Source: Candidatus Thorarchaeota archaeon
Lineage (GTDB): Archaea > Asgardarchaeota > Thorarchaeia > Thorarchaeales > Thorarchaeaceae
DNA: 53,132 nt
Direction: 5' to 3'
Assembly: GCA_003345595.1 (NCBI GenBank)
Contig: PRDI01000086.1
Coordinates: forward strand, 1 to 53,132
Below are positions 1 to 53,132 of the stretch, one piece after another (within the stretch, counting starts at the first letter, position 1; every line of letters starts with the position of its first letter). A program made the translations under genes and the position numbers. The notes beneath the pieces were generated by a model. That model was not told the DNA's origin. It made no database searches and was given only the letters and a program-made list of their open reading frames with translations.

Positions 1-2952
1 ATCGCCGAAGCTATTTCCATCGATTGCGAAATCAAGTATCACACTGGCTTCTCTCAAACCATCAGTGTGCCTTCTTGCGCCAGATGGCTGAACGTGAGCA
101 TAGATTGGAACAATGCGGCAACGGATCTGAATCTCGCACTCGTCGACCCAGCTGGTCGCCTTGGTCAGTGGGCGCCTGCTGGCAGCATACTCTCCAACCT
201 GGGACGGGAGTCAGTCAGCCTACCATATCCAATGGCTGGCAACTGGACTGCTGTCGTAGCTTGGATGGACTCCACTTCTGAGAGCAATGATGTCTTGCTG
301 TCTTGGAGTGTTGCATCCATGACTGCGAACCTCCAAGCATATCTGGAGAGCGCGGCCAATGGGGCAGTCCTTGCATCTCTGTTGAATGCTCCGCTCCTCT
401 ATGTGACCGAAGACACGGTTCCTGAAGTCACCCAATGGGCAGTCGACCGCCTTGGTGTCAACGTCAGCTTCCTTGTGGATCCAAACAACATCCACTCAAG
501 CACCCTAGCCGATGCACTCGGTCTGTTCTCCTTTGTGCAAGAACTGAACAACTATCCTCTTGTTTCGTCTTGGATAAAAGCTATCTCCGGGGAGAGTGAT
601 GTCGTAGTCACTGTCCCAATGGGAACAGGAAACGAGCTATTTGCTCCATCTGCCCTTTCTGGAGCAGTGCACGGAGCCCCTGTGTTCTCACTGTGTGGTG
701 ATGACAACACTCTGACGACTAGGGCTGAAGAAACGTGGGCACCCTATCTGGTGGGTCCTGAGATTGAGATTTACATAACCAGCCGATATACGACTAGGAC
801 TGAGAACGGTTGGTATGACGAGAGGATTCCGAACAGGTACTCGATGGCAGAGTCGGCTGACGCCTTCCAGCAGTTCCTCGAAGATCGAAATGCTTTCAAT
901 GCCACCAGCTCACAGGCAGTCATCATCGTTTCGCCAGTCGACAACATCAAAGTAAGCTTCGATAGGTCTCTTCAATGCCACTTCTCTCCGGGTCGTATTC
1001 CTGCGACAGACTCACCCGCGGCATCGGTCATGGTTTCCAGGGCTGCGCTGCACAGGTTCATCTTTCGAACCGCGGACTCTGCAGATCAAGCGCTGCTCAC
1101 CATGTATGCCTATACTGACGGAGCCACTTACTTTGACAACTACTTCAACTCACATGTCATACAGCAGTATGATGACTCTGTGAATGCATTGGAGTCGGCT
1201 GGGTTCACTGTCGACAGCCATGTAGGTTACTCACAGGTCTTCAGCGCGCTGAGCTCTCAGCCTGGTTTCTGGTCAATGAGTACACATGGCACACTCACGC
1301 GTCTGCCCACCGATCCTCCCGAGCGGCCGGGCGGTCTGGGTATCTTTTCGATGAGGGACTCAGATGCTCCTTACGGTTTTGAGGTCAGTGTTTCTGAACG
1401 AGAGAGTACGACTGACTCTGATCAAATCGTAAACCCCGTTGCGTATCAGGCCGAGGCTGTTCACCATGTGATGAAAAACACGGGAGATCTTGAGCAGGCA
1501 ATTGGCAGTCTGGGTTCACCCATCGTCATTCTGACTGCATGTCTTTTGGGAGGGTCAGAACTCCCTCTAATGCTCATGGAACATGGTGCGGTTTCGGTGA
1601 TCGCGTCACCACGCACAGTCTACTTCCTTCCGGCAGGTCTCGCCTGTGTCCTCATGACTCAGGCCATCGCAGTAGGCAACACAACAGGCTCTGCCCTCAC
1701 CCAGTCTCTGAAGACGGTTTCCTACGACTACTCAGACCCACCTTCAGGAGATCCTCGTGACTATGCCAATCAACATGTCCTATTTGGAGACCCCGAGATG
1801 AAACTGTACGACACGGTTTCTGACCCACGAGTGACCTCTGTCAATCCGATGAATGCCACGTTCGGAAACCATATGCCGGGTCGAGGCGTAGCCGCAGTGG
1901 CCGGACTGGGCGCATCCAGCTATCTACCAGATTCCCTACTGATGCTTGGAGTCGACAATGACTACTACGAAAGCACCAACTACAGTGACTTCATTTCTCT
2001 CCTTCCACTGAGGCGAGTGGTCATTGTTGAACCTGGTTCGCTTGGTACGCTTGAGAGTGTGATGACCGCGAGCGCTAGCAAGTTGGACGATTATGTTACG
2101 AGTGGAGGCGTCCTTGTGCTTCTAGGCGTTTCCGGGGATATCGGATGGCTACCTTGGCCAGTTTCGCTGAACGAATCCAACTCTGGCCCCAGCATTGTCA
2201 TCTCAGACCCGACCCATCCGTTCATGTCTGTACCCAACGAGCTCGCGAACGCCACTGCGTTTCAAGGTCATTTTGACTCGGTGTGGGCCAACTTGTCCGT
2301 ACTGGCGACGGACGGGTCGAACCCAGTTGTCGTGGCAGGAGTCGTAGGTGCAGGCAAGCTCTGTCTGACGACAACAACTCCTGTCGGCACCGAGCAGATA
2401 GCTACAGTTGAGAATGCGGTAACCTGGGGTGAAGAACCCTCTTTGGTCCTAAAGCGCGTGACCATGAATGAGTACGTGATATGGGAGAACGACAGAGTAG
2501 TGGTTACTATTGAGATCACAGACCTCATCGGTACTGGAGTTGAGGGTGCGACTGTCCGGGCCTGGCTCGGTCCATATGAACTGCCTGTTGATGAGGTCGG
2601 CGAAGGTGCATACACTATTACTATGGATGAGCAATGGACGAGTAACCGTACTGGCACATACGATTTCAGAGTCATTGCTATGAAGGCTGGTCACGACACA
2701 TTATCGCTGTTACTCGTCGATTTCATGTACATCCGTCCATCGCCTTGGCTCGCTATCGGCGTAGTCGCAGCGGTGGCGGGAGTACTAGTCGTGGGCGCGC
2801 TCTACATCAGACACCGCAGGAGCGGCAAGGTGTTCTCACGACCCAAATCACGACATCCATCAGAAAAGCAGCCAGATAGAGGGAAGGAGGAGAGAGCTCG
2901 TCAGAAGGAGAGAGACGAGAAGGCAGACCCCTCTGAGTTCTTCGGTGTATAG
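1..2952 (+). CDS. Large membrane-anchored extracellular protein with a peptidase C25 (gingipain/clan CD)-like domain; 5'-truncated
   Basis: Frame is open from base 1. It has a PPC-like segment (DWNNAATDLNLALVDP), a His/Cys dyad candidate (MSTHG ... ILTACLLG), the C25-type LFGDP motif, and a C-terminal TM helix (WLAIGVVAAVAGVLVVGALYI) followed by a basic tail. Confidence 0.6.
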   Translation: MAEAISIDCEIKYHTGFSQTISVPSCARWLNVSIDWNNAATDLNLALVDPAGRLGQWAPAGSILSNLGRESVSLPYPMAGNWTAVVAWMDSTSESNDVLLSWSVASMTANLQAYLESAANGAVLASLLNAPLLYVTEDTVPEVTQWAVDRLGVNVSFLVDPNNIHSSTLADALGLFSFVQELNNYPLVSSWIKAISGESDVVVTVPMGTGNELFAPSALSGAVHGAPVFSLCGDDNTLTTRAEETWAPYLVGPEIEIYITSRYTTRTENGWYDERIPNRYSMAESADAFQQFLEDRNAFNATSSQAVIIVSPVDNIKVSFDRSLQCHFSPGRIPATDSPAASVMVSRAALHRFIFRTADSADQALLTMYAYTDGATYFDNYFNSHVIQQYDDSVNALESAGFTVDSHVGYSQVFSALSSQPGFWSMSTHGTLTRLPTDPPERPGGLGIFSMRDSDAPYGFEVSVSERESTTDSDQIVNPVAYQAEAVHHVMKNTGDLEQAIGSLGSPIVILTACLLGGSELPLMLMEHGAVSVIASPRTVYFLPAGLACVLMTQAIAVGNTTGSALTQSLKTVSYDYSDPPSGDPRDYANQHVLFGDPEMKLYDTVSDPRVTSVNPMNATFGNHMPGRGVAAVAGLGASSYLPDSLLMLGVDNDYYESTNYSDFISLLPLRRVVIVEPGSLGTLESVMTASASKLDDYVTSGGVLVLLGVSGDIGWLPWPVSLNESNSGPSIVISDPTHPFMSVPNELANATAFQGHFDSVWANLSVLATDGSNPVVVAGVVGAGKLCLTTTTPVGTEQIATVENAVTWGEEPSLVLKRVTMNEYVIWENDRVVVTIEITDLIGTGVEGATVRAWLGPYELPVDEVGEGAYTITMDEQWTSNRTGTYDFRVIAMKAGHDTLSLLLVDFMYIRPSPWLAIGVVAAVAGVLVVGALYIRHRRSGKVFSRPKSRHPSEKQPDRGKEERARQKERDEKADPSEFFGV

Positions 2953-3172
2953 ACAAGACCAGATCACTGCCAATTGATCTCTTGGCATGAATGCGCTGTT
3001 ACTCTAACAGAACCTCACGACCGCCCTCATCACGTCGTTGTCGACCATGTCGAGTACGGATACGTTGACTGATATCGTGCTATCCATCGCTGCACCGGTG
3101 GCTCTGATCCACGCAAAGCAATAGATTCGTGGAATTCTCCTAATCACGTTGGGCTCGCTCCACACCGATAGC

Positions 3173-3952
3173 TCACTGCGGCGTTTTCCACCGTACATAT
3201 GCCTTGTAGGAGTCGGGGTCCGTGTAGCCTAGCTTCAGTGCCAACTTGACTGATACCTCGTTATCTGCATCCCAGCACGGGACAAAGCCATTCTTGAGTC
3301 CGTGCTCAATGAGAGCGATACAGGCGGCCGTCGCAAACCCCTTCCTCCGATACGTCGGAGAGTCCATCGTGTCGACTTGAATCTCAAAATCACGAACAAA
3401 GGGAATGAATGTCGAGGCCATGCTCACCACTTCTTCGCCATGAACGATACAAAACCCGAAACCTTTCGCCAAGAAATCCTGGGGACTGCTCCAGAACATT
3501 GACACATGTGCCTTGAGATTCGCATTTGTCCTCTCAAGCAGCCAACTGTCGAGTTGCTTCAGCTCGAACCCCTTGGGCAACGGACGCTTCAGTTTCCTCA
3601 GTTGCTTAATGCTAAGATGGCCTGCAGACATTCTGGTTCTGTGGATAACCTTGAGGTCCTCACCCCAAATGCTTCTCAGATGTGACTCCCATGTTTCATC
3701 AGGAACGAGGAGCAGGTTGCCTTGGGGGAAGTCTTCTAGGATGCCAGACTCGTTGGCGGCCGAGAGTTCGCCCCCGATGAAGTTCAAGGGCGGGTACAAT
3801 AGAAGAGCTACCCGGGGTTCACGCTCCGAATCTACCTTGATTGTGCCCAGTCCGAGTCCGAGAATCGATGAGATGATGGATTGGCCTCTTGTTGTGGATC
3901 TGAAGAGGGGTTCCAAGACAGTGCGGTCCGGGGAAGTCCATGTAGCGCCCAT
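3173..3952 (-). CDS. GNAT family N-acetyltransferase
   Basis: GFGFCIVHGEEVVS, acetyl-CoA motif YRRKGFATAAC, and WDADNEVSVKLALKLGY. Confidence 0.85.
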   Translation of the reverse strand: MGATWTSPDRTVLEPLFRSTTRGQSIISSILGLGLGTIKVDSEREPRVALLLYPPLNFIGGELSAANESGILEDFPQGNLLLVPDETWESHLRSIWGEDLKVIHRTRMSAGHLSIKQLRKLKRPLPKGFELKQLDSWLLERTNANLKAHVSMFWSSPQDFLAKGFGFCIVHGEEVVSMASTFIPFVRDFEIQVDTMDSPTYRRKGFATAACIALIEHGLKNGFVPCWDADNEVSVKLALKLGYTDPDSYKAYVRWKTPQ

Positions 3953-4367
3953 ACCAACCGTAGAACGCTGGCATTGAGGCAGTCATATGTTTTGGGTTGA
4001 ACGCATCCCGGGAAGTAGGCGCGACTAATCGTCTGATTCCTCGACGACTCAATTGCCATAGTAGAAGCCCTACTTGTCAGACTCGAAATCCTGGATGCCG
4101 GCGATCGGCGATGAGCCGGCCTACCATTGCCTGCACGCGCAATAATCTGGTCGGCGCAAACTGATTGGGATGATAGGCGAAGTCTACGGCTCGTACTGTC
4201 GTAGTTCGTCATTGCAGTGCTCGTCGACTGCTCGTAGTGGGGCTCTACCGTAACGGTGTGAATGCTTGCATCAAACGCGATTCCAGTGTCGGGACCTATC
4301 GCTTGGTCACAATAAGGTTTTAAGACCGTCAGAGGACTTACGAGTATTGCGACGGAGTGGAGTAGCA

Positions 4368-4730
4368 ATGCCCAGCCGCGTTGACAGGATTAACAAGGCC
4401 ATACGGGACTTCGAAACAGTACCTGGAGTAGAGGGCGCTGCTCTGGTTTCCTTGGATGGTCTTATGATATCTTCCGCTCTTCCCGAGAGTGAACAAGAAC
4501 GAGTTGCCGCGATTAGTGCCGCGATTCTGTCTCTCGGTGAGAAGGCAACGACCGAACTCGACCGTGGTCAACTGATGGAGATATATGTCAAAGGCGACAG
4601 GGGCTACACCCTGCTCACGTCCGTGGGAGGAAGTGCTCTGCTCTTGGTCCTAGCAAAGCCTGACGCGCAGCTCGGACTCATATTCGTAGACATGAAACGG
4701 ATGGCTCAGGGTCTGTTGGAGATACTGTAG
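4368..4730 (+). CDS. Roadblock/LC7 (MglB-like) domain protein
   Basis: VPGVEGAALVSLDGLMISS...ERVAAISAAILSLGE...AQLGLIF is a typical roadblock pattern. ATG at 4368 follows GGAG, with TATA-like TTTTAA near 4317. Confidence 0.92.
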   Translation: MPSRVDRINKAIRDFETVPGVEGAALVSLDGLMISSALPESEQERVAAISAAILSLGEKATTELDRGQLMEIYVKGDRGYTLLTSVGGSALLLVLAKPDAQLGLIFVDMKRMAQGLLEIL

Positions 4731-4777
4731 TTGGGCCTGATCAGCATCGCACAGGTCCGGCTGGTTTTCCGGCCCGT

Positions 4778-6010
4778 CTAGATTCTTTTCACGATTTCAT
4801 CCACGATCACACGGGCGATTTCTCTCTTGGATGCGAGCGGGACTTTTCTCAGAAATCCCTTTGGTCCCACTATCAGCACCTCATTCGTGTCTGCTGCAAA
4901 GGCTGCGCCCTTTCTGCGTTCGTCATTACCGACAACAAGATCACATATGCCTTCAGTGACCTTGGCTCGTGCGCGAGCATCCAGTTCTTCGTCCGTTACT
5001 CCCGACTCCACTTTGAAGCCGACAATGAAGAGGTGTTTGTGCTTCTTTCGGACTTCCTCTATGATCTTTGGTGTCGGCACAAGCTGGACTGAGTAGGCCT
5101 CTCCTGAGGGTCTCTTCCTGTCCTCTTTCTGTGCAGGCTCAAAATCGAGTACAGCCGCTGATGAGATGAAGGCCGATGTCTTGTACGCTGCAATTGCATC
5201 AAGTACTGCCTGCATCATCTCCTGAGACGTTTCGACGTGCCTTATCTCAGCCTCTTCAGGAAGTGCCAGCAATGTGGGGCCGACGACAAGAGTCACGCTA
5301 CCACCGCGTGATATGATCTCTCTAGCGATTTCGATGCCCATTTTCCCTGTGGACGGGTTTGTCATGAATCTGACACGGTCAATCCATCCCCGAGTGGGTC
5401 CCGCCGTCACAACAAAGTGCCTGTTGCGAAGGTCCGCCGGGCCAAGGGCAGCAAACACACGATCGACTATCGTATCGACATCTGGTATCTTCGCTTTGTC
5501 CTCCTCAAGTTTGGGAGCGAGTACTGCCACTCCCATGTGCTCAAGTTTCTCAATGTTCGCAACAACAGCGGGGTGCTCGTACATGGACTCATGCATTGCA
5601 GGAACGACCACGACTGGTATCCGCGCGCCTATTGCGGAGGAAACTGTTGTTGTGACAGGTGTATCGTCGATACCATTCGCAATCTTTCCAATGGTGTTCG
5701 CGGTAGCTGGCGCCACTAGGACGAGGTCTACGTGACCTGGTCCTTTGCCTGCAAGGGTGATATGCTCAATCTGACCTGTGAGCTCCGTGACCACGGGGTT
5801 TCCTGTTGCCCACTCCAGCAGATAGGGATGGATTATCTTCTGTGCCATTGGACTCATCACGCAATACACCTCAGCCCCGTGACGCATGAGTCGTCGCGCC
5901 AATGCAACGCATTCAACGGCTGCCACGCTGCCTGTCACGCACAGAGCTATCTTGTGTCCCTGCAGCACTCCACTGAGGCTCCCTGTGATGAGCTTCGATG
6001 TGTGTTCCAT
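4778..6010 (-). CDS. coaBC: Bifunctional phosphopantothenoylcysteine decarboxylase/phosphopantothenate-cysteine ligase
   Basis: VTGSVAA, APATANTIGKIANGIDD, PAMHESMY, VTAGPT...NPSTGKMG, VGFKVE. Confidence 0.95.
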   Translation of the reverse strand: MEHTSKLITGSLSGVLQGHKIALCVTGSVAAVECVALARRLMRHGAEVYCVMSPMAQKIIHPYLLEWATGNPVVTELTGQIEHITLAGKGPGHVDLVLVAPATANTIGKIANGIDDTPVTTTVSSAIGARIPVVVVPAMHESMYEHPAVVANIEKLEHMGVAVLAPKLEEDKAKIPDVDTIVDRVFAALGPADLRNRHFVVTAGPTRGWIDRVRFMTNPSTGKMGIEIAREIISRGGSVTLVVGPTLLALPEEAEIRHVETSQEMMQAVLDAIAAYKTSAFISSAAVLDFEPAQKEDRKRPSGEAYSVQLVPTPKIIEEVRKKHKHLFIVGFKVESGVTDEELDARARAKVTEGICDLVVGNDERRKGAAFAADTNEVLIVGPKGFLRKVPLASKREIARVIVDEIVKRI

Positions 6011-6264
6011 TGGTCTGTTCCCAGTTAGGCTTGGGGCGCATCCATTGATAAACTGAGCGAAGCGCAGCCTTCGTCAACAAGAGTGCCTGTTCTGGCTTTG
6101 GGCAAAGAATATATGAGCCAAGTAGGGAAGTTCGATGCGCCAATGACGGACTCCCCTGTGATTGGGCCGTTAGAGAGAGCACGCTTGGACCCTCGCACAG
6201 GAACAGCACGGATTGCTGAGGGGAAATCCCCTCTCACTAGAAACATAATGGCGGTGCGCAAGAC

Positions 6265-7104
6265 TTGGCGGACTCTTCTCGCTATTCTGAGGCGACATTC
6301 AGCAGGATGCAACCTGAGAAGAGGGCTCGTTTCCAAGCCTACGACAGGGTAGTATCTGCACTTGGTACTCCCAGCCAGTCAATGTTCATACTGGACAATG
6401 ATAATGAGGTCGACACCTTCCAGCGCGACTTCAACGATTTTCTTAGGACGACTGGACGCCTCAGTGATGATTCTGCCAAGCTTCCCTATCACGTAGTACA
6501 CATTGGCTATGACGGCGACATGTTGGATGATATGTTTAGACTGGTGGTCTCTGACGAGTCCAAGAACTTCGACCCTGCAAAGCTCGACGCCAGCATGCTG
6601 TATTCAAAGCAGGCCATATTCCAGCATCTCTATCATATCATCACCAAGGACAAGTTTGTCATCTTCCATGTCACGGAGTTTCCCCTAGCCTACTATTTCG
6701 AAACAGCCGTTGTGGTGGATGTTGAAGACCTCAGTGATGTCATGGATCCGGCAGTACATGACGAAACCATTGTTAGGTACTTGAATGATCTGAGGGCCCA
6801 AGGAACTGAAGAACACAGGAAGATGTACAGTTTCTTCTATAGAATCAGTACCTCGCTGCTGATGGAGCTATCGAATGTCTTCTTGGTGGTTCCGACTGCA
6901 GGTATGAACAGGCATCTGGTGGTGACAAGCTGGAGAACCCAGACGCTGTTGCTTGGCTTCAGTCCCTTGACATGGAGCTCTGGCTCTTTTCAGATGTATG
7001 ATCTTAGTGGTAGGGACGTAGATGCGCGTTGGGCATATCCGGCGCCCCCATCCTCCGATCCGAGGGTCAAGGAGTACACCAGTCTAGTCCCTCTTGGCAG
7101 GTGA
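6265..7104 (+). CDS. Hypothetical protein (279 aa)
   Basis: Long ORF with protein-like composition filling the gap between coaBC and pok. No recognisable motif; start uncertain. Confidence 0.65.
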   Translation: MADSSRYSEATFSRMQPEKRARFQAYDRVVSALGTPSQSMFILDNDNEVDTFQRDFNDFLRTTGRLSDDSAKLPYHVVHIGYDGDMLDDMFRLVVSDESKNFDPAKLDASMLYSKQAIFQHLYHIITKDKFVIFHVTEFPLAYYFETAVVVDVEDLSDVMDPAVHDETIVRYLNDLRAQGTEEHRKMYSFFYRISTSLLMELSNVFLVVPTAGMNRHLVVTSWRTQTLLLGFSPLTWSSGSFQMYDLSGRDVDARWAYPAPPSSDPRVKEYTSLVPLGR

Positions 7105-7222
7105 GCTCTGTGCGGCATTTCTCTGGCGGTCTGGATATATACATGTATATACCGTCGGAGGATAGTATACACAAGAGTAAAGTAATCCTCTACAAAGAGC
7201 ATTAGCAAAACAAGGACATCGA

Positions 7223-8146
7223 TTGGATTTGTCGGTGAGGTTGGCCCGGGCATTTGCACCGGGTCACATAACAGGGCTGTTCAGAATTCACGACAGCACC
7301 AAAGAGCCGCTATACACTGGCTCCACTGGCGCTGGGTTCTCGGTGTTGGCCGGGACCTTGACAACTGTCAGCCTACTGGAGAGCAAATCACTAGACATAG
7401 TTGTCGAATACAACAAGAAACTGATAGACGCACCAGTGACGACAATGGTGGCACGCACATTGGCAGAGAAATACGACCAGATCTTCCGCGCTCGCATTGA
7501 GCATGAGTCATCCATTCCAATCGGCGTTGGGTTTGGCGCATCTGGCGCTGGCGCTCTGAGTACTGCCCTCGCATTGGGGCGACTCTTAGACCCTAAGATG
7601 TCCCGGTCGAGCGCTGCAGGCTTCGCTCATTGTGCGGAGGTCGTCAATCACACAGGGCTTGGAGATGTGATTGGTCAGTTCAAGGGCGGTGTAGAAGTCC
7701 GGACTCATCCGGGCGCCCCCGGTATTGGCAGGATAGTGAGCATACCTTACGATGATCAGATTCGGGTCGTTCTCGCGGGCGGCCAAGGTCTCAGAGCTAA
7801 GAAAGCCGCTCTGACAGATGCGGCTTGGCATGACAAGATCAACCGAGCTGCTGACAAGCTTGTTGAGTCTGTGGCGGGGCATCGGTCCATCAGCACGTTT
7901 GTTGACTGTTCTCGCAGGTTTGCTGAAGCCGCGGGTCTAGCTACAGATCGGGTAACATCGGGTCTGAACATGTTGGACTCTGCAGGTCTGGGCTTGTCTG
8001 CTCAAGTCATGCTAGGCGATTCAGTATTCTGCTTCTGTACCGAAGAAGGAACAGGTAGCGCGGTCGACATTCTATCAAAGTTGTGGGAACCACACGAGGT
8101 CATAGTCACTTCAATATCAGCAAAAGGAGGCCAAGTGATCGGATGA
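7223..8146 (+). CDS. pok: Pantoate kinase (GHMP family)
   Basis: FAPGHITGLF, GSTGAG, PIGVGFGASGAG and TGLGDV; lies directly upstream of phosphopantothenate synthetase. Confidence 0.92.
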   Translation: MDLSVRLARAFAPGHITGLFRIHDSTKEPLYTGSTGAGFSVLAGTLTTVSLLESKSLDIVVEYNKKLIDAPVTTMVARTLAEKYDQIFRARIEHESSIPIGVGFGASGAGALSTALALGRLLDPKMSRSSAAGFAHCAEVVNHTGLGDVIGQFKGGVEVRTHPGAPGIGRIVSIPYDDQIRVVLAGGQGLRAKKAALTDAAWHDKINRAADKLVESVAGHRSISTFVDCSRRFAEAAGLATDRVTSGLNMLDSAGLGLSAQVMLGDSVFCFCTEEGTGSAVDILSKLWEPHEVIVTSISAKGGQVIG

Positions 8147-8955
8147 AGAAGATCGAGGTGCCTCCAGACCACCCAAGAAGAGAGTCCCTTGAGGTCAGGG
8201 AACGAGTGATTGAAGGTCACGAGAAACATATCGTGGCGACCGCAGGTCTTCTTGCCCATGGCCGCGGTGAGGCGTTCGACTACTTGATTGGCGAGAAGAC
8301 AAGTGAACAAGCGCGCAGAGCTGCCCGTGCTGCTGTGGCCGCAATCCTTTCGGCAGACAACCCCGTAGTGAGCGTAAATGGGAATGCCTGCGCACTTGTA
8401 GCAAATGACCTCGTATCTCTCTCTAAAGCTACTGGGGCTCCCCTAGAGATCAATCTCTTCTACTACGCAAGAGAGCGAGAGGATGCTGTTCTCAAGAGCC
8501 TCAGGAGAGCAGGTGCAGAAAGAATCCTTGGCACACACGACCGTCCATCGACGACGATTCCGGAGCTTAGCAGCAACCGGAGGAAGGTGGACACAGAGGG
8601 TATCGCCAGAGCCGACGTAGTCTTGGTGCCCCTTGAGGATGGCGATCGCACCGAGGCACTAAGAGCCTTAGGCAAATTCGTGATAGCTATTGACCTCAAT
8701 CCAATGAGTCGGACAGCGACGCATGCAGACATAACGATTGTCGACAACATAGTGCGCGTACTCCCATTGATGAATGGACTGGCACAGGAGATGAAAGACC
8801 AGCCAAGAGAAGAACTGAAACGCATGGCCTCTGAGTTCGACAATCGTGCCAACCTGAGCGAATCGATCCGATTGATCATGGCCCACCTTGAGTCAGAAGC
8901 AAGCAGACATATTTCATTACATGAGAATACAGTGGAGGGACTGGCTACATCATGA
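8143..8955 (+). CDS. pps: 4-phosphopantoate--beta-alanine ligase (phosphopantothenate synthetase)
   Basis: HPRRESL, AHGRGEAFDYLIGE, VSVNGN, VPLEDGDR, IDLNPMSRT. Its ATG overlaps the pok stop (ATGA). Confidence 0.95.
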   Translation: MKKIEVPPDHPRRESLEVRERVIEGHEKHIVATAGLLAHGRGEAFDYLIGEKTSEQARRAARAAVAAILSADNPVVSVNGNACALVANDLVSLSKATGAPLEINLFYYAREREDAVLKSLRRAGAERILGTHDRPSTTIPELSSNRRKVDTEGIARADVVLVPLEDGDRTEALRALGKFVIAIDLNPMSRTATHADITIVDNIVRVLPLMNGLAQEMKDQPREELKRMASEFDNRANLSESIRLIMAHLESEASRHISLHENTVEGLATS

Positions 8956-9938
8956 GAATCACCATCATGGGTTCCGGAGCAATAGGCAGCCTGTATGGTG
9001 GCCTGTTGCAGATGTCCGGAGAAGCTCAGGTCACACTAGTGGGTAGGAAGCCTCACATCATGTCCATTCAGCATGACGGACTCAGACTCAAGGGTGTGCT
9101 CGGTGACCACACAATAAGACTCAACGCAACGGACAATCCGGAGGCGATTCGTGAAACCGATATAGTGTTCATCACAACCAAGGCGTACGACACGATCAGT
9201 GCAGCAACGAGGATTCGCCATCTTGTAGATCGCGGCGCATATGTTATCGTGCTCCAGAATGGTCTTGGGACAGAGAAGGAGGTAGAGAGGGTATTGTCCA
9301 GCACCCGAGTAATGCGGGCCACAACGTGTATGGGCGCGCTCGTTAAGAATCCGGGTGAGGTGACTGTGACAGGCCAAGGTCTCACTGAGCTTGGGTCTCA
9401 TCATCCAGAGAACACTGACATGGTTGAGCGAATGGCAGTGCTTTTGCGGCATGCAGGTTTCCTTGTTCGGACAAGCGACAACATTGACGGTGTCGTGTGG
9501 ACAAAGACGATAGTCAACTGTGGTGTGAACCCTGTCGGTGCTTTGACTGGTCTCACAAACGGCGACGTCTATAACAACAAAGCGCTGAGAGGGTTGGTTC
9601 TCCGCCTTGTACAGGAGACTGCAAGAGTAGCTGAAGGTCTGAAGATACGTCTAACGACTGACGACCCCGTCCGCTATACTCTCGGTACAGCTAAGGCAAC
9701 GGGAGCGAACATCAACTCGATGCTCCAAGACATACGTGCACGAAAGCGAACCGAGATCGACTCGATAACTGGAGAGGTCATTAGGCTCGCGAGACAGCTC
9801 GGTATTGACACTCCCGCAAGTGACTCCGTATATGCTCTCGTAAAAGCTCTCGAGTCCGAGTACCTTCGCAGTTCTGGTCCTCAGAGTTCTGCAGGCGTTA
9901 TCAGTTCTGAGGAACTCACCGAAGCCACATCTAGTTGA
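8952..9938 (+). CDS. panE: 2-dehydropantoate 2-reductase
   Basis: GSGAIG, TTKAYD, LQNGLG, WTKTIVNCGVNP, NSMLQD...TEIDSITG. Confidence 0.95.
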   Translation: MRITIMGSGAIGSLYGGLLQMSGEAQVTLVGRKPHIMSIQHDGLRLKGVLGDHTIRLNATDNPEAIRETDIVFITTKAYDTISAATRIRHLVDRGAYVIVLQNGLGTEKEVERVLSSTRVMRATTCMGALVKNPGEVTVTGQGLTELGSHHPENTDMVERMAVLLRHAGFLVRTSDNIDGVVWTKTIVNCGVNPVGALTGLTNGDVYNNKALRGLVLRLVQETARVAEGLKIRLTTDDPVRYTLGTAKATGANINSMLQDIRARKRTEIDSITGEVIRLARQLGIDTPASDSVYALVKALESEYLRSSGPQSSAGVISSEELTEATSS

Positions 9939-10611
9939 TGAACCAGCCACGTGCCATCTCGTAGGACGCTCGAGCAGATCGGCTTGCATCGTGCATTACA
10001 GGACCCATGTGGCCTGGCAGAGCGATCTGAAAGTCAATCTTCGACAACCTGCGCAGAGAGTCCACAAGTTTCGTCTGGTCACCGGTTGGGAAGTCCACCC
10101 TGCCAAAGCTGCCATCTGGAAACATTGTATCGCCAGTCACCATGATGCCGAGACTCTGCTCATGAAGGCATATGCTGCCAATGGAGTGGCCGGGGGTGTG
10201 GTATACCCTGAGGCTTACTTCGCCAAAATCCAGGACGTCACCTTCCGCAAGCATTCTGTCAATCCTTATAGTATCTAGCTCAGCTCCGAATGTGTCAGCT
10301 AACGTAAGCTCCAAGTTTCCTGAGTTTATCCGTTCCCCCTCCTCTTTGTGGAGATATATCTTCGGTGAACCGGACCTCAGCAGGGGAACTACTCCTCCTA
10401 TGTGATCAATGTGACTATGTGTCAGGACGATGTCTGTGATCTCTGAAGAAGAGGTACCAATCTTCTTGAGGTCCTGATCGAGCCTTGCTGACTCAAGCCC
10501 TGTCCCCGTGTCAATCAGAACGTGACGTTCTCCGCCATCGATGTAAGTGATGTTGCTGTCAAAGGATGTGCTCGCATGGAAGTAGATGGGACCCGAGATA
10601 CGTTGGAACAA
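9931..10611 (-). CDS. MBL-fold metallo-hydrolase (glyoxalase II-like)
   Basis: THSHIDHIGG, HTPGHS, TGDTMF, PGH. Probable TTG start at 10611 after AGGTGA; the ORF track starts it at 10632. Confidence 0.9.
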   Translation of the reverse strand: MFQRISGPIYFHASTSFDSNITYIDGGERHVLIDTGTGLESARLDQDLKKIGTSSSEITDIVLTHSHIDHIGGVVPLLRSGSPKIYLHKEEGERINSGNLELTLADTFGAELDTIRIDRMLAEGDVLDFGEVSLRVYHTPGHSIGSICLHEQSLGIMVTGDTMFPDGSFGRVDFPTGDQTKLVDSLRRLSKIDFQIALPGHMGPVMHDASRSARASYEMARGWFIN

Positions 10612-10615
10612 GCAA

Positions 10616-11740
10616 TCACCTGAGATGTTCAATCAGTCTGTCAATCTCTTCGTGAGTGTTGTAGAAGTGTGGTGAAACTCGAAGCCTGCCGTTGCGCACA
10701 GAACAGTGGATCTTCTCATTCGACAGCCTAGTGTATATGCTATCGACATTAGGTGGAGCACAGGAAACAATCGCAGAGTTGCCCTTGCTACCGAAGTCAT
10801 AGCAACCGACACCGATCTCAGACAGTCTCTTCCTCAGGTATGTTGCATTGTCGAGTGCGGCCTTCTCTCGGATTCCTGCAGGTATCTTGAGGAGGAGCCT
10901 TAGAGATTCGATGAAGCCCGCGTATGCCATGAAAGAAGCAGAACCGACTTCGAATTTCCTTGCGTCAGCCTGAGGCACCCTCTCAAAATAGCTGAAGTCC
11001 TCGACATCCTTCACTCCCCACCAGCCCAGAAACCTCGGCCTGATTTCATCGATTATCTCCTTTCTAGCATATATGAATCCTGCACTCACAGGGCCAAGCA
11101 GCCACTTGGCGGCTTGGGCGGCAGCGAAGTCCACCGTTTCTTTCACTAGCTCTGTTTCGATACAGCCTGCAGCCTGAATGATGTCCGCGAAGAGATAACC
11201 ACCGACACTATGTACCACTTGAGCCAGTTCTCTGAGCTGGGTCCTGAACCCTGATGCGAACTGGACCTGGCTCACTGCGACTACTCTCGTGTTTTCGTCA
11301 ATCTTCTCCCTGAACCGATCGATTGGTGCCGCGCCGTCTTGAGACTTAACGACTCGCAGCTGTGCACCATAGATTCGGGCGACGTTCTGCCAAGGAACGA
11401 AATTGGCAGGGAACTCTAGGTCACAAATGACGATGTTTGAGCCTCTGGGATACTCAACCCCATGGGCAAAGATGTTGATACCTTCTGATGTGCTGGGAAC
11501 AAGACCGTATTGACTAGAGTCGCCTCCGAGCAGCTTCGCCAGCAGCCCGCGTACAGCGTTCAATGTCTCCAAGTTCTCCTCGAAGCTATCTTCGGCCCGG
11601 GCCATTCTGTCGAGGTATCTTTTCATGGCCTCAATTGCAGTGACTGGAGGAATGCCAGTCGACGCGTTATTGAGGTATGTCATCCCAGACAGTGTGGGAA
11701 AGTAGTTGCCAATGAAGCCCGCATCCAAGAGTTCTGGCAT
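10616..11740 (-). CDS. Class V PLP-dependent aminotransferase-family enzyme
   Basis: YLNNASTG, ADIIQAAG, PLP lysine in AAKWLLGP, RVSPHFYN. No obvious desulfurase Cys loop. Confidence 0.88.
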   Translation of the reverse strand: MPELLDAGFIGNYFPTLSGMTYLNNASTGIPPVTAIEAMKRYLDRMARAEDSFEENLETLNAVRGLLAKLLGGDSSQYGLVPSTSEGINIFAHGVEYPRGSNIVICDLEFPANFVPWQNVARIYGAQLRVVKSQDGAAPIDRFREKIDENTRVVAVSQVQFASGFRTQLRELAQVVHSVGGYLFADIIQAAGCIETELVKETVDFAAAQAAKWLLGPVSAGFIYARKEIIDEIRPRFLGWWGVKDVEDFSYFERVPQADARKFEVGSASFMAYAGFIESLRLLLKIPAGIREKAALDNATYLRKRLSEIGVGCYDFGSKGNSAIVSCAPPNVDSIYTRLSNEKIHCSVRNGRLRVSPHFYNTHEEIDRLIEHLR

Positions 11741-11825
11741 TATGTCCGACTGGCTTGCCAGTCTCTGATAAAGCTCACTGAAGGCTCAATCCCCCCAAAG
11801 TTTAAGACTGGCCTCAGTCCGGATT

Positions 11826-12695
11826 ATGTCGGAGAGCGGCTTGTCCATATTCAGGAGGCTGACCGCGCGCCGCAAGAAGCCCAAGACCAAAGAGTCCCGG
11901 CCTATTGACAGCGCGGAAGCGACACCAGCGGCTGCCGGTAAAGAACCCCGAGCTACCGCGCCACCTAGTCCTCCTGTGGTCAGACCGTATGCCGGTACCG
12001 CATCTGCAGTGCCTGTGGGCACCTTCGTCGCATCCAGAGAGGATTTCATGATTGACGCGGCAGAAACCCAGACCTTGGCCCGAGCGGCGAAGATTATGCC
12101 GCAGACCACGGCTGAGGTCGTACCTGGCAAGCTCCTGAAGAGAGACGATAAGGACCGGATCCACATCAAGATAGTGTTCTATGGACCGTCGCTGTCGGGG
12201 AAGACCACAGCGCTTCGTTGGTTGTTTGCGAACGTGCGATCGCTGGCGAAGGGGAAAATCGTCGAGGTGTCAGATGATCTGGGGCGGACTACTTTCTTTG
12301 ACTTTGTGCCCGTTTCTGCAAGTGAAAAGATTGTGTTTGATGTATTCACTGTTGCAGGCCAGAGGCGACATGCAAGCAACAGGATAGCAGTGCTGAGGGA
12401 CGCGGACGGTATCATCTTCATGCCGGACAGCACACCAGAACAGATGAATGAGAATCTGGCATCAATCCAGGAGCTGCGCATCGCTCTTGGTACAGACCGA
12501 ACCGCAACTCTGCCCATCGTAGTGGCCCTGAACAAGAGGGACGTACCGAATGCACTACCCGTCGACTACATGGTCAGCATGCTTGGTCTTGAGGGATATC
12601 CCGTCTTTGGCACGGTCGCGACCGCAGGTACAAACCTGCTGAGAATGTTTCAGAGAATCCTAAGGGACGCACTAATCTTTAAGGTCGGTATCTAG
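11826..12695 (+). CDS. MglA-family small GTPase with a ~110-aa N-terminal extension
   Basis: KIVFYGPSLSGKTT, RTTFFDFVP, FTVAGQ and NKRD match the MglA pattern. TATA-like TTTAAG about 25 nt upstream suggests a leaderless transcript. Confidence 0.88.
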   Translation: MSESGLSIFRRLTARRKKPKTKESRPIDSAEATPAAAGKEPRATAPPSPPVVRPYAGTASAVPVGTFVASREDFMIDAAETQTLARAAKIMPQTTAEVVPGKLLKRDDKDRIHIKIVFYGPSLSGKTTALRWLFANVRSLAKGKIVEVSDDLGRTTFFDFVPVSASEKIVFDVFTVAGQRRHASNRIAVLRDADGIIFMPDSTPEQMNENLASIQELRIALGTDRTATLPIVVALNKRDVPNALPVDYMVSMLGLEGYPVFGTVATAGTNLLRMFQRILRDALIFKVGI

Positions 12696-12767
12696 ACGTC
12701 ATGTGCCGAGAGAACTGCCGCCTCTGGCACGTTGCTGAAACACTGTCTTGAGATGCGTGACAATGGA

Positions 12768-13505
12768 TTAGCCCACCTTCTTGAGGGGCAACTCTCCTCT
12801 CTCGAGTTGGGCAATCAGCTCTAATAGCTCTTCCGCCGCGCGCTCCATTATGCGCTTGCCTTTCTCTGGTGTCGCCCTTGTAGGATCTCCGTGAACTGCA
12901 GAAGGAAAAAGTTCCTCTCTGTATCTGGCAGAAACGATCGTGTATTTCATTCTCACATCCGAAACCGCATACGATGACTTATCCACCAGTTCTGGTCTGA
13001 TATGCATCATCTCAGATGTCTCGTCCTCTGCTGCATGACCCTCGGGGGTTTCCAATATACTCTGTTTGACATCCTTGGCTAAGTCAGTCCACCAGTTGAC
13101 AATGATCACGCTACGCTCACTACCCATTGTTGCTTTTCTTGCTGCAAGCTGGAGTAGGGACGAGTTGCCACCATGACCATTCAGAGCGACTATGAACCTG
13201 AAACCGTGGTGAAAGACCGAGCCCATTATGTCACCATAGAAGGCAAGAAGCGTTGCAGGATCCACAGTCACTGTGCCCTCGTGCTGCTCGAATGTCCAGC
13301 TCTCACCAAAGGGAATGATTGGAAGGACAAGAGCTTTTGTCTTGGCCGCCACGTTCTCAGCAAGGTAGGCTGGAAGCAAGTTGTCAGAGCCAAGAGGAAG
13401 ATGGTCACCATGTGCCTCAAGAGCGCCTGTCATCAGGACTGCCACTTCTGTTTCATGGCATGCCTTCACGAACTGTTTATGGGTGAGTTCCTGCCAATAT
13501 GGCAT
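12768..13505 (-). CDS. Creatininase/creatinine amidohydrolase family protein
   Basis: EAHGDHLPLGSD, NGHGGN, HAAEDETS, GDPTRATPEKG. Start taken at MPYWQEL. Confidence 0.9.
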   Translation of the reverse strand: MPYWQELTHKQFVKACHETEVAVLMTGALEAHGDHLPLGSDNLLPAYLAENVAAKTKALVLPIIPFGESWTFEQHEGTVTVDPATLLAFYGDIMGSVFHHGFRFIVALNGHGGNSSLLQLAARKATMGSERSVIIVNWWTDLAKDVKQSILETPEGHAAEDETSEMMHIRPELVDKSSYAVSDVRMKYTIVSARYREELFPSAVHGDPTRATPEKGKRIMERAAEELLELIAQLERGELPLKKVG

Positions 13506-13695
13506 TTGTCGGTCAGCCTCGTTTTCGCTCGAAGTCCTAATTAAGTATCTGGCGCGAGAAGCAAAGGTCAACTGCCCGACTTATGGCGCTAGAAACCTCT
13601 TTGTTGTTCCAAGCATTACCGAAACCCTAATTAGAAGTCCCAGACGAGCGGCTCGATTGACCCCTCGAGTAGGGCAATGTCCAGATTCGGGTCAT

Positions 13696-13801
13696 AGCCC
13701 CGTGGTGTAGTGGTCCAGCATGAGGGACTCTGGATCCTCCGACTCAGGTTCGAAGCATTGTCGGCCTTCCCGACATTGAGAGTATCCTGACGGGGCTACC
13801 A
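13696..13801 (+). tRNA. tRNA-Gln(CUG) with a 30-nt intron in the T-loop (13755-13784) and encoded CCA
   Basis: Acceptor stem AGCCCCG/CGGGGCT plus ACCA; D arm GTGT-AGTGGTCCA-GCAT; anticodon loop CT-CTG-GA; T arm TCAGG-TTCGAA^T-CCTGA once the insert is removed. Confidence 0.92.
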
Positions 13802-14311
13802 TCTACTCTTCGTCGATATACTCTGCAATACGAAGGAACTCTCGTCACTCTCAGGGACCGCCTTATTGTTCTTCATCCCAAGATTGGCGTCTTTGCCTTA
13901 GAATGCGAGCATTGTAGGGGATATCACGATAAAAAGACTCATCACATTGTTTTTGCTGAATTCCGCGCGTTTTATCTACAGCCTATCCAAAAACTATATG
14001 TTTATAGGCAGACGAGCGGATTCAGCCTTGGAGAGGCAAGACCCGCAGACTCTTACTCGTTTGATCGAGCGTCCTGTTGCGAAATTCTGCGTCCCTCCCG
14101 GCGAAGAACAACAGGTTGCGGGTCTCCTCCACCTCTTTGTGTTTTGGCGGCTGAGTTGAAACGACTACAGAGGTGAATATCTCCAGATGGGCCAAGTCGA
14201 TTCCGGTAGATCGTATTGTGGCAGTCCTATGAATCTCAAGGGCTGATTCAGTTATCAAGAGATGACAAGCTTCATATCACTCCCGCCAGATGAGAGTTGC
14301 CGGAAGTGCGA

Positions 14312-15094
14312 ATGGTGGAACAAGTCGAGCGCGGCTGGGATGATTTCTGGGCCGAGGTCTTCCGCGTGAGGCACCGCCGTTCATTACAGGGCATCGAGCA
14401 ATATGACAAGATGGTCGTAGAGTTCTGCATTGAAGTCCTACATCTGAGTACTGGGTCGCAGCTTCTTGACATTGCATGCGGTGCAGGTGATCAGAGTATA
14501 GAGTTTGCAAAGCACGGCATAAAGGTCACGGGGTTCGACCTGGCAAAGAGCCTCATCAGAATCGCTCAGGAGCGAGCGAAGGTTGAAGGTGTGAAGGTCA
14601 ACTTCTACCAAGGAGACATGAGAAACATGAGCTTCAAGCAGAAGTTCAATGCATCCGTGCTTCTCAGTCATAGTTTCGGCTTCTTCAACCATGAGGAGAA
14701 CAAGCACGTGCTTAGACAGGTATACGAGGCGCTTGCTGATGGAGGATTTCTCCTGCTTGATCTCATGAACCCTTACAACATCCCCGTGTTTCAGAAGACT
14801 TGGACCAAGCTTGAAGGTGGGTATCTTCTTAGTGAACCCCATGTGTTTGATGCTCCTGCTGGCATCTTGAGGGGTCGGCCTGCAACGTTCATTGACTTGG
14901 ACTCGGGAGTGGTTGTGCTCGCGAATGAGGACGCCCTATCAAACAAGGACATTCGGATGTACACAGCACCTGAGATTCAATCACTGCTTGAGGGTGTCGG
15001 GTTCATCAAGGTTGACCTCTATGGCGAGAACAGTCTCCCCCGGACGCCTTACACTGCGAAGTCAGACAGGATGGTTGTCGTGGCGTCACGATGA
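14312..15094 (+). CDS. Class I SAM-dependent methyltransferase
   Basis: LLDIACGAG motif I, GFDLA, GDMR, SFGFF, LADGGFLLLD. Start may be 14297 or 14312. Confidence 0.9.
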   Translation: MVEQVERGWDDFWAEVFRVRHRRSLQGIEQYDKMVVEFCIEVLHLSTGSQLLDIACGAGDQSIEFAKHGIKVTGFDLAKSLIRIAQERAKVEGVKVNFYQGDMRNMSFKQKFNASVLLSHSFGFFNHEENKHVLRQVYEALADGGFLLLDLMNPYNIPVFQKTWTKLEGGYLLSEPHVFDAPAGILRGRPATFIDLDSGVVVLANEDALSNKDIRMYTAPEIQSLLEGVGFIKVDLYGENSLPRTPYTAKSDRMVVVASR

Positions 15095-15232
15095 CACTGA
15101 CAAGTCGATATCCTTTTATGACCAACGGAACGATTTCGCCAAAGCCACCGATAGTGTTATCGGGGACCCGACCTAATTCTCTCCATTCGCATGAGTGGGT
15201 TCGGGGCGGGCTGTTTCCAGAGCGTGAATTGA

Positions 15233-17446
15233 ATGGTCAAGATCAAAGACCCAGAAGCAGTTAGGGCGCTAATAAAATCGAATGACTACGCGCACAAGAG
15301 AATCATATCTATCAGCGCTCACATCGACCATGGTAAGACGACAACTTCGGACTTTCTACTTCGTTCTGCAGGACTCATGAGCGATGCAGCAGCAGGCCAA
15401 GTGCTGATGATGTCGAGTGATTGGGAGGAACAGAAACGTGGCATCACAATCTTCACATCTGTGGTGCTGCTTAACTGTGAGGTAGATGGGGAAGAGTACC
15501 TCATCCAACTCTCTGACACACCTGGTCACCTCTCCTTCACCGGTGAGGTTTCAAGGGCACTCCGTGCCAGTGACGGGGTGGTGATTCTTGTCGATGCCCT
15601 AGAGGGCGTTCGCACTCAGACTGAGACCAACATTCGCCTGTCAGTGGGTGGCGAAGCATGCAGGCCCGTACTATTCGTGAACAAGGTCGACCGTCTGATC
15701 AACGAGCTCAAGCTGCCGCCAAAGAAGGTCTACGAGCGCATCGACATAATCGTTGCCAAGGTCAACGAGCTCATCATGAAGACGGCTCCTGCTCAGTTCG
15801 GCAAGGACTGGAGAGTCAGCTTCGAACAGGGTAGTGTCGCCATCGGGAGCGCTAAGACTGGCTGGGCATTCACTATGAGGACCCTCGAGAAAAAGGGAAT
15901 CAAGCCCATTGTCGTTTTTGAGAAGTATGCTCAGGGGGATGAAAAGTGGCTTCGTCAGAACCTGCCACTTGATGACGCCCTACTCGAGATGATTGTTAAG
16001 CATTTACCGAGCCCGAAGGAAGCTCAACTGTACAAGATACCGAGAATCTGGAAGGGAGATCTTGACAGTCCTCAAGGCAAGGCCCTCATGAACTGTGACC
16101 CCAACGGTCCAGTGGTGGGAATGATCACTAAGATCTATGTTGACCCCAAGAGCAAGAGACCCACGCTCATCGGGCGTGTGTTCTCTGGAACACTCAGGGC
16201 AGGTGAGGAGATTCGGCTAGTGAACCGGCATGAAAGTGTGAGGGTCAAGCGACTGGGCGTCCAAGAGATCACAGAAATGCTGGACATGGATGAGATTCCC
16301 GCTGGAAACCTGTTCTCAGTCTTCGGTTTCATGTGCCCTGCTGGAGAGTCGTTTGTCGAGGCTGGCACTGACATACAGCCGTTCGAAGCGATTGAGTACG
16401 CGAGCGAGCCTGTTGTGAGCCGCACCATCAAGCCAGTCGACCCCCAGGACATCGGCAAGCTCGGAGAAGTCGTGAGCAAGTGGATTATGGCCGATCCGAC
16501 AGCTAGGTTCCATCTTGACAAGGAGTCGAATGAATACCGGCTGGACGGCATAGATCCTCTACAGATTGAGATTCTCACAGGACGGATCAACGAGCAGGTT
16601 CCAATCAAGATATCCGACCCTGTCATAGTGTACCGGGAGAAGATGACTCAGCGCGGTGATCAATTTCATACGAAGTCTCCCAATGGTCACAACCGTCTAA
16701 GGATGTACCTCGAGCCTCTGGACGAGAAGACCCTTGATCTCATCCGTAAGAAGAAGGTCACCGCGGATCAGGACTCAAGGGAACGAGCAGCACTACTGCG
16801 CGAAGGAGCAGGCTGGGACCCGAAGGAAGCCCGGAAGATACTCGACATATATGAGTCATGCATGCTGGTCGACGCCATGGCCGGCGTGCAGAGGTTCGAC
16901 AGGATTCTGCCCTACGTGCAGACGGTGTTCAGAGAGTTCTGTGACTCCGGCCCTATCGCTCATGAGCCTGTCATGGGTGTGAAAGCCATACTGACTGATG
17001 CCACAATCCACACAGACCCGGCACACACAGGCTACAGCGAAGTTGCTACCATGACATCTGCCGGTCTCAACATGAGCTTTCTGACAGGAAATCCTGCATT
17101 ATACGAACCTGTGCTTGAGGTCGACATCAAAACGCCCACAGACACGCAGGGCGCTGTCATCAAAGTGCTCACAGGTCACCGAGGGCAGATTGTGACCATG
17201 GAAGCAGAGGAAGACACAGTCACCGTGAAGGGAGCGCTTCCCACTGCCGAAACGATAGGTATCGCCGATGAGTTCCGCAGTGCGACCTCTGGACGCAGCT
17301 TCTTCGGGTATGAGTTCAGGGGGTTCGATCCTCTACCAACAAGCCTTCAACAGACGAGGATTCTTGAGATCCGAAAGCGCAAGAACATGCCCCAGGAGAT
17401 GCCAAGCCTTTCTTCATGGGCCAGATGGGTCTACAAGAGAACCTAG
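15233..17446 (+). CDS. Elongation factor EF-2 family GTPase, probably the divergent aEF-2 paralogue (aEF-2p)
   Basis: AHIDHGKTT, RGITI, DTPGH, NKVD, SPNGHNR and FRSATSGR. The diphthamide loop reads HTDPAHTG, and the gene is not in a ribosomal operon. Confidence 0.85.
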   Translation: MVKIKDPEAVRALIKSNDYAHKRIISISAHIDHGKTTTSDFLLRSAGLMSDAAAGQVLMMSSDWEEQKRGITIFTSVVLLNCEVDGEEYLIQLSDTPGHLSFTGEVSRALRASDGVVILVDALEGVRTQTETNIRLSVGGEACRPVLFVNKVDRLINELKLPPKKVYERIDIIVAKVNELIMKTAPAQFGKDWRVSFEQGSVAIGSAKTGWAFTMRTLEKKGIKPIVVFEKYAQGDEKWLRQNLPLDDALLEMIVKHLPSPKEAQLYKIPRIWKGDLDSPQGKALMNCDPNGPVVGMITKIYVDPKSKRPTLIGRVFSGTLRAGEEIRLVNRHESVRVKRLGVQEITEMLDMDEIPAGNLFSVFGFMCPAGESFVEAGTDIQPFEAIEYASEPVVSRTIKPVDPQDIGKLGEVVSKWIMADPTARFHLDKESNEYRLDGIDPLQIEILTGRINEQVPIKISDPVIVYREKMTQRGDQFHTKSPNGHNRLRMYLEPLDEKTLDLIRKKKVTADQDSRERAALLREGAGWDPKEARKILDIYESCMLVDAMAGVQRFDRILPYVQTVFREFCDSGPIAHEPVMGVKAILTDATIHTDPAHTGYSEVATMTSAGLNMSFLTGNPALYEPVLEVDIKTPTDTQGAVIKVLTGHRGQIVTMEAEEDTVTVKGALPTAETIGIADEFRSATSGRSFFGYEFRGFDPLPTSLQQTRILEIRKRKNMPQEMPSLSSWARWVYKRT

Positions 17447-17459
17447 AGATACAGTCCGG

Positions 17460-17500
17460 GTGACACTCGCACGAGCGTCACTCAGGGCTCTTCCTTTTTC
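17460..17500 (+). terminator. Putative terminator after the EF-2 homologue
   Basis: Hairpin GTGACACTCG-CA-CGAGCGTCAC followed by CTTCCTTTTTC. Confidence 0.45.
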
Positions 17501-17596
17501 GAGGTTTGTGCCCATCATGTAGGCATTCCAGCTTTGCCTCAGGAAACGCTGGCATACATTTTTCACCAGCGCACTCCAAGTGAATCTCGAATCACG

Positions 17597-18961
17597 ATGA
17601 CAATAGACGTGCGTCAAGAGCTACAGAAGCTGATTTCTTTTGATACTGTGAGCGATGCCAAGGCTGGCAAACATCCCTCCCAAGAATGCCCGCGCCACAT
17701 TAACGCAAAACTTGAGCAGTTCGGTTTCATTACTGACTTGCTTGAGTCAGATGGTATATGGACTTCATTTGCCCGCCGGGGACAAGGGAGGTTCAAGGTA
17801 CTCTTTCTAGCACACTATGACGTGGTACCTATTGGAGAGGGATGGAAGAGCGATCCATTCAAGCTGGTCGAAGAAGGTGACAAAGCGACCGGCAGAGGGT
17901 CATGTGATGACAAAGGTAACATCGTCTCACTCATATCGCTCGCAGAGAAACTCAGTACGATCGATCCTCCTTTCACCGTCATGCTTGCAGTGACGGGCGA
18001 TGAGGAGATAGGCGGTGAGAAAGGTGCAGGACATCTGAAGCAGTTCTTGATGAAGCAAGGTCTGTTCCCTAACTATGTGGTTGTCGCAGATGGTATCAAC
18101 CAGATGGTGATTCACAGGCGACGTAATGTTCTACCCACCAACATAAAGGTGAAACGAGCTGCCTCCAAAGTGAAAGGACGGCGCGAAACGGTCCGATTCG
18201 TAACAGAAACCCTTGGTACGGAAACGCGTCATTCTGCATACTTCAGACCCGGGGTCGATCGTCATGCAATGCTCGCGGCCTCGAAGTACCTCAGCATGCA
18301 TCAGCATGCCCTAGTGTCAGGGCTTCGAGGAGGATTCGTGAAGTCAAATGTGATTCCCCAGTGGGTCGAGCTTGACGTTGTGCATACCGATGAACCCGGC
18401 GAGGAGGTCGAATGCGATCGCTCGCTGACTTCCCTCCTGAGGTCCTTGCTCACGCTAGCACATGCCTCGTTCCCTACCAAGCATTCGGACCTGGGTACAT
18501 TTGTATCGCCGAACCTATTGTCACTTGATAGCAACCTCTGGACGCTCTACTGTGATGTGAGAGCTATGACAGATGACCGCGATGCAGTACGGAGTGCGTT
18601 CGAAACCGCTCTCCGAGATAAGGTCGAGCTCTACTCCCTCCAAGTTGAGCCGGGTAGTGGCTATGTCGACTCCAAGGTAGATTCAAGGCTGATTCGTTCG
18701 GCTATCTGGGCACTTCGAAAGGAGGGAATCGACTACTTGGTAGGTGAGGGCTACGGTGCATCAGACTCACGATACTTCACTGATCCTGCAGTCCAAGTGT
18801 TCGATTTCGGCCCACGTGGTGACAATGTGCACGGACCCAACGAGTGGGTTTCACTCACTTCGATTGAACAGAACGCCGCTTTCTTCCGGACTCTGCTGGA
18901 CGTGCTTTCTTCCGAGGGGCCGCCTTCGGGGTCTCCGTCTCGGGGCTCATCCCGACCTTGA
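17597..18961 (+). CDS. M20 family metallopeptidase (ArgE/DapE-like)
   Basis: LAHYDVVP, GRGSCDDKG, GDEEIGG, GASDSRYF, HGPNE. Confidence 0.9.
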   Translation: MTIDVRQELQKLISFDTVSDAKAGKHPSQECPRHINAKLEQFGFITDLLESDGIWTSFARRGQGRFKVLFLAHYDVVPIGEGWKSDPFKLVEEGDKATGRGSCDDKGNIVSLISLAEKLSTIDPPFTVMLAVTGDEEIGGEKGAGHLKQFLMKQGLFPNYVVVADGINQMVIHRRRNVLPTNIKVKRAASKVKGRRETVRFVTETLGTETRHSAYFRPGVDRHAMLAASKYLSMHQHALVSGLRGGFVKSNVIPQWVELDVVHTDEPGEEVECDRSLTSLLRSLLTLAHASFPTKHSDLGTFVSPNLLSLDSNLWTLYCDVRAMTDDRDAVRSAFETALRDKVELYSLQVEPGSGYVDSKVDSRLIRSAIWALRKEGIDYLVGEGYGASDSRYFTDPAVQVFDFGPRGDNVHGPNEWVSLTSIEQNAAFFRTLLDVLSSEGPPSGSPSRGSSRP

Positions 18962-21900
18962 GCTTAAGATCCTCCAAGTCCCATTCCTTCACATGAGCGA
19001 ACTGCTTCCAAGCGGGTCTCCCTTGTGGTCCGACGAGCTGCATCTTATCGGCTCTAGTTTCTGTGGCAAGATAGTCGGAGAACATCTGTGCCAGCTCAAC
19101 TGACTCCTTGTCCGAGAACATTATGGCGAGTCGTATCCTCTGTTCGACGTTGAGGTCCATCTCCTTCCTCATCACTTGCACTCGCCGAGTGACGTCCCTC
19201 ACTAGTCCTTCTGCCTCTAGCTCCTTGGTTCTGGTTGTGTCCACGTAGACCCTGCCTATCTTGCTGTCTGCAAAGCTCAGATTATCGGGCATGCTTTCCT
19301 CGAAGTCAAGGTCTTCGGGTGCAAGTGTCAGGTCCTTGCCATCTACGGTGACTACGGCTTGGCCATTCTGAAGGTCTGATCTTAGCTTTGTCAGGTCGGC
19401 AGTTTCGAGGGCCGCTATCAGCCCCGTCATCATCGCCTTGAACTTAGGTCCCAGTGTCCTGTAGTTGGGCTTGACCACAAGTCGTGTGAAGCTTGGCACA
19501 GAGCCTGACTGGAGCACTTCGAGGTCTCTGGTGTTCAGATCGCCTCTCAAGAGTGGTTTCAAGCTCTCGATACGTCCTGCCACTTCTGGACTGGTGGGCA
19601 ACACAATGACCCGACTCACAGGGTGTCTCAGCTTGACGCCCTTCTTATTCCGGGCATAGGAGCAGGCGCTTCGAAGTTCCTGTAGGACTTCAAAGGTCGT
19701 TTCTATGTCCGGTTCAACGAACGTTTCATCAGGTTCTGGCATGTCTGTAAGGTTGACAGACTCCGGTAGCCCTTCGCAAAAGCGAGTGAAGAAGTCCTTA
19801 TGCAGCTTCTCTGTGAGAAACGGTGTGAACACATTGAGGCATCTCATCATGACATCAAGGGCGTAGAACATCGTGTCGTATGCCATTACCTTCTTTGGAT
19901 CATCACTCTCCAACCACACCCTCTTCTTCACCAATGGGAGGTATACTCTGCTCAAATCCTCTGTCACGAAGTCTAATAGTGCTCTCGCGGCCAAATGGTA
20001 GAGATACTGCTTCATGTTCGAGTGGAATTCCTTCAGAACGTTCTGCACGCGCGACACGAGCCACCTGTCTTCCAGGTCAAAGGTCTCCACATTCCTCACG
20101 AATCTCTGTCGGTTGAATCTGTATCTGTCCAATTCCATGTATGTTTCTGTGAAAAGGAACACATTCCAAAGAACATCAAGGCGCTTCTTTGTGAATTCCA
20201 TCTCCTTTTGACAGTAGTTGGTCGCAGACCACGGAGCAGACTTACTGAGCATGTACAGCCTGAATAAATCCGCGCCAACATCTCGGAGGGCATCTTTCAT
20301 CCACACCACGTTGCCCCTAGATTTGCTCATCTTCCCTCCCTCCTCATCCAATACATGTCCTTGACTGACACATGCCTTGAATGGTGCTGTCCCATGCATG
20401 ACAACCGAGGTGTAAAGCAGGCTATAGAACCAGCCTCGCGACTGGTCCACTGCCTCTGTTATGAAGTCGTAGGGAAACAGCCGCTTGAACAGCTCTTGGC
20501 TCCTGAGGTAACCCACGCCCGCCGTATGTGCCATTCCAGAGTCGAGCCAACAGTCTGTAACGAATGGCTCGCGATGCATCATGCCGCCACATTTCTCGCA
20601 CTTGAGCACTACCCTGTCTACCCAAGGTCTGTGCATCTCGAAGTCCTTTGGGAACTCGACCGCGCGCCGTTTCAGTTCACTCCGCGATCCTATGACAGTC
20701 TCTGCCTTACAGCTGTCACAGACCCAGACGGGGAGGGGCGAGCCCCAGACTCTTGAACGAGATATGCACCAATCGTCGGCATTTGCCACCCAGTCTCCGA
20801 ACCGTCCTGTGCCTGCCCATTCCGGCGTCCATTCCACCCTGTTATTCTCTTCGACGAGCCTCTCACGAACACCTATCATCTTGAGGAACCACTGTGTCTT
20901 GTCAGCAAGGTACAGCAGCGGTGTGTCGCATCTCCAGCAGTGAGGGTATTCGTGTTCTATGGTTTCCTCGAATATCAGAAGACCTTTCTCTCTGAGCATC
21001 TTGGGTACAACTAAGTTGGTATCGAAGACGAATTTGCCTTCAAACATTGGGACCTCTTTCGTGAAGAGCCCTGAGGGTGTAACCGGGCAGAAGACAGGCA
21101 CCTCATACTTCCGGCCCACCTCGAAGTCATCTGGTCCAAAGCCAGGTGCTGTGTGAACCAGACCTGAACCGTCTTCAACAGTCACGTGAGTGCCTGTCAC
21201 GACGGCATGCATGAACTTCTCAGTGTGATCCCGGTGCCACTTGATTTCGTCCTTGAATGGGTGTTCATACTTCCACCCATGCATCTCGCTGCCCTTGAGC
21301 GACTCAACTTCCTGATATGATGTCTTCTGAGCCTTCCGCATTACCGTTTCCACTAGGTTCTCGACAATCCACCAGAACTCATCATCCACCTGGACCTTGA
21401 CATAAGTGAAGTCAGGATGGACTGAGACCATCTCGTTGGAGAGCAGTGTGAACGGTGTTGTTGTCCATATCACCAGGTATTCATTCTGTCTGTCTATGAG
21501 CTTGAACTTGACGTAGATTGATGGGTCAACCTTGGTCTTGTACCCCTGCGACACCTCATGTCCAGAGAGAGCCGTGACACATCTCGGGCAGGTGGGGTTG
21601 ACCCTGTAGCCGCGTCCCAGCAGCTTCTTCTCGCTTGCCAGCTTGAGGAAGTGCCAGACATGCTCTATGTAGTCATCAGTTCGGGTCTGGTATGCCGACT
21701 CATAGTCAAGCCACAATCCAAGACGCTTGGAGTCATTGACCCAACTCTCGAGGTAGTAGTCGACCAACTCCTTGCATTTCTTGACGAAGAGATCCAGGCC
21801 TATCGTCGTTTCAATCTGCCTCTTCTCGGCTATGCCCTCCTTGCGCTCCACCTCCAGCTCGACAGGGAGACCCTGCATGTCCCACCCTGCTCTCCTCCAG

Positions 21901-22133
21901 ACATTGAATCCCTTCATGGTCATATATCGGATCTCGGCGTCTTTCATGGCCCTTCCTCTCCCATGGCCTACATGCATGAAGCCGTTGGTAGTAGGTGGTC
22001 CCTCCAAGAAGTTCCATGGAGGCCCTGAGCTTCTTAGCTTCTCGGTCCTGTTCTGCATGTCACTCCTCTTCCAGAAGTCCAGTATCTCGGGTTCGAGGGT
22101 CTGTGGATCGTAACGCTTCGGCAGGGGGCTCAT
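18855..22133 (-). CDS. ileS: Isoleucine--tRNA ligase (archaeal/eukaryote type)
   Basis: EGPPTTNG-HVGH (HIGH), WTTTP, GSGLVHTAPGFG, DWCISRSRVWG, DQSRGWF, KMSKS. ATG at 22133 follows GAGGAG. Confidence 0.95.
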   Translation of the reverse strand: MSPLPKRYDPQTLEPEILDFWKRSDMQNRTEKLRSSGPPWNFLEGPPTTNGFMHVGHGRGRAMKDAEIRYMTMKGFNVWRRAGWDMQGLPVELEVERKEGIAEKRQIETTIGLDLFVKKCKELVDYYLESWVNDSKRLGLWLDYESAYQTRTDDYIEHVWHFLKLASEKKLLGRGYRVNPTCPRCVTALSGHEVSQGYKTKVDPSIYVKFKLIDRQNEYLVIWTTTPFTLLSNEMVSVHPDFTYVKVQVDDEFWWIVENLVETVMRKAQKTSYQEVESLKGSEMHGWKYEHPFKDEIKWHRDHTEKFMHAVVTGTHVTVEDGSGLVHTAPGFGPDDFEVGRKYEVPVFCPVTPSGLFTKEVPMFEGKFVFDTNLVVPKMLREKGLLIFEETIEHEYPHCWRCDTPLLYLADKTQWFLKMIGVRERLVEENNRVEWTPEWAGTGRFGDWVANADDWCISRSRVWGSPLPVWVCDSCKAETVIGSRSELKRRAVEFPKDFEMHRPWVDRVVLKCEKCGGMMHREPFVTDCWLDSGMAHTAGVGYLRSQELFKRLFPYDFITEAVDQSRGWFYSLLYTSVVMHGTAPFKACVSQGHVLDEEGGKMSKSRGNVVWMKDALRDVGADLFRLYMLSKSAPWSATNYCQKEMEFTKKRLDVLWNVFLFTETYMELDRYRFNRQRFVRNVETFDLEDRWLVSRVQNVLKEFHSNMKQYLYHLAARALLDFVTEDLSRVYLPLVKKRVWLESDDPKKVMAYDTMFYALDVMMRCLNVFTPFLTEKLHKDFFTRFCEGLPESVNLTDMPEPDETFVEPDIETTFEVLQELRSACSYARNKKGVKLRHPVSRVIVLPTSPEVAGRIESLKPLLRGDLNTRDLEVLQSGSVPSFTRLVVKPNYRTLGPKFKAMMTGLIAALETADLTKLRSDLQNGQAVVTVDGKDLTLAPEDLDFEESMPDNLSFADSKIGRVYVDTTRTKELEAEGLVRDVTRRVQVMRKEMDLNVEQRIRLAIMFSDKESVELAQMFSDYLATETRADKMQLVGPQGRPAWKQFAHVKEWDLEDLKLKVGMSPETETPKAAPRKKARPAESGRKRRSVQSK

Positions 22134-22484
22134 TTTGGTCTCCTCTTGCGGTGATAATCTGTACACAAACTCGTAGGAAATCCCTCGCAGGTCGCTCTTC
22201 GTTGGAGTGTCGGTTGGCACTCATCGGTGCCTGAGAAGCCGCTCCTAGATGATTTGGTGATCCATCCTTTTGCTCACCTACGTGGGGTCTTCATCCAGAC
22301 ACCGCAGGCCCCGTTAAAAAGCTTAGGCTAGTGGGACTTGTCCACGCAGACCATTGCATAGGCTCAGCATTCTGCACGTCTGTTTGTTAAACGCGGTGAT
22401 GGGACAATCAACCAAGGTTTAATTACGAGATTATTAGACCCTGTTGGCGAATCCATACAATCGTCAGTTGCGAGGCATAGTCCA

Positions 22485-23156
22485 ATGAGTACTCTTGAGG
22501 GAAGACCGCTCGATAAACTCGTAGACACAATTCTGAACGTATTATGGCGCGACCCACTCGAGGTCTGGGTTGCCATTCATAAGAAGCTGGACACAGAGGG
22601 AGCGAAAGTCGTGAAGACAGCTTTCGACAGCGGGTCGACTCGGTTCCTGAATGGTCCATTCAAGGATCATACGGAAGTAAGATGGGGGATGAGTCAATGT
22701 GTTCACTGCAACGACACAAACATAGAAAAGAACGGCATCGTCTGCGTCAAGCCAAGCGGCGACGGACTCGAGTTCAATCAATGTCTGAATTGCCGCATAG
22801 GGATTCTCTACAACGTTGTCTCAGCGAAGGCCACCATGGACAGCTATCTGGTGTCCGTTGGAAAGCCCGGTCAGTTCAGTGGTATATCCTTCTACTGGGA
22901 CGCTATAGTCCCAACTCCAATGAGGAAGTTCCAGCCACTCTATGAGATTGTGAAAGATGGACGGTGGATTGGCAGTGTGGCCTTTAGTCAGGCACTCAAA
23001 CCAAGATTCCTTCCGTGTGCTTCAATGACATCTTCTGTGGTTCGTGAGGCTGAAGCGTCATGGAAGACGGCACTGCCGTCTGACGTTGCCGGCAGTGTGG
23101 ATGCCTTTGTGAAGTCTATGCGGCCGCAGATCGAGGTTGTTCTGGCCATTAGATGA
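22485..23156 (+). CDS. Hypothetical protein with a putative Zn-ribbon (CVHC...CLNC)
   Basis: 223-aa ORF containing two CxxC pairs. Confidence 0.6.
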   Translation: MSTLEGRPLDKLVDTILNVLWRDPLEVWVAIHKKLDTEGAKVVKTAFDSGSTRFLNGPFKDHTEVRWGMSQCVHCNDTNIEKNGIVCVKPSGDGLEFNQCLNCRIGILYNVVSAKATMDSYLVSVGKPGQFSGISFYWDAIVPTPMRKFQPLYEIVKDGRWIGSVAFSQALKPRFLPCASMTSSVVREAEASWKTALPSDVAGSVDAFVKSMRPQIEVVLAIR

Positions 23157-23175
23157 AGTGTAGCCGGTGACCTTG

Positions 23176-23481
23176 ATGGCCCGAGAGAAGCTCATCCGCG
23201 ACCTCGTTCCCGATGCAATTCGGGCAGAAGGTGGGTCTCCTGTTGTCCGAATCGCATCAGAACAAGAGATGGACAGACTGTTGAGACAGAAGATTGTAGA
23301 GGAAGCCCAGGAATTCCTTCTTTCAGGAGATACTGCCGAGATTGCCGACATTTTGGAAGCAGTCCGTACACTTCTGAACCTGAGGTGTGTCGGTTGGCGT
23401 AGAATCGAAGCGCTACGTAAACAGAAAAGAGTCCTCCGGGGCGGCTTTGAGAGAGGCTATGTGCTCTCACTCGGGGCATGA
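23176..23481 (+). CDS. MazG/PRA-PH-like house-cleaning NTP pyrophosphohydrolase
   Basis: KLIRDLVP, KIVEEAQE, EIADILE, RGGFERG. Confidence 0.85.
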   Translation: MAREKLIRDLVPDAIRAEGGSPVVRIASEQEMDRLLRQKIVEEAQEFLLSGDTAEIADILEAVRTLLNLRCVGWRRIEALRKQKRVLRGGFERGYVLSLGA

Positions 23482-23615
23482 CTGAGCGACTGTTCGTACC
23501 CTACTTCATACTCTGAAACATTGGACAAGGCTTAAATCGCTTTGAAGCGCCCCCTTCCTCTAAGAATACCACTACTCTCAGTGGTGGCGCTATTTGACGC
23601 TGGAGATTGACGATT

Positions 23616-25265
23616 ATGGAAAGAGAAGTCACGCGCGTACCTGAAACAGATGTCACACACACCACAGATGGCAAGGACATCTCAAGGTACCACGTAAGCA
23701 AGCACGAAATCAAGTCGCTGCCCTACACAACCAAGTCCATCTGTCCTGAGTGTCTGCTCACTGACGATCAAGTCCATGTCATTGATGCGACCCTGTATGA
23801 AGAGGATGGGAAGGTCATGTACAAAAAGACCTGTCCTAAGCATGGTGAGTTTCTAGATGTCTACTGGGGCGATGCGGAGATGTTCAGGCGTGCCCAGACC
23901 TATTGGTACAAGACGGTTGGACTTGACAATCCAAGGACCAAGACAGTTGAGGGTTGTCCCAACGACTGTGGTCAGTGTCCTGAGCATCAGTCTCACACGG
24001 CGCTTGCACTCTTGGATGTCACCAATCGATGCAATTTACGGTGTCCCATCTGCTTTGCACATGCCGCAGAGTCTGGCACCGTCTATGAGCCAACTCCAGA
24101 AGAGGTACTCGAGATGATGAGAAACCTGAGGAGGAACATGCCCGTGCCAGCACCAGCGATACAATTCGCCGGCGGAGAACCAACAGTGAGCAAGAACTTG
24201 CCTCAATACATCCGATGGGCAAAACAGCTAGGTTTCAGGCATGTTCAGATTGCCAGCAATTCGATTAGGATTGGGAAGAGTCTCGAGTATGCGAAGGAGC
24301 TCGCCGACGCAGGTCTGTCCGCGATATACATGCAGTTCGATGGTGTGACACCAGAACCATACCTAACAGCGAGGTCAACGAACCTTCTGCCAATCAAGAT
24401 GAAGGCTATCGAAAACTGTCGCAAGGTTGGTCTGGATGCGGTGGTTCTTGTGCCCACGGTGGTGAGAGGCGTTAATGACGACCAACTGGCCAAGATAGTG
24501 GAGTTTGCAGTCGAGAACCGAGACGTGGTTCGGTGCGTCAACTTCCAGCCGGTCAGCATAACCGGTCGGATTGATCATGACAAGCGCAAAGAGATGCGCA
24601 TCACGATTCCAGATGTCATTCACAAGATTGATGAACAGACCAGTGGCCGAATTCCAGTTTCGGCATGGTATCCAGTGCCGGCCATGATGCCTGTGGGCAG
24701 AGCTCTTGGTCTCATGAAAGGCATTCCTCAGCTGGAACTGAGTTCACACTTTGCATGTGGGATGGCCACCTTCTTGTTCATCGATGAGGATGGAAGCTAT
24801 GAGCCAATTACAAACGTGATTGACGTTGACAAGTTCCTTGGCGTGCTAACAGACATCGCCAATCTCTATGCAGACAAGAAGAGTGGTGCTAGCAAGCGAG
24901 CGAAGGCGAAGTTGGTGGGTAGTGTGCGGTACATCAAGAAGAAGGGGATCATGAAGGACCTACTCACTGCATTCCTCAATCGGGGTGACTACGAGTCGCT
25001 GGCAAGTTTCATGCACCGCATCGTCATGTTAGGCATCATGCACTTCCAAGACGCCTACAACTTTGATCTGGAACGAGTACAGCAGTGTGATGTGAACTAC
25101 GCGGTGCCTGATGGACGGATTGTTCCATTTTGCACTATGAACACAATCCACAGATCAAGGATTGAGAAAGAGTTCGCAATGCCGCTGTCCAAGTGGCAGA
25201 AGACACGTGACCCGAGTCAGGTTGAAGTTGAGAGCATAACCAAGCCGTATGTGGGCGAGGCTTAG
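23616..25265 (+). CDS. tes: Radical SAM tetraether lipid synthase (Tes/GDGT-MAS, MJ0619 family)
   Basis: N-terminal SICPEC...KTCPKHG, GCPNDCGQCPEH, radical SAM motif CNLRCPIC, FAGGEP, and C-terminal QQCDVNYAVPDGRIVPFC. Confidence 0.85.
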   Translation: MEREVTRVPETDVTHTTDGKDISRYHVSKHEIKSLPYTTKSICPECLLTDDQVHVIDATLYEEDGKVMYKKTCPKHGEFLDVYWGDAEMFRRAQTYWYKTVGLDNPRTKTVEGCPNDCGQCPEHQSHTALALLDVTNRCNLRCPICFAHAAESGTVYEPTPEEVLEMMRNLRRNMPVPAPAIQFAGGEPTVSKNLPQYIRWAKQLGFRHVQIASNSIRIGKSLEYAKELADAGLSAIYMQFDGVTPEPYLTARSTNLLPIKMKAIENCRKVGLDAVVLVPTVVRGVNDDQLAKIVEFAVENRDVVRCVNFQPVSITGRIDHDKRKEMRITIPDVIHKIDEQTSGRIPVSAWYPVPAMMPVGRALGLMKGIPQLELSSHFACGMATFLFIDEDGSYEPITNVIDVDKFLGVLTDIANLYADKKSGASKRAKAKLVGSVRYIKKKGIMKDLLTAFLNRGDYESLASFMHRIVMLGIMHFQDAYNFDLERVQQCDVNYAVPDGRIVPFCTMNTIHRSRIEKEFAMPLSKWQKTRDPSQVEVESITKPYVGEA

Positions 25266-25450
25266 TCCTAGCCAACTGAATTGGTCTTGGAAACAGAAGA
25301 GCCCTCATGGCTCTCTCTCACTCTTGAAAGCGCCGATGACCCCGGACTGCATTCTCATTGCACAGGACGACTGCGATGCTGCTGCGGATGGCGAACTTGC
25401 ACCTGCGGGACTCGAAAGTTAATGTTCGGTTAAACCTGTACTGCAGGAAT

Positions 25451-25461
25451 AAGTTTAAAAG
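25451..25461 (+). promoter_or_regulatory. BRE/TATA-like promoter element upstream of the candidate ncRNA
   Basis: GGAATAAG-TTTAAAAG about 30 nt before the first stem. Confidence 0.45.
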
Positions 25462-25484
25462 AAACCTCCCTTTCTCTGTCTGTA

Positions 25485-25650
25485 GACTACTGGTGGGTGA
25501 TGTGGGAAAACACCGACAAGTAGTTCCAGAAAAATAGGCGGGCGTGCGGGCTAGTTTTTCGTTACATGCCCTCAATTACGAAACTCCCCCCTCCTACCAC
25601 GATTACCTGCACGCCTGCCACCTCCTGATTCTTTCATCGCCACCTTTCGC
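25485..25650 (+). ncRNA. Candidate structured non-coding RNA or 5' leader
   Basis: Nested helices 25492-25508/25629-25644, 25537-25550/25606-25619 (14 bp) and about 25553-25562/25578-25585. G-U pairs favour the + strand. Confidence 0.5.
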
Positions 25651-25738
25651 TGCTGAAGAGCGGTTCTTAGGAATGGCACCTCTATTCACACGCAACTCTT
25701 AATTGACGAATGAAGACACGTGTCTGGGTTGTTTCATA

Positions 25739-26656
25739 ATGAAGAAACGCCATGGACTTCCATTCGCGCAGGTTGACGCTTTTACGGACGTACCTTTTGG
25801 TGGGAATCCGGCTGGGGTTGTCTTGAACGCAGATGACCTGACTGAGGAAACCATTCAGAAGCTCTCGAGAGAGCTTGGTGTGGGACAGACAGTCTTTGTT
25901 TCAGGATCCAGCCTAGCCGACTGTCGGCTTCTGTTCGTAACCCCTGGAGGTGAGATGCCTTTCTCAGGACACTTGACGATTGCAGCATTTCACCTGATGG
26001 TGGAGGAGGGCGTTATCGAAGCAGTCGGAGATGTGACCACCATGACTGTGGAGACCAAGGCAGGCGTCCTGCCTGTAGAGATAGTCAAGAACGAAACGAC
26101 GGGGATGCATGAGATACAGATTACTCACAGAAAGCCTGAGTTCATGACTACCTATGATCCGAGAGAGTATGCTGAGGCTCTTGGTCTGAGCTTGGCAGAC
26201 ATCATGTCCTCTTGTCCCGTCCAAACGGTCAGCACAGGGACGCCCCAGCTTATGGTGCCTGTCACGACGCTCGGTGCCCTTCAGAGAATCCATCCAGAAC
26301 AGGACCGGCTCTTGGAACTTGGCAAGAACGCAGACTATGTATCAGTCCAAGTCTTCACAAGGCAGACTCTTGAGGCCACATCTGACGTTCATGTCAGGCA
26401 TTTTGCTCCAACTCTTGGAATCAATGAGGATGCTGCCACAGGTTCCGCTGCAGGAAGCATGGGGTGCTACATCATCAAGTATGGCCTCATGAGCCCGACT
26501 ATCCCCGTGACGAGCATCGTGGTCGAGCAGGGTCATTCAATGGGGCGGCCCGGGCACGTCTTCGTTGAGGTCAAGGGCGACGCAAGTGAGATAGAACAGG
26601 TGAAAGTAAGCGGCACAGCAGTCACAGTCCTGCGAGGGACACTCTATACTCGGTAG
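25739..26656 (+). CDS. PhzF family isomerase
   Basis: QVDAFTDVPFGGNPAGVV, FSGHLTI, VSTG, EDAATGSAAG, EQGHSMGRP. Confidence 0.92.
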   Translation: MKKRHGLPFAQVDAFTDVPFGGNPAGVVLNADDLTEETIQKLSRELGVGQTVFVSGSSLADCRLLFVTPGGEMPFSGHLTIAAFHLMVEEGVIEAVGDVTTMTVETKAGVLPVEIVKNETTGMHEIQITHRKPEFMTTYDPREYAEALGLSLADIMSSCPVQTVSTGTPQLMVPVTTLGALQRIHPEQDRLLELGKNADYVSVQVFTRQTLEATSDVHVRHFAPTLGINEDAATGSAAGSMGCYIIKYGLMSPTIPVTSIVVEQGHSMGRPGHVFVEVKGDASEIEQVKVSGTAVTVLRGTLYTR

Positions 26657-26730
26657 CTGAACAGGGAGAGAGTTTGCTCCCTCACCAACACTTATCTTCA
26701 ATTGCCCGGCTGATTTCAGGGCGTGATGCT

Positions 26731-28119
26731 ATGTTAGATGCCATGAGTAGCGCAATTGAGCGCTTCTCCGCTAGGGATGTACTATTCGCAGATATTCGTC
26801 ACGAGGTCCGTTCAGCAACGCGTCTCGCGGTAGTAAATAGTGCTCTACGGAAGTTCGACCGGACAAACAGAGCTGGGACTGTCGCAAGAGTATTAGTCGG
26901 CGAATGCTGGGGTCAGGCCTCGACAACACAGGCAGTGACAGCGTCTACTCTCAAGGAACTGCTGTCTGAGGCTTTACGCATGGCAAGGGCTGGGGCCAGG
27001 TACTCGAAGAAGAGAATCGAGATCTCTCACGCCAAACCCTTGACCATGTCAGTGCAGCAGAAGATGAAAGAAGACCCTCAAACGGTGAGTGATGAAGAGA
27101 AGTTGTCTTTCTTGGTAGAACTGGATAGGGCCCAGAAAGTGGACGACAGAGTAATCAATACCAACTCCGTGTACGACGAATCGAGGTTTGAAACAAGACT
27201 TGCCAACAGCGCCGGTTCCCGACTCGAATGGGATGAAATTCGAATGAGGGCCATGGTTCAGTCTGTGGCGAGGGAAGGCTCAAAGGTGCAGTTCGACTAT
27301 GCGGTGAAGGATGGGCTTGCGGGCTACGAGCTAGTCCGCGCAATCGACGTTAACAACTTCGCGGGAGAATGTGGACGCGGTGCGGTCGATCTTCTCTCGG
27401 CGGCAAAGCCCCCTTCTGGTGAGATGACGGTCGTGACAGATGGGGACATCGCTGGACTGATAGCTCACGAGGTCTGTGGTCACGCGAGCGAGGCTGATGA
27501 AGTAGTCAAGGGCCGTTCATTCCTAACAGGACTTGTGGGCGTACGTGTGGCCTCAGACGGAGTCACTCTGGTCGACGACGGGACGATTGAGGGCCTAAGA
27601 GGCACTGTTCCCTTTGACACTGAAGGCACTCCGGCATCGCGGACTGAAATCATCGGTCGTGGGGAATACAAAGGCTATCTGCACACACTCGAAACGTCAG
27701 CCCGGATGGGTGTGCTGCCAACTGGCAACGGACGAGCGCAAGACTACAACCACAGAGTGTTTGCTAGGATGACAAACACCTATTTCGACATCGGAAAGTG
27801 GACTGATGAGGAAATCATCGAAGACACCAAGGATGGCCTATATGTAATCCGACCGACATCAGGCATGGAAGATGTAGTGGGTGGTGGAGTCCAATGCTTG
27901 GCTCTGAAGGGGTATATCATAGAGAATGGTGAATTGAAGACTCTCGTAAGGGGGATGGCACTGACCGGCAAAGTGCTCGACGTTCTCAAGACAGTCGATG
28001 CAGTAGGGGATACCCTTCAGTTCTCGGGAGGCACCTGCGGAAAGGGTGAGGAGGACTACATACCTGTGTCGTCGGGTGGTCCCCACATGAGGGCGCGGAT
28101 GGTCGTCGGGGGTGGATAG
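26731..28119 (+). CDS. tldD: TldD family metalloprotease
   Basis: Zinc motif HEVCGHASEAD, FDTEG, TGNGRA, RMTNTY, CGKG...PVSSGGP. Confidence 0.92.
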   Translation: MLDAMSSAIERFSARDVLFADIRHEVRSATRLAVVNSALRKFDRTNRAGTVARVLVGECWGQASTTQAVTASTLKELLSEALRMARAGARYSKKRIEISHAKPLTMSVQQKMKEDPQTVSDEEKLSFLVELDRAQKVDDRVINTNSVYDESRFETRLANSAGSRLEWDEIRMRAMVQSVAREGSKVQFDYAVKDGLAGYELVRAIDVNNFAGECGRGAVDLLSAAKPPSGEMTVVTDGDIAGLIAHEVCGHASEADEVVKGRSFLTGLVGVRVASDGVTLVDDGTIEGLRGTVPFDTEGTPASRTEIIGRGEYKGYLHTLETSARMGVLPTGNGRAQDYNHRVFARMTNTYFDIGKWTDEEIIEDTKDGLYVIRPTSGMEDVVGGGVQCLALKGYIIENGELKTLVRGMALTGKVLDVLKTVDAVGDTLQFSGGTCGKGEEDYIPVSSGGPHMRARMVVGGG

Positions 28120-28120
28120 A

Positions 28121-29482
28121 ATGGACAAGGAGCGGATCGCAGGTAAGCTGTTGTCATTGTCTGAAAAGGAAGGTGCGTCTCAAGCCGAGGTATTTGCACT
28201 GACAGTGAAGACATCGAGCGTATATATAGATGACAACATACCAAAGGTCGCTGACCTGAAGACCGAGTTTGGCATTGGTCTCAAGTTCGTCCTAGGGAAG
28301 CAGTTGGGCTTCACGAGCTCGACGCTGCTATCTGAGTCCCCTGAGGATGTTGTGAAACGTGCGAAGTCGGTGGCCCACGTTAGCAGCGAGGACCCAAAGT
28401 TCGTTTCGCTGCCTGACCCGAAGGTAGCTTCAGGCAGGATGGACCGCTTCTTCGATAAGCCGACTGCAAACGCCGGCAGCCCCGAGCTCCTTGAGAAGGT
28501 GATGATGCTCGTCCAGGCTGCTGCGGCCAAGAACGTGAGCGTTCCGAATGGGGTCTTGCGTGCTAGTTCCATTGATTTCGCTGTTCACAACTCACTTGGT
28601 GTGAGAGCAGGCTCGATGTCCACGAATGTCTTCGGCTTTTTCACGGCGAAAGCCCAAGATGGAGGTGTGGTTGGAGAAGGTGTACAGAGATGCTGGTCTC
28701 GCGACCTGTCCAAAATCGACTTCCCAAACTTGGGAAACAAGCTTAAGTCTCAGGCAATGAGTGTACTCAATGCAACAGCATTCAAAGAGAACTGGACGGG
28801 TATCGTAGCGATCCTTGCTCCCTCTGAAGGGAGCGAGATGGTACACCAGCTAGTAGGATCGGCGGCCTCGGCAGAGAATGTGAACAACAGATCAAGTCCT
28901 TGGGCAGACAAGCTCGGTAGTCAAGTGGCACACAAGGGACTGACTGTCATTGATGACGGCCTCTCAAGCGCCGGTCTACTTAGCTCAGTAGTGGATGACG
29001 AAGGGGTTCCCACTCGGAAGACGACTCTCATCGAAAGCGGCACTCTCAGGTCGTATATCTTTGACAGCTACAACGCCGGTGTTTCCGGTGTGTCGTCGAC
29101 AGGGAATGGACTCAGACGCGACCCGAGGGACAGTCTTGGGCGGTTCAGCCAGCCTGCATCTTGCGGTGTGACGACGCTCGAGATACCTGCCGGAACCAAG
29201 TCGCTCGATGAAATCATCCGTGAAGTTCAGAAGGGTGTCTACATTGAGCACTTTGCCTGGCCGCAGGTCGATCCGATCTCGGGAGCTTTCTCGAACGAGG
29301 CCCGGAACGCTTGCATCATAGAGAATGGTGAGATCACTGCACAGGTCAAGCATTGTCTTCTTGTAGGCAACATGTATGAGTCCCTCACTCGAGAGGTTGT
29401 GGCTAGTTCCGACAGGGAGGTTCATGACTATTGCGTGATTCCCACGTTAGCCTTCTCCGACTTGGAGCTGGTGGGGCAATAG
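28121..29482 (+). CDS. pmbA: TldE/PmbA family protein
   Basis: DDEGVP and STGNG motifs without HExxxH; directly follows tldD. Confidence 0.88.
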   Translation: MDKERIAGKLLSLSEKEGASQAEVFALTVKTSSVYIDDNIPKVADLKTEFGIGLKFVLGKQLGFTSSTLLSESPEDVVKRAKSVAHVSSEDPKFVSLPDPKVASGRMDRFFDKPTANAGSPELLEKVMMLVQAAAAKNVSVPNGVLRASSIDFAVHNSLGVRAGSMSTNVFGFFTAKAQDGGVVGEGVQRCWSRDLSKIDFPNLGNKLKSQAMSVLNATAFKENWTGIVAILAPSEGSEMVHQLVGSAASAENVNNRSSPWADKLGSQVAHKGLTVIDDGLSSAGLLSSVVDDEGVPTRKTTLIESGTLRSYIFDSYNAGVSGVSSTGNGLRRDPRDSLGRFSQPASCGVTTLEIPAGTKSLDEIIREVQKGVYIEHFAWPQVDPISGAFSNEARNACIIENGEITAQVKHCLLVGNMYESLTREVVASSDREVHDYCVIPTLAFSDLELVGQ

Positions 29483-29568
29483 ACGGAGCACGTGCCACTT
29501 CGTTCATTAGTTAATCTGAGTTCGACATATTCAGAAATGTTAAAGAGTTCCTCTTTGGCTGTCCCATC

Positions 29569-30660
29569 TTGAGCGAAGCAGCGTTGGGCGATTACAAGGA
29601 GATCTGGAATTCAGAATCAGAACTGGTTAACCGTGCACTGGGCGAATTTCTCGACTTGAAGGTCAAGGAGGGTGAGAGGCTTGGAGCATGGGTGGGGCAG
29701 TACTATGGGAATGTCAAAGGGTACGTCATGCGCGGTGGCAAGAGACTTCGGCCCGTGCTAGTCGCTGCTGGCTACAGGGCGGTGCACGAGAAAGTCGACG
29801 TGAAGTATCTCTATCGTGCCGCATGCTCAATTGAGATACTCCATAATGGGTCTCTCCTCCATGATGACTTGATAGACCATGATGAAACTCGTCGAGGAGG
29901 ACCCACATTTCATGCACTCTATCGAGACATGTACAAGAAGATGTCCAAGAACCTGGAAAAGGCCAAGGACTTTGGGACTGCAATGGCCATTTTGGGTGGT
30001 GACTCTCTTCTGAACATGGGCGCTGAGATGATTGTATCATCTGAGCTGGATCCAAAGATCGCACTGGAATGCATCAAGTACTATCAGCATGCTTACCATA
30101 CCCTCGCAGAAGGAGTGCTTCTCGAAACGATCATGACGAAAGAGAAGGATACGACACCGGAGGCGTATCTTGAGATGATACGCATGAAGACGGCCGTGTT
30201 GTTTGAGGACTCGTTGCTGATGGGAGCAACAATAGCACAAGCCACACAACCTCAGCTTGACGGCTTACGAGAGTTCGGTACGAAGGTCGGGCAGGCATTT
30301 CAGGTTCAGGACGATATACTGGGTTCGTTCGGTGATGAGTCTATTACAGGGAAGGCCGTTGATGGCGATATCAAGGAGGGCAAGAAGACAATGTTAGTGA
30401 TTGAGTCATACCGTCGTGGGACCCCTGAGCAGAAGAAGACTCTCGACGAACACCTGGGCAGAAGTGATCTGGCAAAAGAGGACGTGGAGCAGGTGAAGGC
30501 TGTTTTCAAGGACTCAGGGGCGCTCAAGGCCACTCAGGATCTGATGAGAAAATTGCTTACCACTGGACAGAAAGCATTGGAGACCAAGCCTCCTCTCTTG
30601 CCCAAGTACAAGCGATTTCTCCTTGACCTGTCCGCCTTCTTGGTGGAGCGGAACTACTAG
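29569..30660 (+). CDS. Polyprenyl diphosphate synthase (probable GGPP synthase)
   Basis: GGKRLRP, LLHDDLID..RRG (first Asp-rich motif), KTA, FQVQDDILG (second motif), DIKEGKKT. Confidence 0.92.
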   Translation: MSEAALGDYKEIWNSESELVNRALGEFLDLKVKEGERLGAWVGQYYGNVKGYVMRGGKRLRPVLVAAGYRAVHEKVDVKYLYRAACSIEILHNGSLLHDDLIDHDETRRGGPTFHALYRDMYKKMSKNLEKAKDFGTAMAILGGDSLLNMGAEMIVSSELDPKIALECIKYYQHAYHTLAEGVLLETIMTKEKDTTPEAYLEMIRMKTAVLFEDSLLMGATIAQATQPQLDGLREFGTKVGQAFQVQDDILGSFGDESITGKAVDGDIKEGKKTMLVIESYRRGTPEQKKTLDEHLGRSDLAKEDVEQVKAVFKDSGALKATQDLMRKLLTTGQKALETKPPLLPKYKRFLLDLSAFLVERNY

Positions 30661-30706
30661 GTCTTAAGCAGCTGCCGTAGGCCTGAGCGTTGAGGCTCCG
30701 GATCGT

Positions 30707-31339
30707 TCAGGAACCTGCATAACCTGCTTCAATCAGGCGCAGGCTAAGAAGCACGAGCTCCTCTCCCTTGGAACTCAGAATCGTCTGCATCTCTTCGCTC
30801 ACTTGGGGCGTGTTTGAGCGGACATAATCAAGGAAGCCCTGTCTGGACTCGCTCAGTGCACGACGCATCCCAGAAGCGTGTCGCTTCAGAATCTCTTTGG
30901 CTCTCTGGTCCGGGTCTCTACCACTGAACAGTCCGCTCCTCATCGTGCGGACGATGTCTTCCGCTATCACCCTCGACTCACTGACGAGATGCTCCTCTGG
31001 TACTTGCCGGACTCCACTTCCGGGCAAAGTGGTTTCTGTGCCAACAGGCACGGTCTTCATGGGTCTCGGTGAGAGAGTGTCTTCCATGACATCCGCCACG
31101 ACAAGACGTTTCCAGACTTTCCTTCCAAGGAACTCCAAGGGAGCTATGTAGCCCTTGGAATGCATTCCTGCAAGGTTCTTTGCGAACATCTCCCTAGTCA
31201 TGATCGAGTTTGGACCTGACATGATGAGAAACTTCTGGAAAAGGACCTCTTCAAACTCGATTATGGACCATCCGAACGCGCGAATGATGTCCAGCTCTGA
31301 TTCAGCCTCACGCTGAGTCAGTCCGATATCTGCAGACAC
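30707..31339 (-). CDS. Hypothetical protein, possible N-terminal winged helix
   Basis: 210-aa ORF with GTG start after GGTG. The segment FAKNLAGMHSKGYIAPL...KVWK resembles a winged helix. Confidence 0.6.
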   Translation of the reverse strand: MSADIGLTQREAESELDIIRAFGWSIIEFEEVLFQKFLIMSGPNSIMTREMFAKNLAGMHSKGYIAPLEFLGRKVWKRLVVADVMEDTLSPRPMKTVPVGTETTLPGSGVRQVPEEHLVSESRVIAEDIVRTMRSGLFSGRDPDQRAKEILKRHASGMRRALSESRQGFLDYVRSNTPQVSEEMQTILSSKGEELVLLSLRLIEAGYAGS

Positions 31340-31663
31340 AGTGCACCACCACAGCGAAGCTCATGTATTGTATGAGTCCAATGCATATGAAGATTGTCGA
31401 GGGTGCGTCCGGTCGACAGAAAACGACTCTTCCGGGTTCAGACCGCATACTGTATGAGTTCGGGCGGAAACGCTGCTCACTCATCCTTGCCAAAGAAACG
31501 AGTTGCGCTTGGAAGATGTGCTATTGTCTTTCCGTGACTACGAACAAGAAGAGGGGCGCTCCTGCAGAGATTACCACGGATGTGATGGCAGTGGTGTAAG
31601 ATCCTAAGCTAGAGTCAACCATGTCAAGACTGCCACGTTCATTGTATTTCAAGAAATCAGGGC

Positions 31664-31708
31664 AAGAAAAAAGAGATGGGAAGTAGACAGGGGTCACCGG
31701 TCTACTTC
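31664..31708 (-). terminator. Hairpin plus U-tract terminator
   Basis: 9-bp stem GAAGTAGAC/GTCTACTTC (31680-31708) just after the stop of 31719..32744, followed by TCTTTTTTCTT on the minus strand. Confidence 0.6.
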
Positions 31709-31718
31709 TTCTTGGAGT

Positions 31719-32744
31719 CTACTTCCTCTTGAGTACTATTGCGATGATGACGATTACAACGACGACACCTATCGCCGCGATGACGTAGGTCAGGGTCATG
31801 TCAACGGCAGTCGCAGTGTTGATGCCGAAGTCAATGGCCTGCTTCACCAGATTGTAGCCGTTAAGTGCGACGCCATAGTAGGCGTCTGAGTACATCGGCT
31901 GGTAGTCGCCGTATGGCGATGCTCCTGAAACGACGAGTACGCCGGTCTTGGCTGTGCCTGCGTTGATCTCGAGTGTAGCAGCGACGAATTTGCCTTTGGC
32001 ACCATCGGCGTGGGCAATGGGTGGAGTTGCATCGCTGTCAAGGATTGTCGCGTTGCCACCGTAGTAGAGCAACGGGTACACATTGGTGATCGTGGTTGTT
32101 TCAAGGGCAACAGGGGCGGTCGAGTGGCTGGGAGTTGTGCTGTTGCTGCCGTACACTAGTGTTGGACCATGCATGAGCACCTTGTTCACATTTGCTACGA
32201 TTGAAGCCACGTAGCTGTTAGTGCTCGTCCCATTAGCCACGACTCTGTAGGAAGCGCCAGTGCAAGATATAGGATCTGCTACGGCCGTCGGCTCACCATA
32301 TACGTGAGAATCGACTCCATCAAGAATCGCGGTCATGTTGTCGTTGATGTACGTGTAACCGCCAAAGTCTGAGTCATAGCCGATCCACATGAACTTCTTT
32401 CCGGTGTTGAACCAGTCAGTTATCGCGGTCAACTCAGCGGTACTGTAACCCTTGGTCACGCCATAGATGGAGCCGGCGATGAAAGCCACAGCATTCTCAA
32501 GTATGCTCGCGTTTATCCCGCCTTTCGCCCAGACCACCGTGTAGCCCATCTGAGTAAGGTTACCAGTCAACCACAAGTCGGTAGTGTTGAATATGGTAGC
32601 CTTATACTGGCCATGGCTGAGGTCAAAGACTATCGTCCCTGTACCTGCAGCACGCACGGGAACTGGTGCGGCAAGATACGAGCCAAAGAGAGCTGCCAGA
32701 ATCAGCATTGTGGCAATTCTCTTCTCTCTAATTCCAATTCTCAT
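31719..32744 (-). CDS. Secreted, C-terminally membrane-anchored protein (GldG/GIFT or DUF4350-like domain)
   Basis: Signal peptide ending PVRA, IVFDLSHGQ start motif, and a C-terminal TM helix followed by KRK. Confidence 0.7.
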   Translation of the reverse strand: MRIGIREKRIATMLILAALFGSYLAAPVPVRAAGTGTIVFDLSHGQYKATIFNTTDLWLTGNLTQMGYTVVWAKGGINASILENAVAFIAGSIYGVTKGYSTAELTAITDWFNTGKKFMWIGYDSDFGGYTYINDNMTAILDGVDSHVYGEPTAVADPISCTGASYRVVANGTSTNSYVASIVANVNKVLMHGPTLVYGSNSTTPSHSTAPVALETTTITNVYPLLYYGGNATILDSDATPPIAHADGAKGKFVAATLEINAGTAKTGVLVVSGASPYGDYQPMYSDAYYGVALNGYNLVKQAIDFGINTATAVDMTLTYVIAAIGVVVVIVIIAIVLKRK

Positions 32745-32985
32745 CTAATCGTTGTCCTCCTTCTGGTCTTCCGACTAGAAGACAGACAGCCTTCGATTGA
32801 GCCGTGATAAAAGCGTTTCGAGAGCACCGAAGTAGAGTTGAAGGACCATGTCGTGCTAGCTGAGGTGTCAGCCAATAGCACCGCTTGTGAAAAGGCTTAA
32901 TTATCACAGGTGACTTGAATCCAGCTCAACTCAAAGGTCAGGGACAAGAGAACAAATTCAAGATTGAACTCGAGAGGTGCAAAAG

Positions 32986-34449
32986 ATGAGTGAAATGGAA
33001 GCTACCCGTAACACTAAGACAATACTTGTTGCAGTAGTTGTCGTAGCATTGGTGGCCGTTGGAGGATACATAGGCTTGGGCCTCCTCGGCAATATCGGGC
33101 CGACCACTACTGGAACCACGACGACAACGACTACATCCAGTGGAGAGACGCTCACTGTCATCACTCGACATGATGTGTCGATTCTTTCCGTGTATGAGCC
33201 CGCATTTCTCGCGAGCGACTTTGCAGTTTCCCATGGTATAACTAAGATTCTGTGGAAGACACCATCACAGGAGTTTTGGGAGGCCCTGATAGACACAGGT
33301 CAGATAGACGTATGCTGGGGCGGTGGGCCCACATTGTTTGATCAGCTCATGAGGGACGGTCTTCTTTCTGCTTTGAACAGCACTCTGATGCAGACCGTTG
33401 CGGCAAGGGTCAACAACTCCATCGCGGGCGCTGACATGAAGAGATATGATTCGCACGGAAACCTAGTCTGGATTGCTGCCGCCATATCGTCATTCGGATT
33501 CACCGTGAACGACGCGTTTCTCACAGACTATACGCTCCCGACGCCAAGCACATGGACCGACCTCGCGCAGCCAATCTATGGGAGTCTCTTACCGACCATT
33601 CCAACCATTGCTATGGGGAATGCTCCTGATACGACATCAAATACCCGCATCTACGAGATAATAACTCAGGGCCTTGGCTGGGATGCGGGCTGGTCTACTC
33701 TTGGTAGGATGGCGGGAAGCTCCAACATCTACAGCGGGTCAGTTGAAACCCAGGCCGCCGCAGAACTCGGACAGGTTGGCATATCCATGTCGATTGATTT
33801 CTACGGATATCTGAGCCAGTACAAGAACCCCGACTGCCACTACGTCGTGCCCGAGGGTCAGACCATCGTGAATGGTGATCCTATAGCAATCTCAAACATC
33901 ACATCGCACGAGGATTTGGCAGAGGGCTTCGTTGACTTCGTGTTGTCACCCTATGGTCAGTCCCTGTGGCTACACCCGAACATCAGACGGATGCCAGTTC
34001 TCAGAGCAGCCTTTGACCAGCCGCTTGGCAGTCAGGCTCAAGACCTGTACGCGGTGTTCAACCAGACAATCAAGACTGTGGGGATTGACTTCAATGACAC
34101 ACTATCACTGGAGATAAACACGGCCTTCATCTACTACTTCGAATCAGTCTTCACGGACGCACACACAGAGCTTGTTAACTGCTGGACAACGATCGTGACT
34201 GAATACTATGCAGGGCATCTCAATGTGAGTCAGATGAACATGTTCGCGGACATGATGGGACTTACAGTGACCATTCTGGACCCGAAGACCTCTTTGAGTG
34301 AGAAGTTCACAATCGATTATGCAAGAGAGATCAACAACAACATGATCTACGACACAGTCTACGCAGGTCAGGTTCAAGACCTTTGGACCATTGCTGCGAA
34401 GAACCATTACAACGATGTCCTAAGTCAGGTCCAAGCTCTACTTCCATAG
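32986..34449 (+). CDS. ABC transporter substrate-binding protein (Fe3+/thiamine/AfuA-like cluster)
   Basis: N-terminal TM helix, Thr-rich linker, DVCWGGG, IVNGDPIAI, FVDFVLSPYGQ. Confidence 0.85.
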   Translation: MSEMEATRNTKTILVAVVVVALVAVGGYIGLGLLGNIGPTTTGTTTTTTTSSGETLTVITRHDVSILSVYEPAFLASDFAVSHGITKILWKTPSQEFWEALIDTGQIDVCWGGGPTLFDQLMRDGLLSALNSTLMQTVAARVNNSIAGADMKRYDSHGNLVWIAAAISSFGFTVNDAFLTDYTLPTPSTWTDLAQPIYGSLLPTIPTIAMGNAPDTTSNTRIYEIITQGLGWDAGWSTLGRMAGSSNIYSGSVETQAAAELGQVGISMSIDFYGYLSQYKNPDCHYVVPEGQTIVNGDPIAISNITSHEDLAEGFVDFVLSPYGQSLWLHPNIRRMPVLRAAFDQPLGSQAQDLYAVFNQTIKTVGIDFNDTLSLEINTAFIYYFESVFTDAHTELVNCWTTIVTEYYAGHLNVSQMNMFADMMGLTVTILDPKTSLSEKFTIDYAREINNNMIYDTVYAGQVQDLWTIAAKNHYNDVLSQVQALLP

Positions 34450-34466
34450 AAAGGTGACAGAAGCAC

Positions 34467-36524
34467 GTGAGCGACGCCGAGTCAAGAAAAGATGAGGCAC
34501 AACCTCGTCAAGTGGCTGAGGAGGAGTTGGTTCCCGATGATCTCGTGACCAACACCCAGTCCTTTTTCTCGGATTTGCCGAGGAGGATTGGGTCACGTTT
34601 CACTCGCAGGGCGCCGCGCCCTGCCTCGGCAGGCACAGGGAAGCGTGCTTCTTTTGTTGACTTCCTAAAGCACCCCGGGCTCAGGCTCCGGGCCGCAGGG
34701 TCGAAGCTTAGGAAGGAGATGGACTCCCTATCAGCGATCCAACTCACAGCTATAGTGATTGTCTTCTCCCTCTTTCTCGTGTTGCCCCTTCTGAGCGTCG
34801 TAGTCTTTTCGTTCACAGATCCGTCTACTGGCATGCCTTCACTCGTGCACTTTGTGAACCTGTTTCATGACTCGAATATTTGGCCTTGGCAATACGACCC
34901 TGTGACAGGAAGTTGGATCAGCTACGTCAATCTCCAGACCATCCAGAGGGGTGGCGACTTAGTCACAATCCAGGGCTGGGACTTCGGGGCCATTCTGAAC
35001 TCGATCTATGTCGCTGTAATAGTCACATCTATTGCTGTGCTTCTCGGTGTCTTCTTTGCCTTCATTGTTGCAAGGTACGACTTCCCTGGGAAGCGCATAG
35101 TCCGCACTGTGCTCATATTTCCAATCCTTGCAACTCCCTTTGTCGGTGCTATGGGCATCAAGACTTTCCTTGGCCGAGCTGGTTTCTTCAACAATCTGTT
35201 CTACACTACACTCCACATTCTGCCTTTTCGTGTTGAGCTGCAGGGCCTTGCTGCGATAATATTCGTGCAGTCGCTGTCTCTGTTCTCACTCGTATACCTG
35301 AATGCCTACTCGTCATTCATGAGCATTGATCCGTCTCTGGAGGAGCAGGCCGAGAACCTAGGTGCCAAAGGGTTCAAACTGTTTCGGTCAGTCACACTTC
35401 CTCTGGCGATGCCGGGCATTCAGGCAGGAGCGATCTTGACATTCATCCTAAGCATCGAAGACTTGGGTTCGCCTATTGTCTTCTACGGATCTCAACAGGC
35501 TCAGAAGACGCTGGCCTTTCAGGTGTTCAAGAGCATCGCCAACCAGGCGGGAACGATCAACCCTGCAGGACCAGCTATCGGAATCATACTTCTCGTATTT
35601 GCACTGACGGGCTTTCTCGCGATACGGAAGTATGCAGCTTTGAGGTCCTATGAGTCAGGCACCAAAGGCGGACAGTGGAATCCGAGAACCAGAAGGCTCA
35701 CGGGGAAGGGCACACTGCTGCTCTACCTTGTCCTGATTCCCTTGCTGTTCCTAGCGCTGATACCACAGATGAGTGTGATCATTCTCTCCTTCACAGGAAC
35801 ATGGTCAACCAACTCTGTGTTGCCTGACACTTGGACGCTCGGCAACTATGCAGTGCTTTGGGAGTATCCAGATGTAGCCCGATCGATTCAGTACACCCTG
35901 ATTTATGGTGTGACGGCCACAGTAATCATCGTACTGCTGGGCTCAAGTGCAGCATACCTGATCGCCAGACGTGACTTCCCTGGAAAGGCCGCTCTCGACC
36001 TGTTGGTGACTTCGCCCATAGCCCTGCCGGGGATAGTTATAGCCACAGGCTACTTCACTCTGTTCTATAACACTCCATTCTTCCCTCCGGAGGCCCCGGC
36101 ATTTCTACTCACCATGTCTTACACTGTGCGCAAGTTCCCGTTCACAGTAAGAGCCGCGTATGCGGGTCTCAAATCGACTCCTGTTGTGCTCGAAGAAGCC
36201 TCTCAGAACATGGGCGCTAGCAAGAACCAGACATTTGTGAAGGTCACTCTGCCACTCATTGGGGTCAGTGTTCTCGCCGGCTCTCTACTGTCGTTTGTTT
36301 ACTCTGTGAGTGAGGTAAGCACAAGCCTCATACTCGGCAGTGTGGGCCGCGCTCAGGCACCAATGACTTTCTGGACTCGTGAGATACTCGAAGCAACCGG
36401 TCAGTTTGGTGGAGTATACCACGCGGCATGTCTTGGCACTGTAATGATGTCGATGCAGATGGTAGTGATAACGATCACGAACAAGATCCTCGGAACTAGG
36501 ACTTCAGCGATCACAGGGATATGA
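34467..36524 (+). CDS. ABC transporter permease (fused double TM domain, FbpB-like)
   Basis: Two EAA loops (LEEQAENLGA and LEEASQNMGA) and many TM helices. Confidence 0.9.
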   Translation: MSDAESRKDEAQPRQVAEEELVPDDLVTNTQSFFSDLPRRIGSRFTRRAPRPASAGTGKRASFVDFLKHPGLRLRAAGSKLRKEMDSLSAIQLTAIVIVFSLFLVLPLLSVVVFSFTDPSTGMPSLVHFVNLFHDSNIWPWQYDPVTGSWISYVNLQTIQRGGDLVTIQGWDFGAILNSIYVAVIVTSIAVLLGVFFAFIVARYDFPGKRIVRTVLIFPILATPFVGAMGIKTFLGRAGFFNNLFYTTLHILPFRVELQGLAAIIFVQSLSLFSLVYLNAYSSFMSIDPSLEEQAENLGAKGFKLFRSVTLPLAMPGIQAGAILTFILSIEDLGSPIVFYGSQQAQKTLAFQVFKSIANQAGTINPAGPAIGIILLVFALTGFLAIRKYAALRSYESGTKGGQWNPRTRRLTGKGTLLLYLVLIPLLFLALIPQMSVIILSFTGTWSTNSVLPDTWTLGNYAVLWEYPDVARSIQYTLIYGVTATVIIVLLGSSAAYLIARRDFPGKAALDLLVTSPIALPGIVIATGYFTLFYNTPFFPPEAPAFLLTMSYTVRKFPFTVRAAYAGLKSTPVVLEEASQNMGASKNQTFVKVTLPLIGVSVLAGSLLSFVYSVSEVSTSLILGSVGRAQAPMTFWTREILEATGQFGGVYHAACLGTVMMSMQMVVITITNKILGTRTSAITGI

Positions 36525-36533
36525 GGTGATGTC

Positions 36534-37694
36534 ATGACCAAGATCCGCCTACAGAACCTTCGCAAGACGTTTGGAGATGTGGTTGCCACAGATGAGGTCA
36601 ATATGACACTTCAAGAGGGAGAGCTCTCAACCCTCTTGGGTCCATCGGGGTGCGGAAAGACAACGCTGCTTCGTCTTATCGCAGGGTTCTATGCGCCGGA
36701 CCATGGAAAGATCTTCTTTGACGACAGAGACGTGACTTGTGTGCCACCGCACAAGAGGAACACTGGAATGTGTTTCCAGAACTACGCTCTCTGGCCCCAC
36801 ATGTCAGTCTATGACAACGTGGCATATGGGTTGAAACTCAAGCGGATAAAAGGTATGAAGTTCACAAAGTCTGCTATCGACAAACGCGTGATGAATGTCC
36901 TGTCACTGGTCAGGATGGAAGGTCTGGAGCAGCGTCACATACATCAACTGTCAGGCGGACAACAGCAGCGTGTCGCTCTCGCGAGGGCTCTCGTCATAGA
37001 GCCTGATGTCCTTCTGCTCGATGAGCCTCTCTCTAACCTCGACGCGAAGCTGAGGCTAGAGATGCGGGAGGAGATAATCCGCATCCACAGAGAGCTCTCC
37101 ATAACAACCGTCTACGTGACCCACGATCAGCATGAAGCCCTCAGCATCTCAGACCGGGTCGCCGTCATGGATCACGGATACGTCCAACAGTTTGCACCAC
37201 CCAAGGAGATCTACTCGAACCCGCAAACTGTTTTCGTGGCTGACTTCATCGGCAGGTGCACATTCGTAGATGGTACGGTCGAATCAATGAATGGGTATAT
37301 CCGCGCGCGTATTCCCAGCAATCAGATCATCTCCGGAAAGGAAACAATCGAAGGATACCCGTTTGAGGTCGGTGAAACAGTAAAGTGTGCAATGCGCCCC
37401 GAGAGTCTGCACCTCATGAGGACGGACCCACAAGACAATGAGATCACCGGAAAGGTGACTAGAACCATCTTTGTCGGCGATGCACTTGAGGTCTATTTCA
37501 GTGTTGGCGATATCTCGGCGCAGGCGCGATTGGACCCTGACTCGACCGTCACAACAGGTGACACTATCCACCTATATGCTCCAAGAGGTGACGTGATGAT
37601 TTTGCCGGTCGGCGGTGTGGAGGCTCTGAAGAAGGTCCCCGGTCATCCTCTGTTTGCTGAAAGTGGGCCTGCTAGTGCCGCGTGTGCCGCATGA
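36534..37694 (+). CDS. ABC transporter ATP-binding protein (PotA/FbpC-like, TOBE domain)
   Basis: GPSGCGKTT, LSGGQQQR, LLLDEPLSNLD, VTHDQ. Confidence 0.95.
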   Translation: MTKIRLQNLRKTFGDVVATDEVNMTLQEGELSTLLGPSGCGKTTLLRLIAGFYAPDHGKIFFDDRDVTCVPPHKRNTGMCFQNYALWPHMSVYDNVAYGLKLKRIKGMKFTKSAIDKRVMNVLSLVRMEGLEQRHIHQLSGGQQQRVALARALVIEPDVLLLDEPLSNLDAKLRLEMREEIIRIHRELSITTVYVTHDQHEALSISDRVAVMDHGYVQQFAPPKEIYSNPQTVFVADFIGRCTFVDGTVESMNGYIRARIPSNQIISGKETIEGYPFEVGETVKCAMRPESLHLMRTDPQDNEITGKVTRTIFVGDALEVYFSVGDISAQARLDPDSTVTTGDTIHLYAPRGDVMILPVGGVEALKKVPGHPLFAESGPASAACAA

Positions 37695-39705
37695 CAACAG
37701 CGACGCCTCGCTTGAAGGCCTTCATCTCCGACGCGTCTAGGACTGCCTTTCCGACTCCTAGCAGCTGTCCACTGTTGTCCATGACAAGAGCTTCATCGCC
37801 TGCCTTCAGTTTCGGGCTGGCAGAGTGGACGAATCTCGTCATCGCAGACTTGCCCTGTTTCACGAACTCCACGGCGTCGTCATCGACGATGACTGTGTGG
37901 TCGCTGCCTGCGCCCGCTCTGAGAAGTGCCAGTCCTCCCTCATAGGTTGGTGTCAGGAGACCGGTCATTGGCACCAATGTGAAGATCACCTTTCCCTCCC
38001 TCATGATATGCCGTATCTTACCCGTTGCCTTGGAGATGCTCGTTTCGAGATGCTCCAGCCCAAACAATGTCGCGTCCTTTACTCCCCACTGATATGCTAA
38101 GATGGCCGCAATCATCCTGGCCGTCCAGGAGGGGGCAGAATGTTGTTGAGGCGGCAGCAGGTTCAGTACCTCTGCCACACCAGAAACCCTCGTCACCTTG
38201 TTGCGGCTGGACACAAACGAAATGATCTTGTCGGTTGGGCTGTCTCTCGAAAGCCATACGCACTCTTCAAACGATAGGGTGGACACGAAGCGTTGGACAC
38301 GTTCCTGAGCAATATTGATGTCTGAGCCATCTAGGGTGCTGGGGAACAGGCATTGCTGTGCTGGAAAGACATGCTCCAGTTCCCACGGGACTGCACCAAT
38401 AGGAGTGACGTAGACGAGAAGGACTTCCTCCGGGCCCCTGACTTTGACCTGGTCCTCAATCAATGCACACGTATCAGAGAACGGTCTGTCGCCCTGATGC
38501 GGCACCAGCAAAAGCATCGTTGTCTTGCGGTATGGGTATGTCTCTATGATTCTGTTTTGGAAAGCCTTCAGGAGTGGGTGTCTGGATGTTTCGGTACCTG
38601 TATAGAATATAGAGTTCGAACCTGCGCTTGGCACTGATGAGTCAACATCGCCGATCAACTCTAGAAAGACCAGTAGAGCTTCATACAAGCTGGGATGGCT
38701 TCTTGCCCGGATAGCGGCCAGTTCAAGAAGCCTGCCCTCTGAGATTGCCTGTCGGACTCTCTTCATCTCAGCCGCCGTGACGTAGAGATTGTGTTTAGTC
38801 AGTAGTAGCTCGCGACTGGCAGGGTCGAGTGACTTGATTCCTTCAACGGTTGTGCTGCTACATACTGGACACTCACAGGGCAACTCTCTCAGCCTGTCGA
38901 GCTGGACTGTGCCCGTCGGAAACAGCATCCTTCCAGACTCGGCGAATTTGGCGTAAGATGCAGAGTCGAAGAGATCACATCCCAAGAGAGCTGCCTGTGC
39001 AAAGAACATAGGGTGTCCGCAGCCGAAGAGATGCACGGGTCGGTCTGGAGGCAGATGCTTCTTGGCTGATAGAGTGGCTCTCACTATGTCTGAGTATCGA
39101 TACTGCTCCATGAGCGGCACGACGCCACCAATGGGATGGATGTCGAAGTCGAGAGGCGCGAGGTCCATCGCAGCGCGTGCTCGGAGGTCAGGGTATATGC
39201 CGCCCTGTACAGTCCCGGCCAGGAGCATATTTCCTTTCTCACCCACGGACCTCTTGGCCCTGTCGAGAGAGATGGCGACATCTCGTTCGACTGTTGCCTT
39301 CGCGACATAGGGGTCGGAGAAGGTGTCGAGAATCGTGCCTATGTCTGATCCAATGTCCCGCTGAAATCTCACGATCTCGATTGGATCTATTTCCTCATCT
39401 GGAAGGCTGTGGAAGTACATCTGGTACGTACCAGAGTCGGTCATGATAGGACCACTGAAGTCAAGCAGGCTATGCACACCTTGAGAAAGAGCCGTTTCCC
39501 TGAACCGCTCTGTCGACTTGATGATGTAGGAGTTGGTTATGACCATCTGGAATCCGAACTCGGCCAACATCTGTTTCGGGCTGACTTCGGACTTCGCGGG
39601 ATGAACGACAGGCATCAAGAGGGGCGTCGTTACACTCCCGTGGCTCGTTTCCAGCCGACCAAGCCTTGCCAGGCCGTCCTTTGCGCGCAGTTCGAATTGT
39701 GTCAT
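37672..39705 (-). CDS. tgtA: Archaeosine tRNA-guanine(15) transglycosylase with C-terminal PUA domain
   Basis: MTDSGTYQ, PIGGVVPLMEQY, HLFGCGHP, DLFDSASY, CECPVC and a PUA-like C-terminus. Confidence 0.93.
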   Translation of the reverse strand: MTQFELRAKDGLARLGRLETSHGSVTTPLLMPVVHPAKSEVSPKQMLAEFGFQMVITNSYIIKSTERFRETALSQGVHSLLDFSGPIMTDSGTYQMYFHSLPDEEIDPIEIVRFQRDIGSDIGTILDTFSDPYVAKATVERDVAISLDRAKRSVGEKGNMLLAGTVQGGIYPDLRARAAMDLAPLDFDIHPIGGVVPLMEQYRYSDIVRATLSAKKHLPPDRPVHLFGCGHPMFFAQAALLGCDLFDSASYAKFAESGRMLFPTGTVQLDRLRELPCECPVCSSTTVEGIKSLDPASRELLLTKHNLYVTAAEMKRVRQAISEGRLLELAAIRARSHPSLYEALLVFLELIGDVDSSVPSAGSNSIFYTGTETSRHPLLKAFQNRIIETYPYRKTTMLLLVPHQGDRPFSDTCALIEDQVKVRGPEEVLLVYVTPIGAVPWELEHVFPAQQCLFPSTLDGSDINIAQERVQRFVSTLSFEECVWLSRDSPTDKIISFVSSRNKVTRVSGVAEVLNLLPPQQHSAPSWTARMIAAILAYQWGVKDATLFGLEHLETSISKATGKIRHIMREGKVIFTLVPMTGLLTPTYEGGLALLRAGAGSDHTVIVDDDAVEFVKQGKSAMTRFVHSASPKLKAGDEALVMDNSGQLLGVGKAVLDASEMKAFKRGVAVVMRHTRH

Positions 39706-39815
39706 TCGCAGTCCCTCAGGTTGTCACGGAGTTCTTTCGGCACCGGCTGGCGCGAGGTGCGCAGGAACAGGGAACAATCAATCGGTTTAAGACCGTATGC
39801 TTCAACCTGCCCGTG

Positions 39816-41138
39816 ATGACTTCTCCTACAGCATTGCTGGTCCAGCATCGCAGTACTGGCGAGCCCGATTTGATGGCCGAGTTCAAGGCGCTGGCTTGGA
39901 CTGCTGAGTACAAAGTACTAGGAGAGTTCAATATTGTTGGTCCCATGTCCGCAAGGTTTGGCATCAGAAGCGGAAAGGTCGAAGAGATCAAGACATGGAT
40001 TGATATCAATAAGCCGGATGTCGTGATCTACTCCCCACGACTAAGGTCCAGCCAGATGTTCAGGTTGATGGAGGAGTGGAAGACAGAGGTTAGAGACCGT
40101 ACTCAGCTTATACTTGAGATATTCGACAAACACGCCCGCACCGTGCAGGCAAAGTTACAGATAGAGCAGGCAAGGCTGAGCTATGAGATACCTTTCGTAC
40201 GGCATCAGCTCAGGACACGAATGCAGAAAGAACACACAGGTGCGAAACCCGTTGGAGAGCAGACCGGTGCAGGTGAAGACCTCCTGAATCTCAGAATCAT
40301 GGAGCTCAGACACCGTGTCGCGATGATTGACGACAAGCTCGACAAGATCTCAGAATCACAGAGCATGAAACGTAAGAAACGAATCGATGCGGGTTTCTCA
40401 GAAGTCGCACTCGCAGGATACACAAACGCCGGCAAGAGCACACTGCATCATGCTCTCACAGGGTCTGACGTTGAGGTGGCTGACCAACTCTTCACGACAT
40501 TGTCTACCAAATCAACCGAGCTAACCATGGTCGGAAGACGGGTAGTCCTGACTGACTCAGTGGGTTTCATAAGTGACCTTCCAACGTCGCTTCTTCGTGC
40601 CTTCAACACCACGCTGATGGAGATTGCAGAGTCTGACGTAATCATACTTGTTGTCGATGGTTCTAACTCGCTACAAGAGGTCAAGAGGAAGGTCGAGGTG
40701 TGCATGGATACATTCAGCCAGATAGGCATCAACAGTGTGCCCATTGTGACGGCCCTGAACAAGATTGACCTCCTTAGTGCGGCCGAGGTCCAAGCGAGGG
40801 TTTCCATGTTGAGGAATCTTGGTGCCAGAGTGGTGCCGGTGTCCGCTAGAGACCGGCTCAACCTCACGGATTTGGTCGAGGTCGTCGAGGGGCTCCTCCC
40901 GGGGCTCTCAAGATACTCCATCACGTTGCCATATGGGGACTCGACCATGTCTATGCTGTCTGGGATACACGAGGCTGGACATGTTGAGAGCGAGGTCTAT
41001 GGAGGGGACGGGGTGGAAGTGGAGGCAACTCTGAGTCTGGGTGCTGCACAGAAGCTGTTCAAGATGCTCCCCAGAGGGTCACTGAGGCGACTCGAGTCTG
41101 CATCACCGGATGCTGATGGGTCTGGCAGGACGAGCTAG
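39816..41138 (+). CDS. hflX: GTPase HflX
   Basis: DRTQLILEIF, GYTNAGKST, LFTTL, DSVGFI, NKID. ATG at 39816 is about 25 nt after TTTAAG. Confidence 0.93.
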   Translation: MTSPTALLVQHRSTGEPDLMAEFKALAWTAEYKVLGEFNIVGPMSARFGIRSGKVEEIKTWIDINKPDVVIYSPRLRSSQMFRLMEEWKTEVRDRTQLILEIFDKHARTVQAKLQIEQARLSYEIPFVRHQLRTRMQKEHTGAKPVGEQTGAGEDLLNLRIMELRHRVAMIDDKLDKISESQSMKRKKRIDAGFSEVALAGYTNAGKSTLHHALTGSDVEVADQLFTTLSTKSTELTMVGRRVVLTDSVGFISDLPTSLLRAFNTTLMEIAESDVIILVVDGSNSLQEVKRKVEVCMDTFSQIGINSVPIVTALNKIDLLSAAEVQARVSMLRNLGARVVPVSARDRLNLTDLVEVVEGLLPGLSRYSITLPYGDSTMSMLSGIHEAGHVESEVYGGDGVEVEATLSLGAAQKLFKMLPRGSLRRLESASPDADGSGRTS

Positions 41139-41210
41139 TTCCATGTGCAGATAGCCAACAGTTTTTAGACGGACTAATCGTGCTTGTGTACGTTGCTGGT
41201 GAATGCCACA

Positions 41211-41867
41211 ATGATCGCCATGGAGCTGAAGTCGCCAGAAGAGATCCTCAAGATGCTAGAGGGATACAGGAAGATAGTCTTGTTCGGCGACTCCGGGTGC
41301 GCGCAGATGTGTGATGTGGGCGGTATCCTCCAGCTTGAGGATATGGAGGACTTCCTTCGGCAGAACGGAAAGGAAGTGCTAGGCAGGATCTTCGTTGAGG
41401 GGGGAATCTGTGACACCAACAATATCCGACAGGAGCTGATAAAGAACCAGGAGATGCTCGAGAGAGCAGATGCGTTTCTGATACAGGCCTGTGGTGTCGC
41501 CACTCAAACGCTCACGGAGCTCATGCCTGAGAAGGAGTCGTTTCCAGCTGCCAACTCCAAGTTCCTTGGTTCAATGCCTGAGAGATTCGTTCATGAAGAG
41601 CGCTGTATCATGTGCGGAGATTGCATCCTTGATTTGACTGGAGGAATATGCCCCATCGCTCGGTGCGCCAAGGGCATCCTGAACGGACCGTGTGGAGGGT
41701 CAATGGACGGCAAGTGTGAGAGAGACCCTGATACGGACTGCGTGTGGCAGTTGATATATGACAGACTGAAGGCCCTAGGGAAGCTCGACAACCTCCGCTC
41801 CATCTGGAAAGTCAAGGACTGGAGTCTGGCGAGAGGTCCACGCGAGATCATCAAGCAAGAAACCTAG
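41211..41867 (+). CDS. metV: MetV-type Fe-S/Zn subunit of methylene-tetrahydrofolate reductase (MTHFR_C domain)
   Basis: CAQMC.VGG, ACGVATQ, CIMCGDC...GGICPIARCAKGILNGPCGG...CERDPDTDCVW; immediately precedes metF. Confidence 0.88.
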   Translation: MIAMELKSPEEILKMLEGYRKIVLFGDSGCAQMCDVGGILQLEDMEDFLRQNGKEVLGRIFVEGGICDTNNIRQELIKNQEMLERADAFLIQACGVATQTLTELMPEKESFPAANSKFLGSMPERFVHEERCIMCGDCILDLTGGICPIARCAKGILNGPCGGSMDGKCERDPDTDCVWQLIYDRLKALGKLDNLRSIWKVKDWSLARGPREIIKQET

Positions 41868-41925
41868 ATTGTGAACGACCAAAGGAGATATGTGGCCCTG
41901 CTGACGAGCGACATCCGAGGTCAGT

Positions 41926-42870
41926 TTGAAACACAGTCAAGGTTTCCCTGAAACCGCGCTCAAGCGGATGCTCGAGAGTGGTCGTTTCACAGTCACCGGC
42001 GAAGTAGGTCCTCCGCATGGAGCAGACCATAGTCTCGTCCTTGATCGGACGAATCTTGTGAAAGACTATTGCGATGCAATCAACATCACGGACAACGTCC
42101 GGGGAATCCCAACAATGAGCAGCATGGTCTGCGCCCGATTTGTGATTCAGGCAGGTGCTGAGCCCGTAATGCAGATGTCCGCGAGGGACAGGAACAGAAT
42201 CCTATTCGAGAGCGAACTCTATGGGGCTTATGCTCTTGGTGTACGGAACGTGCTGTTCATCACAGGTGACCACACGATCTTAGGGTCACATCCTCAGGCG
42301 AAAATGGTCTACGACCTTGACTCCATCCAAGCATTGCAGCTTGCCAGTCATCTCATGACCGGGCAGGATTTGGCTGGCGATGAGCTTGAAGGAGTCCCGG
42401 CATTCTATCTGGGCGCGACTCTCAATCCGAATGCTGACCCGATGGAGCTACAAGTCTGGCGTGTTGAGAAGAAACGCGATGCTGGGGCACAGTTCTTCCA
42501 AACTCAGGCCATCTACGACACGAGCAGGCTAGAGCAGTTCATGGAACAAATCGAGCCGTTTGGTGTCAAGGTACTTGCCGGACTGATACCTCTCAAAGGA
42601 CCCAAGATGGCCACATTCATGAACGAACGAATCCCAGGTATCAAGATTCCAAAGAGCTTCATAGAACGGCTGGAACAGGCTGGCGACGGCCTGAAGGGTG
42701 ACGAGAAGAGAGAGGCTGTTCGCAGCGAAGGACTCAAGATAGCTGCTGAAACAATCAAGAAAGTCAGGGGCATCCGCGGAATCAGCGGCATCCACATCAT
42801 GGCAATAGGCTGGGAAGAGAGCATCCCTGAGCTCGTGAGAGCCGCGGGGCTGTACCCGCGACCGAAATGA
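41926..42870 (+). CDS. metF: Methylenetetrahydrofolate reductase, flavoprotein subunit
   Basis: TGEVGPP, NITDN, RDRNR, ITGDH, AGAQFFQTQAIYD, GIHIM. Confidence 0.93.
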   Translation: MKHSQGFPETALKRMLESGRFTVTGEVGPPHGADHSLVLDRTNLVKDYCDAINITDNVRGIPTMSSMVCARFVIQAGAEPVMQMSARDRNRILFESELYGAYALGVRNVLFITGDHTILGSHPQAKMVYDLDSIQALQLASHLMTGQDLAGDELEGVPAFYLGATLNPNADPMELQVWRVEKKRDAGAQFFQTQAIYDTSRLEQFMEQIEPFGVKVLAGLIPLKGPKMATFMNERIPGIKIPKSFIERLEQAGDGLKGDEKREAVRSEGLKIAAETIKKVRGIRGISGIHIMAIGWEESIPELVRAAGLYPRPK

Positions 42871-42882
42871 GGTTGAGGCATT

Positions 42883-43800
42883 ATGTTTGTGTTCAAGAAG
42901 GAGCAACAAGCGTTTGATTTCGGCGGCGTGACAATCGGTGGTCAGCCAGGGCAGAACCCAACTGTGCTCATAGGCGGTCTATTCTTTCAGACTCAGCCAG
43001 TCGTGAAGAACGCAAAGGAGGGCACCTTCGATGAGCAGATGGCAAAGGAGTGGATTGATACTGCGAACATGATGGTGGACAAGACAGGTCACCCACTCAT
43101 CATCCAAGCTTTCGGCCGGACTCCCGAGGCTATGGAACGGCATCTGACCTGGCTCGCAGATAACTTCGAAGGTCCCTTCATGTTCGAGTCGACAAACGCG
43201 GATGCAAGGAAACGCGCCATACAGTTCTGTGAACAGAGTGGGCTTGCAGGCAGGGCTATCTACAACTCAATCAACCTCTCTATGAAGGAAGAAGAAAAGA
43301 CGCTTCTTCGGAGCAGCCCTATCAGAATGGCGGTTGTCCTTGGATGGTCTCCGAGAGCAACAGGTCTGGCCGATCGCATGGAAACGATCAAGGCCATGAT
43401 TTCAGAGGCGAAGTCCATTGGCATGGAGAAGATTGTAGTAGACCCAGCTACAATGCCTGTGGGTGCTGGCTATGGCTTGGAGTACAGGACTATGTTAGCC
43501 ATAAAATCGGAGCTAGGTCTGCCGACCTGCCTCGGTCCTCACAATGCTCCATCCGCTTGGAAGTTCATCAAGCAGCCCGGATTAGATGATGAGGCCACCC
43601 AAATCTCAGCCGTGGTTGCATCGACTATCGCGGCGCAGCTGTTTGCCACAGACTGCATCATGTACGGGTCGATGGCTCGATCGAAGCAGGTCTTCACTGC
43701 AGTATCACTCATAGCAAATGCAATGGCAGCCGCAGTAGCTGAGGCTCAACAGGCAATTGGGGTTTCCACGCCCATATTCGAACCGAAGTCGTTTGAGTAG
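42883..43800 (+). CDS. mtrH: MtrH-family methyl-pterin:corrinoid methyltransferase (divergent copy 1)
   Basis: MFVFKKEQ..GGQPGQNPTVLIG, IYNSIN, GLPTCLGPHNAPSAW, IMYG. Confidence 0.85.
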   Translation: MFVFKKEQQAFDFGGVTIGGQPGQNPTVLIGGLFFQTQPVVKNAKEGTFDEQMAKEWIDTANMMVDKTGHPLIIQAFGRTPEAMERHLTWLADNFEGPFMFESTNADARKRAIQFCEQSGLAGRAIYNSINLSMKEEEKTLLRSSPIRMAVVLGWSPRATGLADRMETIKAMISEAKSIGMEKIVVDPATMPVGAGYGLEYRTMLAIKSELGLPTCLGPHNAPSAWKFIKQPGLDDEATQISAVVASTIAAQLFATDCIMYGSMARSKQVFTAVSLIANAMAAAVAEAQQAIGVSTPIFEPKSFE

Positions 43801-43811
43801 GTGGTGTGACG

Positions 43812-44504
43812 ATGGGCATGAATGACAATAGGAACTGGCCGCCCATACCTGGTGACTTTGAGGTAAAGAACCCCAGTTCGTGTGTTGCGATATGCACTCT
43901 TGGGAAAAAGATAGAGGTTTCTACCGACTACGCAATAATAGGCACATGCAAGACTGAGAACATAGGCATAGAGCGCATGATAGTGAACGTCATTTCGAAT
44001 TCCTGTATCAGGTTTTTCATACTCGCCGGCCCCGAGATTCCGGGGCACAAGACAGGCGCCTCGGTGAAATGCCTCCATGAGAGCGGCATTGACCCGAGCA
44101 CCAGAAGGATCCTCGGGGCTGAGGGGGCAATACCATATGTTGAGAATGTACCAATCGAGGCAGTCGAGAGGTTTCGAAGTCAGGTTCAGCTGATCAGCAT
44201 GGTTGATGTAACAGATCCGGGCGAGATAGCGCGTGTGGCTGATGAAGTGGTTTTGAGGAACCCGGGACCATACCCTGCTGATCCCATCTGGGTCGAGTTC
44301 AAGGCTAGACCCGGCAAGGCGAGTTCAAGGAATATGGGTGCGGCCATTGCGCTGTTGCCAGAGTTTGGCATTTCGTTCGACCCCGCAAGTTCACTGGTGT
44401 CGAGGATGGACCTGGTCGCATGGGTCACCACTCATCCAACAACTGTTGGAGTTGTCATGAAGAGCGACGAAACGGGAACCGCACTTGTAGGACAGGAGTT
44501 GTAA
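43812..44504 (+). CDS. mtrA: MtrA-family corrinoid protein, soluble (no TM anchor)
   Basis: WPPIPGDF, VAICTLG, KTENIGIE, ISN..IRF, cobalt-ligand His in GHKTG, GAIPYVEN. Confidence 0.9.
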   Translation: MGMNDNRNWPPIPGDFEVKNPSSCVAICTLGKKIEVSTDYAIIGTCKTENIGIERMIVNVISNSCIRFFILAGPEIPGHKTGASVKCLHESGIDPSTRRILGAEGAIPYVENVPIEAVERFRSQVQLISMVDVTDPGEIARVADEVVLRNPGPYPADPIWVEFKARPGKASSRNMGAAIALLPEFGISFDPASSLVSRMDLVAWVTTHPTTVGVVMKSDETGTALVGQEL

Positions 44505-44507
44505 GCT

Positions 44508-45443
44508 TTGTTCGCATTCGAGAAAGAGCAAGTGATTCATAACATCGGCGGCGTCAGAATCGGTGGAACACCCGGCGAGATTCCTACGGTGTTGGCGGGC
44601 ACGATATTCTACACAGGACATGACATAGTGCAGGACGCGAAGAAAGGCCTCTTTGACAGGAAAGCCGCTGAGGCTCTGATTAAGACTCAAGATGAGATGG
44701 CAGATCTTACAGGGAACCCCGCTCTTGTTCAAGTGTTCTCAGAGTCTGAAGAGGCCGTGCGTCGGTACATCGATTTCGTGACCGACATCACGGACGCGCC
44801 ATTTCTGATTGATTCAACTGTGCCTGATGTCAGGACTGCCGGCCTGAAGCACGCCGAAGAGTCTGGTTTACTCGACAAGGCGATCTATAACTCAATCAAC
44901 ATCTCTGCCACAGAGGCAGAGCTTAACGCCCTTAGAGAGATCAAGCATGAATGCGCCATCATTCTGGCTTTCAACCCCCACGACTCGTCCATTGCAGGCA
45001 AGAGGGCAGTGCTTGAACAGGGTGTGCCCGGGTTTGACAAGGGTCTCTTGAAGCTGAGTGAAGAGCTCGGAGTCACCAAGCCCCTAATTGATACTGCAAC
45101 CACTGCGATGGGTGCGGGTGCGGGCACCGCTGCAGCATTCACCTTTGTGGCAAAGGCCGTCTACGGACTGCCAACGGGATCAGGGGTTCACAATGCACCA
45201 AGTTCTTGGTCATGGCTCCGCAAGTACAAGAAAGTCAATCCAGATGCCTACCGTACTTGTGATACTGCGTCCTGTCTTATTGTCCAGATGATGGGTGCAG
45301 ATTTTGTCCTCTACGGGCCAATCAGTAATGCTAGAACCGTCTTCCCAGTAGCCGCGATGGCAGATGTGTTCGCAGCGGAGTCCGCCAGTGTTGAGTCTGG
45401 CATCGAGCCGTCTGACAGCCATCCCTTCCGTAGGCTCTTGTGA
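44508..45443 (+). CDS. mtrH: MtrH-family methyltransferase (canonical-like copy 2)
   Basis: MFAFEKEQ, PTVLAGTIFYTGH, PFLIDST, IYNSIN, GLPTGSGVHNAPSSW, GADFVLYGPI. Confidence 0.9.
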   Translation: MFAFEKEQVIHNIGGVRIGGTPGEIPTVLAGTIFYTGHDIVQDAKKGLFDRKAAEALIKTQDEMADLTGNPALVQVFSESEEAVRRYIDFVTDITDAPFLIDSTVPDVRTAGLKHAEESGLLDKAIYNSINISATEAELNALREIKHECAIILAFNPHDSSIAGKRAVLEQGVPGFDKGLLKLSEELGVTKPLIDTATTAMGAGAGTAAAFTFVAKAVYGLPTGSGVHNAPSSWSWLRKYKKVNPDAYRTCDTASCLIVQMMGADFVLYGPISNARTVFPVAAMADVFAAESASVESGIEPSDSHPFRRLL

Positions 45444-45458
45444 GAAGGTGATAGGACG

Positions 45459-46895
45459 ATGTCCACGAAGGCCAGAGTGATCAGGCCGAGGAGCATAGGG
45501 GTAAGTTCACTCAGGACCGGTCCGTTCTACACTGTGGCTTCTGTGGAGCTGGGCAATACAACAACCAAATGCATTATTGCGTCCACGAACCTAAAGACTG
45601 CAGAGATATTCGAGATTGCGAAGGAAGTCAGATTCACGCGTGACGTGAGGCCTCCTGAGAAGGGAGAACAAGTCTTCGGGAGGACTGTCACAGGCGTTGA
45701 GCTGACTCGTCAGTCGGTTTCGGAGCTGGTTTCAGCAATACTGACATCTGTACTGTCAAAGGCTCGGCTAAGTCTTGATAGCGACCTGCACTTTGTCGTG
45801 CGGTCTACAGGTGTGACAGCAGGGTTTGCACAGCCCTCCGAGGTCGGAGAGATGGTGAGGGCACTGGCTGACGGCTGTCTTGCTGCTGGAGTTCCACCGA
45901 GCAAGATGGCTGCATCGATTGCCCCAGAGAATCTGCCTGCGGACATACGACAGTTCAGCTGGCTCCGGAAGGTCTACTTCGACGGAGCAGTGGCAAGCTG
46001 TCTCCCGCCATCTAACACCGAGGTCGTGGCCAATGAGATGGAAGGGGAGCTAGTCACAGCTGGTATGAAAGGCGCTGTCAAAGGGACTGGCATAGACTTC
46101 AGAAACCCTGCTATGGTCCTGGACTTTGGCACTACGCTTGCTGGAAGGATAAATGATGGCAGCTATCCTTATGCCAAGACCATTGGTTCCTTCGCTGGAC
46201 TTGCCGGGGCTATACCAGATGCTCTTGCCAGAGGTGGAGTAGAGGCTATCGGACCAGCAGGCTGCGTTCTTGACCTGACGACAAATCCCAGTCGACGTCG
46301 TATCCAAGTAGATCCGGCATGGATAGAGCAGGTGCAGAAGCAGATCCGTGTTGAGGTCGTGCCACACTCTGCGAAACGATTCGGGACTGTCCCTGTGAAC
46401 CCCGACGCTGCCGAGGAATCCGGAGTGCTGCTCATAGGTGTGGATGCAGGCTCGAACGGCTCAGCGATCAGAGAGATAGAACATGTTGGAGCAAGAATCG
46501 TTGAAGCAGGTGGCACCGAGTTGATGATGGGGGTAATAGACCAGGTGCAGTTCCACACTATGCAGAGGATTCTTCGTGTGGCCGAGGAGCATGGGCTCAT
46601 TCTGGAAGAGACATCGCTTGGCTTGACTGGCAGGGCAATCATCACAGGAGCAAAGCCAAGCATGATCCTGAATGGGCTGCGGACAAGAGATGGATCCCTT
46701 TGGAGCGGCTCTCATCAGATCGTGTTCGTCGAGGACGGCCTAGCAATGGGCGCGGCTGTGGCAGCTAGATGCATGAACTCGATGGGAACGAGGGAGAACC
46801 CGATGGGCGGACGCAAGGGCGATTCATGTATCATGGGAGCACGCATGAAGCTGCAGAAGGAAAAGCGGGGAGGTCACCCGATTCACAGGTCATAG
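45459..46895 (+). CDS. Methanogenesis marker protein 14 family (DUF2114; ASKHA-type ATPase-like)
   Basis: VASVELGNTTTKCI, FVVRSTGVTAGF, VANEMEGELVTAG, DFGTTLAGR, DGLAMGAAVAARCMNSMGT..NPMGG. Confidence 0.82.
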   Translation: MSTKARVIRPRSIGVSSLRTGPFYTVASVELGNTTTKCIIASTNLKTAEIFEIAKEVRFTRDVRPPEKGEQVFGRTVTGVELTRQSVSELVSAILTSVLSKARLSLDSDLHFVVRSTGVTAGFAQPSEVGEMVRALADGCLAAGVPPSKMAASIAPENLPADIRQFSWLRKVYFDGAVASCLPPSNTEVVANEMEGELVTAGMKGAVKGTGIDFRNPAMVLDFGTTLAGRINDGSYPYAKTIGSFAGLAGAIPDALARGGVEAIGPAGCVLDLTTNPSRRRIQVDPAWIEQVQKQIRVEVVPHSAKRFGTVPVNPDAAEESGVLLIGVDAGSNGSAIREIEHVGARIVEAGGTELMMGVIDQVQFHTMQRILRVAEEHGLILEETSLGLTGRAIITGAKPSMILNGLRTRDGSLWSGSHQIVFVEDGLAMGAAVAARCMNSMGTRENPMGGRKGDSCIMGARMKLQKEKRGGHPIHRS

Positions 46896-46965
46896 ACCAT
46901 GTGAGCCGCTCCTTTTCACTGCGGATATTCATCGTGCCGCCTGAGGTTGTTCGGGTGGCTTTATC

Positions 46966-47778
46966 TTGTATCCAAGCTGTGCGCGTCCGAGGTCGGGCCA
47001 ATTGCTAGTACTACCAGTAAAGACACGAACGATAACCCCGAAAGATGACTTCCTAGATGTTGTGCTTGAGGCACTCTCGCACACTGGATACGGCATTCAA
47101 GACAACGACATCTTGGTGGCTGCGGAGACCCCACTTGCAACCACTGAAGGACGGATAGTGAAACTCTCTGAAGTGAAGCCGTCTGCCCAAGCCAAGAAGC
47201 TGGCGACCAAGTATGACATGATTCCTGAGGTCGTCGAGCTTGTGATTCGTGAGTCCGATGAGATACTTGGAGGAATACAGCATGTCCTCCTAACAATCAA
47301 GAACAATACACTCATGGCCAACGCAGGAGTGGACAAGTCTAACGTTCCACCGGGCCACGCGTGTCTCCTCCCAGCAGACCCAAGGGCGAGTGCGGTCCGG
47401 CTCAGAGATCAAGTAAAGCAGCGCCTAGGCAAGACAATAGGCACTATGGTGATAGACAGCCGCACGCAACCACTTCGACTGGGCAACGTGGGGCTTGCTC
47501 TGGGCGTCGCAGGCTTCGTACCAGTTGGTGACGACCGTGGCAAGAAAGACCTCTTTGGCAATGTACTGAAGATCAAGCGCCGTGGTCTAGCAGACAACTT
47601 GGCTTCGGCTTGCGAGCTTGTCATCGGTGAGGCTGATGAGTCTGTGCCAGCGGCTCTCGTACGCGAAGCACCGGTTGAGTTTGTCGACAAGTCTTTCGAC
47701 TCGGCCGAGATGTGGATCAGTCCTCGAGAGTGCATGTATATGGCCATCTTCGAAGAGTGGCGTCGAGGCAAGAAGTGA
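46966..47778 (+). CDS. cofE: Coenzyme F420:L-glutamate ligase (CofE) family protein
   Basis: ANAGVDKSN, IDSRTQPLRLG, ADNLASACELVIGEADESVP. Start uncertain. Confidence 0.85.
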   Translation: MYPSCARPRSGQLLVLPVKTRTITPKDDFLDVVLEALSHTGYGIQDNDILVAAETPLATTEGRIVKLSEVKPSAQAKKLATKYDMIPEVVELVIRESDEILGGIQHVLLTIKNNTLMANAGVDKSNVPPGHACLLPADPRASAVRLRDQVKQRLGKTIGTMVIDSRTQPLRLGNVGLALGVAGFVPVGDDRGKKDLFGNVLKIKRRGLADNLASACELVIGEADESVPAALVREAPVEFVDKSFDSAEMWISPRECMYMAIFEEWRRGKK

Positions 47779-47948
47779 CCATTGGCAGCGTATTCCAGTC
47801 CCTGTTTTGGCTTCGCGGTCTGCCGAATTAGTCGAGATTCAGTCAATAGCCTTCGCGTATCAATGGTCCTCTGTCCGCGAAAGAATCAAAAGGCTATAAC
47901 CGGTTAGCAGTTTTGCGCAGGTAGAAACTCGCTTGGAGATCTGAGCAT

Positions 47949-49307
47949 TTGACGAGCAATAAGGTCCTTCTTGATGTTGCATCCGCCGGAGCATCTGGCG
48001 ATATGTTTCTGTCTGCTTTGATTGACTTGCTTGGTCAGGATGATGCCCTTCTCCCGGTGGCAGCGAGTCTGCTAATATACGATCCAACGCTCCGTGTTCG
48101 TGTTGTATCTCAGTATGCTGGCGATCGCTCTGGGAAGAAGCTCGAGATAAGCCGGGACAAGGGCGTACAGCTCACCCCGAAGTCGATAATGGAAGTCATG
48201 ACAGCAGTTTCCGAGGAGCTAGAGCTATCTGAAGGAGCAAAGGCTTTCGCCAAGAAAGCTCTGAATGAGATTCTGGAGGCGGAGTCAAGGGCACACGAGA
48301 TTCCCATCGACAAGCTGCAGTTGGGCGAAACCGGTTCTGTTGATACAGTCTTGGATCTGGTGGGGACTGCATACCTGCTCGAGAAGGCAGGCCTGCTGGG
48401 CAAGTACAGGTTCGTAGGCACGCGAGTCGCTGTGGGCACCGGCACAGTCGCGACCGAGCACGGTGATATGGAGGTCCCTGTCCCAGCTGTGGCGGAGATT
48501 CTTGTGGCACATGATGTGCCCTTTCAGACGGGTTCCGCAACCACTGAGGTTCTTACTCCCACTGGTGCGGCCATTCTAGTCTGCCTTGCCGAAGAGTATG
48601 TTGAGTCATCTGAGGGGTTCATTGCAAAAAGCCAAGGCGTGGGCTTTGGCAAACGTGACCTGGGCGGCACACCTAACCTGATGCGGATAATAATAGGCCA
48701 GGAGGCACCGCCAGCGGAGAAGCCTTCGAAGAAGGCTGCAGAGAAGCCATCTGAGAGAGCACCTGCAAAGAAGGCCACTCCTGTTCCGACAACGACACCA
48801 GTTATGGCTGCGGAAGAGCGGACAGGGGTTCTTGAGGCTTGGAGCGACGAGGACATAGTCGTCATCGAGACCACGGTTGAAGACGCAGACGGCGAGATAG
48901 TTGGTACTCTCTTTGACACTCTTCTGTCAGAAGGCCTCGCCTATGATGTTGTCATGATCCCTGCATTCTGCAAGAAGAACAGACCATGCTTCATCATCAA
49001 GGTGTTGGCTGCCAAGGCCGGGCTCAAGAGTGTCGCCGAGATATTGATGCGTCACTTGGGGACTCTAGGCGTTCGCTACACCACATGGCAGCGATTGACT
49101 GCTGCTCGTGAAACTGTGGCGTGTCGTCTAGAGATTGACGGCACGGAGTACATGGTCCGCGTCAGGATATCCCGTGGTATGGACGGCAGTATAATCAACA
49201 TAAAGCCTGACTCAGATGATGTGGTCAGGATCTCTCAGGCGACAGGTATTCCTGTGCGGGAGCTCAAGCCGCGAATCGCACTCCAGTCCTATGCAATAAC
49301 GGAGTGA
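47949..49307 (+). CDS. larC: LarC family (nickel-insertion) protein, divergent
   Basis: GASGDMFLSAL, HG..PVPA, TPTGAAIL, GFG.R...PNLMR, ETTVED, KKNRP, TLGVR. Confidence 0.85.
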   Translation: MTSNKVLLDVASAGASGDMFLSALIDLLGQDDALLPVAASLLIYDPTLRVRVVSQYAGDRSGKKLEISRDKGVQLTPKSIMEVMTAVSEELELSEGAKAFAKKALNEILEAESRAHEIPIDKLQLGETGSVDTVLDLVGTAYLLEKAGLLGKYRFVGTRVAVGTGTVATEHGDMEVPVPAVAEILVAHDVPFQTGSATTEVLTPTGAAILVCLAEEYVESSEGFIAKSQGVGFGKRDLGGTPNLMRIIIGQEAPPAEKPSKKAAEKPSERAPAKKATPVPTTTPVMAAEERTGVLEAWSDEDIVVIETTVEDADGEIVGTLFDTLLSEGLAYDVVMIPAFCKKNRPCFIIKVLAAKAGLKSVAEILMRHLGTLGVRYTTWQRLTAARETVACRLEIDGTEYMVRVRISRGMDGSIINIKPDSDDVVRISQATGIPVRELKPRIALQSYAITE

Positions 49308-49349
49308 ATCGGTCCTTCGTGTCCGAGTGGAGCCACATGCGTCATCTAC

Positions 49350-51620
49350 TCAGAGTGGAATGCATGCCTGTTCTCTTACTGGCCGAAGGGTATCGGTTGT
49401 GAGATACTGACAGGGAATCAGACTTTCGAATGCTCTCATGCAGAGGTTAGCGTAGGCCTCTGGGTCATACCTTGTGGAGTCATCAAAGAGTTCTAGAGCT
49501 TTGACCCTTCGCATCGGACTGTCCGCCTCAGGTTGGACCAGCACATATCTGACCTTCTGACCTGCATGCAGTTCTCGACCTGACTTGATGAGCTGTTGTG
49601 CCACCAGAGCGGTCCTCGACACTGCACGATACTCACCGGGCTCACATGTGAGTCGCGAGTGGAGGACGAGGTCTCTGAGGTCCACGTCTCCCTCCCGCAG
49701 CCTCTCGATGTACTCCTGACACACAGCATGAGCGGCAGGTATCGCTTCTATGAATCCTCTCTTGTCACGACCATGCGCGAGAGCCTTTATCATGGCATTC
49801 TGGCAGTCGCCTACATACAGACACGTATCACGCCGCCTCACCTCGATGCCTCGTGTCTTGATGGCACCGTTCCTGTACACACCATAGTAGCGATTCAGGG
49901 GTGCGATAGTGGGGTGAATACGCGACGATGGGATCACCATCCACCTGTACACGCCCTTTGGTGAGAACTCAATGTTGACTGCTTCGGTGACACGCTTACA
50001 GAACTCTACAACGTCAGAGTGTCTGATGCCACCCTCACATCTGAGCCACAATGAGTCCACAATCCCGTGAATCAGTTCAAGACCCATGGACTCGCCGATC
50101 TCCTGCGTCTTCAGCAGGACATCACGGGCAAGTGCCGTCACTGCCGTGTGTGCTTCCACCCTGCCGAATCTTGCGTTCTTGAACCCGAGATACCCGAAAC
50201 AGGAGACCAACACGCCCTTCAGTGTGTTTTCCATGAGTTCGTACTTCTCTGCATCGCGTCCCTGTCGCGCTAGTTTCTTGAATGCTCTACGCTTCTTCAC
50301 GACCAGTTCAAGTGATTGAGCTACTATTCCCCTCTTGCGATTGCAGAGACGGAAGTTCACCCCCGGGACCTCAATGCAGTACTCATGATTGTAGGGACAT
50401 TGTTCTCGCGTGCAGATTGTCTCAGGACTGATGTTCCGAGTGATCATCAACGTGGGATACATGGATGAGAAGTCACACTCTGCGACGTCCTCGTAGATGT
50501 CCGGCTTGGGCTGAAGAATGAGTCCTCCTCTGTCAATGGCAGTGAGGTCGGTCACAGTCTTGAGGAACTCGGGATTACGCTTCACAGGTGGTATCAGAAT
50601 GCCCATCTTGTATGCGTTGTAGTATTGGATGGCGGCGTTGACAGCACCGATTGACATCCGAGCCACTCTCTGAGGTTGGACTAGCGCCAGCCTAGAGCCC
50701 TCGATGATCCCTGCCATGCCTGAGGGTGAGTAGTAAAGGCTCTCAGCCCTGTCAATGTGTATCCTGCCATTGAGCATGACTTGGTTCCCTGACCTGTAGA
50801 CGACCTGGTTGTACTGCCAGAACGAGCTAGGTTCTCTGAATATGACCCTGAGGGGCGTACCATCCCGAGAGAACACCAGATCCACTCCGTTGAGCCTGCA
50901 GCGCAGGGTGAGGTACCTGAAGAGCTCATCATCACCTCCCCGTGTGACTATCACATCCGGGTCAATTCTGTCAATCGCAGCCTGTAGCTGGAGCAGCATC
51001 TCTCTCTCATCACGATCCGAGATATGGATGACCTCGTCCTTGTGAGAAACCTCGATGTGATGTATTGGGTCCTCCATACGGGGGAACACATGTCTGGTGT
51101 CAGCAAAGATGTCCAGGCCGATCTCTTCGAGTTCGGGTGTTTCATACTCCGTGTCTTCACGTTTCTCAAGGCATCTAATCTTGGTGACTGTGTCATTGCT
51201 CAACTCAAACTCGACGCGTCCAAAGGGGAAGATATCGTTCGAGATGAAGAACTGCTGTACAGCGTCGATGTCTGCATGAAACACTGTGGCGCCTGGCAGT
51301 TTCTCCAGTTCTCTTGCGACCTCTTCCTGTGCCCCCGGTCGCATGAACACCTGCAGCACTGGTTTGGGTTCGTTATCATAGACAGTGACGAACTTGTGTA
51401 CAATCTTCGACTCAACAACATCCGGATGTTCTTCTACTGCCTGGAGAACGGTGGCCTTGGACCATTCCGGGCTGTCGAGGATGTCTGTGCTGACAAACAC
51501 GGAGGGGAAGAATCCGCGATATCTGTAGCCGCGTGTCTTCCTTCCGACCTTTATCCAGAGAATGAGTGACCTGTCTGTGTGGTCGACACTGGCATCGAGA
51601 AGCCAGCCCTGCTGCCTCAC
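49350..51620 (-). CDS. polB2: Family B DNA polymerase, PolB2 (Dpo2) subfamily
   Basis: Motif A DFSSMYPT, motif B variant LKGVLVSCFGYLG, motif C variant HGIVDSLW, RGIEVRRRD. Exonuclease motifs look degenerate. Confidence 0.88.
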   Translation of the reverse strand: MRQQGWLLDASVDHTDRSLILWIKVGRKTRGYRYRGFFPSVFVSTDILDSPEWSKATVLQAVEEHPDVVESKIVHKFVTVYDNEPKPVLQVFMRPGAQEEVARELEKLPGATVFHADIDAVQQFFISNDIFPFGRVEFELSNDTVTKIRCLEKREDTEYETPELEEIGLDIFADTRHVFPRMEDPIHHIEVSHKDEVIHISDRDEREMLLQLQAAIDRIDPDVIVTRGGDDELFRYLTLRCRLNGVDLVFSRDGTPLRVIFREPSSFWQYNQVVYRSGNQVMLNGRIHIDRAESLYYSPSGMAGIIEGSRLALVQPQRVARMSIGAVNAAIQYYNAYKMGILIPPVKRNPEFLKTVTDLTAIDRGGLILQPKPDIYEDVAECDFSSMYPTLMITRNISPETICTREQCPYNHEYCIEVPGVNFRLCNRKRGIVAQSLELVVKKRRAFKKLARQGRDAEKYELMENTLKGVLVSCFGYLGFKNARFGRVEAHTAVTALARDVLLKTQEIGESMGLELIHGIVDSLWLRCEGGIRHSDVVEFCKRVTEAVNIEFSPKGVYRWMVIPSSRIHPTIAPLNRYYGVYRNGAIKTRGIEVRRRDTCLYVGDCQNAMIKALAHGRDKRGFIEAIPAAHAVCQEYIERLREGDVDLRDLVLHSRLTCEPGEYRAVSRTALVAQQLIKSGRELHAGQKVRYVLVQPEADSPMRRVKALELFDDSTRYDPEAYANLCMRAFESLIPCQYLTTDTLRPVREQACIPL

Positions 51621-51895
51621 TCCTGTCCGATCCCCTTGACCCTGTCCTCCAAGTCAGAAACTCTCTCCCTCAGACTATCAATCTCACTGAGCAGGTCAAT
51701 CAGCGATGAGATCAGGATGACCTCAGTAATGCGAGGGGTGGCCATCATGGTACCTGCATCTGCACATTTCCTCGCGGAGTCGAACAGCCTGTCAAGCAGT
51801 TCTCTCTGAGGCGGTTTCAGGGTCCGTCTGAATTCCTTCCAGCGTGCCTCCTCGATGTCAACGGCATTGCGGAACGTTCTCACGGTTCGCCCCAT
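51617..51895 (-). CDS. Small PolB2-associated helical protein (arCOG07300-like)
   Basis: MGRTVRTFR...WKEFRRTL pattern; overlaps the polB2 start by 4 nt. Confidence 0.8.
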   Translation of the reverse strand: MGRTVRTFRNAVDIEEARWKEFRRTLKPPQRELLDRLFDSARKCADAGTMMATPRITEVILISSLIDLLSEIDSLRERVSDLEDRVKGIGQE

Positions 51896-52178
51896 GGTAT
51901 CAGCCTCGGTTCACGAAACCATATGACTGGGAAACGGTCTCTGGACTAGCAACTTGCGCTGCCACATTGGATGATTCTGGCCTTTGCGAGATGCAAGTGT
52001 CTATCCAAGGAGACAGTGCAGAGGCAGACTGATTGCCGAAAGTAAAGGTGCCACAGAATCCCTTTCAGCAGCCTGCCACAACGAACTTTAATAACTCGAA
52101 GATACTCCGTTCCCAAGAGAGTCCAAAAGACAGCTCTCTGGACCTCACCGGCAGACACCAATGTGAAGATTCCCTGAG

Positions 52179-52754
52179 GTGGTCACTATCGTAACTGCGT
52201 TGTTCAAAGTCGTCCTCATGGGCGATGGCTCGGTTGGCAAGACCACACTAAGAAAGGTCTACATGGGTGAGGGTTTTCGCGCCCAGTACATGATCACCAT
52301 AGGTGCAGACTTCGCGGTAAAGAAGATGCATCTGGATGGTGGACACGACGTCAGCATACAGATATGGGACTTGGCTGGCCAGGAACACTTCAAGAGTGTG
52401 AGGTCCACCTTCTACAAGGGTGCTCAGGGCGCACTTGCAGTCTACTCAACGGTCGAACGGACGTCCTTTGACAACCTGCCCAATTGGTTGAACGAGTGCT
52501 GGACCAACTCAGGAAAGAAGATCCCGATTGTTCTCATAGGTAATAAGACGGACCTCAGGGAGCAGTTCAAGGACAACCCTGTGATGCGGCAGACGATTGT
52601 CACCACTCAGGAGGGTCAGAAGTATGCAGAGGCCATCTCTCGCACCGGCGTACACTGTTCCTTCCTCGAAACCTCTGCAAAGACAGGCGAGAACGTGGAA
52701 GCGGCTTTCTTGGAACTGGCAATCAAGATTCTTGAGGCTGGCGGCATGGCCTGA
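52179..52754 (+). CDS. Rab-like small GTPase (Ras superfamily)
   Basis: G1 GDGSVGKT, G2/RabF1 TIGADF, G3 IWDLAGQE, G4 NKTD, G5 ETSAK. No C-terminal prenylation Cys. Confidence 0.92.
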   Translation: MVTIVTALFKVVLMGDGSVGKTTLRKVYMGEGFRAQYMITIGADFAVKKMHLDGGHDVSIQIWDLAGQEHFKSVRSTFYKGAQGALAVYSTVERTSFDNLPNWLNECWTNSGKKIPIVLIGNKTDLREQFKDNPVMRQTIVTTQEGQKYAEAISRTGVHCSFLETSAKTGENVEAAFLELAIKILEAGGMA

Positions 52755-52869
52755 GTTGCCAGCTGTCTTGAGTTAAAGGTCGAATCTCGATTGTTTGTAC
52801 TATATTCACAATGCTTTTAGCGTCGGTCCGAGGTGTTTCATGTCCTTCGAAGTCTAGTGAGTGAGAACG

Positions 52870-53132
52870 ATGGGCCAAGAAGATGCGCCTCTGTTTCTGA
52901 GACCGCGAACACTAAGACCTGCTGCCTCACAGGGAGGAGAAATCACTCGGCGGTTCGCAATGAACAAGGTTGGAAGAATGATTGCCGCGGCCATGCAGGA
53001 CCGCACGATACGCCTTTTCGATGCACGCAACTGTGAGGAAATGCAGAGAATGGAGGATGGGTTCCTATGTACCTCCATTGCCTTTAGTCCCAAGGGTGAT
53101 ATCCTAGCCACCGGGGGTGTGGATAGAGTCGT
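52870..53132 (+). CDS. WD40-repeat protein, 3'-truncated (absent from the ORF track)
   Basis: Manual translation gives MGQEDAPLFLRPRTL...MIAAAMQDRTIRLFDA...CTSIAFSPKGDILATGGVDRV, open to the window end. Confidence 0.8.
   Translation, partial: MGQEDAPLFLRPRTLRPAASQGGEITRRFAMNKVGRMIAAAMQDRTIRLFDARNCEEMQRMEDGFLCTSIAFSPKGDILATGGVDRV

What the first reader, a model, noticed from the sequence alone, without database searches (positions are those of the whole stretch)
41211..47778. Soluble 'mini-Mtr' C1 operon: MetVF + two MtrH + anchorless MtrA + marker 14 + CofE, a candidate folate/methanopterin methyl shuttle
Seen: seven co-oriented, closely spaced genes (metV, metF, mtrH1, mtrA, mtrH2, marker 14, cofE) with no mtrB-G and no mcr in the window. 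Established: MtrH transfers methyl from a methyl-pterin to the MtrA cobamide, MtrE/CDE perform CoM transfer and Na+ pumping, and MetVF is the acetogen-type methylene-THF reductase. Inference: with two different pterin-binding barrels and one mobile corrinoid, the simplest chemistry is CH3-pterin A -> Co -> pterin B. That would be a transmethylase joining the H4folate pool (served by MetVF) to the H4MPT pool in a non-methanogen, with no ion pumping. I know of no biochemical description of such a module.
Basis: partly seen in the sequence, partly recalled or inferred. Interest (0 to 1): 0.88.

Follow-up and report, generated by a model that had tools for sequence, protein, structure and literature searches.

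The report
Membrane-free two-headed Mtr methyl relay
A Thorarchaeota (Asgard) genome that cannot make methane keeps a soluble, rebuilt piece of the methanogens' vitamin-B12 methyl-transfer pump next to a folate-type reductase; the gene set is real, family-wide and partly published, but what receives the methyl group is still unknown, and this genus has lost most methanopterin chemistry.

Summary
MtrA has the cobalt-binding histidine and no membrane helix. The MAG (83% complete) has no McrA or MtrE.

The functional unit is MtrH1-MtrA-MtrH2-marker 14. It is invariant in 19 related loci and moves as one block; MetF is next to it in 17 of 19. CofE is only a syntenic neighbour.

Both MtrH copies fall inside the methanogen MtrH clade. 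MtrH1 keeps the pterin-binding Asn/Asp/His set, but about a dozen conserved sites, several in the pocket, are switched and fixed in 140 orthologues. Marker 14 is an ASKHA-fold ATPase, plausibly the corrinoid activase.

A pterin-cobalt-pterin relay remains the simplest chemistry (about 0.35). This genus, however, lacks Ftr (a clean syntenic deletion), Mer and CODH/ACS, and keeps only Mch, so a folate-to-methanopterin bridge has no visible purpose here.

New here: all 86 genomes of the family lack every known homocysteine methyltransferase family yet have SAH hydrolase. A MetH-like split methionine synthase is therefore a live alternative.

The core (MtrAH plus DUF2114 in Thorarchaeia) was published by Adam et al. 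2022. This scan has already reported the same operon in at least eight other Thorarchaeia genomes.

The parts
41211..41867 (+). MetV, small subunit of the MetVF-type methylene-tetrahydropterin reductase. The ORF is open from TTG 41184; ATG 41211 is the likely start.
   Evidence: PF12225 DUF5981 119 bits over residues 120-214. Found next to MetF in 11 of 19 related loci.
41926..42870 (+). MetF, methylene-tetrahydropterin reductase; the only MTHFR-family gene in the MAG.
   Evidence: PF02219 121 bits. Single copy in the genome. Directly upstream of MtrH1 in 17 of 19 loci. 12-nt gap to MtrH1.
42883..43800 (+). MtrH1, a diverged paralogue of canonical MtrH. It is a pterin-type TIM-barrel methyltransferase with a remodelled pocket.
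   Evidence: PF02007 231 bits; TIGR01114 230 bits, below its 271 cut-off. 34% identical to MtrH2. Forms its own clade on a long stem (0.75) inside the methanogen MtrH set. Q75, N129, D196, H229 and N230 are kept. T32G, D103E, Y87H, F156W, N157S, D160A and G225C are fixed in 140 orthologues.
43806..44504 (+). MtrA, the corrinoid carrier. It has no membrane anchor; the C-terminal ~70 residues form a conserved soluble tail.
   Evidence: PF04208 179 bits. His ligand aligned to solved MtrA. No TM helix. The tail has invariant P185 and E186 and is predicted as short beta strands at low confidence, pLDDT 44-65. Full-length orthologues occur in 78 of 85 family genomes.
44508..45443 (+). MtrH2, canonical-type MtrH (methyl-pterin:cob(I)amide methyltransferase).
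   Evidence: TIGR01114 408 bits, above its cut-off. 280 bits to the M. mazei MtrH chain 9qtp_o. Keeps T32, D103 and the R239/K242/K243 patch of methanogen MtrH.
45459..46895 (+). Methanogenesis marker 14 (DUF2114, 'm26'): an ASKHA-fold ATPase and candidate ATP-dependent activase or chaperone of the MtrA cobamide.
   Evidence: PF09887 593 bits, TIGR03285 581 bits. AF2 model pLDDT 78, pTM 0.82. ASKHA fold, Z 15-18. Invariant ELGNTT, DFGTT and GxTGR nucleotide motifs. Always follows MtrH2 (18 of the 19 long loci; the 19th contig ends before that position). Published as tied to Mtr by distribution and synteny.
46966..47778 (+). CofE (F420-0:gamma-glutamyl ligase): a conserved neighbour, not part of the functional unit.
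   Evidence: TIGR01916 188 bits, above its cut-off. 70-nt gap. Separated from or inverted relative to the Mtr block in G317 and G324.

Best explanation
MtrH1, MtrA, MtrH2 and marker 14 form a soluble corrinoid methyl-transfer machine. It derives from the cytoplasmic head of the methanogen Mtr pump and pumps no ions.

MtrH2 does the canonical half-reaction: CH3-pterin + Co(I)-MtrA <-> pterin + CH3-Co(III)-MtrA. MtrH1 is an old, strongly conserved paralogue. It still has the pterin-binding catalytic residues but a re-tooled pocket, and it does the same half-reaction with a second pterin species. The net reaction is therefore CH3-pterin A + pterin B <-> pterin A + CH3-pterin B. One of the two pterins is the product or substrate of the adjacent MetVF.

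MtrA probably docks on an MtrH1/MtrH2 heterodimer through its new C-terminal tail and swings between the two opposite-facing active sites. Marker 14 uses ATP to keep or return the cobamide to the active Co(I) state.

Shown: gene content, conservation, clade membership, retained and switched residues, and the ASKHA fold. Inferred: docking, the identity of the pterins, the direction of transfer, and the activase role.

The general description (soluble Mtr-derived corrinoid methyltransferase system) I hold at about 0.85. The specific pterin-to-pterin net reaction I hold at 0.35.
For: - The four genes are invariant and adjacent in all 19 long loci from 16 genera; a short contig from a second family carries the first three. 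In G324 the block is inverted as a unit.
- Gaps are 3-15 nt.
- MtrH1 orthologues are 65-72% identical across the family, more conserved than MtrA at 49-62%.
- Both paralogues sit in a 99%-supported set with Methanosarcina, Methanosphaera and Methanoregula MtrH. The duplication predates the split of the two families.
- Q75, N129, D196, H229 and N230, the pterin site defined in PMC12774963, are kept in both. MtrH1 has fixed T32G, D103E and other switches.
- In the solved Mtr complex MtrH is a dimer whose active sites face opposite ways.
- MetF is adjacent in 17 of 19 loci.
- The same genome has a classic MT1-corrinoid protein-RACo-MtrH3 system. In the operon, MtrA takes the corrinoid-protein position and marker 14 the RACo position.
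- Marker 14 is an ASKHA ATPase.
Against: - This genus lacks Ftr, Mer and CODH/ACS, and RFAP synthase was not found. Only Mch speaks for a methanopterin pool. A second pterin and a use for it are therefore not evident here.
- Across the family the module (78/85) is more constant than Ftr (61/86), Mer (41/86) or ACS (41/86, in 5 of 16 genera).
- No sequence feature assigns H4F or H4MPT to either MtrH. The basic exit patch lost in MtrH1 is also present in folate-specific MtgA.
- No binding or activity data exist.
Confidence: 0.35

Rival explanations
1. Methyl supply to a non-pterin acceptor, most attractively homocysteine. MetVF makes the CH3-pterin and an MtrH loads MtrA. The methyl then goes to a thiol, through MtrH1 or through an unlinked methyltransferase. 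Marker 14 reactivates the cobamide. This would be a split analogue of MetH: two barrels, a B12 module and a reactivation module.
For: - None of 86 family genomes has Meth_synt_2 (MetE/core-MetE) or S-methyl_trans (MetH/BHMT). SAH hydrolase, which makes homocysteine, is present in 5 of 5 tested.
- Most other large Asgard families have one or the other: f8 22/27, f13 9/9, f11 17/19, f22 90/118, f6 4/4, f16 6/6.
- metF is the classical partner gene of methionine synthase.
- The module persists in genera without Ftr, Mer or ACS.
- The corrinoid methyl donor for archaeal methionine synthesis is said to be unknown (PMC9012536).
Against: - MtrH1 keeps all pterin-site residues and shows no convincing thiol-activating zinc motif. 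Only C116, C216, H87 and H220 are conserved, and they are spread along the sequence.
- Family f14 lacks both synthase families and also lacks MtrA, so auxotrophy is a sufficient explanation for the gap.
- f16 has both core-MetE and MtrAH fusions.
- Related genomes are not independent samples.
Confidence: 0.2
2. An entry port for methyl groups. MtrA is methylated by substrate-specific methyltransferases or other corrinoid systems. The MtrH proteins pass the methyl to a pterin for oxidation through MetVF (in reverse), FolD and Fhs, or for assimilation. [quoted passage not shown]
For: - Literature proposal for MtrAH in non-methanogens (PMC9635834; PMC9723677).
- The genome has methyltransferase systems: the C96 cluster and an MttB/corrinoid/MtaA cluster noted earlier in this scan (not tested here).
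- Fhs and FolD are present, which would give ATP from formyl-THF.
Against: - No substrate-specific MT1 gene is linked to the operon in any of 19 loci.
- The known systems bring their own corrinoid protein and RACo activase, so MtrA would be redundant.
- It does not explain why two different MtrH copies are conserved.
Confidence: 0.2
3. One pterin only. MtrH1 and MtrH2 form an obligate heterodimer that replaces the methanogen MtrH homodimer plus the MtrB stalk. MtrH1 is mainly a scaffold or docking subunit. The complex simply equilibrates CH3-pterin with CH3-Co-MtrA for some downstream user.
For: - Canonical MtrH is a homodimer in which only the membrane-proximal copy is thought to serve MtrA.
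- The MtrB-contact residues changed in a complementary way: D5K in MtrH1 with R211 kept, and R211 lost in MtrH2.
- MtrA gained a conserved tail with an invariant Glu that could take over the docking role of MtrB.
Against: A pure scaffold would not be expected to keep Q75, N129, D196, H229 and N230 invariant, nor to fix a specific alternative pocket (D103E, T32G, N157S, D160A) in 140 orthologues.
Confidence: 0.15
4. A decaying, functionless remnant of ancestral methanogenesis.
For: The module is described as a 'remnant' in the literature. Other H4MPT genes are being lost in this genus.
Against: - All four genes are intact in 78 of 85 genomes.
- MtrH1 is 65-72% identical and marker 14 56-92% identical across the family, with many invariant columns.
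- Operon-like spacing is kept.
Confidence: 0.02

Closest known systems
Thorarchaeia 'canonical MtrAH' plus marker m26 (DUF2114), reported as methanogenesis remnants (Adam et al. 2022, Sci Adv, PMC9635834)
   Same: It is the same gene set in the same lineage: MtrA and MtrH without MtrB-G, and DUF2114 tied to them by distribution, phylogeny and synteny.
   Different: In the text and supplement I searched, the paper does not mention the second diverged MtrH, the loss of the MtrA anchor and its new tail, the MetVF linkage, the fold of m26 or any mechanism. It only suggests 'a methyltransferase in their mixotrophic lifestyle'.
Methanogen Mtr complex MtrA-H (M. marburgensis 8Q3V; M. mazei 9QTP/9QTS, PMC12774963)
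   Same: MtrA corrinoid domain with the His ligand (152 bits to 8q3v_A). MtrH2 scores 280 bits to 9qtp_o. The pterin-site residues are the same.
   Different: There is no MtrA transmembrane helix, no MtrE in the genome, no membrane stalk and hence no Na+ pumping. There are two non-identical MtrH copies instead of a homodimer. The CoM-side chemistry (MtrCDE) is missing.
Three- or four-component corrinoid methyltransferase systems (MT1, corrinoid protein, MT2, RACo/RamA activase), such as MtgABC of Desulfitobacterium hafniense (MtgA, PDB 6SJ8) and the cluster on contig C96 of this genome
   Same: The logic is the same: one corrinoid carrier, two methyltransferases and one ATP-using activator. 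MtgA is an MtrH-family MT2 (136-188 bits to MtrH1 and MtrH2). The C96 cluster has a B12-binding protein, RACo and MtrH3.
   Different: Here the carrier is MtrA-type rather than MtaC/MtbC-type. Both methyltransferases are pterin-type. The putative activator is DUF2114, without the ferredoxin domain of RACo.
Cobalamin-dependent methionine synthase MetH
   Same: The modular plan is the same: two TIM barrels, one cobalamin module and one reactivation module, genetically linked to metF in many organisms (established knowledge of MetH).
   Different: There is no homocysteine-binding zinc barrel (PF02574 in 0 of 86 genomes). The parts are separate proteins of different families. Reactivation would depend on ATP rather than AdoMet.
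Two-gene MtrAH and MtrAH fusions of Methanomassiliicoccales and other Asgard lineages (PMC11291895, PMC9723677)
   Same: They are also soluble MtrA/MtrH without MtrB-G in organisms lacking a full Mtr.
   Different: Those have one MtrH, often fused to MtrA (about 510 aa), and are only 33-45% identical to this MtrA. In the one two-gene MtrA-MtrH locus I examined, no DUF2114, second MtrH or MetVF lay alongside.

Membership tests
Energy-converting Mtr complex (MtrA-H) | MtrA corrinoid domain with a histidine lower ligand | tested here: met
   PF04208 179 bits. GH in 'EIPGHKTG' aligns to 'EVQGHITG' of 8q3v_A. G80 and H81 are invariant in 21 orthologues.
Energy-converting Mtr complex (MtrA-H) | C-terminal transmembrane helix of MtrA anchoring it in the MtrABFG stalk | tested here: not met
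   The highest Kyte-Doolittle 19-residue mean is 1.42, at residue 58. The C-terminal 70 residues are polar and conserved as a soluble tail.
Energy-converting Mtr complex (MtrA-H) | Membrane subunits MtrB-G, including the Na+/CoM subunit MtrE | tested here: not met
   PF04206 MtrE has no match in the MAG (83% complete) while the controls ring. The other subunits were not searched individually; they are reported absent from Thorarchaeia.
Energy-converting Mtr complex (MtrA-H) | Canonical MtrH | tested here: met
   MtrH2 scores 408 bits on TIGR01114 (cut-off 271). It lies in a 99%-supported set with methanogen MtrH.
MtrH / pterin-binding methyltransferase family (for MtrH1) | Pterin-site residues D103, N129, D196 and N230, plus T32, Q75 and H229 (M. 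mazei numbering) | tested here: inconclusive
   N129, D196, N230, Q75 and H229 are kept in 19 of 19 orthologues. D103 is Glu and T32 is Gly in all of them. Family membership is clear (PF02007 231 bits), but it scores below the MtrH equivalog cut-off.
MetVF-type methylene-H4F reductase | MetF (MTHFR barrel) with an adjacent MetV (DUF5981) | tested here: met
   PF02219 121 bits and PF12225 119 bits, 58 nt apart.
MetVF-type methylene-H4F reductase | Specificity for H4folate rather than H4MPT | not testable with these tools
   Archaeal MetF of this kind has been proposed to act on H4MPT in ANME-1 (PMC9012536). No sequence rule is available.
Reductive activases of corrinoid enzymes (RACo/RamA type) | Fe-S (ferredoxin-like) domain plus an ASKHA ATPase domain of the RACo family | tested here: not met
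   Marker 14 matches only PF09887 and no Fer2 or RACo domains. A true RACo exists elsewhere, at C96:5390-7006. Marker 14 shares only the general ASKHA fold.
ASKHA ATPase superfamily (for marker 14) | Two-lobed actin-like fold with phosphate-1, phosphate-2 and adenosine motifs | tested here: met
   VIA Z 15-18 over residues 20-451 to AnmK, CoaX, Kae1, FtsA and HadI-type activators. ELGNTT, DFGTT and GxTGR are invariant.
Methionine synthases (MetE/core-MetE, MetH/BHMT) | Homocysteine-binding zinc barrel (PF01717 or PF02574) | tested here: not met
   No match in any of 86 family genomes for either family, while the controls ring.

The most novel reading that the evidence does not exclude
The MetVF-MtrH1-MtrA-MtrH2-marker 14 cluster is the missing methionine synthase of Thorarchaeia. 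It would be a MetH-like enzyme assembled from separate Mtr-derived parts. A methyl-pterin made by MetVF would be passed through the MtrA cobamide to homocysteine, either by the re-tooled MtrH1 or by an unlinked partner. DUF2114 would act as an ATP-driven reactivase. If true, this would also name the long-sought corrinoid methyl donor for archaeal methionine synthesis and give DUF2114 a function in methanogens.
Probability: 0.15. Interest if true: 0.85.

Novelty: new variant of a known kind. Interest (0 to 1): 0.6.

Why it matters
Three reasons.

1. This is a soluble, four-protein version of the catalytic head of Mtr, the central energy-converting enzyme of methanogenesis. It could be expressed and assayed without membranes. 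That makes two open questions directly testable: what DUF2114 (marker 14) does for the MtrA cobamide, and whether an MtrH-type barrel can be re-specified for another pterin or another acceptor.

2. Either leading reading would be new biochemistry. I found no paper in the held library that describes a pterin-to-pterin transmethylase or a split methionine synthase built from Mtr parts.

3. The system is near-universal in Thorarchaeia, including genera that have lost Ftr, Mer and CODH/ACS. Metabolic reconstructions that treat it as a link to the Wood-Ljungdahl pathway probably misread it.

Tried and rejected
- **Complex prediction.** Complex prediction of MtrA with marker 14, each with its own alignment, returned 'no answer' (score 0.08, mark 0.32). 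This is no evidence either way.
- **Marker 14, sequence and features.** It has no sequence match in the PDB. The Atlas feature search pointed to EutA, the ethanolamine ammonia-lyase reactivase, at 0.83. That is below the level the tool calls reliable, so I keep it only as a lead.
- **Marker 14, fold.** The fold searches could not separate activator-type ASKHA proteins from kinases, Kae1 or FtsA.
- **Basic patch as a discriminator.** I tested whether the R239/K242/K243 patch separates H4MPT users from folate users. It does not, because folate-specific MtgA is also basic there.
- **Zinc site in MtrH1.** I looked for a thiol-activating zinc site. Only H87, C116, C216 and H220 are conserved. From their place in the sequence they are unlikely to meet, and I had no coordinates to check.
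- **RFAP synthase.** TIGR00144 was not found in five genomes. One of them is G313, which has Ftr, Mch and Mer. The search therefore cannot decide whether methanopterin is made.
- **Inserted genes.** The genes inserted between MetV and MetF in three genomes are SBP_bac_5 solute-binding proteins and gave no functional clue.
- **Phyletic pattern.** I asked whether loss of MetE/MetH tracks presence of MtrA across Asgard families. The pattern is suggestive but broken by f14 (neither) and f16 (both).
- **Unavailable paper.** Liu et al. 2018 (PMC5864231) is not held.

Full report
**Observation**

The + strand between 41184 and 47778 carries seven consecutive ORFs. Pfam and NCBIfam identify them as follows:
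- MetV: DUF5981, 119 bits.
- MetF: MTHFR, 121 bits.
- A diverged MtrH: 231 bits on PF02007, below the TIGR01114 equivalog cut-off.
- MtrA: 179 bits.
- A canonical MtrH: 408 bits on TIGR01114, above its cut-off.
- Methanogenesis marker 14 / DUF2114: 593 bits.
- CofE: 188 bits on TIGR01916.

Gaps are 58, 12, 5, 3, 15 and 70 nt. MtrA is 232 aa and has no hydrophobic helix (highest 19-residue hydropathy 1.42). Its corrinoid histidine aligns with that of the solved MtrA 8q3v_A. HflX lies upstream and LarC downstream.

The window is contig C86 of a 2.73-Mb, 83%-complete MAG. The MAG has one MtrA, three MtrH, no McrA and no MtrE. Names attached to near-identical database proteins place it in Thorarchaeota.

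**What is the unit**

A scan of 400 Asgard genomes with this MtrA found full-length anchorless orthologues (49-86% identity) in 78 of 85 genomes of the window's own family. Elsewhere it found only MtrAH fusions or MtrA-like proteins at 33-45% identity.

I fetched 20 loci from 16 genera and mapped the window's proteins onto them:
- MtrH1-MtrA-MtrH2-marker 14 is present in that order in all 19 long loci.
- A short contig from a second family (G310) has MtrH1-MtrA-MtrH2.
- In G324 the four-gene block is inverted relative to CofE and LarC and has no MetVF beside it. In G317 a 2.5-kb insert separates marker 14 from CofE.
- MetF is directly upstream of MtrH1 in 17 of 19 loci, and MetV in 11 of 19.
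- The flanks (HflX, CofE, LarC and two large genes on the other strand) are conserved as well. Part of the synteny is therefore plain vertical inheritance.

The functional core is the four genes. MetF is a frequent partner and CofE only a neighbour.

**The two MtrH proteins**

MtrH1 and MtrH2 are 34% identical. A third MtrH on contig C96 is 27% and 37% identical to them.

An exhaustive search of 1.8 billion representative proteins found only one full-length 50%-identity cluster for MtrH1. The next relatives are at most 36% identical.

In a tree of 110 MtrH-family proteins, with clade names taken:
- The MtrH1 clade (support 100) and the MtrH2 clade (support 97) both lie inside a 99%-supported set that contains MtrH of Methanosarcina, Methanosphaera and Methanoregula.
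- MtrH1 sits on a long stem (0.75).
- The two G310 copies split the same way, so the duplication is older than the two families.
- MtrH3 belongs to a different clade, together with Bathyarchaeota MtrH-like proteins.

The M. mazei Mtr structure paper names the pterin site as D103, N129, D196 and N230, plus T32, Q75 and H229. It also names a basic exit patch (R239, K242, K243) and two MtrB contacts (D5, R211) (PMC12774963). Mapping these sites gives:
- MtrH2 keeps T32/S, Q75, D103, N129, D196, H229, N230 and the basic patch. It has lost R211.
- MtrH1 keeps Q75, N129, D196, H229, N230 and R211. It has D103E and T32G in 19 of 19 orthologues and D5K in 18 of 19, and it has lost K242 and K243.

I compared 140 MtrH1 orthologues with 21 MtrH2 and 12 methanogen MtrH sequences. 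The fixed MtrH1-specific switches are T32G, Y35F, Y87H, I102F, D103E, A155G, F156W, N157S, D160A, G225C, W237F and P275S.

MtrH1 is 65-72% identical across the family, which is better conserved than MtrA. It is therefore a functional, pterin-type barrel with a consistently re-shaped pocket. Which pterin it binds cannot be read from sequence. The basic patch is not a discriminator, because folate-specific MtgA is basic there too.

**MtrA tail and marker 14**

The last ~70 residues of MtrA replace the membrane helix with a conserved polar tail. P185 and E186 are invariant, and W162, F165, P211, G224, T225 and E231 are nearly so. AlphaFold models the corrinoid domain confidently (pLDDT about 90) and the tail as short strands at pLDDT 44-65. 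That pattern fits a segment that folds against a partner.

In methanogens the MtrH dimer is held by a strand of MtrB through D5 and R211. The complementary changes at these two sites in MtrH1 and MtrH2 make it reasonable that the tail tethers MtrA to an MtrH1/MtrH2 heterodimer. This is inference.

Marker 14 has no PDB relative by sequence. A model built on 40 orthologues (pLDDT 78, pTM 0.82) is an ASKHA (actin-like ATPase) fold. It scores Z 15-18 to AnmK, CoaX, Kae1, FtsA and the HadI/BcrAD-type activators. The ELGNTT, DFGTT and GxTGR motifs are invariant.

The same genome has a textbook methyltransferase cluster on C96: an unknown 499-aa protein, a B12-binding corrinoid protein, a RACo-type activase and MtrH3. 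By position, MtrA stands where the corrinoid protein stands and marker 14 where RACo stands. Adam et al. tie this marker (their m26) to Mtr by distribution, phylogeny and synteny but give it no function. I read it as the ATP-dependent activase or chaperone of the MtrA cobamide. This is an inference from fold and context only.

**Which C1 carriers does this organism have**

*Folate side, in this genome:*
- Fhs, FolD and a formiminotransferase-cyclodeaminase are adjacent on C109.
- GcvT sits next to a DHPS-like protein and an MptE-like pterin kinase.
- There is a single MetF.

*Methanopterin side:*
- Mch is present in all four genomes of the genus.
- Ftr is absent from all four.
- No hit reaches the Mer cut-off: the best is about 200 bits against a cut-off of 349.
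- CdhC and CdhD are absent.
- RFAP synthase was not found. It was also not found in G313, which has Ftr, Mch and Mer, so that search is not decisive.

The Ftr loss is real. The region around Mch is collinear between this genome (C27) and G313. Ftr, a GXGXG (FwdC-like) gene and a small ORF are cleanly missing between Mch and the neighbouring glycosidase.

*Across the family:*
- Ftr is in 61 of 86 genomes. It is absent or nearly so from three genera, two of them with high-quality genomes.
- Mer is in 41 of 86.
- CODH/ACS is in 41 of 86, confined to 5 of 16 genera.
- Fhs is in 80 of 86.

The Mtr-derived module (78 of 85) is thus as constant as the folate branch, and much more constant than any methanopterin-branch enzyme or acetyl-CoA synthase.

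The structural half of the idea holds up: two different pterin barrels around one mobile cobamide, with no pump. A pterin-Co-pterin relay is still the simplest net reaction.

The physiological half does not fit this genus. CH3-H4MPT would have no maker and no user here, and 11 of 16 genera lack the acetyl-CoA synthase that would consume it. MetVF of this archaeal type has itself been proposed to work on H4MPT in ANME-1 (PMC9012536), so 'MetVF serves the folate pool' is also an assumption. I therefore rate the reading as partly supported and put the specific shuttle at about 0.35.

One conceivable direction would fit the gene losses. Methyl groups loaded on a methanopterin-type carrier would be handed to folate and oxidised through MetVF, FolD and Fhs, with ATP gained at Fhs. 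This is speculation.

**A new alternative**

None of the 86 family genomes has a Meth_synt_2 (MetE, core-MetE) or S-methyl_trans (MetH, BHMT) domain, while the controls ring. SAH hydrolase, which produces homocysteine, is present in all five genomes tested.

Among Asgard genomes at least 80% complete, most large families have one of the two domains:
- f8: 22 of 27 with S-methyl_trans.
- f13: 9 of 9 with S-methyl_trans.
- f11: 17 of 19 with S-methyl_trans.
- f22: 90 of 118 with S-methyl_trans, mostly stand-alone proteins of about 300 aa.
- f6: 4 of 4 with MetE.
- f16: 6 of 6 with MetE.
- f29: 4 of 4 with MetE.

The Thorarchaeia family has 0 of 70 for both.

The operon has the modular plan of MetH: two barrels, a cobamide module and a reactivation module. 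It also sits next to metF. The corrinoid donor for archaeal methionine synthesis is described as unknown.

Against this reading:
- MtrH1 keeps its pterin residues and has no convincing zinc site.
- f14 lacks both synthase families and also lacks MtrA. f16 has both MetE and MtrAH fusions.
- Peptide-fermenting Asgard archaea may simply be methionine auxotrophs.

I give a thiol or methionine acceptor about 0.2 overall. I give the specific 'split methionine synthase' version 0.15.

**Comparison with what is known, and novelty**

The closest known thing is the very same gene set: 'canonical MtrAH' plus m26 in Thorarchaeia (Adam et al. 2022). In what I could search, that paper does not describe the second MtrH, the anchor loss and tail, the MetVF link, the ASKHA fold or a mechanism.

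The module is not a member of the energy-converting Mtr complex, because the membrane anchor and MtrE tests fail. It works like a four-component corrinoid methyltransferase system.

Full-text searches found no paper on DUF2114 function and no description of a pterin-to-pterin transmethylase. I class it as a new variant of a known kind.

This scan has already reported the same operon in at least eight other Thorarchaeia genomes, with the same overall verdict.
- The clean syntenic Ftr deletion.
- The residue-level comparison on 140 orthologues.
- The placement of both paralogues inside the methanogen MtrH clade.
- The family-wide tallies for Ftr, Mer and ACS.
- The missing-methionine-synthase observation.

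**Verdict**

The system is real, conserved and expressible in soluble form. Its mechanism is unproven. Interest 0.6.

Noticed in passing
G000 contig C96:3103-7917 (locus L059): A classic corrinoid methyltransferase cluster on the minus strand: an unknown 499-aa protein with no Pfam match (candidate substrate-specific MT1), a B12-binding corrinoid protein, a RACo-type activase (Fer2 + RACo domains) and a third MtrH. That MtrH groups with Bathyarchaeota MtrH-like proteins.
   Followed up: partly
G000 contig C27:8053-9879 compared with G313:C2 (locus L067:6652-9356): The own genus has a clean syntenic deletion of Ftr, a GXGXG-motif (FwdC-like) gene and a 165-aa ORF. The adjacent Mch is kept at 57% identity. 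Ftr is also missing from two other genera of the family.
   Followed up: yes
86 genomes of the window's family: No genome has a MetE/core-MetE or MetH/BHMT-type homocysteine methyltransferase domain, yet SAH hydrolase is present in 5 of 5 tested. Either the family is auxotrophic for methionine or it has an unrecognised methionine synthase.
   Followed up: partly
Other Asgard families f8, f13, f11, f22: Their S-methyl_trans hits are mostly stand-alone proteins of about 295-310 aa rather than full-length MetH. Methionine synthesis there may also run through separate pterin and corrinoid partners.
   Followed up: no
L037:10680-12752, L042:10712-15259, L054:10698-14399: In three genomes from different genera, one or two SBP_bac_5 (peptide/nickel-type solute-binding protein) genes are inserted immediately upstream of MetF: between MetV and MetF in two genomes, and between HflX and MetF in G353, where no MetV was detected.
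   Followed up: partly
G000 contig C109:1040-6676 (locus L060): Formiminotransferase-cyclodeaminase, FolD and Fhs are adjacent, next to a RuBisCO large-subunit-like gene. This looks like a folate-based route from histidine breakdown to formate plus ATP.
   Followed up: no
Family-wide tallies: Bona fide Mer is patchy (41 of 86). CODH/ACS is confined to 5 of 16 genera. Several genomes carry both Mer and MetVF next to the Mtr block (G313, G335, G392), so MetF is not simply a Mer substitute in this family.
   Followed up: partly
G313 and four genomes of the own genus: RFAP synthase (TIGR00144), the committed step of methanopterin synthesis, was not found even in a 98%-complete genome that has Ftr, Mch and Mer. 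Either the enzyme is too diverged for the model or the pterin is made another way.
   Followed up: no
window 47949-49307 and 39666-41138: LarC (nickel-pincer cofactor insertion; LarC1 and LarC2 domains joined by a long Ala/Pro/Lys-rich linker) lies downstream and HflX GTPase upstream. Both keep their positions around the operon in nearly all of the 19 long loci.
   Followed up: no

What the first reader, a model, noticed from the sequence alone, without database searches (positions are those of the whole stretch)
44330..44504. MtrA tail replaces the TM anchor with MtrB-like and MtrF-like N-terminal peptides (possible built-in MtrH dock)
Seen: after the corrinoid domain there is no hydrophobic helix. 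Instead there is IALLPEFGISFDPASSLV (44346-44399), then WVTTHPTTVGV (44421-44453). From memory of methanogen sequences, these resemble the MtrB N-terminus (approximately VKIAPEYNLTLDPSTGMI, sharing the PE-x5-DP spacing) and, more weakly, the MtrF N-terminus (approximately ILSNKPNIRGI). In membrane Mtr, the cytoplasmic ends of the small stalk subunits are thought to hold MtrH. Inference: this is a single-chain MtrA-B'(-F') fusion tethering an MtrH1/H2 dimer, either a reduced or an ancestral form of Mtr.
Basis: partly seen in the sequence, partly recalled or inferred. Interest (0 to 1): 0.8.

Follow-up and report, generated by a model that had tools for sequence, protein, structure and literature searches.

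The report
MtrB-like MtrH-docking tail on soluble MtrA
In this Asgard (Thorarchaeota-type) archaeon the vitamin-B12 carrier protein MtrA has no membrane anchor and ends instead in a conserved beta-strand tail. The first ~23 residues of that tail copy the arm methanogens' MtrB uses to hold the methyltransferase MtrH, so the tail probably clips MtrA onto the two MtrH proteins encoded beside it in a soluble, pump-free enzyme.

Summary
ORF 43806/43812-44504 is an MtrA corrinoid domain, a ~12-residue linker and a 54-residue all-beta tail with no hydrophobic helix. Both quoted peptides sit at the stated coordinates, and the tail is conserved in every Asgard orthologue examined.

The MtrB-like reading is supported.
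- Tail profile against a profile of 39 MtrB proteins: hhalign P 2e-7, tail 3-25 to MtrB 4-26. Column shuffles reach 17 at most, against 38.5.
- Tail profile against all PDB sequences: the top hit is MtrB (E 0.2, weak alone).
- MtrB-arm HMM against all 53,281 ORFs of this genome: this ORF ranks first (E 0.3, weak alone).
- AF2 tail model: it superposes on the M. mazei MtrB arm at 0.8 A over 22 residues.

That arm is the published dock for the MtrH dimer. Its Glu9 partner, MtrH Arg211, is invariant in MtrH1 (60/60) and absent from MtrH2 (0/55). The Asp5 position is acidic or Gln only in MtrH2. This fits an MtrH1/MtrH2 heterodimer with one dock.

The MtrF-like reading of the second peptide is not supported (P 0.37). 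Binding itself is inferred, and reduced versus ancestral is unresolved. This scan has reached the same conclusion on orthologues in several other Thorarchaeota genomes.

The parts
42883..43800 (+). mtrH1: a divergent MtrH paralogue. It keeps the Arg equivalent to M. mazei MtrH Arg211 (R202, nt 43486-43488) but has Lys at position 5, and its pterin pocket is altered.
   Evidence: Pfam MtrH 231 bits. Alignment to 9qtp_o places R202 opposite Arg211. Arg in 60/60 orthologues and Lys at position 5 in 57/60. D103E in 60/60, T32G in 59/60, Lys242/243 patch lost.
43812..44309 (+). MtrA corrinoid (cobamide-binding) domain. The ORF may start at GTG 43806 or ATG 43812.
   Evidence: Pfam PF04208 179 bits over residues 8-168. 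PDB MtrA chains 8q3v_A, 5laa and 9qtq_A at E 1e-49 to 5e-62. AF2 pLDDT mostly 90 or more. The His of the GH.TG motif is invariant.
44310..44345 (+). Flexible linker (PGKASSRNMGAA), variable in sequence and basic.
   Evidence: AF2 pLDDT falls to 58-68 over residues ~161-180, with 166-169 below 50. No conserved columns in this stretch.
44346..44414 (+). MtrB-like arm (IALLPEFGISFDPASSLVSRMDL): a predicted three-stranded beta-sheet and the proposed dock for the MtrH dimer. The invariant Pro-Glu is at 44358-44363.
   Evidence: hhalign of A2 against A3: Prob 93.6%, P 2e-7, tail 3-25 to MtrB 4-26. Shuffle control. PDB-wide top hit is MtrB 8q3v_B. Rank 1 of 53,281 genome ORFs for an arm-only HMM. Foldseek 9qtp_E/9qts_E at rmsd 0.8 A over 22 residues. 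AF2 strands 3-6, 11-14 and 19-22 at pLDDT 83-87.
44415..44501 (+). Conserved C-terminal beta-meander (VAWVTTHPTTVGVVMKSDETGTALVGQEL), motif HP[ST]...E....GT.L.GKE. Its role is unknown and it has no detectable relative.
   Evidence: AF2 strands 26-31, 34-43 and 46-53 at pLDDT 71-78. G46 invariant; P33, T47 and E53 at least 90% conserved. No similarity to MtrB, MtrF or MtrG. Only generic three-strand matches, Z <= 2.5. An exhaustive HMMER search finds only this family.
44508..45443 (+). mtrH2: a canonical-type MtrH (TTG start 4 nt after the mtrA stop). It keeps the acidic residue at position 5 (E5, nt 44520-44522) but has Ala at the Arg211 position (A210, nt 45135-45137).
   Evidence: Pfam MtrH 402 bits and TIGR01114 407.8 bits, above its 271.4 cut-off. 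Alignment to 9qtp_o. Position 5 is E/D/Q in 55/55; the 211-equivalent is A/S/G in 55/55. All pterin-site residues and the Lys/Arg patch are kept.
45459..46895 (+). Methanogenesis marker 14 (DUF2114), co-oriented 15 nt after mtrH2. This is operon context, not part of the tail.
   Evidence: PF09887 593 bits and TIGR03285 581 bits. Found by a crude motif filter downstream in 39 of 54 Thor loci with enough flank. Also lies downstream of mtrH in methanogen locus L136.

Best explanation
The gene encodes a soluble MtrA. Its cobamide-binding domain is joined by a short flexible linker to a 54-residue all-beta tail.

Shown here: the first ~23 tail residues (IALLPEFGISFDPASSLVSRMDL) are homologous to the N-terminal arm of MtrB.

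Established elsewhere: in the M. mazei Mtr cryo-EM structure that arm forms a three-stranded sheet that inserts into the hydrophobic pocket at the MtrH dimer interface, with a Glu9(MtrB)-Arg211(MtrH) salt bridge.

Inferred: the tail docks MtrA permanently onto a dimer of the two flanking MtrH paralogues. This is most likely an MtrH1/MtrH2 heterodimer in which MtrH1 supplies the Arg that pairs with the invariant tail Glu. The tethered corrinoid domain can then reach an MtrH active site without any membrane stalk.

More speculative: because MtrH2 looks like a normal methyl-H4MPT enzyme and MtrH1 has an altered pterin pocket, the complex may pass methyl groups between two C1 carriers through the one tethered cobamide.
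For: Homology to the MtrB arm
- Profile-profile: hhalign Prob 93.6%, P 2e-7, tail 3-25 to MtrB 4-26 (own run).
- Controls: 150 column shuffles give 10.1 +/- 1.9, maximum 17.1, against 38.5; the reversed alignment gives 11.4.
- Three separate MtrB clades each give P 5e-6 to 1e-5 in the same register. With PE masked, P is 1.2e-4.
- Unbiased searches, each weak alone: tail profile against 177,635 PDB sequences puts MtrB 8q3v_B on top (E 0.2). An MtrB-arm HMM against 53,281 six-frame ORFs of this genome puts this ORF at rank 1 (E 0.3; next best 1.7-3.5).
- Fold: the AF2 tail model has three short strands at pLDDT 83-87. Foldseek against 350,542 chains lists the M. mazei MtrB arm 9qtp_E/9qts_E within the top 10, with the highest probability of the rows listed (0.91) and rmsd 0.8 A over 22 residues (chain identity confirmed).

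Function of the arm
- Published: PMC12774963. AF2 MtrB-H2 models are reported in PMC10998594.

Partner residues
- MtrH1 has Arg at the Arg211 position in 60/60 orthologues; MtrH2 in 0/55. The Asp5 position is E/D/Q in MtrH2 and Lys in MtrH1.
- Among 13 methanogen or ANME genomes, the only MtrH with Ala at position 211 belongs to the genome whose MtrB lacks the PE motif.

Context
- Every orthologue with a readable C-terminus carries the tail. mtrH1 is upstream in 59/61 loci and mtrH2 downstream in 52/61.
- MtrB, MtrD, MtrE and MtrG were not found in this genome, which is 83% complete.
Against: - Curated MtrB HMMs do not hit. Pfam PF05440 and NCBIfam give nothing at E <= 10. My full-length MtrB profile finds nothing in the genome.
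- An exhaustive HMMER search of the tail profile against 1.84 billion representatives finds only this family, not MtrB.
- The signal rests heavily on the PE...DP motif. With both masked, P is only 0.014.
- Foldseek E is 2.3, and the single HMM hits have E 0.2-0.3, so neither is significant alone.
- The Arg5(MtrB)-Asp5(MtrH) salt bridge has no conserved counterpart in the tail.
- The flexible tether is short, about 12-13 residues. Whether the corrinoid can reach either active site was not modelled.
Confidence: 0.75

Rival explanations
1. The tail is a self-association or other-partner module. It might oligomerise MtrA, or bind marker 14 (DUF2114) or another protein. On this reading the MtrB-like stretch shares ancestry or shape with MtrB but does not dock MtrH.
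For: More than half of the tail (residues 26-54) is conserved yet matches nothing in Mtr. Marker 14 is syntenic in 39/54 loci. The MtrB Arg5-MtrH Asp5 pair is not conserved.
Against: The homologous segment is exactly the MtrH-contacting arm, MtrB residues 1-23. Its invariant Glu has an invariant Arg partner in the adjacent MtrH1. Marker 14 also accompanies canonical anchor-bearing Mtr, so it does not need this tail.
Confidence: 0.12
2. The similarity is convergent or a chance short motif: a PE..DP beta-hairpin on an unrelated C-terminal extension with no specific role, for example a solubility or stability cap left after loss of the anchor.
For: Only about 23 residues align. Curated HMMs and the billion-sequence search miss it. 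Masking PE+DP leaves P 0.014.
Against: Shuffle control z is about 15. Three MtrB clades agree on the register. Two unbiased searches each put the partner at rank 1. Predicted structure superposes at 0.8 A. The tail is strongly conserved across 63 orthologues at 28-89% identity.
Confidence: 0.08
3. One reading: a single-chain MtrA-B'-F' fusion in which the second segment (WVTTHPTTVGV) is an MtrF N-terminus.
For: In M. mazei the N-termini of MtrB, MtrF and MtrG form one extended sheet, so extra strands after the arm could play that structural role.
Against: hhalign of the tail against MtrF gives P 0.37, and the second half alone gives P 0.55. Against MtrG the values are P 0.39 and 0.26. There are no Pfam or NCBIfam hits. 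The MtrF set here covers Halobacteriota-type sequences only.
Confidence: 0.05

Closest known systems
N-terminal arm of MtrB (residues 1-23) in the membrane-bound Mtr(ABCDEFGH)3 complex (M. mazei PDB 9qtp/9qtq/9qts, PMC12774963; disordered in M. marburgensis 8q3v, PMC10998594)
   Same: The motif [IV].[LIVA][LA]PE[YF].[LI]..D...[GS].[VL] is shared, as is the predicted three-stranded sheet (rmsd 0.8 A over 22 residues). The Glu that pairs with MtrH Arg211 is conserved.
   Different: Here the arm sits at the C-terminus of MtrA, not the N-terminus of a separate stalk subunit. No stalk helix or TM helix follows it; three further beta-strands do. The Pfam MtrB model does not match.
[quoted passage not shown] 2022, PMC9635834)
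   Same: This is the same gene family and lineage, so this locus is a member of that described set.
   Different: In the passages retrieved from that paper I found no mention of the missing anchor, the conserved tail or its MtrB-like arm, and it calls the subunits canonical.
MtxA/MtxH of Methanosarcinales (mtxXAH; NCBIfam NF010654)
   Same: MtxA is a soluble MtrA paralogue encoded next to an MtrH paralogue. MtxA C-termini (..DI[IM]IS..V.[LM]DS..G[IV]I..) weakly resemble the same arm in the same register (P about 0.01).
   Different: The window protein scores 165.9 against the 279-bit cut-off and falls outside the Mtx clade (96% SH-aLRT). MtxA has one MtrH partner, a shorter tail and MtxX.
MtrA-MtrH fusion proteins of Atabeyarchaeia and Freyarchaeia (PMC11291895)
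   Same: This is another Asgard solution for keeping an MtrA-like corrinoid domain with MtrH without a membrane complex.
   Different: There the link is a covalent fusion of the two domains in a phylogenetically distinct clade. Here a docking peptide is used and the MtrH genes are separate.

Membership tests
MtrA (PF04208 / TIGR01111) | Corrinoid-binding MtrA domain above Pfam's gathering score | tested here: met
   179.3 bits against a cut-off of 25, residues 8-168. PDB MtrA chains at E down to 5e-62.
MtrA (PF04208 / TIGR01111) | Cobalt-ligating His in the G-H-x-T-G loop | tested here: met
   His79 (230-aa numbering) is invariant in 54 orthologues and aligns with the GH(I)TG of 8q3v_A and 5laa.
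MtrA (PF04208 / TIGR01111) | Equivalog score of canonical MtrA (TIGR01111 cut-off 249 bits) | tested here: not met
   172.7 bits; the match ends at residue 168.
MtrA (PF04208 / TIGR01111) | C-terminal stalk helix and transmembrane anchor | tested here: not met
   Maximum KD19 is 1.19, against at least 2.57 in 12 canonical MtrA. AF2 predicts the tail as all-beta.
MtrA (PF04208 / TIGR01111) | Encoded with mtrB-G in an mtrEDCBAFGH operon | tested here: not met
   Flanked by mtrH1 and mtrH2. No MtrB, MtrD, MtrE or MtrG over the cut-off in this genome, which is 83% complete.
MtrB (PF05440) | Match to the curated family model | tested here: not met
   No hit at E <= 10 by hmmscan or by genome search. 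The full-length A3 profile also finds nothing.
MtrB (PF05440) | N-terminal MtrH-docking arm (sequence) | tested here: met
   hhalign P 2e-7 with shuffle control. Rank-1 hits in both directions.
MtrB (PF05440) | Three-stranded beta-sheet fold of the arm | tested here: met
   On a predicted model only: AF2 strands 3-6, 11-14 and 19-22. Foldseek 9qtp_E at rmsd 0.8 A over 22 residues, probability 0.91, E 2.3.
MtrB (PF05440) | Cytosolic stalk helix plus C-terminal TM helix | tested here: not met
   The tail ends 29 residues after the arm and is all-beta.
MtrB (PF05440) | Physical binding to the MtrH dimer interface | not testable with these tools
   No multimer prediction or experiment was available. 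The only indirect support is MtrH1 Arg in 60/60.
MtrF (PF09472) | Sequence similarity of WVTTHPTTVGV or the second half of the tail to the MtrF N-terminus | tested here: not met
   hhalign P 0.37 for the whole tail and 0.55 for the second half. No Pfam hit.
MtxA (NF010654) | Equivalog score (cut-off 279 bits) and clade membership | tested here: not met
   165.9 bits. Thor MtrA are monophyletic (99) and sit outside the Mtx clade (96) in the quick ML tree.

The most novel reading that the evidence does not exclude
MtrH1-MtrA(B' arm)-MtrH2 is a self-contained soluble methyl relay. The arm fixes one cobamide carrier at the interface of a heterodimer of two differently specific pterin methyltransferases: MtrH2 for methyl-H4MPT, and MtrH1, with its altered pocket and missing Lys patch, for another C1 carrier such as folate made by the adjacent MetVF. 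The tethered corrinoid would alternate between the two active sites, linking two C1 pools without a membrane or ion pumping. The docking arm would be a mobile module, also seen fused to an MtrG copy in a methanogen. It may have sat on MtrA before the stalk subunits existed.
Probability: 0.25. Interest if true: 0.85.

Novelty: new variant of a known kind. Interest (0 to 1): 0.62.

Why it matters
Mtr is the central energy-conserving enzyme of methanogenesis. How MtrH is held on the complex was only resolved in late 2025. This locus shows the same docking arm re-used on a different subunit in a non-methanogen.

That gives a concrete, testable explanation of how the widespread Asgard 'MtrAH remnant' assembles without the membrane stalk. 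It also predicts which residues to mutate: the tail Glu and MtrH1 Arg202.

It offers a small soluble three-protein system for studying MtrA-MtrH methyl transfer structurally. It also bears on whether Asgard C1 metabolism links the methanopterin and folate pools, and on how the Mtr stalk subunits evolved by moving modules.

Tried and rejected
- Pfam and NCBIfam scans of the whole protein and of the last 63 residues at E <= 10 gave no MtrB, MtrF or MtrG hit.
- The Pfam MtrB model and my full-length MtrB profile found nothing in the window's genome.
- An exhaustive HMMER search of the tail profile against 1.84 billion representatives gave 11 hits, of which 9 checked or identifiable by id are fragments or full copies of the same Asgard MtrA. 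There was no MtrB and no stand-alone tail protein.
- MtrF-like and MtrG-like readings of the second half are rejected. A second MtrB-like repeat in residues 26-54 is also rejected (P 0.23).
- VIA-align of the tail model gave only generic three-strand matches, Z <= 2.5.
- MtxA membership is rejected on score and tree. The MtxA-tail similarity is too weak to claim (P about 0.01).
- The careful ML tree did not finish. The quick tree leaves the base of the MtrA clade unresolved, so no direction of evolution is claimed.
- A complex model could not be made, because the structure tool folds single chains only.

Full report
**What is there.** The ORF at 43806 (GTG) or 43812 (ATG, used by the gene caller; P0001, 230 aa) to 44504 has three parts. 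It begins with a Pfam MtrA domain (residues 8-168, 179 bits). A short variable linker (PGKASSRNMGAA) follows, and then 54 residues with no hydrophobic helix. The highest 19-residue Kyte-Doolittle mean in the last 70 residues is 1.19. It is at least 2.57 in 12 canonical anchor-bearing MtrA proteins from ANME-1, methanogen and Bathyarchaeota loci.

The gene is flanked by two MtrH genes. mtrH1 (42883-43800) is divergent at 231 bits. mtrH2 (44508-45443) scores 402 bits and passes the TIGR01114 cut-off. Methanogenesis marker 14/DUF2114 (45459-46895) lies downstream, and MetV-like and MTHFR genes lie upstream.

**Whose genome.** The closest proteins and loci are from Thorarchaeota, Hermodarchaeota and 'Promethearchaeota' MAGs. 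The genome (2.73 Mb, 83% complete) has one MtrA and three MtrH-family genes. No MtrB, MtrD, MtrE or MtrG was found over the cut-offs. [quoted passage not shown]

**Is the tail conserved?** Yes. In 54 full-length orthologues (A1) and 63 tails taken from fetched loci (A2) the consensus is ..LLPE[YF]G..LDP..SLV......A..S.HPS...IEV...E.GTIL.GKE. P7, E8 and G46 are invariant. All Asgard loci with a readable C-terminus carry the tail. Every canonical MtrA fetched carries a TM helix instead. An exhaustive profile search of 1.84 billion representatives gave 11 hits. Nine checked or identifiable by id are fragments or full copies of the same MtrA family, and no stand-alone version or MtrB was seen.

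**Is it MtrB-like?** I fetched 39 MtrB genes from methanogen and ANME genomes with the Pfam model and read their N-termini directly. Examples are MGYVLVLPEFGLVADPVLGFV, MGVVKLLPEYGLVYEVETGKV and MSIVRIAPEINLVMDTESGTV.

- **Profile-profile comparison.** Tail alignment A2 against MtrB alignment A3 gives Prob 93.6%, P 2e-7, with tail columns 3-25 on MtrB 4-26.
- **Controls.** 150 column shuffles of the tail give 10.1 +/- 1.9 (maximum 17.1) against the real 38.5; the reversed alignment gives 11.4.
- **Separate clades.** Three separate MtrB clades each give P 5e-6 to 1e-5 in the same register. Two divergent clades that have lost the PE motif do not match.
- **Motif masking.** Masking PE leaves P 1.2e-4. 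Masking PE and DP leaves P 0.014, still in register. The motif therefore carries much of the signal.
- **Unbiased search of the PDB.** The tail profile against all 177,635 distinct PDB sequences returns M. marburgensis MtrB (8q3v_B) as the top hit (E 0.2, tail 4-21 on MtrB 8-25).
- **Unbiased search of this genome.** An HMM of the MtrB arm alone against all 53,281 six-frame ORFs returns this MtrA ORF at rank 1 (E 0.3; next best 1.7-3.5).

Neither unbiased E-value is significant alone, but each picks the predicted partner out of a very large set. Curated MtrB HMMs and my full-length MtrB profile miss the tail. It is therefore not a member of the MtrB family as defined; it shares only the arm.

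**Structure.** AF2 on the full protein (pLDDT 83.6) gives a confident MtrA domain, a low-confidence linker and an all-beta tail at pLDDT 62-78. The tail alone (pLDDT 77.9) has strands 3-6, 11-14, 19-22, 26-31, 34-43 and 46-53, and the first 20 residues reach 83-87. Foldseek against 350,542 PDB chains places the M. mazei MtrB arm (9qts_E; 9qtp_E, a 27-residue modelled fragment) at ranks 7 and 9. These rows have the highest probability of the rows listed (0.91) and rmsd 0.8 A over 22 residues, although E is 2.3. Chain E is MtrB.

[quoted passage not shown] The earlier M. marburgensis paper reported consistent AF2 MtrB-H2 models (PMC10998594). MtrB Glu9 aligns with the invariant tail Glu (nt 44361-44363).

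**Partner residues.**

| Protein set | Residue at M. mazei Arg211 position | Residue at M. mazei Asp5 position |
|---|---|---|
| 13 methanogen/ANME MtrH | Arg 11, Lys 1, Ala 1 | Asp 8, Glu 4, Ala 1 |
| Thor MtrH1 (60) | Arg 60 (window R202) | Lys 57, others 3 |
| Thor MtrH2 (55) | Ala, Ser or Gly; no Arg (window A210) | Glu 42, Gln 8, Asp 5 (window E5) |

 The two contact residues that a methanogen homodimer offers twice are thus divided between the paralogues. That is what one would expect of an obligate MtrH1/MtrH2 heterodimer with a single oriented dock. This is inference; the paper does not say which protomer gives which residue.

A small co-variation points the same way. The only methanogen-side MtrH with Ala at 211 comes from the ANME-1-type genome whose MtrB lacks PE (MVIVINEKYN...). 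The Arg5-Asp5 pair has no conserved counterpart in the tail.

**The two MtrH differ in the active site.** MtrH2 keeps every pterin-site residue named in the paper and the Arg/Lys239, Lys242 and Lys243 patch proposed to bind the H4MPT tail. MtrH1 keeps Asn129, Asp196, His229 and Asn230. It has Glu for Asp103 (60/60) and Gly for Thr32 (59/60), and it lacks the Lys242/243 patch. Together with the MetVF-type genes upstream, this makes a two-carrier methyl relay conceivable but unproven.

**What is not supported.** The second peptide (WVTTHPTTVGV) and the whole second half of the tail show no similarity to MtrF (P 0.37 and 0.55), MtrG (P 0.39 and 0.26) or a second MtrB arm (P 0.23). Fold comparison gives only generic three-strand meanders (Z <= 2.5). 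This half is conserved (HP, G46, T47, E53), so it matters, but its role is unknown. It may simply extend the sheet, as the MtrF and MtrG N-termini do in the membrane complex.

**Reduced or ancestral?** A quick ML tree of 61 MtrA domains makes the Thor proteins monophyletic (99). They lie inside the MtrA clade, apart from MtxA (96), and join a TM-bearing Bathyarchaeota MtrA only weakly (80, long branches). The base of the clade is a polytomy, so no direction can be claimed. Simple read-through fusion is unlikely, because mtrB lies upstream of mtrA while the arm is C-terminal.

One methanogen locus carries a second MtrG copy whose N-terminus is an MtrB-like arm (L112). That shows the arm can move between subunits.

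**Literature and earlier scan notes.** In the held library no paper combines MtrB, MtrH and Thorarchaeia, and the structural paper does not mention Asgard or soluble homologues. After reaching the reading above, I found that this scan had already reported the same MtrB-like docking tail on orthologues in several other Thorarchaeota genomes, with the same verdict on the second motif. The present report agrees with those. It adds the MtrH1/MtrH2 residue partition, the two rank-1 reciprocal searches and the masking and clade controls.

**Verdict.** The MtrB-like dock is well supported by sequence and predicted structure, though binding is inferred. The MtrF-like part is rejected. This is a new variant of a known kind.

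Noticed in passing
L112:2792-3103 (+): In a methanogen genome (G121) the mtr operon has a normal mtrG followed by a second MtrG-like gene. Its N-terminus is an MtrB-like arm (MVSYLKLLPEYKLSYGIETGKIE...), and it lies directly upstream of mtrH. This is a natural B'-G chimera and suggests the docking arm is a movable module.
   Followed up: partly
L137-L165 (MtxA loci), e.g. L139:2011-2082 (+): MtxA proteins of Methanosarcinales-type genomes end in ..GDI[IM]IS[EG][ED]V.[LM]DS..G[IV]I.. This weakly resembles the MtrB arm (hhalign P 0.011) and the Thor tail (P 0.0075) in the same register. MtxA may carry a shorter MtxH-docking arm.
   Followed up: partly
L134 / L085 (genome G001, ANME-1 type): MtrB here lacks the PE motif (MVIVINEKYNVVLEE...), and the cognate MtrH has Ala where the other genomes checked have Arg (11) or Lys (1). 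This is a single case of co-variation at the published Glu9-Arg211 contact.
   Followed up: partly
window 42883-43800: MtrH1 has Glu for Asp103 (60/60 orthologues) and Gly for Thr32 (59/60), and lacks the Lys242/Lys243 patch that MtrH2 and methanogen MtrH keep. It may bind a different C1 carrier.
   Followed up: partly
G000:C96:7072-7899 (-), outside the window: A third MtrH-family gene (232.6 bits) lies elsewhere in the same genome. Its context was not examined.
   Followed up: no
window 43798-43812 and 44502-44510: The genes are tightly coupled. The mtrH1 stop TAG (43798-43800) lies in a GGTGGTG stretch, 6-12 nt before the mtrA start (GTG 43806 or ATG 43812). mtrH2 starts with TTG 4 nt after the mtrA stop.
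   Followed up: no
L136 (methanogen genome G024), downstream of mtrH: A marker-14/DUF2114-like ORF (..VEMGNTTTKC..) lies downstream of mtrH in a canonical methanogen operon. The MtrH-marker 14 linkage seen in the window is therefore not specific to the soluble system.
   Followed up: no
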